A DNA stretch of 64,000 nt. Source: Iphione sp. A-MEVVRFRX5. Its lineage: Eukaryota. The stretch spans positions 89,404,001 to 89,468,000 of the forward strand of contig OZ320315.1 of assembly GCA_976226885.1 (NCBI GenBank), in the 5' to 3' direction. Below are positions 1-64,000 of the stretch, piece by piece; the first letter of the stretch is position 1; the number at the start of each line of letters is the position of its first letter. The translations under genes were made by a program, and so were the position numbers. The notes beneath the pieces were generated by a model. The model saw nothing but the letters and a program-made list of their open reading frames with translations. It made no database searches and was not told the DNA's origin.

Positions 1-300
1 GTTAAACCAGTCAGCTACAGAGCCAAATCCAACATTGATAAGTTTCTTCAGAAGAACTTGGTGATGTATACCGTCAAATGTTTTTTGATAGTCTATAAAA
101 ATTGCACTAACTATCATACTATCATTAATTTCATTGTGGGTATAGGTTAGGACATCATTTAGTGCATCCAAGGTGGATATATATTGATTAGAATCAATAT
201 ATCTTTAATAAATTAATAATCCAATGCTTTACTATTAAGCAAGTTTTCCCCACCAAGAGATGCATGAGTAGTGAATTCGGCAACTAGATATTTCGTCATC
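1..300 (-). pseudogene. Decayed CR1/L2-type LINE reverse transcriptase fragment (runs off the window start)
   Basis: Minus-strand translation STLDALNDVLTYTHNEINDSMIVSAIFIDYQKTFDGIHHQVLLKKL matches RT motifs (STxxA...IFIDxxKAFD..H..LL.KL); stops and frameshifts upstream. Confidence 0.75.
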
Positions 301-1008
301 CGTCCAAAATCTTGAATAATGGAGGTACTCCGGATAACAAGGTTTGACTGTATAGTGGTGAAATACTCATGTTGGCTTTGTAAAGCATAGAGTTTTCTAA
401 GGTCCTTTTTTGTCCAATTTGTCATTGTAGAATTTTCAAGATGTATGTCAGAATGGTAAAGAGAACGGCAACAAATGAAACTTCCTTTAAATGCTGTGGT
501 GTTCGGTTTCGACGAACGCTACCTCCCACTGATACGGACACCAATGACGACAACGCCCACACGGATCGATAATTTTCAGCCGAACTAAGGGAACCATTAT
601 GCGTTACAGAGACAGGCCAAATAGGGTACATGACATGAGAGTTAAAGAGATTAACTAAGATGAACGGCAATGGGCTTAATCATTACCATAAGAGCGGGCG
701 TCATCTGAAGCAATAGGACCTACCGGTAAGACCGATGGCTCTATGGATGGGATAAAGGCCGTTAGCGCAGCGCCGCCTGATGGAGGGAGGTACAAGGAGC
801 ACATCGCGAGCGGAGCGATCTCCGCGTCTGGAACCTCTAATACTTAGTGACGTGGTCGTCGTAGACAAGATGGTGGATAAATCACAGTCGCTCTCTCACC
901 GTTCTGGATCTATCCACGCACACACGAACACACACACAGAGGAGAAGTGACCACCTGAGAGTGAGGGGGAGGAGTGGTTGGTCGGTACCCCAATGGGTGA
1001 GTTGGACT

Positions 1009-1098
1009 GTGGTAGTGGTGGGTGGTGGTGGTGGTGGGTGGTGGTGGTGGTTGGTGGTGTTGGTGGTAATGGGTGGTGGCGGTTGTGGTGGTGGGTGC
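1009..1098. repeat. Imperfect (GGT)n microsatellite
   Basis: Direct reading; explains the poly-W/V/P/T ORFs in the track. Confidence 0.95.
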
Positions 1099-1337
1099 TG
1101 GTAGTAAGGGTCGTCGAGAACCTTGTGACGGCTAACAAACCACACTGTGTGGCCCGGTGGCAGCTATGCAACATTGAGACAGCATCATCTATACATAATC
1201 GTGTCTGACTAGAAGGCGCACCTGCGCCCACGCCTATACTAGCTCGCTCCCAGTAAATACTAGGCCCTATAAATTCGCCAAGGTGTCTCTCTGTCTTACC
1301 AGGCTGTTGTGTCTAACTGAAAGCATGGGGGTCCCCC

Positions 1338-1340
<3 letters not shown>

Positions 1341-1395
<55 letters not shown>
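1341..1395. repeat. (TC)n microsatellite
   Basis: Direct reading. Confidence 0.98.
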
Positions 1396-1399
<4 letters not shown>

Positions 1400-2757
1400 G
1401 TTACACTGATTTCCATGCCTTGAACAGGGGGCATAGTTGATGAGGCGCAACCTGCATTGTGTGTGCATGTTGGTGGCAGCCGTCCTTTAAGTGGAATACA
1501 CACCAAATACGTGCGTCATGTACTTGATGCATTCTCACAGTATGGATACACACCCGGCTACTCCTTGTGTTAATCCTAACTGCTGTGGGAATGTATCATG
1601 TACAGCTGCTTACTCCGTATGTATCCATCACAAACACCATGTGTTGCCATGCGAGTATCTAGGGTGTCCAATATGAGCCAGATTAATAATTGACTATCTG
1701 TCAACTGATATGAAGGTATCGACGTCTACGCTCTTGGCTTCGTAGACTGTATCAGGAAGATGCGGATAACACAGAAAAGGTTGCGTTGCTCCTTTTGCCG
1801 ACTGTGTGGATTCGACACATTTCCTGACCCTTTCTAATTGTCAGAAAACTGTGTAAAGGTAGAAGTTCCACGTGCGGTTTTGAGCTACTGCGTATGTCCT
1901 TATATTCGTAGACCGTATCGATGCAACTTCACACACTGTTACAATCGTGTGGCAACACTGATAATACAGTTCAGTACAAAATAGGTTTTCTTTTCAGCGA
2001 ACTCCTTTTCAAGACCTGTTGGCGTCGATGTTCCTCACTTTGGTCTAATTTCCATATTACAGCGTTTTAACTGTGCCACTCTACTCTGTTTCACCGTTTA
2101 ATCGTGGTTTTGGAGCATACGTCTTAAACAGGGGACGGTCCAAAGTGCCTCAAAAATGGTTATATTGAACGAACATATGTCCCTATTCCCCCCTAACCTT
2201 TGTGTAAACATCTACATGTATACATGTATAGATAGGCGTGAAACACAGACACATAGGAGCATGGAAATCAAGCCATAGCTTTGATTTAGCCTCAGTTTCC
2301 ATGTTTATTTATTCTTTTTCGGGAGAGTCTAGGAAATTGGACACTCACAGAGAGGGTAATGCCATGTGTATGGAGATCTTCATCCTATAGAGACCTCTAT
2401 GTGTGTGTGTAGATTTAAGCATGACCATAGAAATTGTGTGACTTTGGTGGAAATTGAATCATATCTGGGGAATTTTGCATTTTCTTGTGAAATATAGTGA
2501 AATGAAGTATAGCAGTGGAATTTGTATGGTTTCTGTGGAAATTTAAGTACAGTATAGTCTTAATTTCCGACCACATCGATTACTGACCAAACGGGCTATT
2601 ATGACCATTTCTCTTCACAATGGAAATAATTCCTTTACATTTCCTATATGATTGAGTATCGATTACCTACCATATTGATTTCCGACCAAATTCACCCCCA
2701 ACCACTCATCTTAGGGTCGTTTTCTGTATATTTTACTATTGATTTCTGACCAAGCCG

Positions 2758-3060
2758 ACCCTGGAGAGGGTCCGTGTCGACATCTCTGATGTTCTCTCAC
2801 CCTTGAGGGGGTGCCGGGAGAGGGTGGAGGCATCAACGGTGCCCTCTCTTATGTCTCTTACACACTGGAGAGGGTGGTGGGAGAGGTTGAAGGCATCAAC
2901 AGCGACTTTTCTGGTGTCTCTCACACCCCGGAGAGGGTGGTGGGAGAGGTTGGAGGCATCAAAGGCGACCTCTCTGATGTACCTCACACCCTGGAGAGGG
3001 TGGTTGGAGAGGTCGGAGGCATCAAAGGCGACCTCTCTGATGTTCCTCACACCCTGGAGG
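2758..3060. repeat. 60-bp minisatellite, about 5 copies, inside the MITE
   Basis: Unit approx. CACACCCTGGAGAGGGTGGTGGGAGAGGTTGGAGGCATCAAAGGCGACCTCTCTGATGTACCT; produces 20-aa periodic ORFs in three frames. Confidence 0.95.
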
Positions 3061-3091
3061 AGCTGTATCTCACACCTCTTTTAGTCACTTT

Positions 3092-3180
3092 TAGTCATCA
3101 AATTCAGCACTTTTTGGACTTATAGTCATCAAATTCAGCACTTTTTGGACTTAAAGTCATCAAATTCAGCACTTTTTGGA
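3092..3180. repeat. 31-bp tandem repeat, about 3 copies
   Basis: TAGTCATCAAATTCAGCACTTTTTGGACTTA at 3092, 3123 and 3154 (partial). Confidence 0.95.
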
Positions 3181-5112
3181 TGTTTGAGAGAGTATGCATA
3201 TGTAAGTAGAGAGACGGAGAAAGGGATACAAAATTGATTTCTGACCAAACTTGTTATTCCGACTATTTCGGGTCGGTCCTGACCACTGGTCGGAAATTAA
3301 GACTCTACTGTATATTAGTAGAAATTGTGTGGATACTTGAAGTATATCAGCAGAATTTGTGCATTTTTTGTGGAAAGTGAAGCATAATTGTGGAAATTGT
3401 GTGGATATTTGTGGAAATGGAAGCATATCTGTGGAAGTAAGGTAGTTTTTATGTCAATTATATGCAAATTAGGTAGTTTTACATGGTTGGTCTAACATAT
3501 GTTGAACAATGTTCCTCCTTTTTTAAACTCTCATTTCTCTATTCTAATGGTCCATGTCACCCTGTGGAGTCTGGAGAAATTTATGGACAATGCTTGATTT
3601 TTAATTCTATACAGCTCTGAACTCCAGACTCTGTACTGGTGCACAAAGAAAAGCTTTTGAAAAGTAGTTGTTTTTTTATAGATGTTTGGTTCCTGCACCA
3701 CATATTCTGCATCCACCCATATGGATTTAAACTGGGCCTTACTCTTTCCCTTGTTTATGATGAAACTATAAGGGATACAATCCTCATAATCTGCCTTGTA
3801 GCGACCACTATGCAATAATGACATGACTCCAGTTAAAGAGGATCAGATTTATTACTGAAAAGAACAGGTAAGTGTATCTGCACAACTGCCAAGCTTAAGG
3901 CTCCCAGCCGGAGGCCACCCTTACATAGCAAGTGTGAAGCCCCTGAGGTCATGAGCATGCCACACTTCACTGCACAGTGCATCAACATGCTCCCTGCCAT
4001 ACTCTACACCATAGCCCTAACTGTGCCACACTCTGCCATACCCTACAGTATCAATTGTCATATTTGTTTGATGTGGACCTTAGCTGATGATTCCATAATT
4101 TTTTTGATAGTTTGATCATGTGCCTTTCTCTTCCAAAACTACATATTGCAAAGTACTAAACATTGATGAACATGTTCCATTTGTTTTATAACTGGATTTA
4201 ATAGGATTTAACAGATTCTCTAAAAATGTTCTATTCTCTGAGCTTTACCATACACATGTACACTGCATTTGTTTATCACTTTTTGTTGTCACAACTGCAC
4301 AGAATGCAGGACTTTGGAAGTAAAATCCCATATAATATTGCTACTGCCTTTTTGGTCCACACTTCTGATAATTAAATCCAAATGGCATCAGTATGACAGC
4401 AGAAATGATTATGTAAATGTAGCCAGTAATTGTAGCACCAGTTGATGAGAGAATGTAATGTTTTCAAACATGAGCTACATGTATACGGTCAAGGGCAGTG
4501 AAGGTGTTGTGCGTAAGGGCATATTGTATTCCCTTTCATTTCAGCACATCCATTACGCTATATCAAGAAGAGATAGGATGACTTTGGTCTTGTTTCCTTT
4601 AATGAAGTACACAATCTTTTGAGACCTTAATGGAAATACAATTGTACCGTGTATAACTATACAGACTGGGTGGTCCAGGATGAGTTGAACCTTAATGCAT
4701 CTGTGCTGCATTTGTTGAACAAAAACATCTGCGATCGTCCTTATGTCGATATTTGCAGCACCTCTACTAGAGCCCCGCATGAGAGAGAAAAGTATAAATA
4801 TATATATTTCCGTGTAACTATTTCGTCAAATAAGGAGACAGAAAACTGTGGAAACCTGAAACAAAACTGTACACAATGTCTTCATATTGTCTACCATAAA
4901 AAGATGCTTGGTAAGTTTTGCATTTGTCAAGTTATTGTATTCTTGGGTATTTTATATGTAAAAACACTTACCTCTAACAGCAAGTCAGAATACACCATTG
5001 TTTTTCACACCTTGTAGAAATTTCCATGTGCCTGTACATACGTATTCCTTGCTTATCCATGGAGATGTTTTACAGACATCAGGGGAAACACAGGCAGATT
5101 TATACCAATGTA

Positions 5113-5292
5113 CAGTAGAACCTCTGTATTGGACCATCCCAGAATAAGGGCCACCTCATGGATTGGGGCAGATTTTGCCAGAATCAAGTGTTTTGTTATA
5201 TATAGTTTCTTACTCAGAACTGGTGACACACCATATATGGGAACACTTTCACTAGGAGCCGAGGGTGGTCCCTTGAGCAAGGTTTTACTATG
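5113..5292. mobile_element. Degenerate TA-flanked MITE (CAGTARAACC-type ends)
   Basis: TA|CAGTAGAACCTC...GGACCA on the left versus the reverse complement of the right end, TA|CATAGTAAAACCTTG...GGGACCAC. Confidence 0.5.
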
Positions 5293-6156
5293 TATGTATG
5301 TTTTTGATAGCAGATAGCCTTTAAAAGTAAGAATATATATATGTATACATTAATGTACATGCATATGAAAATGAGTAGAACCTGTGTGAATTATTTTATC
5401 GTGAAAATATCTTCGAAAATAAGTAGAATTTGTGTAAAGTGTATGTTGGCACAAAAGTCTTGAAAAAGGAGTAGAACCTGTGAAAATCGCACCTCTGTTA
5501 ATGGAAATATTTACCAGTAAGCTATTACACAATGTCACAGACACACCTTTCCTGATTATCTGTATCTCTCTTTCATGTAAATATACTCCTATGATAAACA
5601 AAGAAATGTGGATCGTGAAAACCGGGATATGTTCCAGTCCCAAACACAGTCCATGTTTTGCCCTTAGAAACACAGGTTCCTGGAAGCTTCCCAGTTGACG
5701 AGCGTAGAAAGGCCAAAACTCAGAAACTTACGGAAAACATTCACAAAATACGGACATATGGAAATTATGCCACCAACTCCTTAGTAGTCCCTTCCTTTGC
5801 AAAAAAATACTGTGGATCAATGATACCAAATGACATAAGAAGAAGGTTTGTTCATCCGTAGAGAATCCCTATTGCAGATCAGTCGAGAGAGAGAAACGTA
5901 ACCTGGCCGGCCCGTGCCTCGAACCATCCCGCTCTCCTGCACAACAAAGCCACGGTTCTCTCATCAAGCACAGGACATACCTACCTGCATCTTTTCACAC
6001 CTGAACCTAATCCCCCACCACCACGCCCGAGCCCTACTGTCCAGTATTCAACTCCATTCGGACACAACGCCGGTGCACCTGTTTCCTCGACAGGGTGTCA
6101 GGTGGCGCTCTCGTCCACCGGATACAGTTATTGTATACCCGAATCACCCCCTCCCC

Positions 6157-6157
<1 letters not shown>

Positions 6158-6189
<32 letters not shown>
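6158..6189. repeat. (CA)n microsatellite
   Basis: Direct reading. Confidence 0.95.
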
Positions 6190-6190
<1 letters not shown>

Positions 6191-6479
6191 GTACCCTTTG
6201 CGGAAGTACATGTATAGCTTGGTGTTGTTGATGTTGAGACCCACGGATGTAAGTACCCTGTGTTCCTTGTGTGATCCCTCCCTCCCTCCCTCCCTCCTTC
6301 CCTTCCTCCCTCCTTCCCTCCCCACTCCTGTGTTCGTACCCTGATTCTATTCAGTACGCGTATTTAGGTCTGTTTCCTGCATATATCATAGATTCATTAC
6401 TCGGAAGAACAATATATGCTCTAGGTATCACATTCAGAAGATCTTACTCCATACATTATATTCGCAAGTACATATGGAC

Positions 6480-6582
6480 ATTGTGTGTTCTAGGAAATAC
6501 ATTGTACAATCAGGATATTTTACTCCCTGTTATTGTGTGTTCTAGGAAATACATTGTATGATCAGGATATATTACTCCCTGT
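6480..6582. repeat. 52-bp tandem duplication
   Basis: ATTGTGTGTTCTAGGAAATACATTGTA... at 6480 and 6532. Confidence 0.9.
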
Positions 6583-6871
6583 ATTTTCCCATTATTTTAG
6601 GGCTGGCTTTTCAGAGTGAAGGAAAGAGACACAAGGTGAGTCAATCCTAAAGGCACATGTACATGTACATGAATCCTGAAAACATTCCAGGAAATATCAT
6701 GCAATCAGGCACTTTTCCCTATACGTGCTATTGCGATCCGCTCCTCAAAGAATGCACCATTCTCCAATGCTGATATCCTTTTTCTAGAACCTTTTTTTAT
6801 TTGCCTGATCAGAATACATGTAATTATAATAGCAAAATAATGATGGCATAATGATAATACTAATGATTATG

Positions 6872-7195
6872 CCCACCCACCCCCAAAAATAGGTATGTTT
6901 CTGGTAAGGAACAGCCAAAAACCTAGGTAGGGGGTATCTTTTATCTTTAATTTTTTCCCACTGTTCCTCTGGTTTTCAATAATAATAAAGACAACATGAA
7001 TTTTTACCAATTTTTTGCTGAATTTCCATGGATTTAGTGGTTTTCTACTGAATTTATAAAAAAACATGTGCTGTGAAAACACATATCTAAGGAAACTTAG
7101 CCTTGGAAGCTCTTTGGGGCCAAAATTTTTTAGGTAGGGTGAGGTTTTACTAGGTAGGGGTGGTTGACCAGAAAGACCACTATCTTTTTGCCTTA
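6872..7195. mobile_element. Degenerate non-autonomous inverted-repeat element (GTTTCYGGTAA-type ends)
   Basis: GTTTCTGGTAA near the left end versus TGACCAGAAAG near the right; resembles the ends at 15258 and 51786. Confidence 0.35.
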
Positions 7196-9942
7196 CATCG
7201 ACCTTTATTGGAATTCCTTGTTGCAAATAAATCAAAAAACTAATTTCTTACCACATGTAGATGAATCCAATATGCACCTCCAGTTGGTGAAACAGTTTCA
7301 ATATCGAAATGGGGGATCCCTCTACATTTAGAAGATGCTTGGCAGTGTTTTCAGTAGCAAGGGATACGTTGGGGCCTAACAATCGTCTGCGCTTGTGCAA
7401 GTAAACCGTACGAGACAGGCCGCTCCTTAATATGCACCGCTGACCAGAAACCGTACGTAGCAATTGTTTGAAAATTGAACATGACACGAAGGTGGGGGAT
7501 TTGCTGAACATGATCCATCCCCTACCCTCCTCCAACCGTGTTTTAGTTTCTCCAACCAAAATGTGTTGCGGCGAAACGACACTTGATGTTCAGGGACCAT
7601 ATTTGGAGAATACGTATCTCGAGGCTTGTCTTACAACAAGACGTTGTTAGACACCTCAGGAGAGTAAACTAAGTATTTTAAGTAAGTATTTTTTATCCTT
7701 TGTATCTGCTATGTGAACATGTACAGTCAACTATCACCGACCATCAGCACTTTGTTAGAGCTGGTATAAGCCGGTTTACGTGCAATGGTGGTTATTAAAT
7801 GCGTTCTGTAAAAAATAATATTAAGATTTGTTGCATCTATCATGGTGGGGTATAAAACCCTTCGTCGGTTATCAGGTTGTTGGTTAGTGACTTCCAACTG
7901 TAGAGAGGTCTCTTTCATATGTTCATATATTCTCATATATGCGCAGAGTAACCAGGTATCTGGTCACACCTAGAACCATACAACGTTTGCGCAGTGGCCA
8001 TCTGAGATGTTGCAGTAACACCACTGATCACACCTTAGACAATGAGTCTTCCTACAATGCTTTGAGCTTGGACATCTGAGATGTCGCTGGGACGCCTCTG
8101 CTTGCATTGTTGCACTGGATTTATACAGATATGACACAAAGGCGTGTGGTTGTAGGCTTATTTGGCCGTATTATGGTCTGGCTGCATTGTGGTATTAATA
8201 AATATGGTTTAATAGACATGTAGTGGAGCAATTCTATTCTGAGATCCTTTGGTCGCATTAACGGTTTGGGTTGCTGTACTGTATGGTCGCATCTCGGCAT
8301 TCGACTGCACATGAATCATAACATAACATCATTCACTCGATGTGACAGTTTTCCCTTGTAAATAAGATGTTTTAGGATTTCAAATGACTTAGTGAGCAAC
8401 AGAAGCCACTTGTACAAATGATTTTTGGTAAGTGCTCAGTGCTTTGATTTTTGGTCAGTAGAACTTTGCTTTACAGGAACGTGTTTGTGCCAGAATGCAG
8501 ATGGTACGTACCATCAACGATGAACAGTGAACATCAGGCCTGGGTTTAAGGTTTACCCTCAAGTGAGAAACTCTTCAAAACTATGTACATCTAAAACTCC
8601 CCTTCATACTCGTACACGAGTTCTGCAGGAATAAATGTCGCCGGCTTGAAAAGCCTCTAGTTCTTACTCAAGTCCTGCCATATACACGTATGTCCTATAC
8701 ACAAATGTCCTACACTCCTCTGATCACCCTCCACCCATCAACTCAATGCCCTATCTGCTGAATGCCTGTCACTCTGTCGGGGCTGTGGGATATTAGGATG
8801 ATAATAGTCGGGAGCTGACCCAGTCAGTCACTCTGGCCCGACCCAACATTATTATACAGATCTCCGTTGACCATCGATTATTTAGACGAGCATGTTCGGC
8901 AAGTGATGAGCGTAATCTCCTTAGAGGGCATATTGAAATGTATTACCGGCTGCGGAGTTCTTATCGGAGGCCGCATATCATTTCGTTATCAAATGTTTGT
9001 GGCGCCACAGACGCCTTGTGAGCAGGCTTCGTACTACTTATGTACACGGCCGGCTTGTAAATGTTGAATAACAGAAGGGGATGGGCGGTAATGGGGCACA
9101 TTTCTCAGGCGCACTTAAACGAAATGGAAAGACGGACACAGAAGGAAAAAAATACGGATAGGAGCATTACGGAGTGTAATAATAGAAATCCCCCCTCCCA
9201 AGAAAATAAAAAGTAATTGTTTCCAAACTAACGATCTCCTATGCAATCAGTAAGGGAGCCCCAACTTCTTGCAGCACGAGAAATTGTCCTTAGAGAGTTT
9301 TAATTGGTTTTGCCCTAAGTTACCCGTCTCAACGACGTAGATATGTATCTGATCGTATGCGCGATATGCCGTTTGATGTTCCATCCAGTGGCTGTTTTAC
9401 CTCACGCATGATTCCACGTATCTGATAAACCGCACCTTTTAGAGCGATTGCAACACGTGAAATTTAAATGCGCATGCAGCTCCCAGGGTTATCGTCTCCT
9501 ATATATTGCATTATGTGCACTGTATTACAAAACGGCTAATTCAATGGGAAACTAGAGCATAGGGGCTTCCAATGCAAAGGGCGCCTGCTTTTTATAACGG
9601 GAAGTGTCCTTTCTCGGCATCTGTCATACAGATGGGTTTAACTTATTTCCGTTTCGTCGTCATTTTAATGAGATTAGTACGAGATTCGGATTATTCCAAT
9701 TAAGCCATCCTGAAAGAAGAGGAATTTTCCCTTCAATTGATCAAACTCATCCAGTGTATACAACACACACATGCATGCACACACACATATACACATAGGG
9801 CATCAGTTCTCCGTGGGTAAAAAGGAGAGGCCTGCTAGTCTTTAGCATTGTTAACGAAGTGACATTGGTACATTTCACACCGGGCCGGTGAACTTTGAAT
9901 GGGAAGGTCAAGGAACTGCCCCCCCCCCCACCCCGCAACACA

Positions 9943-10136
9943 CATTACAACAAACAACCGCGTACCAGTGGAGACATTTATTACGAGAACACATAGGTAA
10001 ATAAACATTATCGATCAGTTCATCAACAGGTGTGTATTGTCAAGGTGTGTGTGCGCGGAGTGGCGAGCGTGAGCGGCGAGGGGTGAACATGTTTATCTGA
10101 GGTGTGTGTATGTGTGTGTGTGTCAGTGATTGCGCC
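9943..10136 (-). repeat. E1 repeat B2 (194 bp)
   Basis: Reads identical to 10265-10458; contains AATAAA on the minus strand (9977-9982). Confidence 0.97.
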
Positions 10137-10174
10137 CTACCGCGTAAAGCTTGTTGCTAGTTGGGTGGGTGGGC

Positions 10175-10268
10175 GGTAATCCAAACTGTCCGGCGGTTGA
10201 CCGCGAACTGAGTCACTGTTCGCGGCAGTGTAATGAAACCACGTGACCAACCGTCACGTGGGCCCATT
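10175..10268 (-). repeat. E1 repeat A2 (94 bp)
   Basis: Reads identical to 14691-14784. Confidence 0.97.
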
Positions 10269-10458
10269 ACAACAAACAACCGCGTACCAGTGGAGACATT
10301 TATTACGAGAACACATAGGTAAATAAACATTATCGATCAGTTCATCAACAGGTGTGTATTGTCAAGGTGTGTGTGCGCGGAGTGGCGAGCGTGAGCGGCG
10401 AGGGGTGAACATGTTTATCTGAGGTGTGTGTATGTGTGTGTGTGTCAGTGATTGCGCC
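10265..10458 (-). repeat. E1 repeat B1 (194 bp); shares CATT (10265-10268) with A2
   Basis: Reads identical to 9943-10136. Confidence 0.97.
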
Positions 10459-10470
10459 AAGGCAGTCTGT

Positions 10471-11364
10471 CTATCGTCTTTTAGTAAGATACCTCGCTGC
10501 TGCGCTCGAGCGCCAGTCCCCGCGAGCGACTATCTGCTGCCTCGGGACCCCTTGTGCCTGTGCGTGCCTGGCGCCCCCGTGCCGCAGCCCGTGAAGGGTG
10601 TGGCTATCGGGCGCCAGGCCCGCGGCCCCGACCGCGCGGCGCCAGGCCGGGCGCGCGTAGGACAGCGGAATGGGCGTCTGGGTGCCCTCGAAACACACAT
10701 AGGGCTGCTGGTGACTGGCTGACGGGTTCGCCTCAACCATGTCGTGGTGCGCGCGGAGTGGGCAGAGATCGTCGCCCGTGGCGCGGACCGTGATCTGCCG
10801 GGGGGTAGTGAAGAATTGCCGGGACTTAGACCACACAACGGTGAGGCGTAGCTCGTGCGGCCCGTCGGCGACGTGGGACCTCAGGAGCTGGCGGTACCTG
10901 TCGAAAGTGCTCACGTTCTGGGGGAGCAGGTTAGATTGGCGCAGCAGGGATGCGAACAGGATCAGGACCGCCGCGACCAGCGGGCGGGCCTGCGGGTCAC
11001 GCCTGAGGTGTGGAAGTATCAGGCGCAGCTTCTGTTCGGTGATAGGCAGGCGAGCTGTTGGCGCGGGTCTCGGAGTCATCTTAAGTGCTTGCAGCGCGTT
11101 GCGGACAAGAGGGGACCGCCAGGTGTCGACCGGTCTACCTTTATCCGCGAAGTGCGCCGTAAGGGCGCTGATGGTATTCGCCACACTCGCCGGGGTCGTC
11201 GTGTACGCCCTCTGCTCGATGAACGCGCAGAGGTGCTGGGGATCTGGCCTCCGATAGTCAACCCCGTACTTGGCGGAGAATGAAATGTAGGCGCGCAGGG
11301 CTGATGCCCTGTTCTTGAATGTACCTGGCCTCTTCGCGTGGCGTTGCCGTTCTTCTGCCGCCAC
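10471..11364 (-). CDS. E1 tyrosine recombinase (frame open from 11406; no AUG until about codon 96)
   Basis: Catalytic set SLLRQSN (R), WSKS (K), HGLRHGG (HxxR), RGDWRS (W), ARYL (Y). The track start is GTG. Confidence 0.95.
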   Translation of the reverse strand: MAAEERQRHAKRPGTFKNRASALRAYISFSAKYGVDYRRPDPQHLCAFIEQRAYTTTPASVANTISALTAHFADKGRPVDTWRSPLVRNALQALKMTPRPAPTARLPITEQKLRLILPHLRRDPQARPLVAAVLILFASLLRQSNLLPQNVSTFDRYRQLLRSHVADGPHELRLTVVWSKSRQFFTTPRQITVRATGDDLCPLRAHHDMVEANPSASHQQPYVCFEGTQTPIPLSYARPAWRRAVGAAGLAPDSHTLHGLRHGGARHAQAQGVPRQQIVARGDWRSSAAARYLTKRR

Positions 11365-11393
11365 CAGGAGGTCATTGTAGGCCGGGTCTGAAA

Positions 11394-13538
11394 TTATAGG
11401 TGGTATTTATAATCGTATGCCCAAGGTGGAACGTTGACGACTCGTAGGTTTTCGCTGTTGATGTATGACTGTGCTACGTTGTGGTGAGGGACTGACCGCG
11501 ACGCTCGGCTAAGTGCGTCGGGGATGATCATCTGGGCCCCGGGACGGTGCTCGGGTACCAGGAACGCGTGGTGGTGCTCAACATGGTACCAGATGGCTCT
11601 GGCGCAGGCTGCCAGTACGGGGTCCCGTGCGCGACCTGACGCTAGGACTTCGACTGTGGCGGCGTTGTCGCAGAGAAGCCTTACACGTTGGCCCACGTCA
11701 TCGTCTGTGATGAGGAGGCGGGCCGCGGCGAGGCAGTTTATTGCTTCCAATTGCGAAATGTGGTGACCCTCTGCGACGTCTTGTGGCCATTCGAAGCTGT
11801 AGCATGCGACGCCATCATGCGCCCCGGCACCATACAAGCAGGCGTCCGCTGCGATCGTCTTGTGGGGCGTGGCAGGCGGGAAGAATGATATGCCGTTGTG
11901 CGTCTCGGAGAAGTCGCGCAGCCAGCGCAGGTCCGCCCTAAAGTCTTGGTCGACCTCGATAAAGTCGGTGCCCTCTCGTAGCTTGCTCAGGATTCGCGCC
12001 ATAAACAACCTGGCGGCAGGAATCGCCTTCGCGATGTGGTTGATCTTGCCGACTATCGACTGCACTTGGCGCTTGGTCAGTTGCTGGTGGGTCATGGTGT
12101 CGCTGAACAATACTCTGTACTCGGCGAGCTTCGCTCGGGGTATCGCCAGGGTGGCTGTGATCGTGTCCACTCGTATGCCCAGCCAGGTGATTGCTGTTGC
12201 CGGGCCTTGGATCTTCTGTGTGGCGATTGTCAAGCCGAGGTCCTGGAGGAACGCAATGACGTGCTCGACTTGCTTCTTGGCCTGCGCGGCGTCGGGGGCC
12301 ACCAGCACGAGGTCATCCAAGTACATCAGTGCGTCAATGTGGTTCGTGTGTAGCTGGCGCAGGATGAACTCCGCCGCCTTCTGCATGACGGCGGCGCTCA
12401 AGCGGGCGCCAAACGGGAGGGCCGTGTCGATGTAGAATTTCCCGTCGACCTTCAGGCACAGCAGCGGCCAGTCAGCGGGGCACACTGAAAAGTGGCGGTA
12501 TGCCCGCTTGAGGTCAACCACCGCCATGCAGCAGGGAGGGTCGTAGTCTTGGATTCTTCGAACTAGGTCGGTGACTGTCGGGAGTGTGTGCGGGCGCTCT
12601 GCTCCATATATAACGCCCTTCTGCACGTACGCGTTGACTGCTCGGCCAGGCGGGTATGATAGGTCTACGATGACGCGTCGCGAGCCGTCTGCTTTGGGGC
12701 GTGTCATCAGCGGGGCAACCATGCACCACTCGTGGAACGGGGGCTGATCGTAGGGTCCCATAATTGCTCCGAGCCTAATCTCCTCTCTGATGTATTCGGC
12801 TATGGCTCGGGGGTGCGCCCGTGCCGAGGGGTGGTTAGTTGTGTCGGTACGTGAAACAGGGGGACCGGCGTAATGGATGGGAAAACCGTACCTTATGCCA
12901 TCCAGGATCAGCGTGTCATCGTCGTGGCCGGTCGCCGCATTGTCCCAGGCGCGATAGATTAAGGAGGTGTTGAGTGCCAGTCTGGCACCGAGGGCGTTGG
13001 GGTGGCCTAGCCTGGCCACGGTCCGGTAGGTGTTTTCGGCTCGCTGACCGCAGGCCGCTATCATGCGCGGCCATGTCGCTGCTCTGTGTTGTGCTAGTCT
13101 TGCGGAGAACCATGGCTGAGCTTCGCCCTCGGTTGGGTTCGACAGGTGCGTCGCGTTGGTGTATTGAGGGGCAGGGGAGGGTAGCGGTGAGCCGTAATCC
13201 GCGTAATCCTCTCCTGTCCCGCCGCACTCGCTGTCCTTGAGACCATTGTCTTTGGCCGGTGAGCTGGCGTGAGCGTTGTCGGGGGGCATTTGTAGGTCGT
13301 CGTCTTGGTCTGTTACATCATGGGCGGGCAAAGGCGTCTCGGGGGGCTGCCCGCTCGTTAATCCCTCGAGTGCGCGTTTTTTGGCTCGGTCCTTTCGTGG
13401 GTCTTCTCGCGTTGGTCTCTCTTGGGTCTCTCCTTGTTGTCTGGGCGTGAGGTCGTGGCCATTCTCGCCTTTCGTGCGCATTCGGTTGCTGAGTGCTGAC
13501 ATTCTCGGTTGCCTACGCCCATCCAGCACACTGCACAT
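11394..13538 (-). CDS. E1 pol: reverse transcriptase + RNase H (-1 frame relative to gag)
   Basis: VVDLKRAYRHF, ALPFG, YLDDL; RNase H AADAC/QLEAIN/LCDNA/PDALSR; pre-RT PNALGARL...GIRYGFPIHY domain typical of DIRS-order pol. Confidence 0.96.
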   Translation of the reverse strand: MCSVLDGRRQPRMSALSNRMRTKGENGHDLTPRQQGETQERPTREDPRKDRAKKRALEGLTSGQPPETPLPAHDVTDQDDDLQMPPDNAHASSPAKDNGLKDSECGGTGEDYADYGSPLPSPAPQYTNATHLSNPTEGEAQPWFSARLAQHRAATWPRMIAACGQRAENTYRTVARLGHPNALGARLALNTSLIYRAWDNAATGHDDDTLILDGIRYGFPIHYAGPPVSRTDTTNHPSARAHPRAIAEYIREEIRLGAIMGPYDQPPFHEWCMVAPLMTRPKADGSRRVIVDLSYPPGRAVNAYVQKGVIYGAERPHTLPTVTDLVRRIQDYDPPCCMAVVDLKRAYRHFSVCPADWPLLCLKVDGKFYIDTALPFGARLSAAVMQKAAEFILRQLHTNHIDALMYLDDLVLVAPDAAQAKKQVEHVIAFLQDLGLTIATQKIQGPATAITWLGIRVDTITATLAIPRAKLAEYRVLFSDTMTHQQLTKRQVQSIVGKINHIAKAIPAARLFMARILSKLREGTDFIEVDQDFRADLRWLRDFSETHNGISFFPPATPHKTIAADACLYGAGAHDGVACYSFEWPQDVAEGHHISQLEAINCLAAARLLITDDDVGQRVRLLCDNAATVEVLASGRARDPVLAACARAIWYHVEHHHAFLVPEHRPGAQMIIPDALSRASRSVPHHNVAQSYINSENLRVVNVPPWAYDYKYHL

Positions 13539-14671
13539 CGATGGTGAAACGTGGTACCTCCTTCACGATGCTTGTGCGCCTCTGGGCAAGTGGCCATGTT
13601 GTAGGCCAGGCAAGGGACCTCCGGGGGAACTGTCTCTTTCTGGCCTTTGCAGAGGGCGAGTTGTGTCCGCATCTGACTAATTACTGCCTCGTCCTTCCAC
13701 CTCAATGTTCCCTGATTAATCTGGTGGATAACTGTTAGCGACCAGCGCCTAACGTTTTTCCACCTGTGTGTCAGGGAATCCTGTAGTAGCTCTTCCGCGT
13801 GGCAGAGCTGGTACCAGAGCGTCGTCCTCGGGGGGCCCGACAGCCGAATCATCGCGATCAGTCCAATGGCATGTTCAATGGGAGACAAATCGTCAGGGGA
13901 CTCCCTATCTTTAATCTCTTCTGCGAGGTCGAATAGCGTCATGTACGGTTTCCAGAAGGGCACCATTTTCTCTTTTACCGGATCATACACTTGCTTACCT
14001 CGCGTTCGGCGAAATGAAGTGGTAGTCTCGGCCTGCATCGCTTTGTCGACGTACGCCATTGATTCGCGTGGGATGCGTCTGCGTCGGCGGGTGGAGGTTT
14101 CGTCCTCCGATGAGGACGTCCATTCGGAGAGGTCCGTGGAGTCGTCCTCGGACAGGGAGGGGGACGTGGTCGTGTGCCTGCGCCTTACGCGCCGAGAGCG
14201 TTTGTGTACTGCATGAACCGGGCTGCGGCGCTTCACTACTACCTTCTGCTTCGTGCGTCGTCTGCGGCCGGCGTTCTCCCTTTCGCGGCGAGTCTGGTCG
14301 CGCTGTCGGGTTTTCTTCGGTGTCTCGACGTCCCCTGGGTCTTCCGGGCCTTGTGGCACTGGATCGGTGTTGTTGTTTCCCTGCGGTGCTGGCTGGGGCT
14401 GCGGATCCTGCGGCGGAGCTGGATCTTGGTTTCCTTTGGGCTTCGGAGTGTCGTTCTTGCTCTTGCTCCTGCGGCGATCCTTCTTCTGGTGGAGGGCCAG
14501 GAGGATCTCGATGCCCGTCTCCAATCATGCGATCCGTTCCTCTAGCTGGGCGGCCGGTGCCGGGTCTCCGGGGGCCGGGTTCTCCGGCTGAGAACCGCCT
14601 TGGTCGCCGTTACCGCTGGGCCCCGGTACGGGGTCCTCGGGATTTCCTGGATTAGCGTTGTCCATAGACAT
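13358..14671 (-). CDS. E1 gag-like ORF1, interrupted by one in-frame TGA at 14525-14527
   Basis: ATG at 14671 gives MSMDNANPGNPEDP...QLEERIA*LETGIEILL in frame with track ORF 13358..14524 (TTG start); C-terminal Cys/His finger CLAYNMATC...HHRCAVC...HSATEC. Confidence 0.88.
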
Positions 14672-14690
14672 AGCGAGGGCAGGCCTGCAA

Positions 14691-14784
14691 GGTAATCCAA
14701 ACTGTCCGGCGGTTGACCGCGAACTGAGTCACTGTTCGCGGCAGTGTAATGAAACCACGTGACCAACCGTCACGTGGGCCCATT
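14691..14784 (-). repeat. E1 repeat A1 (5' end of element)
   Basis: Reads identical to 10175-10268. Confidence 0.97.
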
Positions 14785-14805
14785 CTCCCCGCTAGACCCA
14801 GGATG

Positions 14806-14954
14806 NNNNNNNNNNNNNNNNNNNNNNNNNNNNNNNNNNNNNNNNNNNNNNNNNNNNNNNNNNNNNNNNNNNNNNNNNNNNNNNNNNNNNNNNNNNNNNN
14901 NNNNNNNNNNNNNNNNNNNNNNNNNNNNNNNNNNNNNNNNNNNNNNNNNNNNNN
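14806..14954. other. Assembly gap (149 N)
   Basis: Run of N starting 21 bp outside the E1 end. Confidence 1.
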
Positions 14955-15257
14955 GGGGGTAATGCAGTGGCTGGCTTCTAGCCATGTATAGGCAGCACTC
15001 TTTGTTCGGCAGTGAATATAGCCGTATTGTTGCCTTTTCCCGGGGTGAATGCTGTGAGGAGGCCATGATCGTCAGTGCTCTAGGCGGGGTCAGTGTGGAC
15101 AGGGGAGACGCCGGGAAGGGGGTGGGGTGGGTGTGTGTGGGTTGGTTGTCTCCCGTTGACAGCATTGCCTTAATGTTGATTGTCAGAGGTGACTGAAGTA
15201 ATATTTTCGTTGATGTTAGCTTAGTTCTGCGAACCACCACTTTACGTTCTGATCAGG

Positions 15258-15590
15258 CCTAATAAAAAAAAGTTTTGCGTTTCCGGTAACCCGACCGACC
15301 CTACATTAGAGCTGATTCGCATATTTTATTTTTTTCTTGTTTTGGGAATATCTCTAGATTGAATGGGGATAGAGACTTGTTCCATACACCATTTTCTTCT
15401 TTGTTGTATTAGCTTTCATACAATATCACTTTCATTAAGATCCATGTAGCAGAAGTGATGTTACCATGTACATTTGTGGCTTTTAGTATCAGATGGCATT
15501 GCTAAAAATGTAAAAAAATACCACCTACCAATCGACCCTTCCTTTTTTGGGCTTGTTACCGAAAACACAGATTTTTTTTCCACCATTAGG
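15258..15590. mobile_element. Non-autonomous inverted-repeat element (MITE-like)
   Basis: CCTAAT-A-run-TGCGTTTCCGGTAAC on the left versus GTTACCGAAAACAC-T-run-ATTAGG on the right. Confidence 0.6.
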
Positions 15591-17401
15591 GGATAATTTT
15601 TGAAAGTGACTAGAGTAGAAACCCTGTAATGCGACCACTGGAAGGACATGCCCATTGTGTCCTTAATGGCGAGCTGCCCTAAAAAGAACCTTTTTTCTTA
15701 TATATTAGATGAAATTGGGACTGGGTAAATTGCCCTTAATTCTGAGTGGCCATCCTAGTTGGGTTCCACATAGAGTGAGTTGCCATCGTATATGGAACTT
15801 GCTGAGGCGACGGCTCATATGTACACACACACATTTGATGGAGAACTCATAATGGCCGCCACCTTTGATGTAGACCTGTCTATTAAAGTATTCGGTAACA
15901 AACGTCCTATGTCTAAGGACTCACTTTTTCTCACACTTTCTATTGATGTGAGCTGCTCTTGCCATCAGCGCCATAGGAGCAGGACGGCGCCCTCTCTGCC
16001 GTTGTTTTTTTTATGCGCTCCTAACACCTGTATTTATGAATTATTACTGTCTCGGCGCCTGTAGAATGCTCTTGACGTGATGCGATATGAATTGGACATG
16101 CTGCGGACTGCCGCACGAAAATTAGATGGGACATACAGAAAAAAAAGGTTCTTCCCAAACAAGAGGCTGAGGGCAACAGTGTCTGCATAGGTTTTCGTGG
16201 CCACCTGGGCCCAGCTGTATATGAATACGTGTATCTCTTTAACTGTGCACATATGTATGAAATATTAATTCCAATTGCAACAGGAAGAGTGAAAATGAAA
16301 AATCTCCCCATAACCAGCATTTTTGGTTCTCTTTCATTGTGTTGATCGTATGGGAATTGTTGGTTATTAAGTAACAATCGAGAGAATGGTTGCATTAAGG
16401 TGGTCTGATGTAGTTTTTTTTTGTCAGGTACTTCTGGTTGTTGGTTAATGAGGGATGACTAGACTCTGTATTGATCAAAGGCAATTATTATACATAACGT
16501 ATCATTGCATCACATTTGACATTTTGTATTCCAGAGCTAATGTTGCTTCAGTTTACAGCTGTGGAAACGTGTGTGCACGATGTTACCATAGAGAATATAC
16601 AACATATAGAGCACAAAATTACTGGGAAAAAGCTAAACCATGTGGGAGCGCCGTAAATCATACTTGGAATTTAATAGGATGATTTGCAGTTCATTACCTC
16701 TGCATCTCTTACCATCCATTGAGATAAACTTTTAAAAGCATAAATGGAGAGAACACTGTTACACGAGCAGCCTTTTCTTTCTCTTACCCTATTGGGAGTA
16801 GGAGAATGATATCACAGATTAATCTCTCTCTTTATTTCTTTTAAATAAAGAAGTGCAAACTAAATCGCGGGCCTGTCAAACACGACACACTTTCCACACC
16901 ACGCGACACACCAATTTCTTGCTGGGGCGGCATAATCACAGAGAACAACGAGTGGCACAACCTAAGATAGATGGGCACATTCAACCCGGACAGCAAATGG
17001 CATAATCAAGCGAAATTTATTAGATATATGATCACCTGATATATGACCAGTCCCTCGGCTACCATACGTCACCGCCCAGCAACTTGCGGAGCGAGTAATA
17101 TGGCTATTACCTGTTCAGCCCGGTGTACACCATCAGACTCGATGCCACCCGACCCGACCCGACCCGACCCAACCTGTCTGCGTTTGGACCTTTATGGGCA
17201 TAATCAGTCCAGACTGAGGTCCTGTACGGGGCACTCGCAGCTCGGCTAGCCGTGGCCAGACCAGTGCAGACAGGACATGTACGTCTACCATACTATCAAT
17301 GTAAGAGGGTAAGCTGTGGTTAGGAGCTGAATACATGTATACATTTCTCACCCCACCCGACCGTTATAAAAACACACGTGTTAGTATGAAAGTGGTCGCT
17401 G

Positions 17402-17404
<3 letters not shown>

Positions 17405-17438
<34 letters not shown>
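17405..17438. repeat. (AT)n microsatellite
   Basis: Direct reading. Confidence 0.97.
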
Positions 17439-17441
<3 letters not shown>

Positions 17442-20400
17442 CCTATATATGTACATGATGCATATATATGTATAGAATTAACTATGTGACGCCCAGTGCA
17501 TTTTCAGATAGTTTAGTGTAGTTTACCGAAGTGTGTTGGGTTGACTGTTGTTTATACTCTCCATTCCAAACACACCCTCCCCCCCCCACACCACCACCAC
17601 CACCACCACGACCCAAGCACTGCTACTCCAGAGCTGCCGTTGAGAGACAGGGGCGGAAGGACAGAGACAAACCGAGAACAAGGCGTCTGGGGCTGGCGGC
17701 GCCTTGGGCAGGCAGCCAGAGAGCCGGAGGGCGTGCGACCGGTCTTGAACCCCCCCAGGGCTGGTCACTTCACATTATCATCAAGTATTGATTGATGACG
17801 GGGGCCGAGACCGATGTTGGCTCGCTGGAGAGGCCGCCCGCCGCTCCGAGAGGCGGCGCCGCCTGCGACCGTTCCCAGCATTTGAGGAGGCGCTCCATTT
17901 TAATATTGACATCTGAATTATTTAAAGATCTCGCAGTGTGACAGGAGAGTAACCCGCGAACACAGAAACACGCAGTACTGTATTTTTTTCGCTGTTGTGG
18001 TTGGGTCCAAGCTGTTTATCCAAAGAAAGGCCATAGAGAAGAGATCAAACGGCACGGCAATGGCCCTAACAAAAACTTCAAACTGAGCGTTTCATCCCAG
18101 TAACTGCGACCCAGGTTTTCAGATGAAGTACTTTTTAAAATCTGTTTTGTTGTTATTTAAACTTGTGCTCTTCAATTTCATCTAAGGTGTCCTCTTTTAA
18201 CGAAATGTAATAACGGTTTTACGTGATGGAGGGGATGGTGTCTCATGAATAGTCACTTCGAACATTTTCTGTCGTCTGCCGACATTTTTGTACCACGGAG
18301 GTAGAACCTGTACATTACCGAGACGCTTCTTAAATCTCCTTAAACCCCAATCGACACAGGAGTACCAATAAATAAAGTAACACACTGTATGCCAAGGTCT
18401 TATCAACGATCCACGTTGTATCAGGATTCTTCACGGAGTTTCCAGTACCAATAACCTACTTGGACTTCTACGCTTTGCAACAATTTAATAAACTGACTGC
18501 ACGCAAAATAACGGCTGATAACACAAAAACGTTGGCTGTGTCTCGTGCAAGAAAACACACAATGTAAATTAAGTTCGAATCCATATCGGAAGCATGCTTG
18601 ACGTCATTACGTGCGTTTTAAACAATAAAAAAAGATTCAGTAAAAAGATACATCCCGGATGGTAGAGTCTAAATTGTAAGTTTGGACGACCCATCCTCAG
18701 AAACTCTCGCAGACAATGTTAGGTTCGTTAGTTGGTCATGCGGTACAAGTATGTGGTGAGTGGGACTAGCACTTTATACTCGTGGTTGTAATACTTGGAG
18801 TTTCTCATGTCGGTTCCTTCATTTCAGGATTCATACGTGCGTTTCTCTCGGTATAAAAAGCAAATGAATTGCACGTATGGGAGGGTAAAAACAAAATTAG
18901 AACAAACTTTGAAAGGGCCGGTTCACCAAATGGGATAGGTTTTTGAAGAGAATAATCGGAGAGATCGCTTGGCTTTCAGTCATCCCGATACATCGAAGAT
19001 CCATCGTGCGTAATTTTTTGATAGGCTGTCAACCAACGAAAACACATCGTGTCTTTCAAAGGTTCTTAAAACTATGTAAAGCAGTGTTTTGTAATATCAG
19101 TTTTCTTAGCCAGCAGTTGATCTGTAAAATTCGCCTGTTTGGGGGTAATAACTCCTCCCACTGTAGAACATCACTGATACGTACCTCCAGCATAGCAGAG
19201 CTGCCTGCTTCCTAGGCCGTTGCAATGCTAAAACCCTCATCTCTGAGGCCTTTAAAATTAGATATTACATGTATATGACAAAAAATACCAAAATCCCTGT
19301 AAAACTTTGTTTATATGCCATCTTCATGCATTCAAATGCAAGTAATTCTGTCTATAGTATTAACACATTTTAATAACCTCCTCATTGACTGTAATGATGG
19401 ACAGCTTTGTTTGACTATGATTCAAATTCCCATGCTTTGTGAAGGGTGCTTCCTGATTCGCCAGATTCACCTGCCACTCAAAATAAGCAATCGCTGAATA
19501 CATACATTAAGATATAACGCTGCATGAGTCAGCAAAACTTAATTTGATTAAGGATGATCAACATATACAGTGACACTAGCTTCATTCCCTTTATGTCCCT
19601 CAGCCTATGGCTATCCTAATATCTCGTCTCTGAGCAGTGCTCGATCTATCTTATTGGACATTGAGCATCTGAGTCAGGTAAAGCCTAGTCTGATATTGAA
19701 AAAATGCGTTGACCATCTCGGTCAGAATCATCACAAAATAGGCAAAAAACAGTCGACCTACACCACAAAGTGTTAACCAATGGTCACTGGATGGATTTTT
19801 AAAAACCTGTCTACGTATTTTGGATAAAATCAGTGAATAGCCACGTGGAGAAATGATGATTTGCATTCCCCCAAAACACATCTAATGCCTTGCGTTTTAT
19901 TTGTCAATTTGATATCTGAAATATTGTTCTGATTAAAAGCTTGAGATTAAGAGAAGCTACTCAGACACTGTCCATTTCCTGCGATGAATGATAAAAACTT
20001 AGGCAGTTTTGTTTCAGTCACAAGCGTGTTGAAAGGTTGCACTTGTTTTTTTTATCATCTCATCCTTGTGAGAAGAAACATGGATGCATGCTTTGGTTTT
20101 CGTGAATAATAGAAAAACTCCGATGTACTTTCAAGAGCCGATATTTAAATTCAGTTCTCGCGTTTCTTCCCACTGAAGTCTCTCATCCGTGTTCTCAAAG
20201 GTAAAAAACGACAGGCCACTGGTCTATATCTACACACATGTACGTGATTGATTGAAACGTACGGTTTATTTGTATGGTCACCCCATTAAAATGATATAGA
20301 CATAATTGGATGTAGCTTTGGGGAGGCATCAATTGCCCACGTTTAAGAAGCCTTCTCTTCTCTGATAGCGACATTTCTTCTACACGTATTAGCATCTTCA

Positions 20401-34675: not shown

Positions 34676-35653
34676 CAACCCCAAAGAAGAAGAAAAAACT
34701 GAATCAAAATTAAGTTTATCCTCCAGAGATGGGGAGAGATAGCAAAACACAGCGTCACTCCTCCACCCACCTCTCTCTTTGATCACATGAAGAGGAACAC
34801 CTAACCTAGCCATATGAGAAGCACCTCCTCGTCTGAGCGAATGAGAAGTTAGTCTCCCCTCAACACCAGCTACCATACACAACCTCTTCAACTCCTTATT
34901 GAACCATGAATACTCCAAAAAACACAACTTTCCATCTTCAATAAAGGAGAAAATTGGGAGATTTTTCGACACTCTTACAAATGAAAAAAGTAGACCCAAC
35001 CAATGAACTAGGCAAAAAATTCTACTACTACTTGAAGACACAACTATATCCCTAGGGGATTCACCAAACTGATCAGTCTTCGACCTCCGAATATGAATAA
35101 TCACACGGTCAGCAAAAATCTCAATATCACTCCTCTTCAGCCCTGAATCATCCATAAATTGATTCTTCCTCAACAAACTACGGAAGCCAAATAGAATAGC
35201 ACACCAAAACACCAACTGCCTCACCTTAGAGAGGTCCAAAACGCCATAAATCTTAACCAAATCCGAGATGGAAAACCCTTTGGATTTCAAACTCTTGCCC
35301 ATATCAATCCTCTTCAACCCACTAATCATCCATTTTATATTAAAATCCTGAACATCTGGAGGGGAGAGAAAACGTTTCCTATGCTCAAACACCAGACCAC
35401 TCAAATAGTTTGAAACCGAGCTTGGGCGCATAACCTGAGATAAGTAAGCGCAATATAATCTCAATTGGAACTGACTACATGGATAAGCTGAGAAACAATA
35501 CTTCTTGCAGAAAGACAAATAAACTTCTTCTTGTCTCTTCCTCGTCCTCACGGTATTGTCAGAGTACGCCATCTCCCTCAACATGACCATTCTCGATATC
35601 AGGCTCCCAACCGGATCTGTAAGACAAGAGCACCTCCTTACAACAAGCTTCAT
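34670..35653 (-). CDS. E2 tyrosine recombinase
   Basis: SLLRKNQ (R), RSKTDQ (K), SHSLRRGGA (HxxR), RGGWRS (W), FCYL (Y); overlaps pol by 95 nt. Confidence 0.96.
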   Translation of the reverse strand: MKLVVRRCSCLTDPVGSLISRMVMLREMAYSDNTVRTRKRQEEVYLSFCKKYCFSAYPCSQFQLRLYCAYLSQVMRPSSVSNYLSGLVFEHRKRFLSPPDVQDFNIKWMISGLKRIDMGKSLKSKGFSISDLVKIYGVLDLSKVRQLVFWCAILFGFRSLLRKNQFMDDSGLKRSDIEIFADRVIIHIRRSKTDQFGESPRDIVVSSSSSRIFCLVHWLGLLFSFVRVSKNLPIFSFIEDGKLCFLEYSWFNKELKRLCMVAGVEGRLTSHSLRRGGASHMARLGVPLHVIKERGGWRSDAVFCYLSPSLEDKLNFDSVFSSSLGLA

Positions 35654-37544
35654 TCACCCACGACGTCCACCTCTCATCGTCAACAAAGAACTTATCATCA
35701 CGCCTCGACAAGACATCAGCTACCACGTTATCTTTCGTATTAATATACTCTGACGTGATTCTAATGTTGTAAATGGTGCAAACCCAAAAAATCTCCTTCA
35801 ACCACCAGAGACACATCTTGTTAGAGCTTCTTCCTGATCTCAGCATATACAACACCTGAGTATTGTCCACCATAAACAACACATTGCTATTCCTCCACAA
35901 GTCCTTCCACCTCTTCAGAGCAACAACCACCGGCCAAAGTTCGTAAACATTGATATTCCGCTCAATCAGGTCCATCAATGGTCTACTCTCACAATGGCTA
36001 CATCCAAAAACTTTCAAGGCACCAGACCAATCACCCAAAAACCAGTCGTTCTTATATGAACCACCAAAACCCTTAAACGAGGAATCGGTATAACAGACAT
36101 GCTCAACCAAACCTGGGTCAATAATTTTACCGACCCCATTGAACAATTTAGAGAACACCAACCACCAGTTCAGATCATCTAAGACCAAATCGCTCACTCC
36201 AACCTTTTTGTTGTTTTTGGGCAAGGACTCTACAAAATCATACATACTTCTACAAAAGGTGCGCCCGCCCAGAATGATTGTGGCGCAATGAGATAGGAAA
36301 CCAGCAATCTTCTCACCTTCTTTCCTGCAAATCTTTTTTGAAGAAGTAACCTTGGTCAACATATCCCTCATTTTATCTAACTTTCCTTCAGGGAGCCTCA
36401 TAGTCATCTTTGAACTGTCTATCTCAATGCCCAAGAAAATACATTTCCTGCTTGGTTCAGTTACTTTCTTCCAAGAAACGTCAAAGCCCAAAGACTCAAT
36501 AACACCTGTGAGAATCCTCCTGTTGCTCAGACACGAATCATACGATTCACCACACACAATGAAATCATCAAGATAATTCACTACCCTACTATCCGCTAAC
36601 TGAGCATATTCCTGCACAACAAAATTGGATAACTGGGTAAAGATGTAAGGCGCGCATTTCAAACCAAAGGTTAATGAGTTACTCACGAAGAACCTCCTAC
36701 GGCCATCCAGATACCACGAAAAACCCTGATATTTTCTGCAGTCTTCTCTAACACTCACTGACCTATAAGCATTACTTATGTCCACCACACTGAGAAAGTC
36801 ACCCTCTTTTAGAAACGTACAAACGTCACCAACTGATCTATATGAGAAGTCTTCATATAATCCCTCCATGAAGTAATTAATAGAAACTCCTACAGGCATT
36901 GAACAATCAGTTATTGGCCTCAGAGAGCCATCACTTTTTGGAACCCCCCCCATAGCATGCACACATTGGGGGACATCTTCCACTTCACTCACAAAACCCT
37001 GTTTGATTTCCTTCGATATTTTCTCCGACATCTCTGACAAAAAGGGCTCAACCTCGATAGACTTGTAATTCCTGCAATAGTACTTGCCTTCGAAGTTATC
37101 ATTAACAATCTGAAAACCGCTACAAACGCCATTCCAGATAAAAACACGCCTGCTGGGATCCATAAGTCCAAAACAACACCCTCTAAAAAATCTACAAGGC
37201 CTAAGTTTGGACATAACACCCCCAATAATGTGTTTACAATCACAGTTACCATCAAGACATGTCTTATAAATTCTGATAACGTTATTACTGTTAAACATCA
37301 CATATAACAGTTTGTCATCATCAACTATGGGTGATCCTGCGGGTACACCCCCTTCAATGTCAATCAACAACCATGCATTTCCAACATTATTTTCACAATG
37401 GTAAGCATATAAGAACATGTTAGCATCCTCAACTAAAAGATTTTTAGCATCGCTATACAAAGGTTCATCAAGCCTTTCTAAGCTAGGGAAAAACAACACG
37501 TCCAAGCCTACTGCGTCATTGTAACTTTGTTGTACGTTACATAG
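35559..37544 (-). CDS. E2 pol: RT + RNase H, in the same frame as gag and directly after its TGA
   Basis: VVDISNAYRSV, LTFG, YLDDF; RNase H YTDSS/VYELWP/MVDNT/VADVLSR; frame open from 37544; the track start is TTG and the first AUG is at 37418. Confidence 0.95.
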   Translation of the reverse strand, partial: LCNVQQSYNDAVGLDVLFFPSLERLDEPLYSDAKNLLVEDANMFLYAYHCENNVGNAWLLIDIEGGVPAGSPIVDDDKLLYVMFNSNNVIRIYKTCLDGNCDCKHIIGGVMSKLRPCRFFRGCCFGLMDPSRRVFIWNGVCSGFQIVNDNFEGKYYCRNYKSIEVEPFLSEMSEKISKEIKQGFVSEVEDVPQCVHAMGGVPKSDGSLRPITDCSMPVGVSINYFMEGLYEDFSYRSVGDVCTFLKEGDFLSVVDISNAYRSVSVREDCRKYQGFSWYLDGRRRFFVSNSLTFGLKCAPYIFTQLSNFVVQEYAQLADSRVVNYLDDFIVCGESYDSCLSNRRILTGVIESLGFDVSWKKVTEPSRKCIFLGIEIDSSKMTMRLPEGKLDKMRDMLTKVTSSKKICRKEGEKIAGFLSHCATIILGGRTFCRSMYDFVESLPKNNKKVGVSDLVLDDLNWWLVFSKLFNGVGKIIDPGLVEHVCYTDSSFKGFGGSYKNDWFLGDWSGALKVFGCSHCESRPLMDLIERNINVYELWPVVVALKRWKDLWRNSNVLFMVDNTQVLYMLRSGRSSNKMCLWWLKEIFWVCTIYNIRITSEYINTKDNVVADVLSRRDDKFFVDDERWTSWVNEACCKEVLLSYRSGWEPDIENGHVEGDGVL

Positions 37545-38495
37545 TCATTTCTTACCACCCTTTGAGTCCTTGGATTTATCTGCGTTGTTGACGTTCGCTG
37601 GGCACTCATAGGCTTTATGATCTGAACTTCCACACACAAGACACGCATGTTTAAAATTACAACCACTATCATGGCAAGTGCCATTGTTAAACCTATAGCA
37701 CACCTTATCTGAACGCTTGAAAACATCGCTATGTTTCTTACTCTTCGGCCGTTGACTACCACTCTTTTGCGTATTACCGCTCAGCATCATATCAAAACAA
37801 AAATGCGAACGAATAAGCTCGTCGTCACCGAACTTAAAGGCACTTGTACCTTTCTTTTCTGCTCTTTTCCTCATGTCCTTATCATAGTCAATGAAGGAGC
37901 TGTCCTTGTACACATTTTTGATACGTTTCTCCAGGAGGAATATCAAATGGTCCAAGTAGCCAGAAATGTCATGGCCCTTTTTCAGGTGTCGCTGCACCAA
38001 ACGCACGGAACCATACATCAACTGGTCAAAACTGTCAACACTTTTAACCTTGGCAGCCGCACGCACGTTAAACAATTTCTTCTTACCCTTGGACCTCCTC
38101 TTTTTCTGCTTATCATCATCATCCGAGTCTGAATAGCTCAAAGAAGACACGTCGTCCTGGCTTGTTGACATATCGCCACCACGGTCCTTGGAAACTAGGC
38201 CACTTCCGCCCGCATCCTTTGACAACGTAGAATTGACGCCACCATTAGCCAGAAGCAGAGATATCATGTCCTCGAGTTTGCCCATTCGTTGAGACAAACC
38301 ACCATTACCATTACCATTGTCATCTGCACCATTTGACACATCAACCATCTTCGATGAATCAGTCACAATTTCTGGAAAATCAGAAAACACACGAGACTCC
38401 ACCGAAGCACCACTACCATTTTCCACGGATAATCTGCATTTCTTGCCTACAGGAGCAGAATGTTTCCTGTTACATTTCGAACAATGTCTACCCAT
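37545..38495 (-). CDS. E2 gag-like ORF1
   Basis: N-terminal CSKCNRKH...C knuckle; C-terminal CYRFNNGTC...CNFKHACLVCGSSDH...C finger; likely ATG at 38495 (frame open to 38618 inside A1). Confidence 0.9.
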   Translation of the reverse strand: MGRHCSKCNRKHSAPVGKKCRLSVENGSGASVESRVFSDFPEIVTDSSKMVDVSNGADDNGNGNGGLSQRMGKLEDMISLLLANGGVNSTLSKDAGGSGLVSKDRGGDMSTSQDDVSSLSYSDSDDDDKQKKRRSKGKKKLFNVRAAAKVKSVDSFDQLMYGSVRLVQRHLKKGHDISGYLDHLIFLLEKRIKNVYKDSSFIDYDKDMRKRAEKKGTSAFKFGDDELIRSHFCFDMMLSGNTQKSGSQRPKSKKHSDVFKRSDKVCYRFNNGTCHDSGCNFKHACLVCGSSDHKAYECPANVNNADKSKDSKGGKK

Positions 38496-38567
38496 GTTGA
38501 AAGGCGAAATTACTGCCAGAAATCCGTTGGAATAGACAAGCACCTCGGAACCAGGTCCGTACCATTC

Positions 38568-38715
38568 AAAATTTTCAATCTGAATGACGGTTGTTATCCC
38601 TAGCATTCTATAGTACACACCTGTTACTTAGGACGTCACCCAGTGACTAAGGTGACGCTACCACACATCTGTAGTTGCTATATCAATACCCAAATAAATG
38701 CCTTATTTGGTATAT
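38568..38715 (-). repeat. E2 repeat A1 (5' end of element)
   Basis: Reads identical to 34477-34624. Confidence 0.97.
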
Positions 38716-40616
38716 ATATTCTTGTTAATAAAAGGACAAAAACGTGGATTGGGAGGAGCAATATCATCGCATTTATCACAAAATAAAACAATTTGAACAG
38801 CGAATATCGCCGATAGGATGGAACAGAACGACGGCATGTGTATCTCCAAGCAACATAGGGTAGTTACCATAGCCAGTACCTATAGTGATATCCAAAAATA
38901 CATGTTGATATAAATATACTATTATATCACATATAAGACAAAGTTATACTCCATCTCGGTACATTCCGACGAAAGTTACCCGTTGCTGTTTAGTTTCCAT
39001 TTAATTAACTTTATCCCCCCCCAAAAAAATGTACTGCTGAAAAATAAAAGATTACTCACAAAAGTATTTATTGTGCTTACGATAATATTGACGTTAATTT
39101 TCGTTCGCTCTAAAACAAAAGAACGCTACATAGCATGCATCGAAGACCGTTTGAGTGCAGGGCACGGATGAATATCCAAACTCAGGGCGTGCACGCGGAG
39201 TACATGACGCTTTGGAAATTGTTCCTCTTGCAAGTTTTGTCGGGTACATATTAAACTGACGCCAGTTGAAGCAGGGACCGTCATGTACATCAAGCATTTG
39301 CCGAACAAGAAAAGGCTGATGCTGATGAAACGGATCAGGTAGGTAGCTTACAACGTAGATAACCCTTTCTCACTCTTTCCGCTCAGGAAATACATCAGGT
39401 CGTCAGGTTTTTAGGATTAATATAGAATTGACACCAGTTCAGTCTGCAAAGGCTGTAAGGGATTTGCCAACTAGGAAAAAGCCAATACCCAGTTGAAGTT
39501 TGAGGAAGGTACCTTATATAGTAGATTCCGATTTCTCACCCTACGTTGTGTGAACTAGATTCCTTTGGTAGAGTGTATTAAAATATTGTAGTAGTCATGA
39601 GCTTTCATTGCGCTTGACATTTGTTCTACCGTCCGTAATCTAAGTAGTAATACAACGGAATAATATTCTGTTTCTACTAGCTGCTAATAGTGTGATATCT
39701 TGAAGTCCTATATTAGACACGCATTGTGGAAATCTTCTGGAATCAGCATACATGTACATGTACTTTCGCTTTGGGAAACATTTCCATGTGCCACTACGTT
39801 GCAATTGTATAAAAAGAGGCTAATCTGAGTACGAGCTGTTCCTTTGGCAAGGCACCTATTCCTGTGAGGATTTGCTTTTCTCAGGATAAAATACAGGACA
39901 GGTGATCTTTCTCTTGAGACATCTTTTAATTGAGACAACCACACTACAATGTAATGGCTAAGTGCACACCACACCAGTAGGTTTGATTGCAGCCTTAATT
40001 CTTCTTCACAGCATACAGCACATCAGAGTTCAACAAGTGGTGAGTCCAACAAGAGTGTTTTCAAACTACTCTCTATATACCCATACCTTATGACAAACAT
40101 TGTGCACAAACATCACCTGATCAGGAAATCATCATTATTTACAGTTGTTTGAACAACAGTTGTCAAGAGTTTTATACTAAGTGACATAACAGTGCCAAGT
40201 ATCTGGGTTACCTTATAAAAGGAAGATGAAAAGGGTTAGTTTATTTACATACAACATGACACTGAGAAACAAATTATTACAGTGTTTTACCTAGTAGTGG
40301 TTCTATTGAGAGCTGATTCTAAGAATACAAGTACTTGATAAAAATTTTTGTTAATGCAGTTAAGTAAGTAACATCTTTATTCACATCTCACAGTGTAAAC
40401 AACAATATACAATTGAGGTATCCTAGTTAAACCAGATACACAATTATCACATACAAGTATAATACAGATCCATATTACAGCAATAACATGTTGTAGGAAT
40501 AGGGTAAATGAGTGAAAGTCGCTGAGTGTGCCTGGAATCATGTACAAATTAGTTAATTACTTTAGCAAGATGTTGTTTCATAGCCCCTTTCAACACTGTA
40601 AGTTTGTTGGGAACAA

Positions 40617-41430
40617 TCAAGTCCTTCCATAACTGAGCTCCTTTACAGTAGAAGCTTGATTGATACAACATTGTTTTTGGTCTTTTACAGAGATAGTACT
40701 CAATAGACTAGTCTGTGTTAACCTATGCAATTGTGATAGACTGTAAATATTCAATTTGACCAGACTGTTCATGAGCATTATCAGTTGCCTCTTACTGTCC
40801 AACTCCAGTGAGGGTATATGCATCATTCTTCCGATTGCAATGGCAGATCTATGTGTACGAGTTGTACCTATTTTCACCAATTTAGCCACACAATTGAACA
40901 CAATCTGTATGTCATCAAGTTGTTTCTTGCTTTTGTACATCAAGAAAACCAGGCCAGAATCAAAGAGGGGCAGGATAAAGGTCTTAAATACCCTTATTCG
41001 CTCTCTAATGTCAAGACCTCTAATCAACTTACTAAGAAACCAACATCTTTGCCTTACCTATAATTTCATTGTTGCCACCTGTTTCCGCCAGCTTAGCTGG
41101 TCATCAACATGCATACCTATAAAGTAACAATCTGTAACCTTTTTAATTATCTCACCTGACACATGTAAATCAAATCATAGGTTGCGAGCATGACCAAAGA
41201 CCATATAGCATGTTTTAGTGCTACTTAAATGGAGGCCATTTGCATTACACCATGACTCGACATCTTTAATGCCCTTTGCATCTTAAGTTGCATGGCCATT
41301 GGGTTACTTGCAATACTTGTGATGGTAATATCATCGGCAGACAGTGTTGATGTGCCTTGATGTGTTCATAACCATGGAAAACAGCAGGGGTCCCATGAGG
41401 CTACCTTGGGGCATTCCGTGCTTCACTTCC
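40617..41430 (-). pseudogene. Decayed CR1/L2-type LINE RT fragment
   Basis: GMPQGSLMGPLLF, ADDITI, WCNANGLHL..KT, GIHVDDQLSW, FKTFILP; frameshifted. Confidence 0.85.
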
Positions 41431-44400
41431 AGGGGTATTGAGGTGATGTACAAGGCTTTATTTTATAACACTGTACATGTACAAAGGTTTACTTGGTAAC
41501 ATATAACTATACACATTATATTAAACCAGTACTTTGAGAACATTATTAGTAAAGTCACATTCTCTATCAGAATCAGTACTGTGTTACAACAATATGAATG
41601 TCAATAATGAATAACATTGTCCACAAAGTTTTAACCAGTTAAATCTGGTCTATATTTCATACAAAAAAGTATCCCCCCTAGTTTGTACAGTCCTATACAT
41701 TCTTCCCGACATGTATCAGAAAGGTTTGCACCAAAGCAATTTTTCTGTAAAATTAGCGATACAGAAGTAACGGCCAGTCGGGTGCGGATAAAACCCGTTG
41801 AGGACAAGTTATTCCTGACGGCAATGTCTGAAAGAGAAAATGAGTATTAAGGAGAAAAATTAAATTTTCAAAGATGTGTCTATGGCCTTCACTGATAGTT
41901 TTCCTCCGACAAGAGCAACATCCCCCCCCCGCGCACACACACTCACACACACCGCTTCCTTTGCATTCTCCAGTCAGTAGGTTACGTGATACCGGGGGTG
42001 GGGCGGGGGGGCGCCTCTCAAAACACCTGCCCGCATGACCTTGAGAGTCCGGTGATTCAGGCAGGATTTACTCCACTGGACCCACGGACCATTAACGACG
42101 TCAACCATTGGTGGCGTAACGGATCCAGTCAACGGCACATTAGGTTGAATATGAGATGCTGAGGCTGTGCCTGTGGCCGTAAAGTTGGGTCAATATGCGA
42201 GGCAGCGGGGGAACGATGAAAACCTGGATACTGTGGCACATGAGTCCTCTGCATATTTGACAGGGAGGCTATTTAGTCACAAGACGATTTGTCTTCGCCA
42301 GGTAATTGAAGGCCATTAGCTGCCAAACCCTTTTACTGGGCGGACCAGGCTCAAAGTGAGCACACCACCACCTACACTCGTGCGAAATGGCAGGTGCGTG
42401 TTCTCCAGCATGAACTAGTAAGACGGGAGCATTCAGGGCACCGAAATTATGAGCTTTGAAACAACTGTTCCTATCTTTGAAATCTTCCTATCGCGTTTCT
42501 ATAGTGTTCGTACATAACGACCGATTTTTATTTTGGCAGAATCATGTGTGTGAACTGTTAAATCACGTTAAACAGGAGCTTACGAACACGTTAAGTACGA
42601 ACATACCTGGACCTTCATCAATGATTGTAGGACGCATTCACCATCAAATATATCTCGTTTATTCTTTTATTCCAATTTCGTGCATCTTTTTGATGAGGCA
42701 ATTGATATGAACTATGATGTTTTGTCGAGAACTAAGACACAAACACGGTACGATCAGAAAATCCCCTCCTCCTTGCAAACGGCTGGAAATGGTCTATTGC
42801 TCCTCTGCGTTAGAGTGTCAAATGATGCTGCGGTAGTATTCATATATACAGAGAGAGCCCTACTACTGAAGGGTCAGAATGTAAACACATTCATAGGTCG
42901 GCATCCTTCATGCCCTTCCGTTAAAAACAAATCGTTTTCTTTCATTAGTTCGCTCAGACTCAAAATGCAAGTGGGCAATCAGCTAATTAAGGCTGAAACT
43001 TGAAGATACATTCAAGCGTGCATATGTGTGGGTTTCCCTATATACGATATGATGTCATCATAAATGCCACGTGTTATGATTACAATTATAATCAAGGCCA
43101 CACCCAGTATTGTCCTAGGTAATTAAAATCAATCCAGGGGAGTCCAGTTGCAACCAGTGCTGTTCAATGTCTATTCCAAAGGACAACGTGCACATGGCAA
43201 ATGCGATCTTTCTCAATTCTTGGCCAACAAAACCCAGTTGCCAGATGAAAAAAACCAAAACAATGAGTTCTCGGAACACTGGCGTGTCATTTGTGCTATG
43301 TATATATATATATATATTTATTTATATATATATTTACACCCACCCACATATTTACCAGCATCTGTTTATTGTGGTTTGATTAGAGAATACCATCCATGTA
43401 CAATCATCAACCTTTACTGGAGACTGAATACGAATCTAACCTTGCTGTAAACGTGTAATATCGGCCTGCATTGTAAAAATATATTAGAAAGAATCTCCTT
43501 TCATTGAAAATAACAAATGTCAGTCCATAGTACTTTGAGATTGTTTGTTACGGTCACTAAATTAAGTTTTCTCTATTTCTCCAGTCAGTGTAAAGTATGC
43601 GCAGAGAACGTGGTCTAAAGTAATATTATCCTTGCTATCAAGAGCCTTATTACTTAAATTAACCTATAATTAATGGCTGTTAAACGTGTCGGATATAATA
43701 CAGATATGTGATATCTAAACAAAATAACTAGCCGCACTGGTTTGTAAAAAAGTTTACCATAAAGGTTTCTAACATACTGTTTTTGATACTCATGATTCGA
43801 CCAGTACGCACATGCATGTACTGTTGTCAGCAACCTGACTTTTTACTTACCTATTATGGCAGAACACCCACGTGTCACTAGTTCCACCAAATCAAAGTAG
43901 AACCTGGGTAAGCACTCGTATACAACATTGTTAGCACATAATAGAACCATGCAATCTTTGAATTTTCCGGTCAAAAGGTGCAGTGAACCTAGATTTTAAC
44001 CCTGGGTACTGGCCGATCATCTCTTTCCCTAGCCAAAATGTTTGTTCTAGTGTACTGTAATCTCTCTGATAAATCATTACTTGCTTCATGAATTATGCGA
44101 AAGCATTTTAGTCCTTTCCTATTAAGCTAATTTAGAATAAATGGAATGATTTAGGAGGGCAATGTTTCGTTGGATGGACCGCAAGCTATCAAGGGTGAAG
44201 ACTTTCCTTCAACGTAAAAAAAGTTCAAACCCAGGGAAATCAAAAGAGATTGCCTGAATTGTGGAAGCTGAAATATGGTATACTGTTGATGGTCAAGTGT
44301 TCAAGGCAGTGAGCCAGACGTTTTATAAATGCTCTGACTTTCTATGCTGTAGTAAAATGCATTTTCTTTTCACATGGACTCCTAGGCTTTTTAGCTCATA

Positions 44401-44744
44401 CCATGTTATCCAATCACTTATCCTGGATATGGTTGTCATCACTACATGCCAATAACATGCTTACATTATGAATACATCGCATTCATTCTAATCAACCAAC
44501 ACTCGCTGTTCAAAATTTGAGTGAAGTGGTCATGTTCTCCATGATGAGGAAATACTGTAACAAGTGTAAGGTTAGCCATCTTTAATCTGTAGACAAAGAT
44601 TGCCTGTGAAAGGATAAACTAATAGTAAGAATGATTGTGATACACCGCAGGAAATTCGTGCTGATAAACCTGACACGGAATCAAGGCTCTCTTAAATGGA
44701 GTCACTGGTAAAGGTCCTATTGGCTGGAAAACCGTGTTCTACAG

Positions 44745-44921
44745 ATAGAAAGAAACGAGCTAACAGAGGTAATTATCAGCTCTCCATCATGCTGCAGTGA
44801 CGACCGGTCTACAGATTCTGAGATGGAGGAAACTGAGTTCCAGAGAAAGGGGAGCAAGAAGAATGATTTGCAGTGTTTTGATGGAAATCTGGCTGATGTT
44901 AGTGGTCCTAGTGACATCCAA
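44745..44921 (+). CDS. Possible isolated host exon (59 codons, phase 0-0)
   Basis: TTCTACAG| acceptor, open frame IERNELTEVIISSPSCCSDDRSTDSEMEETEFQRKG..., weak CAA|GTAAAA donor; no homology recognised. Confidence 0.25.
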
Positions 44922-44941
44922 GTAAAACTACAGATTCGTCA

Positions 44942-45290
44942 GTGGGGAGTTAGCTCAGTGGTAAAGCACTGATCCACTGATTGAAAGGTTGCAGGTTCAA
45001 TCCCAAGCTTGGAACTCTCGATCAAGACCAGACAGATTTACTGTAGTCCCAACCCAGAGTGATCTCCAACTCATAAAAAGGCCATGGGTGTATAGGATTC
45101 TGTCCCTTATGCACAAAAAGACCCCAGAAAGCTATTCGAAGTACGAGTAGAGGGCAACCCCATGTATTCTGGTCTCTCAATTCTCAATAATAGATGGTAG
45201 TATTCTATCCCAGGAGGATATGGAAGTACCCTGTCTTGATGATAGGTGAATATATTCCTGGATAAAGATACAATGAAGTGAAATGAAATA
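44942..45290 (+). mobile_element. tRNA-derived SINE, copy 2
   Basis: A box TAGCTCAGTGG (44951), B box GGTTCAATCC (44994-45003); colinear with copy 1. Confidence 0.88.
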
Positions 45291-46921
45291 GACATTGAGA
45301 TGTATCATAAAGTCACTGTTAAATCAGTTCTGAATGAGTATGTTATCTCACCCCGCGATGAAGGCAATGACAGTTATTTTACCTGAGCCCTTGAATGAAA
45401 TATGTTGATTGTATTCAAGGCAAATGTAATAGACCGATTGTGTAACATGTGGCGACAAACGAATAAACGGATAGAGATGATATACTTTTAACACATACTT
45501 TTAACCATTTGTGGAAACAACTGATTGAGCTGCCGAAGGAACCAGTTAAATACATGTGATAATGATGCTGAAAACCGAACGTTTCTATGATACATATGAT
45601 CAGTGAATCAGTATACTATAGGTGGTGTAGTATGTACTTTTAAACCCTGCCACGCTATATTAGCCTCAGTTAAAGCCCTGTGCATAAGGCTCATGTGAAA
45701 ATTATTAGGTTACGATTATCTGAAGGGTTCAAAATTGAAGATGAAAATTAGTACTTTTTATGAGTGTGAGAACTATGAATCCCCCTTGGCTGATAATTTC
45801 ATGGAACAAATGAATGTTAAGGTAATACATAAGTTATTTAAAGGTGATATTTCAGAATGTGCTGTTAAGCCACATTGTATTAATGCTTGAGGTGGAATCA
45901 GTAAGAGTGATAGGTCTTTACGGTCTGTCACTTATTGTTCATTGTCTATGGAAAAAGGTGTTAATAATTTCTTTAAGTCTATCCATGACACAATGAGCTA
46001 CAAACCAATCAGTTAACATCTGTGACTATCTGCAGGGTGATGGATTTATGTCAGTCATTGATATCAAACATACGCGTAGATGTGTTTAGGAATATCGAAG
46101 CTATAGAGAATGGTTTCCTCGTGGTTAGTGACAGCAAACAGGAATGCCATTATTATTAGAATTTTATGATTGACGTGATCTTTTAAATTCATGAGTACAC
46201 AAATTGATAGATAACAGTGGAAATCAAACTTCTAATAGAACAAATTATCATTACTAAACAGAAATTATATACGTTGGAATTTAGACGTTTTTGGTATAAA
46301 GAGAATCGGAAACTTACTGCTTTATTTGCTCACTGCTGCACTTTTTAAAAGAAGGGCAAGCCTTCAGTTGAAGTTCACTGATTCATTATTTTCTTAGGAA
46401 AGAAAATTGCCAAGTGGTATTTTTTATCGTCTGAATCGGTATAGTTTTTATTCATTCTGATAGGAAATATTTTCGTCAGAAGAAATGAACAGGATGTGAT
46501 TACAACAAACTTAACACTGAATATACTTGAAGCTTTTTTTTTAGAGATGATTGATTTGTGGGTAAATGGATGAAAATGACATCCTTTTTAGAAAGTTTGA
46601 ATTAGCACATTGAGTAAAAGCCTAAATTTGATCATGATAATCACATAAACGTCTATGGATTGTGGCCTTTTGAGAAGGCACTGAAACGTTGAGGATATCA
46701 CTAAGAGAAAAGAGTGGTTGTAGAGTATATATGTGTAAAGTGTCTCTCGTCAGCAGACCAGATGGCTTTGGTGAAATAGAGGATGTCCACACAGAATATG
46801 CGCTAGTTGTGCTCAATTCCATTTTCGGATGAGAACTGTCTTTATTCAGAAAACTTGGGCCCTTATATACAGAGACTGGCTCTAAAATTAGCCACAGAAC
46901 ACCTTAAAAATAGTAACACCC

Positions 46922-47006
46922 TCCCTCCAGAGATCTTTCTGGAGGGACACTTCTGGAACCTTCCACTACAGTCAATACCTTTCCCTCCAAGATCCTTCTG
47001 GAGGGA
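46922..47006. repeat. 60-bp-period duplication, each unit a hairpin
   Basis: TCCCTCCAGA-GATCTT-TCTGGAGGGA (46922-46947) and TCCCTCCA...TGGAGGGA (46982-47006). Confidence 0.8.
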
Positions 47007-47839
47007 TACTTCTAGAACCTTCCTAAACATGCTTTGCTAAACACTTTCTCCGACTCTGAAAAGTTTCTGGAATGTTCTACCCACCTCACGCTACCAGTGG
47101 CCTTTTTCGGAAAATTATCCTCTGAAACCCCTTCGGAGGAAACACTCTTAATGCACATTTTGTACACTCATAACTCTGATACACTACATGTGTGTGCATT
47201 TTATGATCAAAACGAGATGCAGTGGGAATAAAGGGTCTTATGCAATGGTTAATTGATCTGATGTATGTACAATATCTATTTGGTTGTGAATTAGATACAA
47301 AGCAAGGATGATACGTTTGCTGATGCATTGTTTAGATTGTACAACTATGATATGCTCAAAATTTGTGTTTATTTAACATAGAGAGAAACTTGTTCTTTAG
47401 AGTATGTTAATCATATGTTGAGTATGTCAATCAACTGGAACTCATATCTGTAGTTTTGTGCCTCAATAGGATTCGACATTTTATTTTTTAAGCATGCATG
47501 CACTTCACTTTCTTATTACAAAATTTACATTGCTACTATCTAATGTATCCTGCCCTGACATGAATACCCCAGGTTCTCTTACAGAAAACTGATTGAACCT
47601 GTGAGCATCCCAATCTTGGGTGATGCAGTGTCCTATGACATCTTCTGTCTAAATTGAGCCAATGGAATGGAATGTTTCCTCCCTGCAGCCCCCCTTGGTG
47701 GTACGAAGAAGGGCATTAGGCTAAAACTACAGGTTCCTAGGTCATGAAGCAAGGAGGCCATATGTTCAATCTGGTACCTGGGAACAAGATGGTGGAATGA
47801 CCTACTTCTTCAATTGAGCCAATTGCACAGCTAATCTAC

Positions 47840-48167
47840 TGTAACAATAAAATGCACACCACACCAGAGGTTCGTCTTGAAAGCCTTTTATTGCTGAGTA
47901 GTGGTACAGTCTCTTATGATCATAAAGTGCAAGTCCTGCAAGTGGCGTGCAACCCTCATCTTATATACCCCTCAACAGTGTAAACATGTTCATCAAACTA
48001 TGTGAAACTCATATGTCATCCATCAATTATCTTGCAGAATGAAGAACTGACAGATATCCAATCTTAATGATATCATTAGAATGTAGAACTAAGTTCTCAT
48101 TAGATACTGTGACTCAACAGTTTTAGTTTGGCACTCATTACTGGATACATTTAAGATAGGAGTTACA
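47840..48167 (-). mobile_element. Possible solo LTR
   Basis: TGTAAC...GTTACA ends; TATA-like and AATAAA motifs on the minus strand; related motifs at 39963/40074; no TSD found. Confidence 0.35.
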
Positions 48168-50050
48168 TAAACAATATAATACCACACACAGAGTACATGT
48201 CATCATGTATGCCAACTACATAGAGACAAGTACAGGAAAAAAGGTTGCACAATTCTACTCCTTTAAAAAGGCTTATGCTTAAATCCTTATGAATTTTTAC
48301 TATACATACACAGTTTACTTTTCCTTTTTGTGACATACACAAGCTTCATTTTTGCATACCAATTTTGTCACCTTTTACCATTACTGTGTTACACTGCCTT
48401 CTGAGCTAGCAAAAAAACCTAAAGCTAATTTCAATTATGATGTATAATCAAACAAAACCCACGGTCCCAAGTTTAAATCTTAAGTTGATAAATGATATGG
48501 TTTTACATTCATTCAAAGTTTCGGGTGGTCGGTACCAAAACTAAAAACTACCAGAATCTGAAATTTTGCTTTAAGGAGTTTGCTTCTACCGAAGGTCTGA
48601 GGTGAATGGATGTAAAGTTCGTGGATGAAGGTGTCCATAATTATGATGATTAGAATGTGTAAGACCTTTACAGACAGAGGATGACATACTTGTGTTTCTT
48701 TTCGTTATTGTAGTTCTAAAAACATTGACCTAGTGACTTTGTTGAATTTCTATTGATATGCGGTAGTAGTGGAACCTGACATTTTTTTCTTATCATCGTA
48801 AAGATGTTTATGTTTTAAACTATAACATGTGTTTATGATAAAGAAGTTAAATTTTCAATCTACAATATGTTGAGGATATAGATTTAAAACTGCATCACTT
48901 GAAATGGTATTCTCAAACATCCTGGGTATCTGGTGTTGTATTCCGGGGTGCCCAACGTACTTCCACAGAATCAACACCTACAACTCCTGCATAGATACTG
49001 CAGTAACTTCTGTATTATCAGGAATTCGAACGGCAGAGGGACCTCGAATGAACTGTGCAGAGGGACTTTGACGAAATTGTCCAGAAAGACAGATGTCCAG
49101 AATACCAGTAATATTACAACACGAATTTATAGACTTGGTTCTGTCTCTTGCATGTCCATAATGTGAGATGTCGTGATGATAAAACCTTTTGGCAAAATAA
49201 AAAGGAGACATCAATAAAAACAATGCAAAACAGATATATCTGTGTATATATATACATACACTCAACCCATGTATTAAAGATACCTATTCACTAGTGACCA
49301 CATCATATTAGCGAATATAAAAATGCCGATCTATTTTTTTTGGCTGGCCTGTGCATAACTGAATTGCTTGTTCCACGCTGATGTTATAAGCATATCGCAG
49401 CCGGCGTTCGAGCAGAGCACAGACTGGCTGGATACCGTCCTCTCCATTTCAGTTCGATGGAAGCCCCTTTTTCTTCTTATGGCGTGTCAGACACCCATGA
49501 ACGTCGAGCGTCCATCTCCAGCGTTCCTCCTGTGCCCCCCCCCCCCCGCCGGCAACTTCCAGAGCCCGTGGTGTCTGGTAGAGCTATATCGCATCACTCG
49601 TCCTCCACTCGTGTTCAGTACATTATATTCCACAACTGCTCGACTGCTAACTGACAAATATAGAATTCTGATAACATTTTCACTGCCATTTCACAACGGC
49701 ATTTCCAACGTTTCGCTTCCAAACAATGACAGATGACACCCTGTTTAACCTGAAGCATATTGTATTATACAACTGACAAAGCTGGTGGTTCAAAGGGAAT
49801 GCAGAGCTCTACTCCCCCTCCCTCCCCTAACTGGCTGCAGGCATCGGCTGGCATGAAGGTTTAGATACTTCGGAAAATGTGTACCTGTGTGACTCCCCCC
49901 ATCCCTTTGCTTCCCATCTTAGCTGTCTATCTGTCGACAGACATCCTTGATATCTTTTGTCCCAGACATGCTTCAGAGCACACCACTGTCTCTCTCTTTT
50001 TTCTTCTTCGCTATCAAGTTCTCTTTCTTTCTCTCTTTCCCGTCTTTCCC

Positions 50051-50051
<1 letters not shown>

Positions 50052-50134
<83 letters not shown>
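50052..50134. repeat. (TC)n microsatellite
   Basis: Direct reading. Confidence 0.97.
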
Positions 50135-50138
<4 letters not shown>

Positions 50139-51785
50139 CGCCCCTACCTTTCCTAGCAATATCGACGTTCAAGTGACATCTAAATTACTTCAAAGAATAA
50201 GCGCCGCTTTTTCTACCCATCCATCAGCAAGAAACAATTGCTATACGGCCGACATAGATGCATAAGTTAGTGCTAACGGAACTTTGATATTTTAAGTGTG
50301 TTTTTTTTTATTTTCCTTCCTCATATTATCAGACAATCATTACTATAGCATCAATACCAGTTGTTAGTTTATACATCTCGTTGAAGGAAAAAGGTTTCTC
50401 TCTCCATCCAGCCATTACCTTTCTGTCTCTAGTTCTAACCCTACCTATATAAGTACATGTATAGTAATTCGCACAAAAAATGTACCAGAATGTATTCTCT
50501 GGTATGGACTTTTTTTAGAATTGCTTCTGTTTGATATTTTAAATCTTTTTGCTATGGCTAGGTCTAGAATATATCAGGAGCCTGCAGTAATTGTTTTCAG
50601 TATTATACAATAATTCGTTCTTGTGAGTCTTTATAGTCCCGGAGAATACCGCTGGAACATCTTTTGTGAGAATCACCTATCTGCATGTATGTCTAACCAC
50701 ATGATGGAGGCAGTGACATCAGTAAGAGAAAAAAATAAGCGTTTATGACAAAGAAGCCACTTTGTAAGGTATGATGGCCAGACCAGAAATATAAACTGAC
50801 ACAAACAGGACCATGGGGCAATTAGAACTGCATTTGCAATGGCTTAGACTGAGATTGAAAAATCAGTATGACCATATGATATTTCATCCATTCTGGCCTA
50901 ATAGACACTCACTATAAATGGTTGGGAATTCTAATCTGTCAGCTTTCACGATTGAATGTTAGTACCATACAGATAGTGTGTGGGCCTCTGTTCTTAGCAT
51001 AATCCAACCATGAGACTGGGCTTTTAGAGGTAACTTTATTCAGATTCACTTTATTATTATGGTACCATCTGTACATGTGCATGTCTATTACACCTACCGT
51101 ATAAACTTCGTTTTAGATCCTATAGCCAAACATACCTACTGATGGATTCAGGACTGCAGTTGTGGTTAAGGTTGACGAGAGGACATGGGAGCGTCAAATC
51201 CTAAATGAAAGATGGCTGTAAAATTAAAGGAGCTTTGCTGTACTTTCATAACACCCAGCGTGTGGACAAATCGACTATATGTAGTTTACGGTCAGTTATA
51301 TGAAGATCCAAAACTTCTACGGAGGGGTATTACAAAACAAAGTTTCATCACCAGATCTTCGGTGAATGATTGATAGCGTCAGTTTCCATTTTGCCGGTTA
51401 GATTTGTTTATTACGTCGCGTCGCCTTCGCCAACTGCCTTCGATGCGAATGTTGATTCAAGGTCGATGTGACGCAAGCTATTCACGCAGATAGCCCACTT
51501 ACCTGAGATGATTCGTGACTGCCTATGCATACAAAAGTCTTCTGCTTGGCCGTAAGATACTAATTTACACCGGAAAGCATGCTTCTGAATCATTATACTC
51601 TTTCTCTCCTGGTATTTACTTCTCCTTCCGGTGTGTGACGGCACTCGCCTGCATGAAAAATTAATGAACTTTACATTCATCACCGGGCGTGCCCAAAACG
51701 TTTTGAGTGGGTTATATACTGTTATGTGTGTACTAACATACGTGGAAATAGATTATCGTGAGCCTAATCATAGGTGTAGAATAAA

Positions 51786-52085
51786 TGTGTTTCCGGTAAC
51801 GTGCTGAGTAATATAGGGTTCGGAGATAGGTCGTTTTTAAACAAACAAATGTTATTAGTGAAAACAGCCAGACAGGATCTTCCAAACCTGAGGTGATCAA
51901 TTCCCCTACACTTGGATTTGAATGTAACTAATATCATATGAACGATTATGACAGGAGGTCGAAAATCAAGTACAGTATATGTCTCTTTGTTTGTCTGTAT
52001 TCCTTCCTGAGATGTTGACTAAACAACTTTGAATGAAATGTTCTATTAGAACAAAAATCGGGTCGGTCCGGTTACCACAAACACA
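51786..52085. mobile_element. Non-autonomous inverted-repeat element related to 15258-15590
   Basis: TGTGTTTCCGGTAAC versus GTTACCACAAACACA (13/15 complementary); internal GGGTCGGTC motif. Confidence 0.55.
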
Positions 52086-52843
52086 ACTACATGTATCTTT
52101 ATGCCTTCAATCAAATTCAATAATTGAATTTCCTCTTCATTTGAGGACAGGAGATCACTACTGAAACTGCGAACAATGCGTTTGAACTTAAAGTCCGATT
52201 CAGCGCAGGTAAAACAGCATACTTAATTCTAGAAAGTATTCTCAACTGTGAAAGAAGTAGCTCCACACCCAAATGTCACATAACTGCAAATCTGTGCCAG
52301 AATCCCTGATAATTCATTCACTGTAGCTCCCCACAAGAAGCTCTCTTCTCCTTAATGCATCAAGGCGAATTCAACATGAGGACGATAATGGGGGACAAAG
52401 CTGTCGGTCTTAAAATACGAACACTGTACGTGCAGCGTTTATACGTTACCGATAGCAATCTCGTACCTGGGATGTTTCTAGCACCAACCAGTGCATAAAG
52501 TTAAAAGATTCAACACTGGCATGCCAACCATAAACAGTGGCCAATACGGGAGGGCATTTCATGGGCTTCTCTTGAGTACAATAATACGGAGGGGGTATGA
52601 AAAGATTGGTATTCGATAAAACCTAATCTTATCAGAGAAGCAGTTTTCGACCATAATTGCCAGCATAATAGATTGGCGGTGGGGAGGAGGAAGGGAGGGG
52701 GGAGGTAACCTTACATGCGAACTATCCATTTCCTATCAGTAGCAACACAATCAACCAATGCAGGAAACGCGGTCGGGCACGAGTGTTCCCTCCCGTCTAC
52801 CGACTCGATAAATATAGTCGCCATAGACACTGAGATTACTCAC

Positions 52844-52865
52844 CCGGCGATTTTCATGCCGTCCT
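52844..52865 (-). CDS. Candidate 22-nt host micro-exon carrying a start codon (MKIAG)
   Basis: CTCTGCATCTTCTTTACAG|AGGACGGC ATG AAA ATC GCC GG|GTGAGT: strong acceptor and donor. Confidence 0.35.
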
Positions 52866-55469
52866 CTGTAAAGAAGATGCAGAGGTAGCAACTGTACCTC
52901 CCCCGACCGGCGCCGTACCCACGACTACAGCCCCCCCCCCCCCCCATCCCCTCTCCCCTACCATATGTCGGACCAGATCAAGGATTCGCCACCGCCATGC
53001 GTTATGCTGATTGTCTGGTGTGCCTCCAATAGATATTATCAAGGTACGTCATACACATTTACAGACAATTGTAGATCACGAATAAGTGAGCGCACGCATG
53101 GCGAATGCGCGTTTGGCTTGAAGTCAAGCCAGCGATATTGTCAATTGAGATACTAGAATGTCAAGTAAAGATACGCATATCGGATCGAAACTTTGTTAGC
53201 CAGATATGTTTATATATCTACTGAACCTTTTTTTCAAACATCGACTTGTACTCTAAGACTTTAATCCTACCAATTTTTTAATTTCGTCAGTTCGCATCGT
53301 CCGAGAGATGTCCGTTTGCAGTTGTCCCCTTAACTTTCTCTGCAGTAATTCTTTGTCAGATCACTACCCGGCTCCGCTTCAATAATGGATGCCTTGATGC
53401 TAATAGCTTTGACATTCGAATATTTCACCATCCACCAATATCCAAAATAATGAAGGACAAAAATAGCAATGCTGATACATTTACCTAACACATGCCAAAC
53501 ATAATTTGCTGTCTGAGCGAGTTTTGATAGGACAAAATTTATAACCTTAGGATTGAAGAGGGTTCTTTCTTTTTCTTAACACATATGCCCATCTCTTGTG
53601 TGATAATCCTTTAATGTGGACTACACGTCACTCCGAGAGGCAATTTCGGAGGCCAAACCGCACGGTTGAATAACTGAGAATAGATAGGGATAGGTGGGTT
53701 TTAACGTAACTGAAATGCTGCTAACCCATTTGCATTTAAAATGTCTAATTGTAAGCTGCTGCCAATATTAATTCAGTGCATCCGTCCAGAGTTGCGTGCA
53801 CTTCAAGCTTGTGTAAGGGGACTGATCCCGCGTGATAAATTACACTGCACATTTCACGTTCCATCTCTCTATAATAGGCATAAATTATTATCATGGACAC
53901 CCCATGTGTAGAACAAGAGAATCTGTGGCCAATTGGAATGTACTTTACGATGGGTCTGAACATTCACCAGCGTCATGTGATTCTGCTGAACATTTCCAAG
54001 AACAAGTTAAACAACACAGATTATCGCAACACATCCATAATATTCAGATGCATCCAGCTTGTTCCGGATCATAGTTCTAGGACAGTGAAGTTTGCTGGAA
54101 AAGAATTCGATTCGATTGGAATGCTACTTTGGCGAAGCCATGGAAGCCTTCTTTACCCCCTTCAGTTTGCTTCTCTCCATTTTCTTTCTATACCTATAGC
54201 GCCATTGTACATATGCCGCAGTCACGCAAGGGGAGAGGAGTCTTATTTTCCTTCGCCCCAAATGCCAGGCATTGCTATACGCAAAGATGGTGTTGGAGAA
54301 TTTATGCCTGATCAGTTGCCGGCCGTCAGAGGGGGCAGTCAGTATATAGCCATACTGGCCGTATTGGCCGAGGTGATCCCAGGCAGGTGCGGCATATTTC
54401 CGACTTTTATAGTACATATAATGTCACAGGAACCTCCCATACAAACTCCATGGCGGCGTAGTGATTGATAACCAACTACTAATCCGGGTCCGTGATCTTC
54501 TATGTAGAAGCTATGTGGCTATCTGTTGGAGGGTTCACCAGAGCCAGTTTCCCTTCTCGGCCCTCCTCTGTATAAACTGAAGGTGATTTCCACCAGTAGC
54601 TAGAAAGACCATGACTTACAAGCAGTTTTAGAATTAGCTGAAAACATTAACCATATTCTGTCTAGGCTAACTACAAATGATCGTGAAGTTTTATCAAGTA
54701 TATAGTTAATATCAGCTACTTTCATCCGATCTCCTGAAATTTGTGTCTTAAGTATCCCTCTTGTTCTACATGGCAGCGAATAATGTAGAAAACACATTTT
54801 TAAACCAAGTGTTTAGTTTTAAATATCAAGTGTTTATATACAGTGATGCGTTCACGAAAATAAAAACTACGTGTGTTAAAAGCAATAAATGCATGAATAT
54901 ATTTTCAGACTTTTAACACTTTTAAAATATTGAATGGTTTAATCAATTTCGATATCTAGGAATATAGGCTTACAGAGATGCTACAGTTAACACCAGATTA
55001 TTGAATGTCATATCACTTTAGCCCTTGTATTCAGTATTAATACATTACCGTGTTAATACTTAAATCTGTACGTTACAGTGTACATAAATGAGCCAATGTT
55101 TACTGTACAGATAGCTCAGGAATTTCAGGTGACCGTAAAACTATTACAATTAGAAAGTGTGGAGCAAACTCCTCATGCCATCTGTGGAACTGATCAGATG
55201 GTGTTACGTTAACAAACCCATGAAAAGGCAATCACTGAAGATTGATGCATTCGAATGGTTACCACGGCAAGAAAACCCACAAACAAGCGAAGGAAAAAGA
55301 TTTTTAAAAAGCGTCAAAGAAAACAAGTAGAAAAAGCTAACAGCTGCGGAAGGAGGGGGAATGGGAGGAAAGATTGCGGGGAGGGGAGGGAGGGAGGGAG
55401 GGAGGGGGAATCATCTGAAACAAAAATTTGAAGGGGACTGTTAAATAAAACACATTTTAAAACATTAAA

Positions 55470-55545
55470 CTGAGTTCAGCTGTTGACCCGCTGAATAAAG
55501 CATATCAGTTGAACAGCAATCAGTGGGTGAGGAAAAAGAGATGAA
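55470..55545 (+). pseudogene. Degenerate fragment resembling the 5' end of 28S rRNA
   Basis: GACCCGCTGAAT-AAAGCATATCA...TCAGTGG..GAGGAAAAAGA versus the conserved ACCCGCTGAA(C/T)TTAAGCATAT...GCGGAGGAAAAGA. Confidence 0.55.
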
Positions 55546-56849
55546 GAGTTGCAATTAAGGAAGCGGAAATGAGAAATGCTTGGCAGTGCTGGGCGGGAAG
55601 AAAAAGATGTTCCAGGTAAAATGAGTTATTGGTATGCGGAGGACATAGGACTAATAAGTAGAGGGTGCCTGGGGGGGGGGAAATCTGACTTTTTATCAAA
55701 TGCCTGTCGCATACTTAATGAACACGTGCAAAATTTGGCCAAACTGCCACGGTGAAGGCGTCTGAAAGGAAAATACATTAATTAAATCCAATGAATAAGC
55801 ATTATTGCGGAGTACAGCGCGTTGATGTAGTTGATAAAGTAGGACACTGAATAATGAAACAACTAAATTGAAAAGAGATCAATGAACATGTTGCTTATGT
55901 CAGGGGAAGTAGTTGGAGGACTCAGCAGATTAATGGCTGCTATCCATGACATAAACAGGCACAGCCATGAACAGCGAAGTAATTGTAAGTCTGTTACAGG
56001 AGGACGAATATCCTCAAGAATCTGCTTTTGTATTTTTAACCAAAAAGACATTGTTACATCTTCCCAGGTTGAAATGTCTGTTCTCTTGTAGCAATTAATT
56101 GGTCCATAGTGTGTTCGTTGAATTCGATACTTAAGTTCATAATTGTTCGGAGCAGAACAACGACATACCATCATACCTGCTATCTTCTTTAGTCACTTTT
56201 TCACCTAAAAATGGATTTCGGTGAAGCACTAGAACCACAATGTATCTGTAGGAAGGGTGAAAAGAAGGTACCCCTTCAACAGATCTATATCAAAAACGTG
56301 TCTAGCATATTCTTTAATCTGCTCAGTCTGAAGATGTGCCCTGAGGGTTTCAGGTTTGTCATTGCTATTGATAAATGATAAACGTCCACTTGAGCATGTA
56401 TCTGACCTGTGTTTGTGCTGTCGAAACATAGAATCCATTTTTCTTTGATTCTTTGGACATGATCTTACCAAAGAAGTACAGATTCCGTGCTTTTTCATGG
56501 TAACCCAGATTCGACAATACAGGAACATGGGAATATTACATTAAATGATAGTGGCTGCTACTCAGATGTGACTTATAGCATAACCAGAATAACATTTTAA
56601 TCAAACCTGTACAACAACGATATAATAGAATCAAGGATATGCTTTAATTTAAATAACATTACATGACATTCATTATTTCGCAAAATAACCTTCTAATTCA
56701 AGGTGTATGAAACAAGCGGTCCATTAAGCAGATTACACAAGATAACATTCCAGTGCGGCAAAGTTGCATCTGAAATTCCCATAATACAAAACCGTATACA
56801 TGTATTACAATATCATCGACTGTCCCCATACCATCTTCACGGGGCTGTT

Positions 56850-57610
56850 TTCAGATGCTTCTCATCCAACTGTCTGATATATAATGGTAAATTGTTCCAA
56901 GATCGTATTCCGTGATACACAAATCCATTATGATAGAACTTACAATTCGGTTTCAGAACAGATAATTCCTCATATACAGCAGTTTATGTCCTGATGTGTG
57001 CTTTTCTACTGAAAAAATAAGATTCCATATATGCATAAATCAATAACATTAAATGATACCACATTCTATATTCGTTTTACCAAATTATACAAGGCATTAT
57101 CTAATTTCTTCTTTCGCTCATCTGTTTTCCCTACAAAAAGCTCAATACCATGATTCAGAAATAGGAATAACAAATGCATTAAACGCTATTAATAAACTCC
57201 TACTATCCAGGCACCATTTGACCCTAGCCAGCAAGTAGCTCTTTGTTCTCAATTGCTTTATTTTCTGCTCAACCATTGCTCTGAACGTAAGATGTTCATC
57301 AGTCAAATATCTTAGATAATTAAAATCCTTACCTAACCCAAATTCACACCTGACAACTGCAAATGCATGTTATAGCACATATACTTTGATTTTTCCAAGA
57401 TCAGAACCATACTGTTCCTCTCACACCAGACAAATATTTGTCTAAGTGTGTTGGAGCTTCAAATTCAATGCCCAAACACTCCCACCTCATGCATATACTG
57501 TGATGTCATCTGCGTAAACTATCAATTTACTAGGAAGAACAACATCCTTCACATTATTTACTAACATCAGGAATAACCAGGGGCCCAAAAAGGACCCCTG
57601 TGGAACTAAT
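56850..57610 (-). pseudogene. Decayed CR1/L2-type LINE RT 3' fragment
   Basis: VPQGSFLGPWLFLMLVN, VYADDIT, DEHLTF, AFNAFVIP, GIRSWNNLP; multiple disablements. Confidence 0.88.
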
Positions 57611-58247
57611 ACTGTTTTTCCTTTACTGAGACATCACATCATTACAAGCACAAACATGGTCCATGTTTTTTCCTAGTACATCCAAGCACTACGGTGGTTT
57701 ACAAAAGATTCCCCAAAATGTGGGAAAAGGGACCAGAAGACAGACCAGAACACACAGATACATGAAAATTATGTGCAGGACAGAACGATCGAGTTGATCA
57801 CTTTGCATGAAGATCCTCAGACGTACCCCCTATATTGTTCCGAATCATAACCCATTATAGGGAGAATGGGAAGAATGGAACCATTACTGGGCAGGCAAAT
57901 GACATCTGCAGCTACGAAATGTACAAGGGTTTTGAATACTGCCAGAATAATATTGACATACTAAGGAATATATAGAAACCTCCTTACCTTGCCAACATGG
58001 TGACGTCTGGGCGACTCAGAGGTGGCGCATAGTATTATACGAGTGTCAATGATCATTCAACATAATTTGAGAAGGCATTACCGGTTAGAATGCATCACTG
58101 CATAATGAGACGTTCTTGAACAAGAGTACTGACAATGAAGGGAAACGGTTGTTAGTCATTTGCTCTTGAAAAGGTGAATGAAGTTACGTTGACTACACCC
58201 AACCATACGTACTGTGGTAACTCAATCCAGAAGAGCTAAAATAAGTC

Positions 58248-58439
58248 ATGCTAATCACAGTGACAAACAACGTGATGTGCAGAAAGAAGGTCTTGAAAAT
58301 AATTATTAATATTGTTAGGATGATTGGCATGGAATCAAATTGTGAAAAGGACCGTTCAAATTTCCAAGGCGAAAACCACTTAGGAAGGCTCCTCGCAGAA
58401 ATTCGGGATAGGGCAAAACAACAATCAGTCCGTCTGTAA
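58248..58439 (+). pseudogene. NADAR (YbiA-like) domain C-terminal remnant
   Basis: IG-x11-FQGENHLGRLLAEIR matches the family C-terminal motif WGxG...WxGxNxLGxxLxxxR; N-terminal part not recognisable. Confidence 0.5.
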
Positions 58440-58467
58440 AGCCGTTCTACACCGACACATAGGACAA

Positions 58468-59160
58468 ATGGCGTACTGCAAACCGGTATTGCTGAATACC
58501 AAAATTCACTGTTTTACTGACTCGCATGGGCGAGACTTGGAATATGACATCTGGAAGCAAGGCCACCAAATCGAAGTGCATAGCTTCCCAGGGCGCCGAC
58601 TGTACCAAGTCTCGAGTAAAGCAACCCAAGCCTCATTTGAGGTAAAACCGAAGCTGACCATCATATGGGCAGGTAGCAACAATCTTACCAAGCTTGACAG
58701 GTATTACCAGCTACCAACCAAAGAAACTATCCGCCAGGTACACGTTGCCACAGACTCTACATATGATTTGTTTACTCGATTCCAAATTGAACTTTATGAT
58801 GCGGAAAACATGCTTCTACAATACCTAAAGCCTTGCACGTTCGCATTTGCGACAATTACTGGAACAGATATTTTGGTTTATAATTGCAACCAGGGGAATT
58901 ATCTAATAAACCCTAACATCAAAGATTATTATCAGTTCGTGATAGACGAGGCGATTTTCAAAATTAACAACGAAATAACCGCGGTGAACGCACGTAGAGA
59001 TATGCCAACACCGTGGATAGGTGGTATTATTCACTCGAGAAACAATCGCGTTAATAACCATAAATACTTCAAATTAATAGACGGATGTCATTTCAATGTA
59101 ACGGCAAGATATCAAGCCGCGAAGGAGGTGATCAAATTTGTCACCAAATGCGCTATGTAA
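58468..59160 (+). CDS. SGNH/GDSL esterase-like LINE ORF1 protein (230 aa)
   Basis: Blocks FTDSHGR (S), SFPG (G), WAGSNN (N), LIDGCHF (DxxH) in canonical order. Confidence 0.85.
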   Translation: MAYCKPVLLNTKIHCFTDSHGRDLEYDIWKQGHQIEVHSFPGRRLYQVSSKATQASFEVKPKLTIIWAGSNNLTKLDRYYQLPTKETIRQVHVATDSTYDLFTRFQIELYDAENMLLQYLKPCTFAFATITGTDILVYNCNQGNYLINPNIKDYYQFVIDEAIFKINNEITAVNARRDMPTPWIGGIIHSRNNRVNNHKYFKLIDGCHFNVTARYQAAKEVIKFVTKCAM

Positions 59161-60057
59161 GATGCTTCAGCAAATTGAAAACTCATTTGAGTACTTTTTC
59201 ACTTGACTACACCCAAACTCATTGGAGTTTTCCAGATACCTAAGAAATATGTAGCAAAACTACATATGCCTGTCGTAATTAGCCTACGACTTAGAATCGC
59301 TTATCAGTAAAATCTGATGATTATTTAAACATGTATCTATTGTATTAGGGAATTAGCTACTGCAGGATATACCAACTGACCTTTACCGATTGTCAAAGAA
59401 TGTACTAGAATATGTTAGTACAAACCACATATTCTTACTGCACTAGATGGAGAATTAAGAGAAATGTTTGTCATGACGTCTACTGTTTGCCTACTGCTTG
59501 TCTTCACTAACATTGTTACCTGAACTAACGTACTAAAAACCAGAATGTTGTTTGAATACAATACGCGAGTAATCAAAAACTGATTCCATCTTGGATAGTA
59601 CATCCTTGTCTTGTTGAAGATTCACTACACAGCAGTAGTACCTGCTATTCTCGTTGGAGAATTGTGATGATTATTATCATTGTCAATAATGTTGTTGTTT
59701 GATCGAAATAAATACCAGTACCATTATTCGCAAGACTGATAATCCGTTACTCGCTAATCAATAGTATACTTCTACTCAATAATGAATGTATATTTAGATG
59801 CAGTTCCCTCACTCCCCACCCACTACCTTGTAGATTCTACTGTACCATGTGCAGTCACTATCAACAAGGCGTGCCTTCTGCGGCCCATCTACTCAAATAT
59901 TTTTTCCAAAATTGTCCATCAGGTTTAATACTTTATTCATTAACGATCCCATATCCAGCGAGGAAAATATCTCTTGATCACCCTCCATTTGCCAAACCCA
60001 ACGATAGTTCATTAAGGAATTTGGGAGGAAAGATGAGAGAATGTCCTAGCTTTTCTA

Positions 60058-62919
60058 ATGGCTAACCAAAAACAACTACAGGGCACCCTAAAAATATTTT
60101 ACATTAATATACAAAGTATACTCAACAAGCTAGACATTCTTAAAATACAGATATTGTCAGACAAGTATGACCTAATATTTTTAACTGAGACCTGGTTACA
60201 TAATGACATATTAGACGGACTATTAGATATTGAAGTGTACAACCTCGTGAGACTGGACAGAGCAACGAGAACAAAATCCATGAAAACCAAGAGAGGAGGA
60301 GGACTATGCATATATTACAAAACCAACTTACCAATTAATACGGCAATATATAGTAATCTATCTGGATCAACTGACGAATATGAATGTATGTGGATCAAAA
60401 TAGAAGGTCAAATAAACCATTGTATAGGTCTACTTTACCGTCCTCCCCAGGGCAAAGTGGAAGAGACATTAGTTTACCTATCAAATTGTCTATCGAACAT
60501 AAGTTCATCCGTTATTCTCATTGGAGATTTTAATATAGATTATTCAAAAAATGACAAGCGGAAACAAAGCTTGCTAGATTTTGAAGCTAAATTCCGGCTA
60601 TCCCAAATCATCAACATCCCAACACGTGGAAGCAATCGTGCCAAATCAATTATTGACCATGTGTACATCCGAACAAAATTAAAGGTATCAACTAGTATAA
60701 TTAAAAAGAATATCAGTGATCATCACGGGATAACCACAAAACTTACAATACCAGAGATGAAAAAATATGACCAAAAAGTTGCTGAATATAGACCATGGAA
60801 TGACAAAATTGCAATAAAATGCATCGAACGTATAAATAATGTATTGTGGAAAAAATTCTTTGAAGAGGATGATATAGAATTTCTGTGGCATTTTCTTCGA
60901 ATCACATTACAGGAAGCACTCGATCACATTTGCCCTAGACAGCGAAAAAGTATCAAGGAATACTCGATTCCATGGATCACAAGTGAGATAATAACAGTAA
61001 TAAACAGAAAACACAGGCACCTTAGGCAATACCATCAGTCTAAAGAACGGAAATACTTACTATTGGCAAATAAAACAAACAACGTTGTCAAATCTCTTAT
61101 AAGAAGAAATAAATCCAAATACTTCGAGGGAATGCTAAACAACAACCCAAGCCCTCGGGACTATTGGAAAAGGCTCAATCAACTATTTAAGACAAAGAAT
61201 AAAAAGGAAAATAAAATAGCAATTTGCGATGATACAGGGAATGAACTCACAGATTACAACTCCTGTAATTATATTAATACCTTTTTTGCGAGTATAGGAA
61301 GTAAGCAACTCGACGAAACGGAGGCTACTTACCTATCGGTTACCACCCCGTTTGAGAAGGAACCTAGTCAATTACCAATTAAATTAGCATCACAGGAGGA
61401 AATAAAAGAAATAATAAAAGGGATTAATACCAATAAACCATCTGGAATATATTGGTGTACAAATAAAATATTGGTAGACATGCTCGAGAACATACCGGAA
61501 CAATTAACATACCTGATAAATTGCTCACTGAGAAAAGGAAAAGTGCCTAACGACTGGAAAACAGGGATAATCACGCCAATTTTTAAAAAAGGGGACCGAA
61601 AACAAGCTGGTAATTATAGACCAATTACAATATTGCCCACATTTTCAAAGATTATCGAGCGAGTAGTACATACTAGAATATACCAACACCTTGAGGAACA
61701 CCATCTCTTACATACGCAACAATATGGGTTCAGAAAAGACAAGTCAACAGTAAAAGCTGGGGTAGCAGTAACTGACATTATCTATGAAAACCTAAATAAT
61801 GGTCTATTAACTGGCATAGTTCTAGTTGACTATGCAAAGGCATTCGACAGTATTGATCACAAAATAATCTTAAACAAACTAAATTGGTATGGTTTAGAAG
61901 CATATAGAAAATGGCTTGAAAGTTACTTATCAAATCGGACGCAGCAAACTAAAGCAAACAATTGTATCTCTGATCTGGCCACAGTAACAACAGGGGTACC
62001 CCAAGGAAGTATCTTGGGGCCCCTGTTGTTCCTACTGTACATAAATGACTCTTTTACTGCAATCAAGCGGTCTAACTGCATACTATACGCAGATGACACT
62101 ATACTGCTGGCAACGGGAGATAACCCAAAAAGCCTAAATGACATTTTGCAGAGCGACCTACAAAACCTACAAGAATGGTGCAAAATAAATCGTTTGAAAA
62201 TTAACCCTACCAAAACAGAAGCAATATTGTTCTGTAATAAGCACAGTAAGTACAAAAATGCCCATCTGGACTTGCATCTAGACAATAATTTGATCAAAAA
62301 TGTAGACTCTGTGAGATACTTAGGATTGAATTTAGATAAACACATGAGTCAGAAAGGACAAATAGAAGGAATAATCAAAAAGATCAAACCACTTGTTTTC
62401 ATGTTTAATAAAACCCGACCATACATGAACACGCAAACAGCTAGTCGAATTCTAAAGGCATTTATTTTACCCCATATCGAATATGGAGCAGTACTATTGA
62501 ACAAACAAGACAACCCCCTTTTCCAGAATCTGATGAGAATGTTCGACAGAGTAGTGAGGGTAAGTTTCAAGGATTGGACTAGTAACACATTAGACCTATA
62601 CAAGAAATTAAACTTACCAACTTTAGACCTACGCTGTGACTACCACCTAGCACTACTGGCAGTTAAAAGCGACTATCTTTGCGAAATTAAGACAACCAAT
62701 TCAGGGAAGACTAGAAATGACTTTAGACTTACGAAGAAAAGCCCTAAACCCAAGCGTGAAATATACAAACAGTCATGTAAATATAACTTGATTAGAGTAT
62801 GGAACGACCTACCTCTCTCACTAAAGCTTCGTCCTATTCCAAAAGACAATATACTGAAGAAACACTTGAAGCGTCACTTTATGTCCAAGATCCAAAAAGA
62901 GAACTGGAGGGTGCCCTGA
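60058..62919 (+). CDS. LINE ORF2: AP endonuclease + reverse transcriptase (953 aa, intact)
   Basis: APE: INIQS, LTETW, GGG, GDFN, IDH, SDH. RT: NYRPITIL, QYGFR, DYAKAFD, GVPQGSILGP, YADD. C-terminal WNDLP. Confidence 0.97.
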   Translation: MANQKQLQGTLKIFYINIQSILNKLDILKIQILSDKYDLIFLTETWLHNDILDGLLDIEVYNLVRLDRATRTKSMKTKRGGGLCIYYKTNLPINTAIYSNLSGSTDEYECMWIKIEGQINHCIGLLYRPPQGKVEETLVYLSNCLSNISSSVILIGDFNIDYSKNDKRKQSLLDFEAKFRLSQIINIPTRGSNRAKSIIDHVYIRTKLKVSTSIIKKNISDHHGITTKLTIPEMKKYDQKVAEYRPWNDKIAIKCIERINNVLWKKFFEEDDIEFLWHFLRITLQEALDHICPRQRKSIKEYSIPWITSEIITVINRKHRHLRQYHQSKERKYLLLANKTNNVVKSLIRRNKSKYFEGMLNNNPSPRDYWKRLNQLFKTKNKKENKIAICDDTGNELTDYNSCNYINTFFASIGSKQLDETEATYLSVTTPFEKEPSQLPIKLASQEEIKEIIKGINTNKPSGIYWCTNKILVDMLENIPEQLTYLINCSLRKGKVPNDWKTGIITPIFKKGDRKQAGNYRPITILPTFSKIIERVVHTRIYQHLEEHHLLHTQQYGFRKDKSTVKAGVAVTDIIYENLNNGLLTGIVLVDYAKAFDSIDHKIILNKLNWYGLEAYRKWLESYLSNRTQQTKANNCISDLATVTTGVPQGSILGPLLFLLYINDSFTAIKRSNCILYADDTILLATGDNPKSLNDILQSDLQNLQEWCKINRLKINPTKTEAILFCNKHSKYKNAHLDLHLDNNLIKNVDSVRYLGLNLDKHMSQKGQIEGIIKKIKPLVFMFNKTRPYMNTQTASRILKAFILPHIEYGAVLLNKQDNPLFQNLMRMFDRVVRVSFKDWTSNTLDLYKKLNLPTLDLRCDYHLALLAVKSDYLCEIKTTNSGKTRNDFRLTKKSPKPKREIYKQSCKYNLIRVWNDLPLSLKLRPIPKDNILKKHLKRHFMSKIQKENWRVP

Positions 62920-63481
62920 GAGATTCAGGTAGACACGACACCTAACAGCCCAGGAAAACAAATCTTTTTGTGCCCCCCGACTAATGAATATCATACGCCA
63001 CATGAGTAAAGGATTATCGGGCATTGTGCAATATCATCCATCCCATATACCATACTTAGACAATCTCATATACTACCCATCAGAACTAACCAGTACTTAT
63101 CAATACTTTCATCCATAAACGCTCTCGACATTCCGTGTTTATGTTTATTCTTTGATACTAACCAAAACTCTCTTTTTCTTTCCTATATTTTTATTTTTTT
63201 TTTTTGTGTAACATGAGAACAGGTAATATACAACTGAAGAATGTATGTCTGAGCAGTGAAATATAACTGGATATGTAATGGCCTTGAGCCTCCAAAAACT
63301 CCAGTGGAAATAAACGATATAAAAAAAAAAAAAAAAAAAAAATAACATTATCTTCACGGTCAAAACATGGTCCTGGCCACTGTGCACAGTGTATTTCCTA
63401 TTCACACGTGCGCAATCTTTCAAAATGTATGACATCATGCATTAGTTGAGCAAATGTTCTTACCTCTCTGTAAACCATCTC

Positions 63482-63521
<40 letters not shown>

Positions 63522-63760
63522 TATGATTTATCCCCCTCGTCTCAATGGCCAGGGGCCGGGAGTCATGGGGGAAGGGTACTTCGCCGCTTTGGCAGTGCCA
63601 GGTTGCCCTGTGAGGGTAACCCTTACCTAAGTTTTCCCTGCTCTTTTAGGGAGGCTGACGGGCTTCTGTCCCAGAAACCGTCTCGTCGATGACGGATTTG
63701 GACATTTGAATCAATCACCCCGTAGATATGGTAAAAGCATTTGTTTGAAACATTACTAAA
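63482..63760 (-). mobile_element. Probable 3' end of a SINE/LINE with a (TAC)n tail
   Basis: (GTA)n at 63482-63523 abuts a GC-richer ~230-bp segment with a CCGTC...GACGG hairpin; family not recognised. Confidence 0.35.
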
Positions 63761-64000
63761 CAGCCTACATTTGCATACACGTGCATCTTGTTTGGATATT
63801 TGGTCAAGCTGTGGGACATCTACAGTCTGTATGATCCACTCCACTAAAATCAAAACATAAGGCATAAAGAGATGCGTGTAGTCAGCAATCTTATAAGTAC
63901 AATTATCTCCACAATTTAGTCCTCCCCATATATTTCTCAACAATCACAACGAAAAAGAATGAACGTGTATATTCATGTAATGGAGGCGTGTTTGTAATAT

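Follow-up and report, generated by a model that had tools for sequence, protein, structure and literature searches.

Why should the point at which two repeats of a retroelement meet form a palindrome, and is that palindrome the place at which the element recombines with its host? The question is raised by a 64,000-nt stretch of the genome of Iphione sp. A-MEVVRFRX5 (GCA_976226885.1, OZ320315.1:89,404,001-89,468,000, forward strand; hereafter the window), which carries on its minus strand E1, a 4.8-kb Ngaro-type element of the DIRS order. To our knowledge, none of the recombinases of DIRS or Ngaro elements has been biochemically characterised, and their integration step is still only a model. 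On the sense strand, E1 has the split direct repeats of the Ngaro layout in the order A1-[ORFs]-B1-A2-B2, and B1 and A2 share CATT as an overlap. Its parts are as follows.

14691..14784, minus strand: repeat A1 (94 nt), the E1 5′ end, which holds only the inner stem and the 3′ outer arm of the hairpin described below
14524-13358, minus strand: gag-like ORF of E1
13538-11394, minus strand: RT ORF, with an RVT_1 match (1.2e-17)
10471..11364, minus strand: tyrosine recombinase ORF, 297 aa, with the catalytic R, K, HxxR, W and Y present
10265..10458, minus strand: repeat B1 (194 nt), from repeat comparison
10175..10268, minus strand: repeat A2 (94 nt), from repeat comparison
10137..10174, minus strand: the unique 38 nt of the A2-B2 interval, with a conserved tract that is C-rich on the sense and G-rich on the antisense strand
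9943..10136, minus strand: repeat B2 (194 nt), the E1 3′ end, which terminates in ...GTAATG and is followed by host DNA

The recombinase matches Phage_integrase weakly (24.2 bits, under the 27.1 cut-off) and has no sequence match among solved structures; its catalytic residues are common to the recombinase of E2, a second Ngaro element in the window. AATAAA occurs in both B copies of E1 (10299-10304 and 9977-9982, minus strand), ~34 nt before the B 3′ end. The tract at 10137-10174 reads GGGTGGGTGGG on the antisense strand, is kept in diverged copies, and might serve first-strand cDNA as a signal of the G-quadruplex type or for priming. From 22 nt past the E1 5′ end the assembly is interrupted by a gap of 149 N (14806-14954), which leaves a host flank of 21 nt there.

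An earlier, sequence-only reading of the window had described an interrupted hairpin at the junction of B1 and A2, and both its sequence and its fold are exactly as claimed: 43 nt, with a 7-bp outer stem, a 3x3 internal loop, a 9-bp inner stem and a 5-nt loop. It is built from the following segments.

10229..10271, minus strand: the whole interrupted hairpin at the B1/A2 internal junction, which templates the circle junction; most stable on the sense strand
10265..10271, minus strand: 5′ arm of the outer stem, sense TGTAATG, the last 7 nt of B1, with the exchange point directly 3′
10262..10264, minus strand: 5′ side of the spacer, sense GGC; set against the 3′ spacer it mostly gives two G.U and a mismatch across the family
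10253..10261, minus strand: 5′ arm of the inner stem, sense CCACGTGAC; its apical CGTGAC is near-invariant, and its basal three positions vary and covary
10248..10252, minus strand: apical loop, variable in sequence and 5-7 nt long across the family
10239..10247, minus strand: 3′ arm of the inner stem, sense GTCACGTGG, from the family alignment
10236..10238, minus strand: 3′ side of the spacer, sense TTT, from the family pairing table
10229..10235, minus strand: 3′ arm of the outer stem, sense CATTACA, within A2, from the family alignment

With DNA parameters the hairpin folds at -14.2 kcal/mol on the plus strand and -14.3 on the minus strand (z-scores against shuffles of -5.5 and -5.8, respectively; 0/200 shuffles as stable), and with RNA parameters at -22.5 (plus) and -25.6 kcal/mol (minus). 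It ranks second in stability among the 45-nt windows of the 4.8-kb E1; the sole stronger one (10611) was set aside as an effect of GC content (z -0.4). A search of Rfam 15 returned no match at or above the gathering score and two chance-level matches (~16-18 bits versus 58), neither of them over the hairpin. Since the complete hairpin draws on nt 33-39 of A as well as on the final 7 nt of B, the full structure exists only at B1/A2. At the E1 5′ end (14742-14788) the outer stem is reduced to 4 bp supplied by host bases, a host CATT at 14781-14784 imitating 4 nt of the outer arm that A1 lacks. The claimed repeat layout is confirmed, and so is the further claim that the outer stem is complete only at B1/A2 and shrinks to 4 bp at the integrated A1 end.

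The genome (1.18 Gb) holds thousands of recombinase matches, with 3948 first-look candidates, and we aligned 25 distinct junctions from elements whose recombinases are 57-100% identical to that of E1. In a tree of the family's recombinase DNA the lineages are deep, and the terminal branches measure 0.3-0.7 changes per site. On the sense strand, 94.3% of the 400 pair cells (25 junctions, 16 pairs) are standard pairs, and slid registers give only 19-49% pairing; both sides have changed in 18 cells, which fall in 5 of the 16 pairs. None of 500 shuffles matched the observed paired fraction, the number of double-change cells or the covariation score. The covariation test put forward for B/A junctions by the sequence-only reading was thus positive when run on the 25 E1-family junctions, with compensatory changes in those five pairs.

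The outermost pair changes from T-A to C-G in at least three lineages (L058/L060, L051/L054, L053), the second pair from G-C to A-T in L049 and L057, and the pair adjoining the exchange point from G-C to T-A in one to three lineages (L038, L041/L053, L043/L055). In the inner stem, the basal pair is C-G, G-C or T-A across the family; and pair 3 (21-41) is A-T, G-C or C-G, yet mismatched in half of the copies (13 of 25). The compensations sit at non-conserved positions and in separate lineages. The near-invariant blocks are GTAAT(G/T) with its complement and CGTGAC with G(T/C)CACG, with six near-invariant consecutive base pairs in the inner stem and five in the outer stem; the six bases between the outer and inner arm vary, as do the sequence and the length (5-7 nt) of the loop. 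Across the 25 junctions, spacer pair 16-46 is G.U in 22, 17-45 is paired in 19 and 18-44 is unpaired in 24. A genome search with a covariance model built from the family junctions gave 52 matches, of which many lie downstream of a recombinase gene at a distance of ~200 nt; internal junctions scored 53-73 bits, and the matches identifiable as 5′-terminal copies 41-52 bits. Judged by these patterns of substitution, the junction hairpin is a selected pairing, that is, a structure of single strands. One junction (L046:1243-1290) combines a left arm TAATG with a right arm AATTAC, which leaves a mismatch beside the cut; its locus has long tandem repeats, and it may be a decayed or chimeric copy.

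Repeat A contains a second covarying helix:

10189..10207, minus strand: stem-loop in repeat A, with more wobble pairs on the sense strand

Its pair 90-99 is UA in 10 copies, CG in 8 and UG in 3, and its pair 87-103 is UG in 15 and CG in 5. In some lineages its arms read GTGAC/GTCAC, which are the half-sites of the inner stem of the junction hairpin.

The ends of integrated copies indicate where the element is joined to its host. E1-family insertions have no target-site duplication, and their flanks are unrelated except for (A/C)AT(T/G) beside the 5′ end. In all 26 independent insertions the 3′ end stops at GTAAT(G/T), always in the reading of the copy's own internal junction, including five copies that end in ...GTAATT and have an internal junction of that same reading. 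The 5′ ends begin with GGC and are preceded by host (A/C)AT(T/G), and in window orientation five of the seven clear 5′ ends have a host A in place of the C of the element junction (5′ end/junction pairs L004/L002, L022/L006, L023/L005, L024/L007 and L029/L008). No CATT-type 3′ end (0/21) carries the host base, and partner bases beyond the exchange point were found at none of the 21 3′ ends and none of the seven 5′ ends. The host base across the exchange point is weakly biased (T in 14/26, window orientation), and the host flanks of the insertions show neither similarity to the spacer nor a second half-site.

Because 3′ ends keep the element base while 5′ ends carry the host A, these ends place the exchange at a single phosphodiester, sense GTAATG|GGC or window GCC|CATT, between 10265 and 10264. 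A 4-nt or 6-nt staggered overlap would leave host-type bases at many 3′ ends, of which we saw none among 21. CATT had initially been taken for the crossover core, an assignment that does not survive the 26 of 26 3′ ends with the element base and the five of seven 5′ ends with a host A; the CATT of E1 is therefore host microhomology and not an overlap region, and the tetranucleotide that lies 5′ of the exchange point on the sense strand is common to both partners. A microhomology-mediated joining of linear cDNA was rejected, as a base that usually mismatches separates the shared AAT from the exchange point, and so was a telomere-resolvase-like reading, as the exchange point lies away from the dyad centre. 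On the fold, the exchange point coincides with the border between the outer stem and the internal loop. It thus lies at an arm-spacer border with the arm on its 5′ side, and the host motif resembles that same arm. A recombinase that forms a 3′-phosphotyrosine, as in the chemistry of Cre, XerCD and IntI, sits on the arm 5′ of the cut.

Which strand folds can be read from the substitutions that change one side of a pair and leave a wobble. Among the 25 junctions, 17 such changes leave a wobble pair when read in sense and 1 when read in antisense, or ~13 lineage events versus 1 when counted on the tree. The sense hairpin is the more stable in 21 of 22 distinct sequences with DNA and with RNA parameters alike, with mean energies of -11.7 kcal/mol versus -10.1 for antisense under DNA parameters (Wilcoxon p 5e-5) and of -22.8 versus -17.1 under RNA parameters. 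Many family members have A.C mismatches on the antisense strand where the sense strand has G.T or G.U (90.3% versus 94.3% of cells paired), and the "3x3 loop", read on the sense strand, consists for the most part of two G.U/G.T pairs with a single mismatch. As far as alignment and predicted energies can tell, the family data speak for folding of the element's sense strand, the minus strand of the window. The wobble bias and the energies argue against antisense first-strand cDNA as the folded species, and this part of the initial proposal loses its footing. We know of no intermediate that is single-stranded DNA of sense polarity. The single-stranded cDNA of DIRS-1 is antisense (PMC7192593).

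E2 (34400-38715) has a recombinase 26% identical to that of E1 and a junction of unrelated sequence, which nevertheless can be folded:

34592..34627, minus strand: E2 junction hairpin, with a 6-7 bp outer stem, a small internal loop or bulge, an 8-bp inner stem and a 5-nt loop

In this one copy, the hairpin is the top-ranked fold on its plus strand and the third on its minus strand, and it too is more stable on its sense strand. By its geometry, the E2 junction hairpin is judged to be of the same design as that of E1. The expectation that junction hairpins are conserved across families accordingly stands in part, for 25 junctions of the E1 family and for a single copy of E2. The exchange point of E2 is ambiguous, with a 5-nt overlap in a TA-rich host site; among the genome matches listed, ~40 are diverged relatives of E2. 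The sole AATAAA of E2 (34456-34461, minus strand) lies in the unique segment before B2, and E1 has AATAAA in both B copies; the two families thus place the poly(A) signal differently relative to the junction. In repeat A of E2 (34543-34570), a 7-bp inverted pair, CGTCACC...GGTGACG, contains the GTCAC/GTGAC motif of the E1 inner stem, which, going by its recurrence in both elements, may be a shared protein-binding half-site.

We tentatively read the 43-nt palindrome as a recombination site presented as a hairpin or cruciform of the sense strand, a reading that may well be right and that we stop short of calling probable. Such a site would be the element's equivalent of phage attP. Its two constrained arms, GTAAT(G/T) and CGTGAC/GTCACG, with six variable bases between them, would have the layout of a tyrosine-recombinase core, and folding of the sense strand, whether of single-stranded DNA or as a cruciform extruded from circular cDNA, would make each arm double-stranded through intrastrand pairing. 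A cruciform from a supercoiled circle could supply the folded sense strand without any free sense-strand DNA. The element's tyrosine recombinase would then bind both stems, cut the sense strand at 5′-GTAATG|GGC, on the border of outer stem and spacer, and join the cut strand to a host site cut after (A/C)AT(T/G), with the folded form as the substrate and one strand exchanged. As the products show only one exchange point, we infer that replication or repair, and not a second staggered exchange, would complete the junction. The two new ends could not refold, and the internal duplex copy would presumably be a poor substrate.

The invariant duplex sequence and its likeness to the target motif argue for a recombination site at the DNA level, and the polarity of the cut and the wobble bias point to the same strand, which favours a folded DNA, modestly only. 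That positions free to change covary, that one strand is favoured and that the loop is variable speaks against both a purely duplex palindrome and E-boxes; a loop that varies between 5 and 7 nt is tolerable for a hairpin and would not be expected of two phased duplex sites. A point against the folded-DNA site is that two G.U/G.T pairs close most of its spacer on the sense strand and make it less like the unpaired spacer of attC. In a literature search of incomplete coverage, we found no description of a Ngaro junction hairpin or of a folded substrate for these elements.

The sense strand is also the strand of the RNA, and G.U pairs biased to one strand (17 wobble changes versus 1) are a classic signature of RNA structure. 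The hairpin could accordingly act in the sense genomic RNA at B1/A2 while the recombinase uses ordinary duplex DNA, the main alternative, though one that we consider somewhat unlikely; its possible roles are a binding or template-switch signal for reverse transcriptase, a packaging signal, or a mask of the internal poly(A) signal. The E1 RNA fold is the stronger in sense (-25.6 kcal/mol versus -22.5 antisense), the spacer is closed by conserved G.U pairs, and the second covarying, G.U-rich helix in repeat A suggests a generally structured leader RNA. E1 has AATAAA in both B copies, at ~30 nt upstream of the hairpin, so the junction hairpin could suppress the internal site, and a 3′ hairpin has been proposed as the primer of DIRS-1 reverse transcription (cited in PMC7192593). 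Masking of the poly(A) signal was discarded as a general or shared function, E2 having its AATAAA only in the unique segment. What speaks against an RNA element is that runs of 6 and 5 near-invariant consecutive pairs are unusual for an RNA stem and typical of duplex-DNA recognition, that the outer arm, being also the host-target motif 5′ of the exchange, is a DNA-level recognition element anyway, and that nothing at the RNA level accounts for a hairpin straddling the exchange point in two unrelated families. The half-sites GTAATG and GTCACG are alike (GTMAYG) and lie six bases apart, a usual distance in tyrosine-recombinase cores. The palindrome might be two inverted core-type sites (arm-N6-arm) on double-stranded circular cDNA, its apparent covariation arising from both arm copies tracking one protein specificity; the classical DIRS/Ngaro model does have a double-stranded circle (PMC3266345, PMC7192593). 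Such a plain duplex site is unlikely in our estimation. Compensatory changes also occur at freely varying positions (the outermost pair and the basal inner pair), and the base adjoining the cut co-changes in both arms, though host targets show that G or T is accepted; a duplex predicts no strand asymmetry, against the 17 versus 1 seen; the spacing of the two cores varies by 1-2 bp; and heteroduplex footprints, such as a second staggered exchange would leave, are absent.

The antisense first-strand cDNA of the sequence-only reading, the window plus strand, is a very doubtful substrate. E1 itself folds equally well there (-14.2 kcal/mol, z -5.5), and antisense single-stranded cDNA is a documented DIRS-1 intermediate (PMC7192593); across the family, however, that strand has A.C mismatches and less pairing (90.3% versus 94.3%) and is the less stable in 21 of 22 hairpins. 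On it the exchange point would also fall within the hairpin's 3′ half, 3 nt away from the inner stem, a position that in our view misfits the polarity of arm, then cut. Host transcription factors, finally, might account for the motifs, which lie within the repeat forming the E1 5′ end: two CACGTG E-boxes (USF/Myc type) or a CRE-like TGACG would serve as a promoter in the 5′ repeat and the palindrome would be a by-product. We take the E1 CCACGTGACC to match a strong USF-type E-box; but CACGTG is unconserved (CCCGTG, CGCGTG or CACGCG in many lineages) where CGTGAC/GTCACG is fixed, TGACG is lost in L035, L040 and L044, and the outer stem with its covariation is left unexplained, which makes the promoter reading highly improbable. 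Together with chance and with readings not considered here, it makes up a small remaining probability.

On the folded-site reading, integration would be one-way, as had been claimed from the sequence at the outset. That claim holds for the two hybrid ends, which cannot refold, and only for them, because an intact duplex site persists inside every integrated element. A complete circle would likewise have two site copies in direct orientation, and if duplex sites were good substrates, circles would split and genomic copies would rearrange. Most of the 30 copies examined keep the full repeat layout. One member (L039:1296 with L019:1542-1600; G000 C2, ~19.063-19.068 Mb) has B-internal-A only, without the A2-unique-B2 module, as would be expected if the module had been lost when the repeats recombined, or if a unit-length circle had inserted; in its 5′ flank, six bases happen to agree with the B end. 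Recombinase genes also occur in same-orientation pairs, at G000 C19:13948487-13953417 (4.05 kb), C8:467322-475955 (7.8 kb) and C4:74802936-74810607 (6.8 kb). The 4.05-kb spacing is about one unit length and may mark a tandem array, which, if true, would bear on the use of resident duplex junctions as targets.

For a large and apparently young Ngaro family, the analysis delimits a site of 43 nt with two candidate binding arms, places the exchange exactly, and names a target motif and the strand predicted to react, and the junction hairpin offers a testable lead on the integration of a poorly understood class of elements. Should the site be used in folded form, the presence of hundreds of intact duplex junctions in the genome without rearrangements would be explained; should it act in RNA, the hairpin would be a new conserved cis-element of Ngaro genomic RNA.

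Set beside known systems, the E1 junction shares with loxP and FRT two inverted half-sites around a 6-bp variable spacer and cleavage at the arm-spacer border. It differs from them in half-sites of only 6-7 bp, in the doubling of the site into a palindrome whose non-conserved positions covary, and in that the E1 family shows neither a trace of a second staggered exchange nor homology between spacer and target. DIRS1-like elements, tyrosine-recombinase retroelements as well, also have their circle junction templated by an internal copy of the joined termini; junction and target have a short NTT/ATT motif in common, and target-site duplication is absent (PMC3266345). The target motif of the E1 family is consistent with that sharing. 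AT(T/G) is common to its junction and target, the adjacent base differs in five of seven events and the exchange lies outside the shared bases; the shared ATT of the E1 family appears to lie beside the exchange point, where the DIRS1-like model of a 3-bp circular junction has recombination across the shared motif. The DIRS-1 junction has been noted as self-complementary (PMC7192593), but that complementarity is between inverted terminal repeats and an internal region, whereas E1 has direct repeats and a local 43-nt hairpin.

Closer likenesses come from sites that fold. In attP(+) of CTX phage, used by XerCD, two inverted recombinase-binding sites on one strand fold into the site and one strand is exchanged, as proposed here for E1; CTX integration is effectively irreversible, the duplex prophage being without the folded site. 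CTX relies on host recombinases, a forked hairpin whose sites are separated by ~90 nt, and a truly single-stranded phage genome, whereas in E1 the loop is 5-7 nt, the recombinase is element-encoded and an intact duplex site is kept in each integrated element. With integron attC and IntI the E1 junction has in common an imperfect palindrome that can be read as a folded single strand. In both, the cut falls in the 5′ half of that strand, where the conserved outer box borders on the spacer; another box is paired, the terminal loop differs in length among sites, exchange takes place at one point next to a short motif conserved in the target, and one strand is preferred. E1 departs from attC in being a retroelement of a eukaryotic host, in an inner box that is sequence-invariant across its family and variable in attC, in a spacer of only 3 nt per side that is mostly wobble-paired on the favoured strand, and in having no evident extrahelical bases, the irregularities being a 1x1 mismatch at 18-44 (24/25) and the often-mismatched pair 21-41 in the E1 family, and a one-base bulge on the sense strand of E2. 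Its recombinase, moreover, matches Phage_integrase weakly (24 bits), and folding-dependent recombination is here only a proposal. For attC, use as the folded bottom strand has been described (PMC8876359). With somewhat more reserve than we attach to the site itself, we suggest that eukaryotic tyrosine-recombinase retrotransposons may integrate as integron cassettes and CTX phage do: from a circle junction folded as a sense-strand hairpin or cruciform, one strand would be exchanged, at the border of stem and spacer, with a host tetranucleotide of loose specification; replication or repair would finish the insertion; and inertness of the hybrid ends and of the internal duplex copy would make it one-way. 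If so, animal retroelements would join bacterial integrons and filamentous phages as users of structure-specific single-strand recombination.

Follow-up and report, generated by a model that had tools for sequence, protein, structure and literature searches.

Spliced Subgenomic RNAs in Retroelements

The retroviral primary transcript serves both as the genome and as the mRNA for gag and pol, with a splice donor in or near gag and an acceptor just past pol. In the env mRNA of avian leukosis/Rous sarcoma virus, the gag AUG and the first codons (about six) are spliced onto env. Here, we discuss a comparable arrangement proposed for E1, which is not an LTR element like the retroviruses but a tyrosine-recombinase (YR) retrotransposon with split direct repeats. 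As in the retroviral env mRNA, the downstream ORF of E1 would borrow the start codon of gag, and a suboptimal acceptor would keep most of the RNA unspliced. The downstream gene, however, encodes a recombinase (i.e., an integration enzyme) instead of an envelope protein, and the fused Gag part would comprise about 140–225 codons in E1-type elements versus about 6 in the avian viruses.

Spliced subgenomic RNAs are also known in LTR retrotransposons, as documented in the available text on BARE (PMC3735527) and on Arabidopsis Ty1/copia (PMC5580714). E1 would resemble these in adjusting the proportions of its proteins through splicing of its transcript. According to the same text, splicing in BARE and Ty1/copia removes pol so that more Gag is made, whereas in E1 it would remove the C-terminal part of gag together with pol, create a fusion, and supply a start codon.

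Ngaro elements, as portrayed in the available text of three publications (PMC3783388, PMC8547959, and PMC2632668), share with E1 the order gag, RT/RNase H, and YR, the split direct repeats, and a variable YR frame. On the other hand, that text presents three separate ORFs and is silent on splicing and on YR translation, which sets it apart from the scheme proposed here. The translation of the YR ORF, often AUG-less and in a variable frame after pol, is left unexplained in the literature covered, and a gag-to-YR splice would provide an answer. The first-pass annotation of this DNA had suspected that such splicing was undescribed; indeed, we found no account of natural splicing in YR retroelements in the literature searched, with Goodwin & Poulter 2004 and other subscription-journal reviews lying outside its coverage.

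Structure of the E1 Element

E1 is a young Ngaro-type tyrosine-recombinase retrotransposon of 4.86 kb, read directly on the minus strand of the window (the whole stretch of 64,000 nt that was analyzed), with gag, RT/RNase H, and YR ORFs in that order and split direct repeats arranged as A1...B1-A2-B2. The 5′ terminal repeat A1 (14691–14784) is identical to A2 (10175–10268) at 94/94 positions in a self-BLAST, and B1 (10265–10458) is identical to B2 (9943–10136) at 194/194, so that the 3′ split direct repeats together occupy 9943–10458. A1 ends 22 nt before an N gap (14806–14954). We found no DIRS-type methyltransferase, protease, or DDE integrase in E1; Pfam returned RVT_1 alone for pol, and an absent Pfam match is weak evidence.

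The gag ORF runs from ATG 14671 to its stop (13358–14671, minus strand). Its translation shows a core homologous to the gag of the related elements L001 and L036 and Cys/His motifs in the C-terminal part, and an A_AAA_AAC heptamer lies in the overlap with pol. The pol ORF (11394–13538, minus strand) encodes 714 aa from its first ATG, ends in TAA 11396–11394, and is 40% identical to the pol of L001. Residues 281–457 match RVT_1 (E = 1.2e-17); Pfam gave no separate detection of RNase H in this ORF.

The recombinase follows directly. Its frame opens at 11406, after TAA 11409–11407, and sits at −1 with respect to pol, the two overlapping by four codons (12 nt). The catalytic signature R...K...HxxR...W...Y is found in E1, and R156, K194, H272, R275, W298, and Y306 are invariant in the YR alignment. 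Pfam Phage_integrase scores E1 YR at 24 bits (below the 27.1 cutoff) and that of E2, a comparator element in the same window, at 37 bits. The frame relation of YR to pol differs among relatives, being −1 in E1, L003, and L004, +1 in E2, and 0 in L001 and L028. In the last two a single stop separates pol and YR; in L036 the two are fused into one continuous ORF.

The Missing Start Codon

The first AUG of the E1 YR frame, which had been placed at about codon 96, is in fact ATG 11079, codon 110 from the frame opening and codon 104 past the proposed splice junction; the first 103 codons of the predicted second exon are thus free of AUG. Family-conserved YR residues, from an Asp-Pro at the junction onward, lie upstream of any AUG in E1, and YR therefore needs an unconventional translational entry. 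E1, L004, and L030 have no Met ahead of a conserved Thr, and in the other elements the Met positions are scattered, none of them being conserved.

Non-AUG initiation occurs in eukaryotes, and CTG 11367 and GTG 11364, to which the first-pass annotation had pointed, are present in the YR frame. YR might thus start at one of these codons or at AUG 11079, giving a free recombinase and making the splice pair a coincidence. We regard this as highly improbable: the Asp-Pro and the conserved block that follows it lie upstream of both codons, in the unspliced RNA the gag and pol ORFs precede these codons, which sit over 3 kb away from the 5′ end, and a start at 11079 would cost the N-terminal domain about 100 conserved residues. 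Such starts would also leave the conserved donor and acceptor described below unexplained.

A Candidate Splice Pair in E1 and E2

Direct reading bears out the splice sites, their phases, and the 2611-nt intron proposed in the first-pass annotation. The 5′ splice site CGAG|GTAAGC (13993–14002, minus strand; last exon base 13999) lies in gag, following a Ser/acidic and then a basic low-complexity tract, and splits a Gly-Lys codon pair in phase 1 after the first G of GGT-AAG. With a rough donor matrix it is the top-scoring of all 201 sense-strand GT sites in the element, and the three ORFs contain no other xGT-AAK codon pair. The 3′ splice site CCACCTATAATTTCAG (11388–11403, minus strand) reads TTTCAG|AC at the boundary and has a weak pyrimidine tract (10/16), with its AG (11389–11388) ending 6 nt beyond the stop of pol. 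The proposed acceptors, that of E1 included, did not stand out in a crude acceptor score, and the case for the acceptor therefore rests on its positional conservation.

The predicted intron (11388–13998, minus strand) spans the C-terminal core of gag, the overlap of gag with pol, and the RT/RNase H ORF in full. Its GT and AG lie on the sense strand and keep the YR ORF in frame: exon 2 starts at 11387 in phase 1, where G|AC gives Asp, followed by Pro-Ala-Tyr-Asn-Asp-Leu-Leu, and comprises 305 codons plus the stop of the tyrosine recombinase (10471–11387, minus strand). Exon 1 would contribute 224 codons and 1 nt (13999–14671, minus strand).

Joined, the two exons form a CDS of 1590 nt (530 codons) with the junction ...RTR-D-PAYNDLL. 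The continuous frame of the fusion of about 529 aa suggested earlier thus held across the junction, but codon 49 of both gag and the predicted fusion is an in-frame TGA (14525–14527, minus strand) inside a short helical motif. Because of this stop, E1 as assembled is unable to make the 529-aa protein, and this copy would need proteins supplied in trans by other copies. We treated the E1 fusion with X or an asterisk at the stop, leaving the sequence unrepaired and without a consensus.

The exon 1 peptide of E1 consists of a Pro-rich N-terminus, the short helix motif, the Ser/acidic tract, and an Arg/Lys-rich tract, with 19% K+R, 15% D+E, and several Arg/Lys runs. The first-pass annotation had suggested that the recombinase would gain a Gag coiled coil and an NLS-like basic tract. 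An amphioxus fusion protein, as modeled by AlphaFold, has an exon 1 part that is disordered except for one long helix (residues 41–79). Pfam gave nothing useful on the fusion proteins and Gag.

The comparator E2 (35616–38087, minus strand) has all three ORFs intact. Its donor AAGG|GTAAGA (exon ends at 38087) and its acceptor CTTGTCTTACAG|AT (exon starts at 35616) are both in phase 1, and its junction also reads Asp-Pro.

Conservation of the Acceptor

Conservation across copies had been named as a check of the splice pair; among diverged relatives, the acceptor is present in 15/15 elements and a phase-1 donor in the 10/10 that include gag. A phase-1 YAG lies 21–26 residues ahead of the conserved Thr in all 15 (YR identity down to about 25%), and in nine of them the distance is exactly 23 residues, as in E1; in L029 the site is ambiguous, with candidates 23 or 30 residues ahead of the anchor. 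No peak was seen in phases 0 or 2 among the 15 elements. For the first acceptor set (10/10 elements) and a null frequency of 0.0305 per codon boundary, the nominal P is about 3e-11, a kind of value that overstates independence because the compared elements are related. Across the 15 elements, the codon preceding the junction is always NYA, with varying encoded amino acids (S, T, L, P, and A), and in nine the YR frame opens just 2–7 codons upstream of the junction. Metagenome loci L006/L007, L022, L025, and L027 stand outside these counts, being too diverged or having their own AUG, and a scan of viral contigs with the YR alignment found no relative.

These patterns also bear on the idea that unspliced RNA yields YR through recoding or through coupling with pol (−1 frameshifting, stop readthrough, or termination-reinitiation), the GT and AG being unused. 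The −1 position of E1 YR with its four-codon overlap would suit such a device, as would the shared frame with one intervening stop in L001 and L028 and the continuous pol-YR ORF of L036; the available text of PMC3783388 likewise describes Ngaro groups with a YR ORF in frame or frameshifted relative to RT-RNase H. However, the 12-nt overlap of E1 (11406–11397 read) holds no X_XXY_YYZ heptamer, and the nucleotide pattern NYA|G is held while the encoded residue varies. Moreover, no single recoding device fits, because the frame relation is −1, +1, or 0 among relatives; all of them share the phase-1 YAG and the gag donor. Translation from unspliced RNA by these routes is, in our view, rather unlikely.

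Conservation of the Donor

All ten gag-containing elements (E1, E2, L001, L035, L028, L029, L036, L032, L033, and L034) carry a phase-1 xGT-AAK, i.e., a GTAAG or GTAAT donor, just upstream of the Gag core, and in eight the donor sits at a Gly-Lys or Gly-Asn codon pair. The background of xGT-AAK is 40 per 12,359 codons, counted in nine of the ten elements (L036 left out). The donor supplies the sole such pair in gag of E1, L028, L029, and L033, and in E1 and L029 it outscores every other GT of the element; in L028, three phase-0 GT sites outscore the chosen one. For six of the ten (E1, E2, L001, L035, L028, and L029), we picked both splice sites by inspection, and for L036 the donor alone.

The closest family relative of E1, L036, has a homologous Gly-Lys donor, whose codon pair is retained along with the surrounding Gag residues (GK..DP.VKE...KPYM). 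In L032 and L033, Gly-Lys donors of the same position class are annotated. The elements that conserve site position and phase share 22–40% protein identity.

Two-Exon Gene Models in Amphioxus and an Acorn Worm

Gene models with this same two-exon anatomy, the Gag N-terminus joined to YR, exist in NCBI RefSeq for an acorn worm and for three species of amphioxus. Three models (XP_078682739, XP_019639177, and XP_077986280) were mapped exactly: exon 1 is the gag N-terminus, exon 2 is YR, and the 2.8–3.3-kb introns hold the rest of gag and pol, with both sites in phase 1. More such models exist in B. floridae, B. lanceolatum, and hybrids, one of them being named 'isoform X1'. As in E1, the Branchiostoma and Glandiceps models have phase-1 GTAAG/GTAAT donors at Gly-Lys/Gly-Asn and an acceptor right past pol; unlike E1, they are annotated as host genes ('uncharacterized protein LOC...' or 'integrase/recombinase xerD homolog') and went unrecognized as retrotransposon products. 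They come from other species and families than E1, with identities among models of 37% or lower, and as XP models they are automatic, the gene predictor reading identical sequence signals. Among Logan-derived (possibly transcript) proteins, no fused architecture was found, and a search for RNA sequencing runs of the E1 genome listed none.

The conserved GT/AG pattern could be a by-product of amino acid conservation and codon usage that gene predictors have picked up, with no splicing taking place in vivo. Part of the signal could indeed arise at the protein level, because Asp or Gly often occupies the junction and the donor lies at Gly-Lys. Yet the acceptor is preceded by a non-conserved residue whose codon always ends in YA, pyrimidine-rich sequence lies upstream of this site, and a stop precedes the junction by only 2–7 codons in the nine elements mentioned. 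Similarly, the gag sequence around the donor is of low complexity and otherwise unalignable, but still keeps the phase-1 GTAAG or GTAAT. A mere by-product of this kind thus seems to us quite improbable.

Proposed Expression Scheme

By sequence comparison, we conclude that the gag donor and YR acceptor form a real, conserved feature, in what would be a new form of subgenomic splicing in retroelements. The E1 recombinase is probably made as a spliced fusion to the N-terminus of Gag, with its AUG provided by gag; this reading is the most likely one because a conserved gag donor is paired with an acceptor at the AUG-less start of YR. The earlier claim of a spliced subgenomic RNA for YR finds strong backing in the comparative evidence and the independent two-exon RefSeq models, but for E1 itself it has to accommodate the TGA in exon 1.

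In the proposed scheme, part of the E1 RNA would be spliced from the Gly-Lys donor in gag (13999) to the acceptor 6 nt after the pol stop (11387), presumably in the present host, while the weak acceptor may leave most RNA unspliced. The spliced subgenomic mRNA would start at the gag AUG and encode the N-terminal part of Gag, which is disordered, rich in Arg/Lys, and contains a helix, joined in phase 1 to the AUG-less recombinase; this Gag part may carry the enzyme to the nucleus and/or to Gag assemblies. Other routes may coexist with splicing, since L001 has an AUG just past the acceptor and L036 a continuous pol-YR ORF.

More tentatively, splicing of the gag N-terminus onto YR may be a general and ancient means of recombinase expression and delivery in animal Ngaro-type elements, providing a Gag-YR equivalent of Gag-Pol-IN. 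Because both terminal repeats are retained in the spliced RNA, that RNA might be reverse-transcribed and inserted in its turn, possibly seeding 'recombinase-only' elements with split direct repeats.

If the proposed splicing is true, YR retrotransposons would become the third major retroelement group to use subgenomic splicing. They would also possess a new fusion protein, consisting of the Gag N-terminus and the recombinase, whose N-terminal part may target the nucleus or Gag-RNA/Gag-cDNA complexes. The amphioxus and hemichordate RefSeq entries labeled 'uncharacterized protein' or 'xerD homolog' would in that case be products of retrotransposons, and the real recombinase protein would escape TE annotation pipelines that predict three separate ORFs.

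Element layout and candidate splice pair

The Ngaro-type tyrosine-recombinase (YR) retrotransposon E1 fills 9943-14784 of the window as a single minus-strand element. Its G+C content is 0.59-0.60 in the two 2-kb bins that it fills, bins outside lie at about 0.35-0.46, and an N run (14806-14954) falls outside the element. In sense order, all on the minus strand, repeat A1 (14691-14784) is followed by the gag frame (ATG at 14671 to the stop at 13358), the pol ORF (13538-11394; Pfam RVT_1, E = 1.2e-17), the YR frame (an open frame spanning 11406-10471), and repeats B1 (10265-10458), A2 (10175-10268), and B2 (9943-10136). A1 and A2 are identical at 94/94 positions and B1 and B2 at 194/194, in the split-direct-repeat layout typical of Ngaro-type YR retrotransposons; the YR alignment contains the catalytic residues (R, K, HxxR, W, and Y). 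Because its repeats are 100% identical, E1 is young. The G+C content of the comparator element E2, in the same window, is about 0.40 and near that of the host, and the two families differ strongly in composition within one genome.

The first-pass annotation proposed that splicing from a donor in gag to an acceptor behind pol yields a fusion of the Gag N-terminus to the recombinase (GagN-YR). Direct reading bears out all its coordinates, namely the pol TAA at 11396-11394, the exon 2 start at 11387, and the exon 1 end at 13999. The candidate acceptor reads ...CCACCTATAATTTCAG|AC CCG, with exon 2 from 11387, and the donor CGAG|GTAAGC, with exon 1 through 13999; as claimed, both sites are in phase 1 (after the first base of a codon), and the predicted intron spans 2611 nt, with ...RTR-D-PAYNDLL across the junction. 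The predicted in-frame fusion of about 529 amino acids holds in phase and junction, but a TGA at codon 49 (14527-14525, minus strand) interrupts the joined 530-codon frame. It lies within a short helical motif also found at the matching place in E2 and in the related element L001. The E1 sequence was used as assembled, and this stop is given by position only. Neither complete Gag nor the 529-aa fusion can therefore come from E1 as assembled; with a TGA despite identical repeats, the copy is either young and defective or affected by an assembly base error. In the YR frame, the first AUG, placed earlier near codon 96, is in fact codon 110 (ATG at 11079). A 177-aa alternative-frame ORF (13995-14528, minus strand), whose ATG overlaps the gag TGA and which ends at a TAA within the donor GTAAG, would meet an early stop if spliced and is probably meaningless.

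On a rough matrix based on the metazoan consensus, a crude form of splice-site scoring, 13999 is the top-scoring donor among 201 GT sites on the sense strand of E1. The codon pair holding the donor GT (xGT-AAK) is unique across its three ORFs. The acceptor is weak (10/16 pyrimidines) and is not singled out by the crude acceptor score.

Conservation of the predicted donor and acceptor

We compared E1 with relatives from Logan contigs (L001, L003, L035), JGI metagenomes (L004, L005), ENA assemblies (L028-L031, L036), and NCBI genomes (L032-L034), whose identity to E1 is 22-40% in pol and 25-34% in YR. A phase-1 GTAAG or GTAAT lies just upstream of the Gag core in all ten gag-containing elements, in six of which (E1, E2, L001, L035, L028, L029) both sites were picked by inspection, as was the L036 donor. 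An aromatic-x-Pro motif, with the aromatic residue and Pro adjacent in four elements, followed by a DEL...G block, identifies the core. The donors read CGA G|GTAAGC in E1 (Gag TR|GK), AAG G|GTAAGA in E2 (SK|GK), GAG G|GTAAGA in L036 (EE|GK), GAT G|GTAAGC in L029 (TD|GK), AAA G|GTAATT in L001 (HK|GN), CGA G|GTAATC in L035 (HR|GN), and CGC A|GTAAGT in L028 (KR|SK). Across nine of the ten elements (L036 left out), the background of the donor codon pair is 40 per 12,359 codons, and the pair is unique within gag of E1, L028, L029, and L033; in L028, three phase-0 GT sites outscore the chosen donor. The closest relative of the E1 gag is that of L036, which shares the local GK..DP.VKE...KPYM with the donor at the same Gly-Lys.

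An NYA|G codon boundary (a phase-1 YAG) lies 21-23 residues ahead of a conserved Thr in 10/10 elements first tested, and elsewhere in these ORFs at 89/2920 boundaries (P ~3e-11, which is nominal only, as the elements are related and comparative statistics are non-independent). Across 15 elements, the phase-1 histogram peaks at 21-23 residues (14 sites) and those of phases 0 and 2 have no peak; two RefSeq-annotated acceptors lie 25 and 26 residues from the Thr. Any of five residues (Ser, Thr, Leu, Pro, Ala) precedes the junction, invariably encoded by NCA or TTA, and in 9/15 elements just 2-7 codons separate the junction from the upstream opening of the YR frame. At L003:925-940, the pol stop codon, TAG, itself provides the AG for the predicted splice acceptor (AATTTTTAG|AT CCT). 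Judged from these alignments, the constraint on the putative acceptor acts on nucleotides, not amino acids.

Annotated two-exon genes

A profile run against 1.84 billion proteins matched sequences of 480-670 aa with a C-terminal YR domain. NCBI RefSeq holds them as gene models for Branchiostoma belcheri, B. floridae, and B. lanceolatum, for hybrids, and for the acorn worm Glandiceps talaboti. For three of them, an exhaustive search of GT/AG pairs at the locus left a single solution, in exact agreement with the protein. Their exon 1 spans the initial 145-173 codons of a gag ORF (332-390 aa) and ends at a phase-1 donor (AAAG|GTAAGC, AAAG|GTAAGG, or ACAG|GTAATG) at Gly-Lys or Gly-Asn. The intron (2833-3291 nt) covers the remaining gag and a 613-784-aa pol ORF, and the phase-1 acceptor, a pyrimidine tract plus CAG, follows directly after pol. 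This is the same anatomy as that predicted for E1 and E2. A separate annotation exists for the unspliced 390-aa Gag (database protein P0203). RNA-seq feeds into the NCBI pipeline, and names with "isoform X1" are suggestive of transcript support; the models count as independent annotation, not RNA proof. In the L032, L033, and L034 genomes, these retrotransposon-derived products are annotated as host genes at several loci per genome, labeled "uncharacterized protein LOC..." or "integrase/recombinase xerD homolog".

Entry into the recombinase frame

In an alignment of E1, E2, L001, and L003, conservation begins at an invariant Asp-Pro, exactly at the junction. E1 has a stop 6 codons upstream of it and no AUG between. 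Ahead of the conserved Thr, about 23 residues downstream of the junction, E1, L004, and L030 lack Met entirely, and in elements that have one, its position is unconserved. Relative to pol, the YR frame is -1 in E1, L003, and L004 and +1 in E2; in L001 and L028, the two share a frame with one stop between them, and in L036, they form a continuous ORF. The 12-nt pol/YR overlap of E1 contains no X_XXY_YYZ heptamer. Given the variable frame and this missing heptamer, one conserved recoding device does not fit. In L036 (6001-7761), the pol C-terminus and YR form one 586-aa ORF without a stop; the element nonetheless keeps a pyrimidine tract with CAG acceptor and the gag Gly-Lys donor, and two expression routes may coexist there.

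The predicted fused Gag N-terminus

Lys and Arg together make up 19% of the E1 exon 1 peptide, Asp and Glu 15%, and Pro 12%; Arg/Lys runs occur several times. In an AlphaFold model of an amphioxus fusion (P0126; 11-sequence alignment, mean pLDDT 68), exon 1 is disordered apart from a single long helix at residues 41-79, the linker reaching to the junction (about residue 145) is disordered too, and the recombinase is confidently folded. The Cys/His-rich C-terminal part of Gag falls in the intron, outside the fusion. The fused part may serve nuclear import or the joining of Gag assemblies. The extreme N-terminus of the E2 Gag (38436-38483, minus strand) carries a CxxCx3Hx7C motif, found with identical spacing in the L028 Gag (~370-420) and lacking from E1-type Gags; it sits in exon 1 and would thus enter the fusion.

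Novelty and proposed expression scheme

Subgenomic RNAs made by splicing are well established in retroviruses and are also known from some LTR retrotransposons (PMC3735527, PMC5580714). In keeping with the first-pass annotation, to which no description was known, neither natural splicing nor a Gag-YR fusion is described for DIRS, Ngaro, PAT, or VIPER elements in the searchable full-text literature; a prior mention in subscription reviews, outside that scope, is possible. Within the same searchable text, Ngaro structure is described as three ORFs (PMC2632668, PMC8547959), and the variable YR frame is noted (PMC3783388).

In the scheme that we propose, unspliced RNA would yield Gag and Gag-Pol and also act as the template for replication. 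An A_AAA_AAC heptamer in the E1 gag frame (13374-13368, minus strand), which lies within the 181-nt gag/pol overlap and 10 nt short of the gag stop, would fit a -1 frameshift to Gag-Pol. A spliced minority would yield GagN-YR, started at the gag AUG, and the weak acceptor would hold splicing down in a retrovirus-like manner. If retro-copied, the spliced RNA has an expected size of about 2.2 kb for E1 and 1.85 kb for E2. In E2 (34400-38715), the three ORFs are intact and the same splice pair is present; E1, because of its exon 1 stop, would depend on other copies in trans.

Follow-up and report, generated by a model that had tools for sequence, protein, structure and literature searches.

A Conserved Gag-to-Recombinase Intron as the Likely Route of Recombinase Expression in a Ngaro-Like Retrotransposon

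E2, an intact Ngaro-like element on the minus strand of the window (the whole 64,000-nt stretch of Iphione sp. contig OZ320315.1 analyzed here), likely expresses its tyrosine recombinase (YR) from a spliced message in which an N-terminal segment of Gag (GagN) is fused in frame to YR, a reading to which we assign a probability of about 0.78. The DNA holds both splice sites in compatible phases with an in-frame junction, and the position, phase and nucleotides of the sites are conserved across very divergent elements whose recombinase frame generally lacks a start codon. The same intron also appears in RefSeq gene models. Splicing of E2 itself is inferred, with no RNA data for E2 or its closest clade.

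Structure of E2 and Its Splice Pair

E2 has the gene order gag, RT/RNase H, YR and carries split direct repeats arranged as A1...B1-A2-B2, A1 and A2 being 100% identical and B1 and B2 86% identical. On this gene content and these repeats, and without a phylogeny, it is an intact Ngaro-like tyrosine-recombinase retrotransposon (DIRS order). Its features, and a second element in the window, E1, are as follows.

About 34400-38715, minus strand: E2, whole element, an intact Ngaro-like YR retroelement
38568..38715, minus strand: E2 terminal repeat A1, element 5' end
34400..34698, minus strand: E2 3' repeats (B1 34620-34698, A2 34477-34624, B2 34400-34478)
37545..38495, minus strand: E2 gag, likely ATG 38495, stop TGA 37547-37545
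35559..37544, minus strand: E2 RT/RNase H ORF (RVT_1), stop TGA 35561-35559
38087..38495, minus strand: E2 predicted exon 1 (GagN), 136 codons plus 1 base
38081..38090, minus strand: E2 5' splice site, AAGG/GTAAGA, last exon base 38087, phase 1
35617..38086, minus strand: E2 predicted intron, 2470 nt, taking in the core and stop of gag and nearly the whole RT/RNase H ORF
35617..35637, minus strand: E2 3' splice site, a pyrimidine-rich tract plus CAG, gtgctcttgtcttacag, which lines up with the acceptor in each of 20 other elements
34670..35616, minus strand: E2 predicted exon 2 (tyrosine recombinase), 2 bases plus 314 codons plus stop
35651..35653, minus strand: ATG of the E2 YR frame, 12 codons upstream of the acceptor, a possible alternative start
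9943..14784, minus strand: E1, a very divergent YR retroelement, 22-26% identical to E2 in amino acids

The gag start at ATG 38495 was picked by homology to the gag start of a related element, L002. From its N- to its C-terminus, E2 Gag contains a CxxCx3Hx7C motif, an acidic S/D tract, a basic KKRRSK tract, the gag core and a Cys/His knuckle; whole gag ORFs matched no Pfam family. The RT/RNase H ORF lies in the gag frame and begins directly behind the single TGA of gag. It encodes 648 aa, matches RVT_1 in Pfam (35559-37505, E 1.7e-16) and shares 37-38% identity with the L001 and L002 pol ORFs along its full length, including the RNase H part, right behind which it ends; YR comes at once. The last frame is identified as a tyrosine recombinase by a Pfam match to Phage_integrase (34670-35653, E 4e-9), and the H-x-x-R motif (HSLRRGG in E2) and the C-terminal Tyr are invariant across the YR alignment. 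E2 has neither a protease nor a DDE integrase, and it gave no Pfam match to a methyltransferase, though Pfam may model the DIRS methyltransferase domain poorly. The RT and YR frames overlap by 92 nt at the end of the RT ORF, which, unlike that of most relatives, extends 58 nt beyond the acceptor.

At the donor, tccaagG/GTAAGA (the slash marks the exon boundary), base 38087 is the first base of a gag codon and is preceded by ...YSDSDDDDKQKKRRSK. At the acceptor, cttgtcttacag/ATCCG (gtgctcttgtcttacag/ATCCGG), the AG occupies 35618-35617 and the exon opens at 35616 on the second base of a YR codon, so that this site too is in phase 1. The junction encodes D-P, with 16 codons in all preceding the A-Y-S-D-N-T of the YR core, and the predicted in-frame fusion from ATG 38495 comprises 136 aa, the junction D and 314 aa, or 451 aa. 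The idea that the acceptor tract serves to prime the plus strand was rejected, because the tract is pyrimidine-rich on the sense strand and lies mid-element.

E1 has the equivalent pair: a donor CGAG/GTAAGC with exon end 13999, an intron of 2611 nt, and an acceptor ataatttcag/ACCCG with exon start 11387, where D-P is followed by 17 codons before A-x4-T. A protein search with exon 2 of E1 YR found no match, leaving E1 as the sole representative of its clade. The first-pass annotation, made from sequence alone, had claimed for E2 a phase-1 acceptor with exon start 35616, giving D-P 16-17 codons before the YR core, a phase-1 donor with exon end 38087 behind the acidic tract and KKRRSK, a 2470-nt intron, a fusion of ~451 aa and a YR start codon of its own at 35653, together with an equivalent splice pair in E1; on the minus-strand sequence each of these claims held.

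Conservation of the Splice Sites in Related Elements

The simplest objection is that the sites match by chance, since GGT-AAG arises readily in a Lys/Gly-rich gag and an AG can be expected in any stretch of 20 codons. In support of this view, E2 gag contains two further phase-1 GTAAG sites (GT starting at 37741 and 37555), and the probabilities obtained from E2 alone are only about 0.01-0.04. With a rough splice-site matrix based on generic metazoan frequencies, the chance of an equal or better site in the relevant slot is ~0.04 for the acceptor and ~0.013 for the donor. Both sites are weaker than those of most relatives: the donor, which has G at -2, ranks 6th of 378 GT sites and the acceptor 9th of 308 AG sites. 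Taken singly, the E2 sites are only modestly improbable by chance; it is the comparative evidence that is strong.

Donors were compared in the 10 gag genes that could be examined (E1, E2, L002, L005, L006, L007, L011, L012, L013, and L016), and acceptors at 16 RT-to-YR junctions, metagenomic or from the window, to which five RefSeq models add a further five for a total of 21. All 10 gag genes carry N/GTAAG in phase 1 at the homologous position, which adjoins the conserved gag core on its N-terminal side and leaves 173-213 residues to the end of Gag; with the RefSeq models, a phase-1 GT donor is found in 15 of 15. The donor is formed by Gly GGT plus Lys AAG in nine of the 10 genes and by Ser AGT plus AAG in L002, where the GT has thus been retained despite the change of residue. 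Even if Gly-Lys is assumed to be conserved, the chance of GGT-AAG in eight elements, given the codon usage of each, is ~6.5e-8. A pyrimidine-rich tract plus YAG in phase 1 lies at the aligned YR start in 16 of 16 junctions (21 of 21 with the RefSeq models); the 16 predicted exon-2 starts agree within a few alignment columns, and in 13 of them the acceptor falls 6-65 nt past the RT stop. An in-frame fusion is predicted in all nine complete elements, with introns of 2283-3564 nt.

Under the same matrix, the acceptor is within the top 9 of 100-400 AG sites at 14 of 16 loci, and the donor within the top 7 of about 200-700 GT sites at nine of 10 loci, ranking first at five. The combined chance across related elements is ~3e-13 for the 16 acceptors and ~7e-14 for the 10 donors, values that assume independence and exaggerate it because the elements are kin. 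Against the chance explanation stand 15 donors and 21 acceptors that keep the same position, phase and nucleotides across elements with 20-40% protein identity, and we regard that explanation as all but excluded. The first-pass annotation had itself cautioned that GGT/AGT-AAG codons create donors by chance. The extra sites at 37741 and 37555 are real, and they were dropped as donors because they are not at the conserved position; for 38087, which alone sits at the conserved place, the worry is answered by position and codon usage. That annotation had also specified what would refute its claim of a conserved GagN-YR splice fusion, namely an acceptor motif that is not enriched at the YR starts of relatives. 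The opposite was obtained, and the claim is supported by 21/21 acceptors, 15/15 donors and the five RefSeq models, in the absence of E2 RNA.

A second possibility is that YR is made from unspliced RNA as an extension of RT, by frameshifting or stop readthrough, and that the splice-like motifs are incidental. Ribosomal frameshifting is the published proposal for Ngaro YR expression (Poulter and Butler, 2015, quoted in PMC13003380), the 92-nt YR/RT overlap of E2 is compatible with it, and in L002, L013, and L014 RT and YR share a frame, with one stop standing between them. Against it, the RT-to-YR frame relation is 0, +1 or +2 among elements, with overlaps or gaps, so that the constant (-1) relation with overlap does not hold and no single recoding mechanism fits, whereas splicing fits all. 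In L005, L011, and L019, 13-37 nt separate the RT stop codon from the opening of the YR frame, and no overlap is therefore available for shifting. RT-YR extension also leaves unexplained the fixed-phase pyrimidine tract and YAG at every junction, the invariant gag GTAAG and the two-exon RefSeq models. We consider it unlikely.

The third possibility, also unlikely in our view, is that the E2 recombinase has its own start, either ATG 35653 or a Met just before the core, used by an internally initiated transcript or by translational reinitiation, with splicing absent or irrelevant in E2. In its favor, the YR frame of E2 has an ATG 12 codons before the acceptor, and a Met conserved in the clade follows the acceptor by 9-15 codons in E2, L001, and L002; cap-independent or internal initiation is conceivable. 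Against it, no in-frame ATG occurs from the upstream stop to 75 nt beyond the acceptor in 11 of the 16 junctions, and the YR frame of E1 has none before the core. ATG 35653 lies ~3 kb downstream of the gag AUG with many AUGs between, an obstacle inferred from standard scanning, and in E2 neither splice site has departed from its conserved position or phase.

Two-Exon Gene Models and the Search for RNA Evidence

The spliced GagN-YR arrangement is also found in five RefSeq models, listed here by accession, each a two-exon GagN-YR gene.

XP_077986280.1: Glandiceps talaboti (acorn worm)
XP_066298120.1: Branchiostoma lanceolatum (amphioxus)
XP_035659582.1: B. floridae
XP_019639177.1: B. belcheri
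XP_078682739.1: Branchiostoma hybrid

All five consist of exactly two exons joined by a GT-AG intron running from phase 1 to phase 1, and in each the intron encloses the gag core and the RT ORF, so that architecture, phases and intron content are those predicted for E2; whether these introns have read support has not been established. The N-terminal Cys/His motif of E2 recurs in XP_035659582.1 and XP_019639177.1, and in the former an acidic and then a basic tract precede the junction, as in E2. The models differ from E2 in that their YR shares only about 25-30% identity with the E2 YR, and they are labelled as host genes, "integrase/recombinase xerD homolog" or "uncharacterized protein LOC...", with no mention of a retrotransposon.

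Direct RNA evidence was not obtained. The 90% clusters of the RefSeq fusions contained no Logan transcriptome-derived members, and the protein collections searched yielded no fusion protein derived from a transcriptome assembly. A word-based protein search with E2 YR gave matches of ≤32% identity, none of fusion length, and yielded L001 and L002 and no annotated kin; viral contigs scanned with the RT alignment gave no match. Two long YR proteins from JGI contigs (P0196 and P0204), considered as intronless fusions, proved to be an RT C-terminus read into the YR frame.

Proposed Expression of the Recombinase

In the expression scheme that we favor, E2 would produce two kinds of RNA. Unspliced RNA would be translated into Gag, and ribosomes that read through the one in-frame UGA, which precedes CUA, would make Gag-RT/RNase H. 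Part of the RNA would be spliced from the gag donor at 38087 to the acceptor at 35616, deleting the gag core and RT/RNase H, and this subgenomic message would be translated from the gag AUG into the 451-aa protein, in which 136 Gag N-terminal residues bearing the Cys/His motif, the acidic tract and the basic KKRRSK tract precede the recombinase. Since E2 has its own ATG at 35653, an alternative route is not excluded.

We infer that the Gag-derived N-terminus does more than provide a start codon, though no function has been shown. GagN may target or package the enzyme in the implied Gag-recombinase fusion, possibly by nuclear import via the basic tract or by co-assembly with Gag through their shared N-terminal segments. 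A bolder reading would hold jointly that gag-to-YR splicing is ancestral and general in animal Ngaro-like elements, and perhaps in other elements of the DIRS order, that it supersedes the frameshift model, and that GagN is functional, its Cys/His motif, coiled-coil-like segment and basic tract bringing the recombinase into the Gag/cDNA complex and the nucleus, by analogy with the delivery of integrase to retroviral particles by Gag-Pol. We offer this combined claim tentatively and place it just short of even odds.

The finding is of real interest for transposon biology. How YR is expressed has been an open point in tyrosine-recombinase retrotransposons, in which its ORF is often without a start codon. 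Frameshifting is invoked in reviews with no evidence behind it, and a conserved intron is a concrete and directly testable answer. It accounts for the "xerD homolog" genes, interrupted by an intron of 2-3 kb, that pipelines annotate in invertebrates, suggests an annotation rule (GTAAG in phase 1 ahead of the gag core plus YAG in phase 1 behind the RT stop), and would extend to the DIRS order the retrovirus-like retention of an intron in an RNA-replicated genome.

Comparison With Known Systems

E2 shares its gene order and A1...B1-A2-B2 repeats with Ngaro-type YR retrotransposons of the DIRS order. In the literature consulted on these elements YR is said to be reached by ribosomal frameshifting or overlapping ORFs, whereas for E2 and its kin a conserved intron is better supported. 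The literature searched made no mention of native splicing in elements of the DIRS, Ngaro or PAT type, and Gag-YR splicing in such elements has probably not been described, with the reservation that an earlier remark in Goodwin and Poulter (2004) or Poulter and Butler (2015) is not excluded.

A further likeness is to retroviral subgenomic env mRNA, especially that of avian sarcoma/leukosis viruses, whose donor lies inside gag and which fuses the first few gag codons to env. Both systems place the donor in gag coding sequence and the acceptor just before the downstream gene, and in both, as proposed for E2, a single transcript has two uses, the spliced message keeps the gag AUG as its start and unspliced copies remain the genome. 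They differ in that E2-type elements carry over 61-319 Gag residues and the avian viruses six, that the downstream gene is an integration enzyme and not an envelope, and that the intron removes pol and not gag-pol. Foamy-virus pol and copia gag are likewise made from spliced messages, and there too splicing, not recoding, sets the ratio of structural to enzymatic protein; other genes are involved, however, and neither system yields a Gag-enzyme fusion through the splice.

Organization of the E2 and E1 Retroelements

E2, the Ngaro-like tyrosine recombinase (YR) retroelement that is our main subject, has its repeats and three ORFs arranged in the Ngaro-type layout, and its 648-aa pol ORF seems to leave no space for a methyltransferase domain. 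E1, a second YR retroelement, shares this layout, with only 22-26% identity between the proteins of the two.

Features of E2 and E1 (window positions)
About 34400-38715, minus: E2, 40% G+C, three ORFs
37545-38618, minus: E2 gag ORF
35559-37505, minus: E2 RT/RNase H ORF
34670-35653, minus: E2 YR ORF
38568-38715 / 34477-34624: E2 split direct repeats A1 / A2, 100% identity
34620-34698 / 34400-34478: E2 split direct repeats B1 / B2, 86% identity
9943-14784, minus: E1, 60% G+C, layout as in E2

The ∼60% G+C of E1 stands against ∼40% in the surrounding region, and an assembly gap (N run 14806-14954) adjoins the element. No relatives of its YR were found in a word-based protein search, and E1 is the sole representative of its clade. 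The E1 gag frame opens at ATG 14671-14669, meets an in-frame TGA 48 codons on (14527-14525) and then resumes; this TGA could be either a nonsense change in this copy or a second readthrough site. Despite it, the terminal repeats are 100% identical.

Elsewhere in the window, a 953-aa ORF (60058-62919, plus strand) with apurinic-type endonuclease and reverse transcriptase domains is probably the intact ORF2 of a LINE-like non-LTR retrotransposon; the ORF beside it (58468-59160) had no family match. On either side of E2, ∼12 kb apart, lie inverted-repeat arms (32903-33195 and 44942-45235), each made up of two adjacent segments of 127 and 165 nt that are 87-89% complementary, and E2 may lie within a larger element with terminal inverted repeats. 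Tandem arrays with a 63-nt period occur at 2793-3044 and 29178-29355.

A Predicted Splice Pair in E2 and E1

The first-pass annotation had proposed that a phase-1 intron joins the N-terminal part of Gag (GagN) to YR in both elements, and re-reading the minus strand confirmed each of the sequence features it described. The E2 donor, tccaagG/GTAAGA (slash, exon boundary), lies downstream of YSDSDDDDKQKKRRSK and makes the last exon base, 38087, the first base of a gag codon; with the acceptor, gtgctcttgtcttacag/ATCCGG, the first exon base, 35616, is the second base of a YR codon. The predicted 2470-nt intron would yield a fusion of 136 + 1 + 314 = 451 residues from ATG 38495, with the junction reading ...KKRRSK-D-PVGSLISRMVMLREMAYSDNT. 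The equivalent E1 pair (donor CGAG/GTAAGC, exon end 13999; acceptor ataatttcag/ACCCG, exon start 11387) also gives D-P at the junction, and BLASTP pairs RRSK-GKK of E2 with RRTR-GKQ of E1. The RT ORF of E2 extends 58 nt beyond the acceptor (35559-35616), while in most relatives the acceptor follows the RT stop; aligned with L001 and L002, contigs of distant relatives, the homologous RT end in E2 would fall just upstream of the acceptor.

On the sense strand, a rough generic splice matrix built on approximate frequencies put the E2 donor 6th among 378 GT sites and its acceptor 9th among 308 AG sites. Equally good sites would occur by chance in the relevant slots with probabilities of ∼0.013 and ∼0.04, respectively. 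Taken alone, the E2 pair is thus only modestly beyond chance, and the case depends on comparison with relatives.

Conservation of Acceptor and Donor Among Relatives

Searching with the E2 YR recovered only distant kin (≤32% identity), whose contigs, L001 and L002, are YR retroelements. Loci L003-L020 came from scanning an RT alignment against metagenome contigs, with RT and YR frames placed by HMM searches. In all 16 RT-to-YR junctions (E1, E2, L001, L002, L005-L015, and L019), a phase-1 YAG closes a pyrimidine-rich tract (in L005, gtgttttttctctgttttcag/AA) 13-20 codons before the conserved YR start A-Y-A-x-G-T, and in the protein alignment the starts predicted for exon 2 are no more than a few columns apart. 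For 13 of these junctions, the acceptor sits in a short spacer, 6-65 nt beyond the RT stop codon. Eleven have no in-frame ATG from the upstream stop to 75 nt past the acceptor; lacking a start codon, these recombinase frames could not be translated alone by ordinary AUG initiation.

All 10 available gag genes (E1, E2, L002, L005, L006, L007, L011, L012, L013, and L016) carry a phase-1 N/GTAAG at the same position, directly upstream of the conserved core G-K...S-G-R-D/E-A-K...W-P, with the C-terminus 173-213 residues away. GTAAG occurs only ∼1 per kb in these loci, and the conserved donor is the sole GTAAG of gag in half of the genes; E2 gag has two further phase-1 GTAAG sites, as the first-pass annotation had cautioned. 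The donor codons are Gly GGT and Lys AAG in nine genes and Ser AGT and Lys AAG in L002, which retains GT despite the changed residue, indicating nucleotide rather than protein constraint. If Gly and Lys codons are drawn according to the usage of each element (L016 excluded for too few codons), GGT-AAG in all eight elements has a chance probability of ∼6.5e-8, even if the Gly-Lys dipeptide is conserved. Combined chance levels are ∼3e-13 for acceptors and ∼7e-14 for donors; both assume independence, which makes the evidence look stronger than it is since some elements are related. All nine complete elements yield an in-frame GagN-YR fusion, with introns of 2283-3564 nt.

Two other routes to YR were considered. 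In the view put forward in the review by Poulter and Butler (2015), quoted in PMC13003380, the YR ORF of Ngaro lies in the −1 frame, overlapping the end of RT/RH, and ribosomes probably gain access to it through programmed frameshifting; other papers describe only overlapping or frameshifted ORFs. Relative to RT, the YR frame of our elements is shifted by 0, 1 or 2, and in several a gap takes the place of the overlap, so frameshifting from RT into YR cannot be the common mechanism. An alternative YR start codon remains possible in the E2/L001/L002 clade, where a Met is conserved shortly downstream of the acceptor; the E2 YR frame has its own ATG at 35653, a second caveat of the first-pass annotation that held.

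Gene Models With the Same Intron

A search with the L006 YR, together with a profile search that covered 1.84 billion representative proteins, found YR proteins extended at the N-terminus by 80-440 residues; RefSeq models from Branchiostoma species and the acorn worm Glandiceps talaboti make up nearly all of them. Five loci were fetched and their exon structures solved via exact translation.

RefSeq models of YR proteins with N-terminal extensions
XP_077986280.1: Glandiceps talaboti (L021)
XP_066298120.1: Branchiostoma lanceolatum (L022)
XP_035659582.1: B. floridae (L025)
XP_019639177.1: B. belcheri (L026)
XP_078682739.1: Branchiostoma hybrid (L027)

All five have exactly two exons joined GT-AG, phase 1 to phase 1, with GTAAG, GTAAT or GTGAG donors. 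Exon 1 is the N-terminal portion of the gag ORF, and the 2204-3291-nt intron contains the gag core and the RT/RNase H ORF. That a pipeline skipped 2-3 kb of open frame suggests, by inference, that it had RNA evidence for the intron. The B. floridae protein has a C-x2-C...H...C motif at its start and its exon 1 closes with SDDSRSRSTKRRRRRA, resembling MGRHCSKCNRKHSAPVGKKC and SDSDDDDKQKKRRSK of E2.

An N-terminal Gag Cys/His motif, different from the C-terminal gag knuckle, reads C-x2-C-x3-H-x7-C in E2 (38436-38495) and L002 (355-420); L013 and a pair of amphioxus models (P0176 and P0181) have the form C-x2-C-x6-H-x8-C. Judged from sequence alone, it would occur in Gag and the fusion alike. A 544-aa ORF in L023 (960-2594; JGI 3300024581) was rejected as a GagN fusion: it joins a C-terminal RT/RNase H fragment continuously to a full YR and is a rearranged or deleted copy.

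Proposed Expression Strategy

The comparative evidence is strong and the gene models are independent, and both support the conserved GagN-YR fusion put forward in the first-pass annotation; we consider a spliced GagN-YR message likely, RNA support being absent both for E2 and for its clade. Unspliced RNA would serve as genome and as message for Gag, and probably also for Gag-RT/RNase H. Gag and pol share a frame with a single intervening TGA in seven of the nine complete elements (E2, L002, L005, L006, L007, L011, and L012), and the bases right after the TGA are CTA(G), CTT or CAA (in E2, TGA CTA TGT, with the TGA at 37545-37547). A TGA so followed is in a readthrough-favoring context. Gag-Pol synthesis by stop-codon readthrough in these seven is a probable inference from sequence; E1 is an exception, its gag and pol overlapping by 205 nt in different frames. 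Spliced RNA would encode GagN-YR, with translation beginning at the gag AUG. The GagN part may supply the start codon, its basic tract may act as a nuclear signal, and its Cys/His motif and coiled-coil-like segment may serve association with Gag, all of these roles being inferred purely from sequence.

Native splicing in such elements is not mentioned in the literature searched, which did not cover two key sources, and an earlier mention is possible. Apparently undescribed so far in this class of elements, a spliced subgenomic message is itself a known strategy.

Follow-up and report, generated by a model that had tools for sequence, protein, structure and literature searches.

We describe a Ngaro-type tyrosine-recombinase retrotransposon, E2, on the minus strand of a 64,000-nucleotide stretch of Iphione sp. 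DNA (hereafter the window), in which gag and pol share one reading frame and are separated by a single TGA. Programmed readthrough of this UGA, directed by its local sequence context, is the probable source of the Gag-Pol protein. Most ribosomes would end Gag at UGA-CUA and a minority would read on through the UGA, resulting in a Gag-Pol fusion of ~978 residues, while the recombinase is predicted to come from a different RNA, one in which mid-gag is spliced to a site immediately ahead of the recombinase frame. The readthrough signal is likely to be local, consisting of the lysine-codon adenines before the stop and the CUA after it rather than the small stem that follows; we infer both this role of the lysine codon and, by analogy, a readthrough rate of a few percent.

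E2, a Ngaro-type element whose gag and pol share a frame

The direct repeats of E2 follow the layout A1-[ORFs]-B1A2B2, with the internal repeats 3' of the recombinase (Table 1). The Gag-like ORF1 product has an N-terminal C2HC-like motif and C-terminal CCCH and CCHC zinc knuckles, which match the retroviral nucleocapsid profile (E 6e-4), followed by an 18-aa tail ending in Lys-Lys. Its start, MGxxxS, presumably represents a myristoylation pattern. An in-frame AUG is also present inside repeat A1 at 38606 (minus strand), 37 codons 5' of the likely gag start at 38495, and three short out-of-frame AUGs lie in this region. The pol frame encodes, in order, a variable linker of ~89 codons, a Cys-rich module, a reverse transcriptase (RT) with a YLDD motif (PF00078, RVT_1, E 1.8e-16) and the conserved acidic residues D487, E535, D560 and D610, which we assign to RNase H by their motifs, the region being without a Pfam RNase H match. 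Downstream of pol and in the same orientation, the recombinase frame matches PF00589 (E 4.1e-9) and contains the HxxR motif in translation. No methyltransferase was found in pol, where RVT_1 was the sole Pfam match at E up to 0.1 and which ends ~50 residues past D610.

Table 1. Coordinates of the retrotransposon features in the window
Feature	Coordinates	Strand	Description
E2, Ngaro-type tyrosine-recombinase retrotransposon	34400..38715	-	4316 nt, three open frames
Split direct repeat A1	38568..38715	-	148 nt, identical to A2 (100%)
Split direct repeat A2	34477..34624	-	148 nt
Split direct repeat B1	34620..34675	-	56 nt, identical to B2 (100%)
Split direct repeat B2	34400..34455	-	56 nt
gag (ORF1), including TGA	37545..38495	-	316 aa from AUG at 38495, coding 38495-37548
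pol (ORF2), including stop	35559..37544	-	661 codons (37544-35562), same frame as gag
Tyrosine recombinase frame (ORF3)	34670..35653	-	overlaps pol end; PF00589
Predicted readthrough site AAG AAA TGA CTA	37542..37553	-	TGA at 37547-37545
6-bp stem, 10-nt loop (TGTAAC-N10-GTTACA)	37520..37541	-	3-nt spacer from stop
Possible 78-nt intron	37478..37555	-	donor 8 nt before TGA, acceptor 67 nt after
Predicted 2470-nt intron	35617..38086	-	phase-1 donor 38086 mid-gag, phase-1 acceptor 35617 before recombinase
E1, second Ngaro-type element, GC-rich	9943..14784	-	repeats 94 and 194 nt, identical pairs

These features fit the structural definition of Ngaro elements (PMC4157794, PMC8547959), members of the order DIRS that share with E2 the split repeats, Gag-like ORF1, RT/RNase H, tyrosine recombinase and lack of a methyltransferase. 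E2 is a Ngaro-type element by this structural definition, its RT having been compared with that of its relatives. A PAT-like identity is ruled out by the absence of a methyltransferase domain after RNase H (definition in PMC4157794). Unlike E2, the Ngaro elements described from Xenopus have overlapping frames (PMC9210276). Protein atlas matches for E2 fell in eukaryotic clusters only, with a recognition score under the atlas threshold. Because its repeats are identical and its three frames are open, the sequence points to a young copy.

The second Ngaro-type element of the window, E1, shares 22% Pol identity with E2 and handles its junction differently: gag ends in TAA, and an A AAA AAC heptamer (13382-13376) precedes pol, which is in the -1 frame, in agreement with the contrast to an E1 frameshift drawn in the preliminary description. 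E1 gag also contains an in-frame TGA in a TGA-TTG context (14527-14525, minus strand), 48 codons past the first AUG (14671); lying far from the gag end, it is likely a lesion in that copy. A run of 149 Ns (14806-14954) lies just outside the E1 5' repeat. Elsewhere in the window, a decayed remnant of a third element (44700-46090, plus strand) matches E2 pol in fragments at 29-37% identity and has no readable junction. At 58384-62919 (plus strand), a 258-codon frame lies 5' of a 960-codon endonuclease-RT frame; its motifs resemble those of SGNH hydrolases, although it is without a Pfam match, and the unit is probably a LINE with an esterase ORF1. Together with the microsatellites of the window, this LINE suggests that the host is an animal.

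The stop at the end of gag

As originally read, the minus strand runs AAG AAA TGA CTA TGT AAC at the end of gag, with pol open from the next codon and the first in-frame AUG at codon 43 (position 37418). Past the stop, the +1 frame closes within 12 codons and the -1 frame within 3, and only the 0 frame enters Pol. A UGA followed by CUA or CGG, with a long open frame beyond, characterizes known readthrough sites, and E2 shares its stop and next codon with those of alphaviruses and of the mammalian genes AQP4 and LDHB (PMC3159437, PMC4359377). UGA-CUA alone gives 0.6-2.3% readthrough in human (HeLa) cells (PMC4359377). E2 differs from the alphavirus sites in having U rather than G at +7 and a stem of 6 bp after 3 nt rather than one of 10-12 bp after 8-12 nt.

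Unlike E2, murine leukaemia virus (MuLV) and Candida Tca2 carry a DDE integrase and a protease. Like E2, both have gag and pol in a common frame with one stop between them; their Pol is supplied by a minority product (PMC2194720). The MuLV signal consists of UAG, an 8-nt spacer and a pseudoknot, in contrast to UGA-CUA without a supported structure in E2, and the similar-looking gag-UGA-pol junction of Tca2 gave no readthrough in yeast (PMC2194720).

The stem starting right after CUA had been proposed as an aid to readthrough. It is present and forms part of the minimum-energy fold, but its suggested role is not supported: the stem is weak, begins too near the stop and recurs in 0 of 3 relatives tested. 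Stimulatory 3' stems have 10-14 bp after a spacer of 7-12 nt (PMC3159437), and E2 has no stem of at least 10 bp at such a distance; the one it has, 3 nt from the stop, likely falls within the stretch covered by the ribosome. The region was not more stable than shuffled sequences (z of +0.69 at 48 nt, +0.73 at 78 nt, +0.43 at 118 nt and -1.14 at 148 nt). A perfect 6-bp stem started within +1 to +15 in 4.9% of 5000 shuffles and exactly at +4 in 0.4%, so that the E2 stem is only marginally above chance. A search for long-range duplexes in E2 at spans of 150, 300 and 800 nt found none better than controls. The relative L001 alone (positions 180-295) has a candidate long-range stem resembling the alphavirus stimulators, which begins 8 nt after the TGA and encloses a loop of ~75 nt; 6 of 300 shuffles folded as low, and against control sites (4 of 123 as low at a span of 150 nt) the signal weakened at longer spans.

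The ends of related Gag proteins bear on whether the E2 stop is a regular feature. None of the best 150 of 406 Gag relatives ran into Pol, and none of the best 120 of 277 Pol relatives (38-46% identity) carried Gag. The median tail was 10 residues in the 119 of those 150 Gags whose last knuckle is canonical. Lysine was the terminal residue in 91 of 126 Gags with a tail of 4-30 aa (counted with a slightly wider pattern than that used for the median tail), compared to 246 of 1146 other tail positions (21%). The sample consists of cluster representatives at 50% identity, which are still kin, and the very small p value overstates the evidence. Readthrough is promoted when adenines occupy positions -1 and -2 (PMC3159437), a 5' effect that the lysine bias fits; the bias could also reflect a protein-level need.

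A look-up of 30 clusters yielded two fused records, and both a zinc knuckle and an RT motif were found in 2 of the 345 proteins compared. In the P0289 family, one record reads Lys-Trp-Ser into Pol and four sister Gags stop at that lysine; in P0334, one record reads Lys-Trp-Asn into Pol and one sister Gag stops there. Because the fused records continue where sister Gags stop at the same lysine, these families appear to share the gag and pol frame too. The simplest reading is a single in-frame stop that was called Trp by a table-4 gene model or is TGG in one copy; a TGACTGG junction like that of the relative L003, in which pol would lie in +1 and those copies would have suffered a short deletion, is less likely. 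Neither of these two protein records has Leu after the Trp, Ser following it in one and Asn in the other, so the CUR context would not be universal.

The fused records are also what can be said for the view that the Gag-Pol frame is normally continuous and that the E2 TGA arose in it by nonsense mutation, marking a dead copy. We regard this as very improbable, and the stop is almost certainly not a lesion: it falls where Gags of the family terminate, 18 residues beyond the final knuckle; the fused records are lone members of clusters whose other Gags stop; neither a long Gag-fusion protein search nor an alignment of 68 Gags, both weak tests, found a fused representative; and the E2 repeats are 100% identical, with three frames otherwise open. 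The Trp at the stop position of the two fused records could also suggest that the host reads UGA as sense, making gag and pol one gene. We reject this reading, given that the six long frames of the window (3297 codons, 51 TGG, 82 TGY) are without an internal TGA, that three of the six end in TGA and that the Trp is explained by the gene model or single-copy TGG noted above.

Gag-pol junctions in relatives and other routes to Pol

One metagenome scan for DNA of relatives gave nine loci (L001-L009), of which four have a readable gag end, E1 being the fifth junction. L002 and L009, without a junction, and L006-L008, three near-identical decayed copies, were dropped from the junction counts; L007, the decayed copy that was read in detail, has TGACTA 10 codons past the last knuckle, one base off its frame. 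L001 (40% Pol identity to E2) reads GGG TGA CTG and L005 (33%) reads AAA TGA CTA, both with pol in frame; in L001, 177 codons are open ahead of the conserved core and the frame breaks further on in RT. L003 reads AAG TGA CTG (1432-1446) with pol in +1 and the 0 frame shut after 3 codons; this junction, behind which lies a tandem duplication of ~28 codons, is a candidate for a +1 shift at a slow stop or for an indel in that copy. L004 reads CGT TGA TTT with pol in +1, and a pol-frame AUG 8 nt before the gag TGA (1377-1388) would suit termination-reinitiation. Excluding E2, TGA-CTR was found in three of the five readable junctions and in frame in two of five, with chance probabilities of ~5e-5 and ~3e-4, respectively, if the elements are treated as independent.

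This comparison, together with related Gags that stop at the same place, supports the proposal that E2 Gag-Pol arises by readthrough, apart from the assistance by the stem-loop. Judged from their junctions, plain readthrough cannot serve E1 (TAA, -1), L004 (TGA-TTT, +1) or L003 (TGA-CTG, +1). The few DNA junctions, from five other elements, and the lack of support for a 3' structure in E2 may be held against readthrough. A quick Pol tree without bootstrap, built from 7 labelled sequences and one in three of the other 119 Pols (47 rows in all), placed E2, L001 and P0022 in one large clade (support 96), L005 with L003 and L004 (82), and E1 on a long branch; clustering of frame type on it did not exceed that in shuffles. 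Scans of viral contigs and prokaryote genomes with the same patterns gave no match.

The main rival to readthrough is a 78-nt intron whose excision would delete the TGA and leave gag and pol fused in frame; in a variant, the mid-gag donor described below could share its acceptor. In E2 the donor is number 7 among 371 GT sites and the acceptor number 10 among 305 AG sites, both in phase 1, the pair outscores all 73 control positions in E2 pol, its excision would cost non-conserved codons only, and E2 apparently already uses splicing for its recombinase. These scores rest on a rough splice-site matrix, however, and a higher-scoring AG 5 nt upstream of the acceptor is out of frame. Such a pair is not conserved, with controls as high in 33 of 69 cases in L001, 10 of 51 in L003 and 19 of 25 in L004, and the best pair in L005 (matched by 1 of 51 controls) would excise Pol residues that are almost invariant. 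A Gly-Lys tail often gives GTAAG by codon chance, and the intron leaves the common TGA-CTR unexplained. We consider this route unlikely. The TGAC as a branch point was dropped, the AG 20 nt on being without a pyrimidine tract.

Pol might instead be made as a separate protein, through reinitiation, a shorter RNA that begins at the codon-43 AUG or a non-canonical bypass such as has been proposed for Tca2. Conserved Pol residues begin only near codon 90, downstream of the AUG at 37418, L001 has an AUG at codon 3, the L004 AUG overlaps the gag end, and the Tca2 junction, without readthrough in yeast, held a minor promoter (PMC2194720). Five out-of-frame AUGs come earlier in E2, however, and neither L005 nor the P0289 family has a usable AUG: L005 would be unable to reinitiate because its first in-frame Met is residue 303, after the RT motifs, and in the P0289 family the first Met comes 195 codons on, past conserved motifs, which makes a full Pol from an AUG impossible. 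From the positions of these codons, reinitiation at an AUG could serve E2, L001 and P0334, but L005 and the P0289 family are without this route. Separate synthesis also leaves the shared frame and TGA-CTR unexplained, and we judge it improbable as the source of E2 Pol.

A predicted Gag-recombinase splice and its implications

Sequences resembling splice sites in matching phase 1 predict a Gag-recombinase mRNA in E2 and its relatives. Scored with the same rough matrix, a phase-1 donor occurs 500-641 nt before the gag stop in five of five elements; it is the top GT site in E1, L003, L004 and L005 and stands fifth among 371 in E2. All four elements that have a recombinase core carry a phase-1 acceptor just 5' of it, which is the best of its region in E2, E1 and L005 and second best in L003. 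E1 thus carries the same predicted pair, and no Met precedes the conserved core in its recombinase frame. In 74 of 94 Pol tails, the terminal Cys-Cys is followed by a residue pair that would fit the acceptor, compared to 636 of 2400 control windows; this pattern was picked after the Pol tails had been viewed. The spliced E2 product, the N-terminal part of Gag joined to the recombinase, would be 451 aa long. Drosophila copia similarly obtains several products from one element by regulated splicing (PMC2194720), although there splicing sets the ratio of Gag to Gag-Pol, whereas the splice predicted in E2 supplies the recombinase.

Taken together, these observations allow a tentative proposal, to which we give somewhat less than even weight, that a large, unannotated Ngaro clade makes three products from one transcription unit: Gag ending at Lys-UGA, Gag-Pol by recoding at that site and Gag(N)-recombinase by a conserved splice. 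Under this proposal, recoding would be readthrough in most lineages and a +1 shift in some, such as that of L003. A term search of main texts found neither an in-frame leaky stop nor a spliced Gag-recombinase in Ngaro or DIRS elements in PMC3783388, PMC6681497, PMC9210276, PMC7192593, PMC3266345, PMC4157794, PMC8547959, PMC13517186 or PMC5009743 (first 300,000 characters); prior mention is possible in the founding Ngaro papers, the reviews by Goodwin, Poulter and Butler, the 2003 recoding survey, Repbase or supplements.

In the portions of the literature searched, the expression of the frames after gag in DIRS-order elements is unexplained. If true, the three-product program would account for expression of the second and third frames of tyrosine-recombinase retrotransposons. 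For annotators, a conserved leaky stop would be a warning against counting stop-bearing copies like E2 as dead. The predicted splice would account for production of the recombinase and would join it to the Gag N-terminus, which may affect target choice because ORF1 appears to set the insertion preference of Ngaro elements, as described for Cafeteria (PMC8547959). A conserved leaky stop would, in addition, extend programmed readthrough beyond retroviruses and a few LTR elements to a retrotransposon order whose integration chemistry differs.
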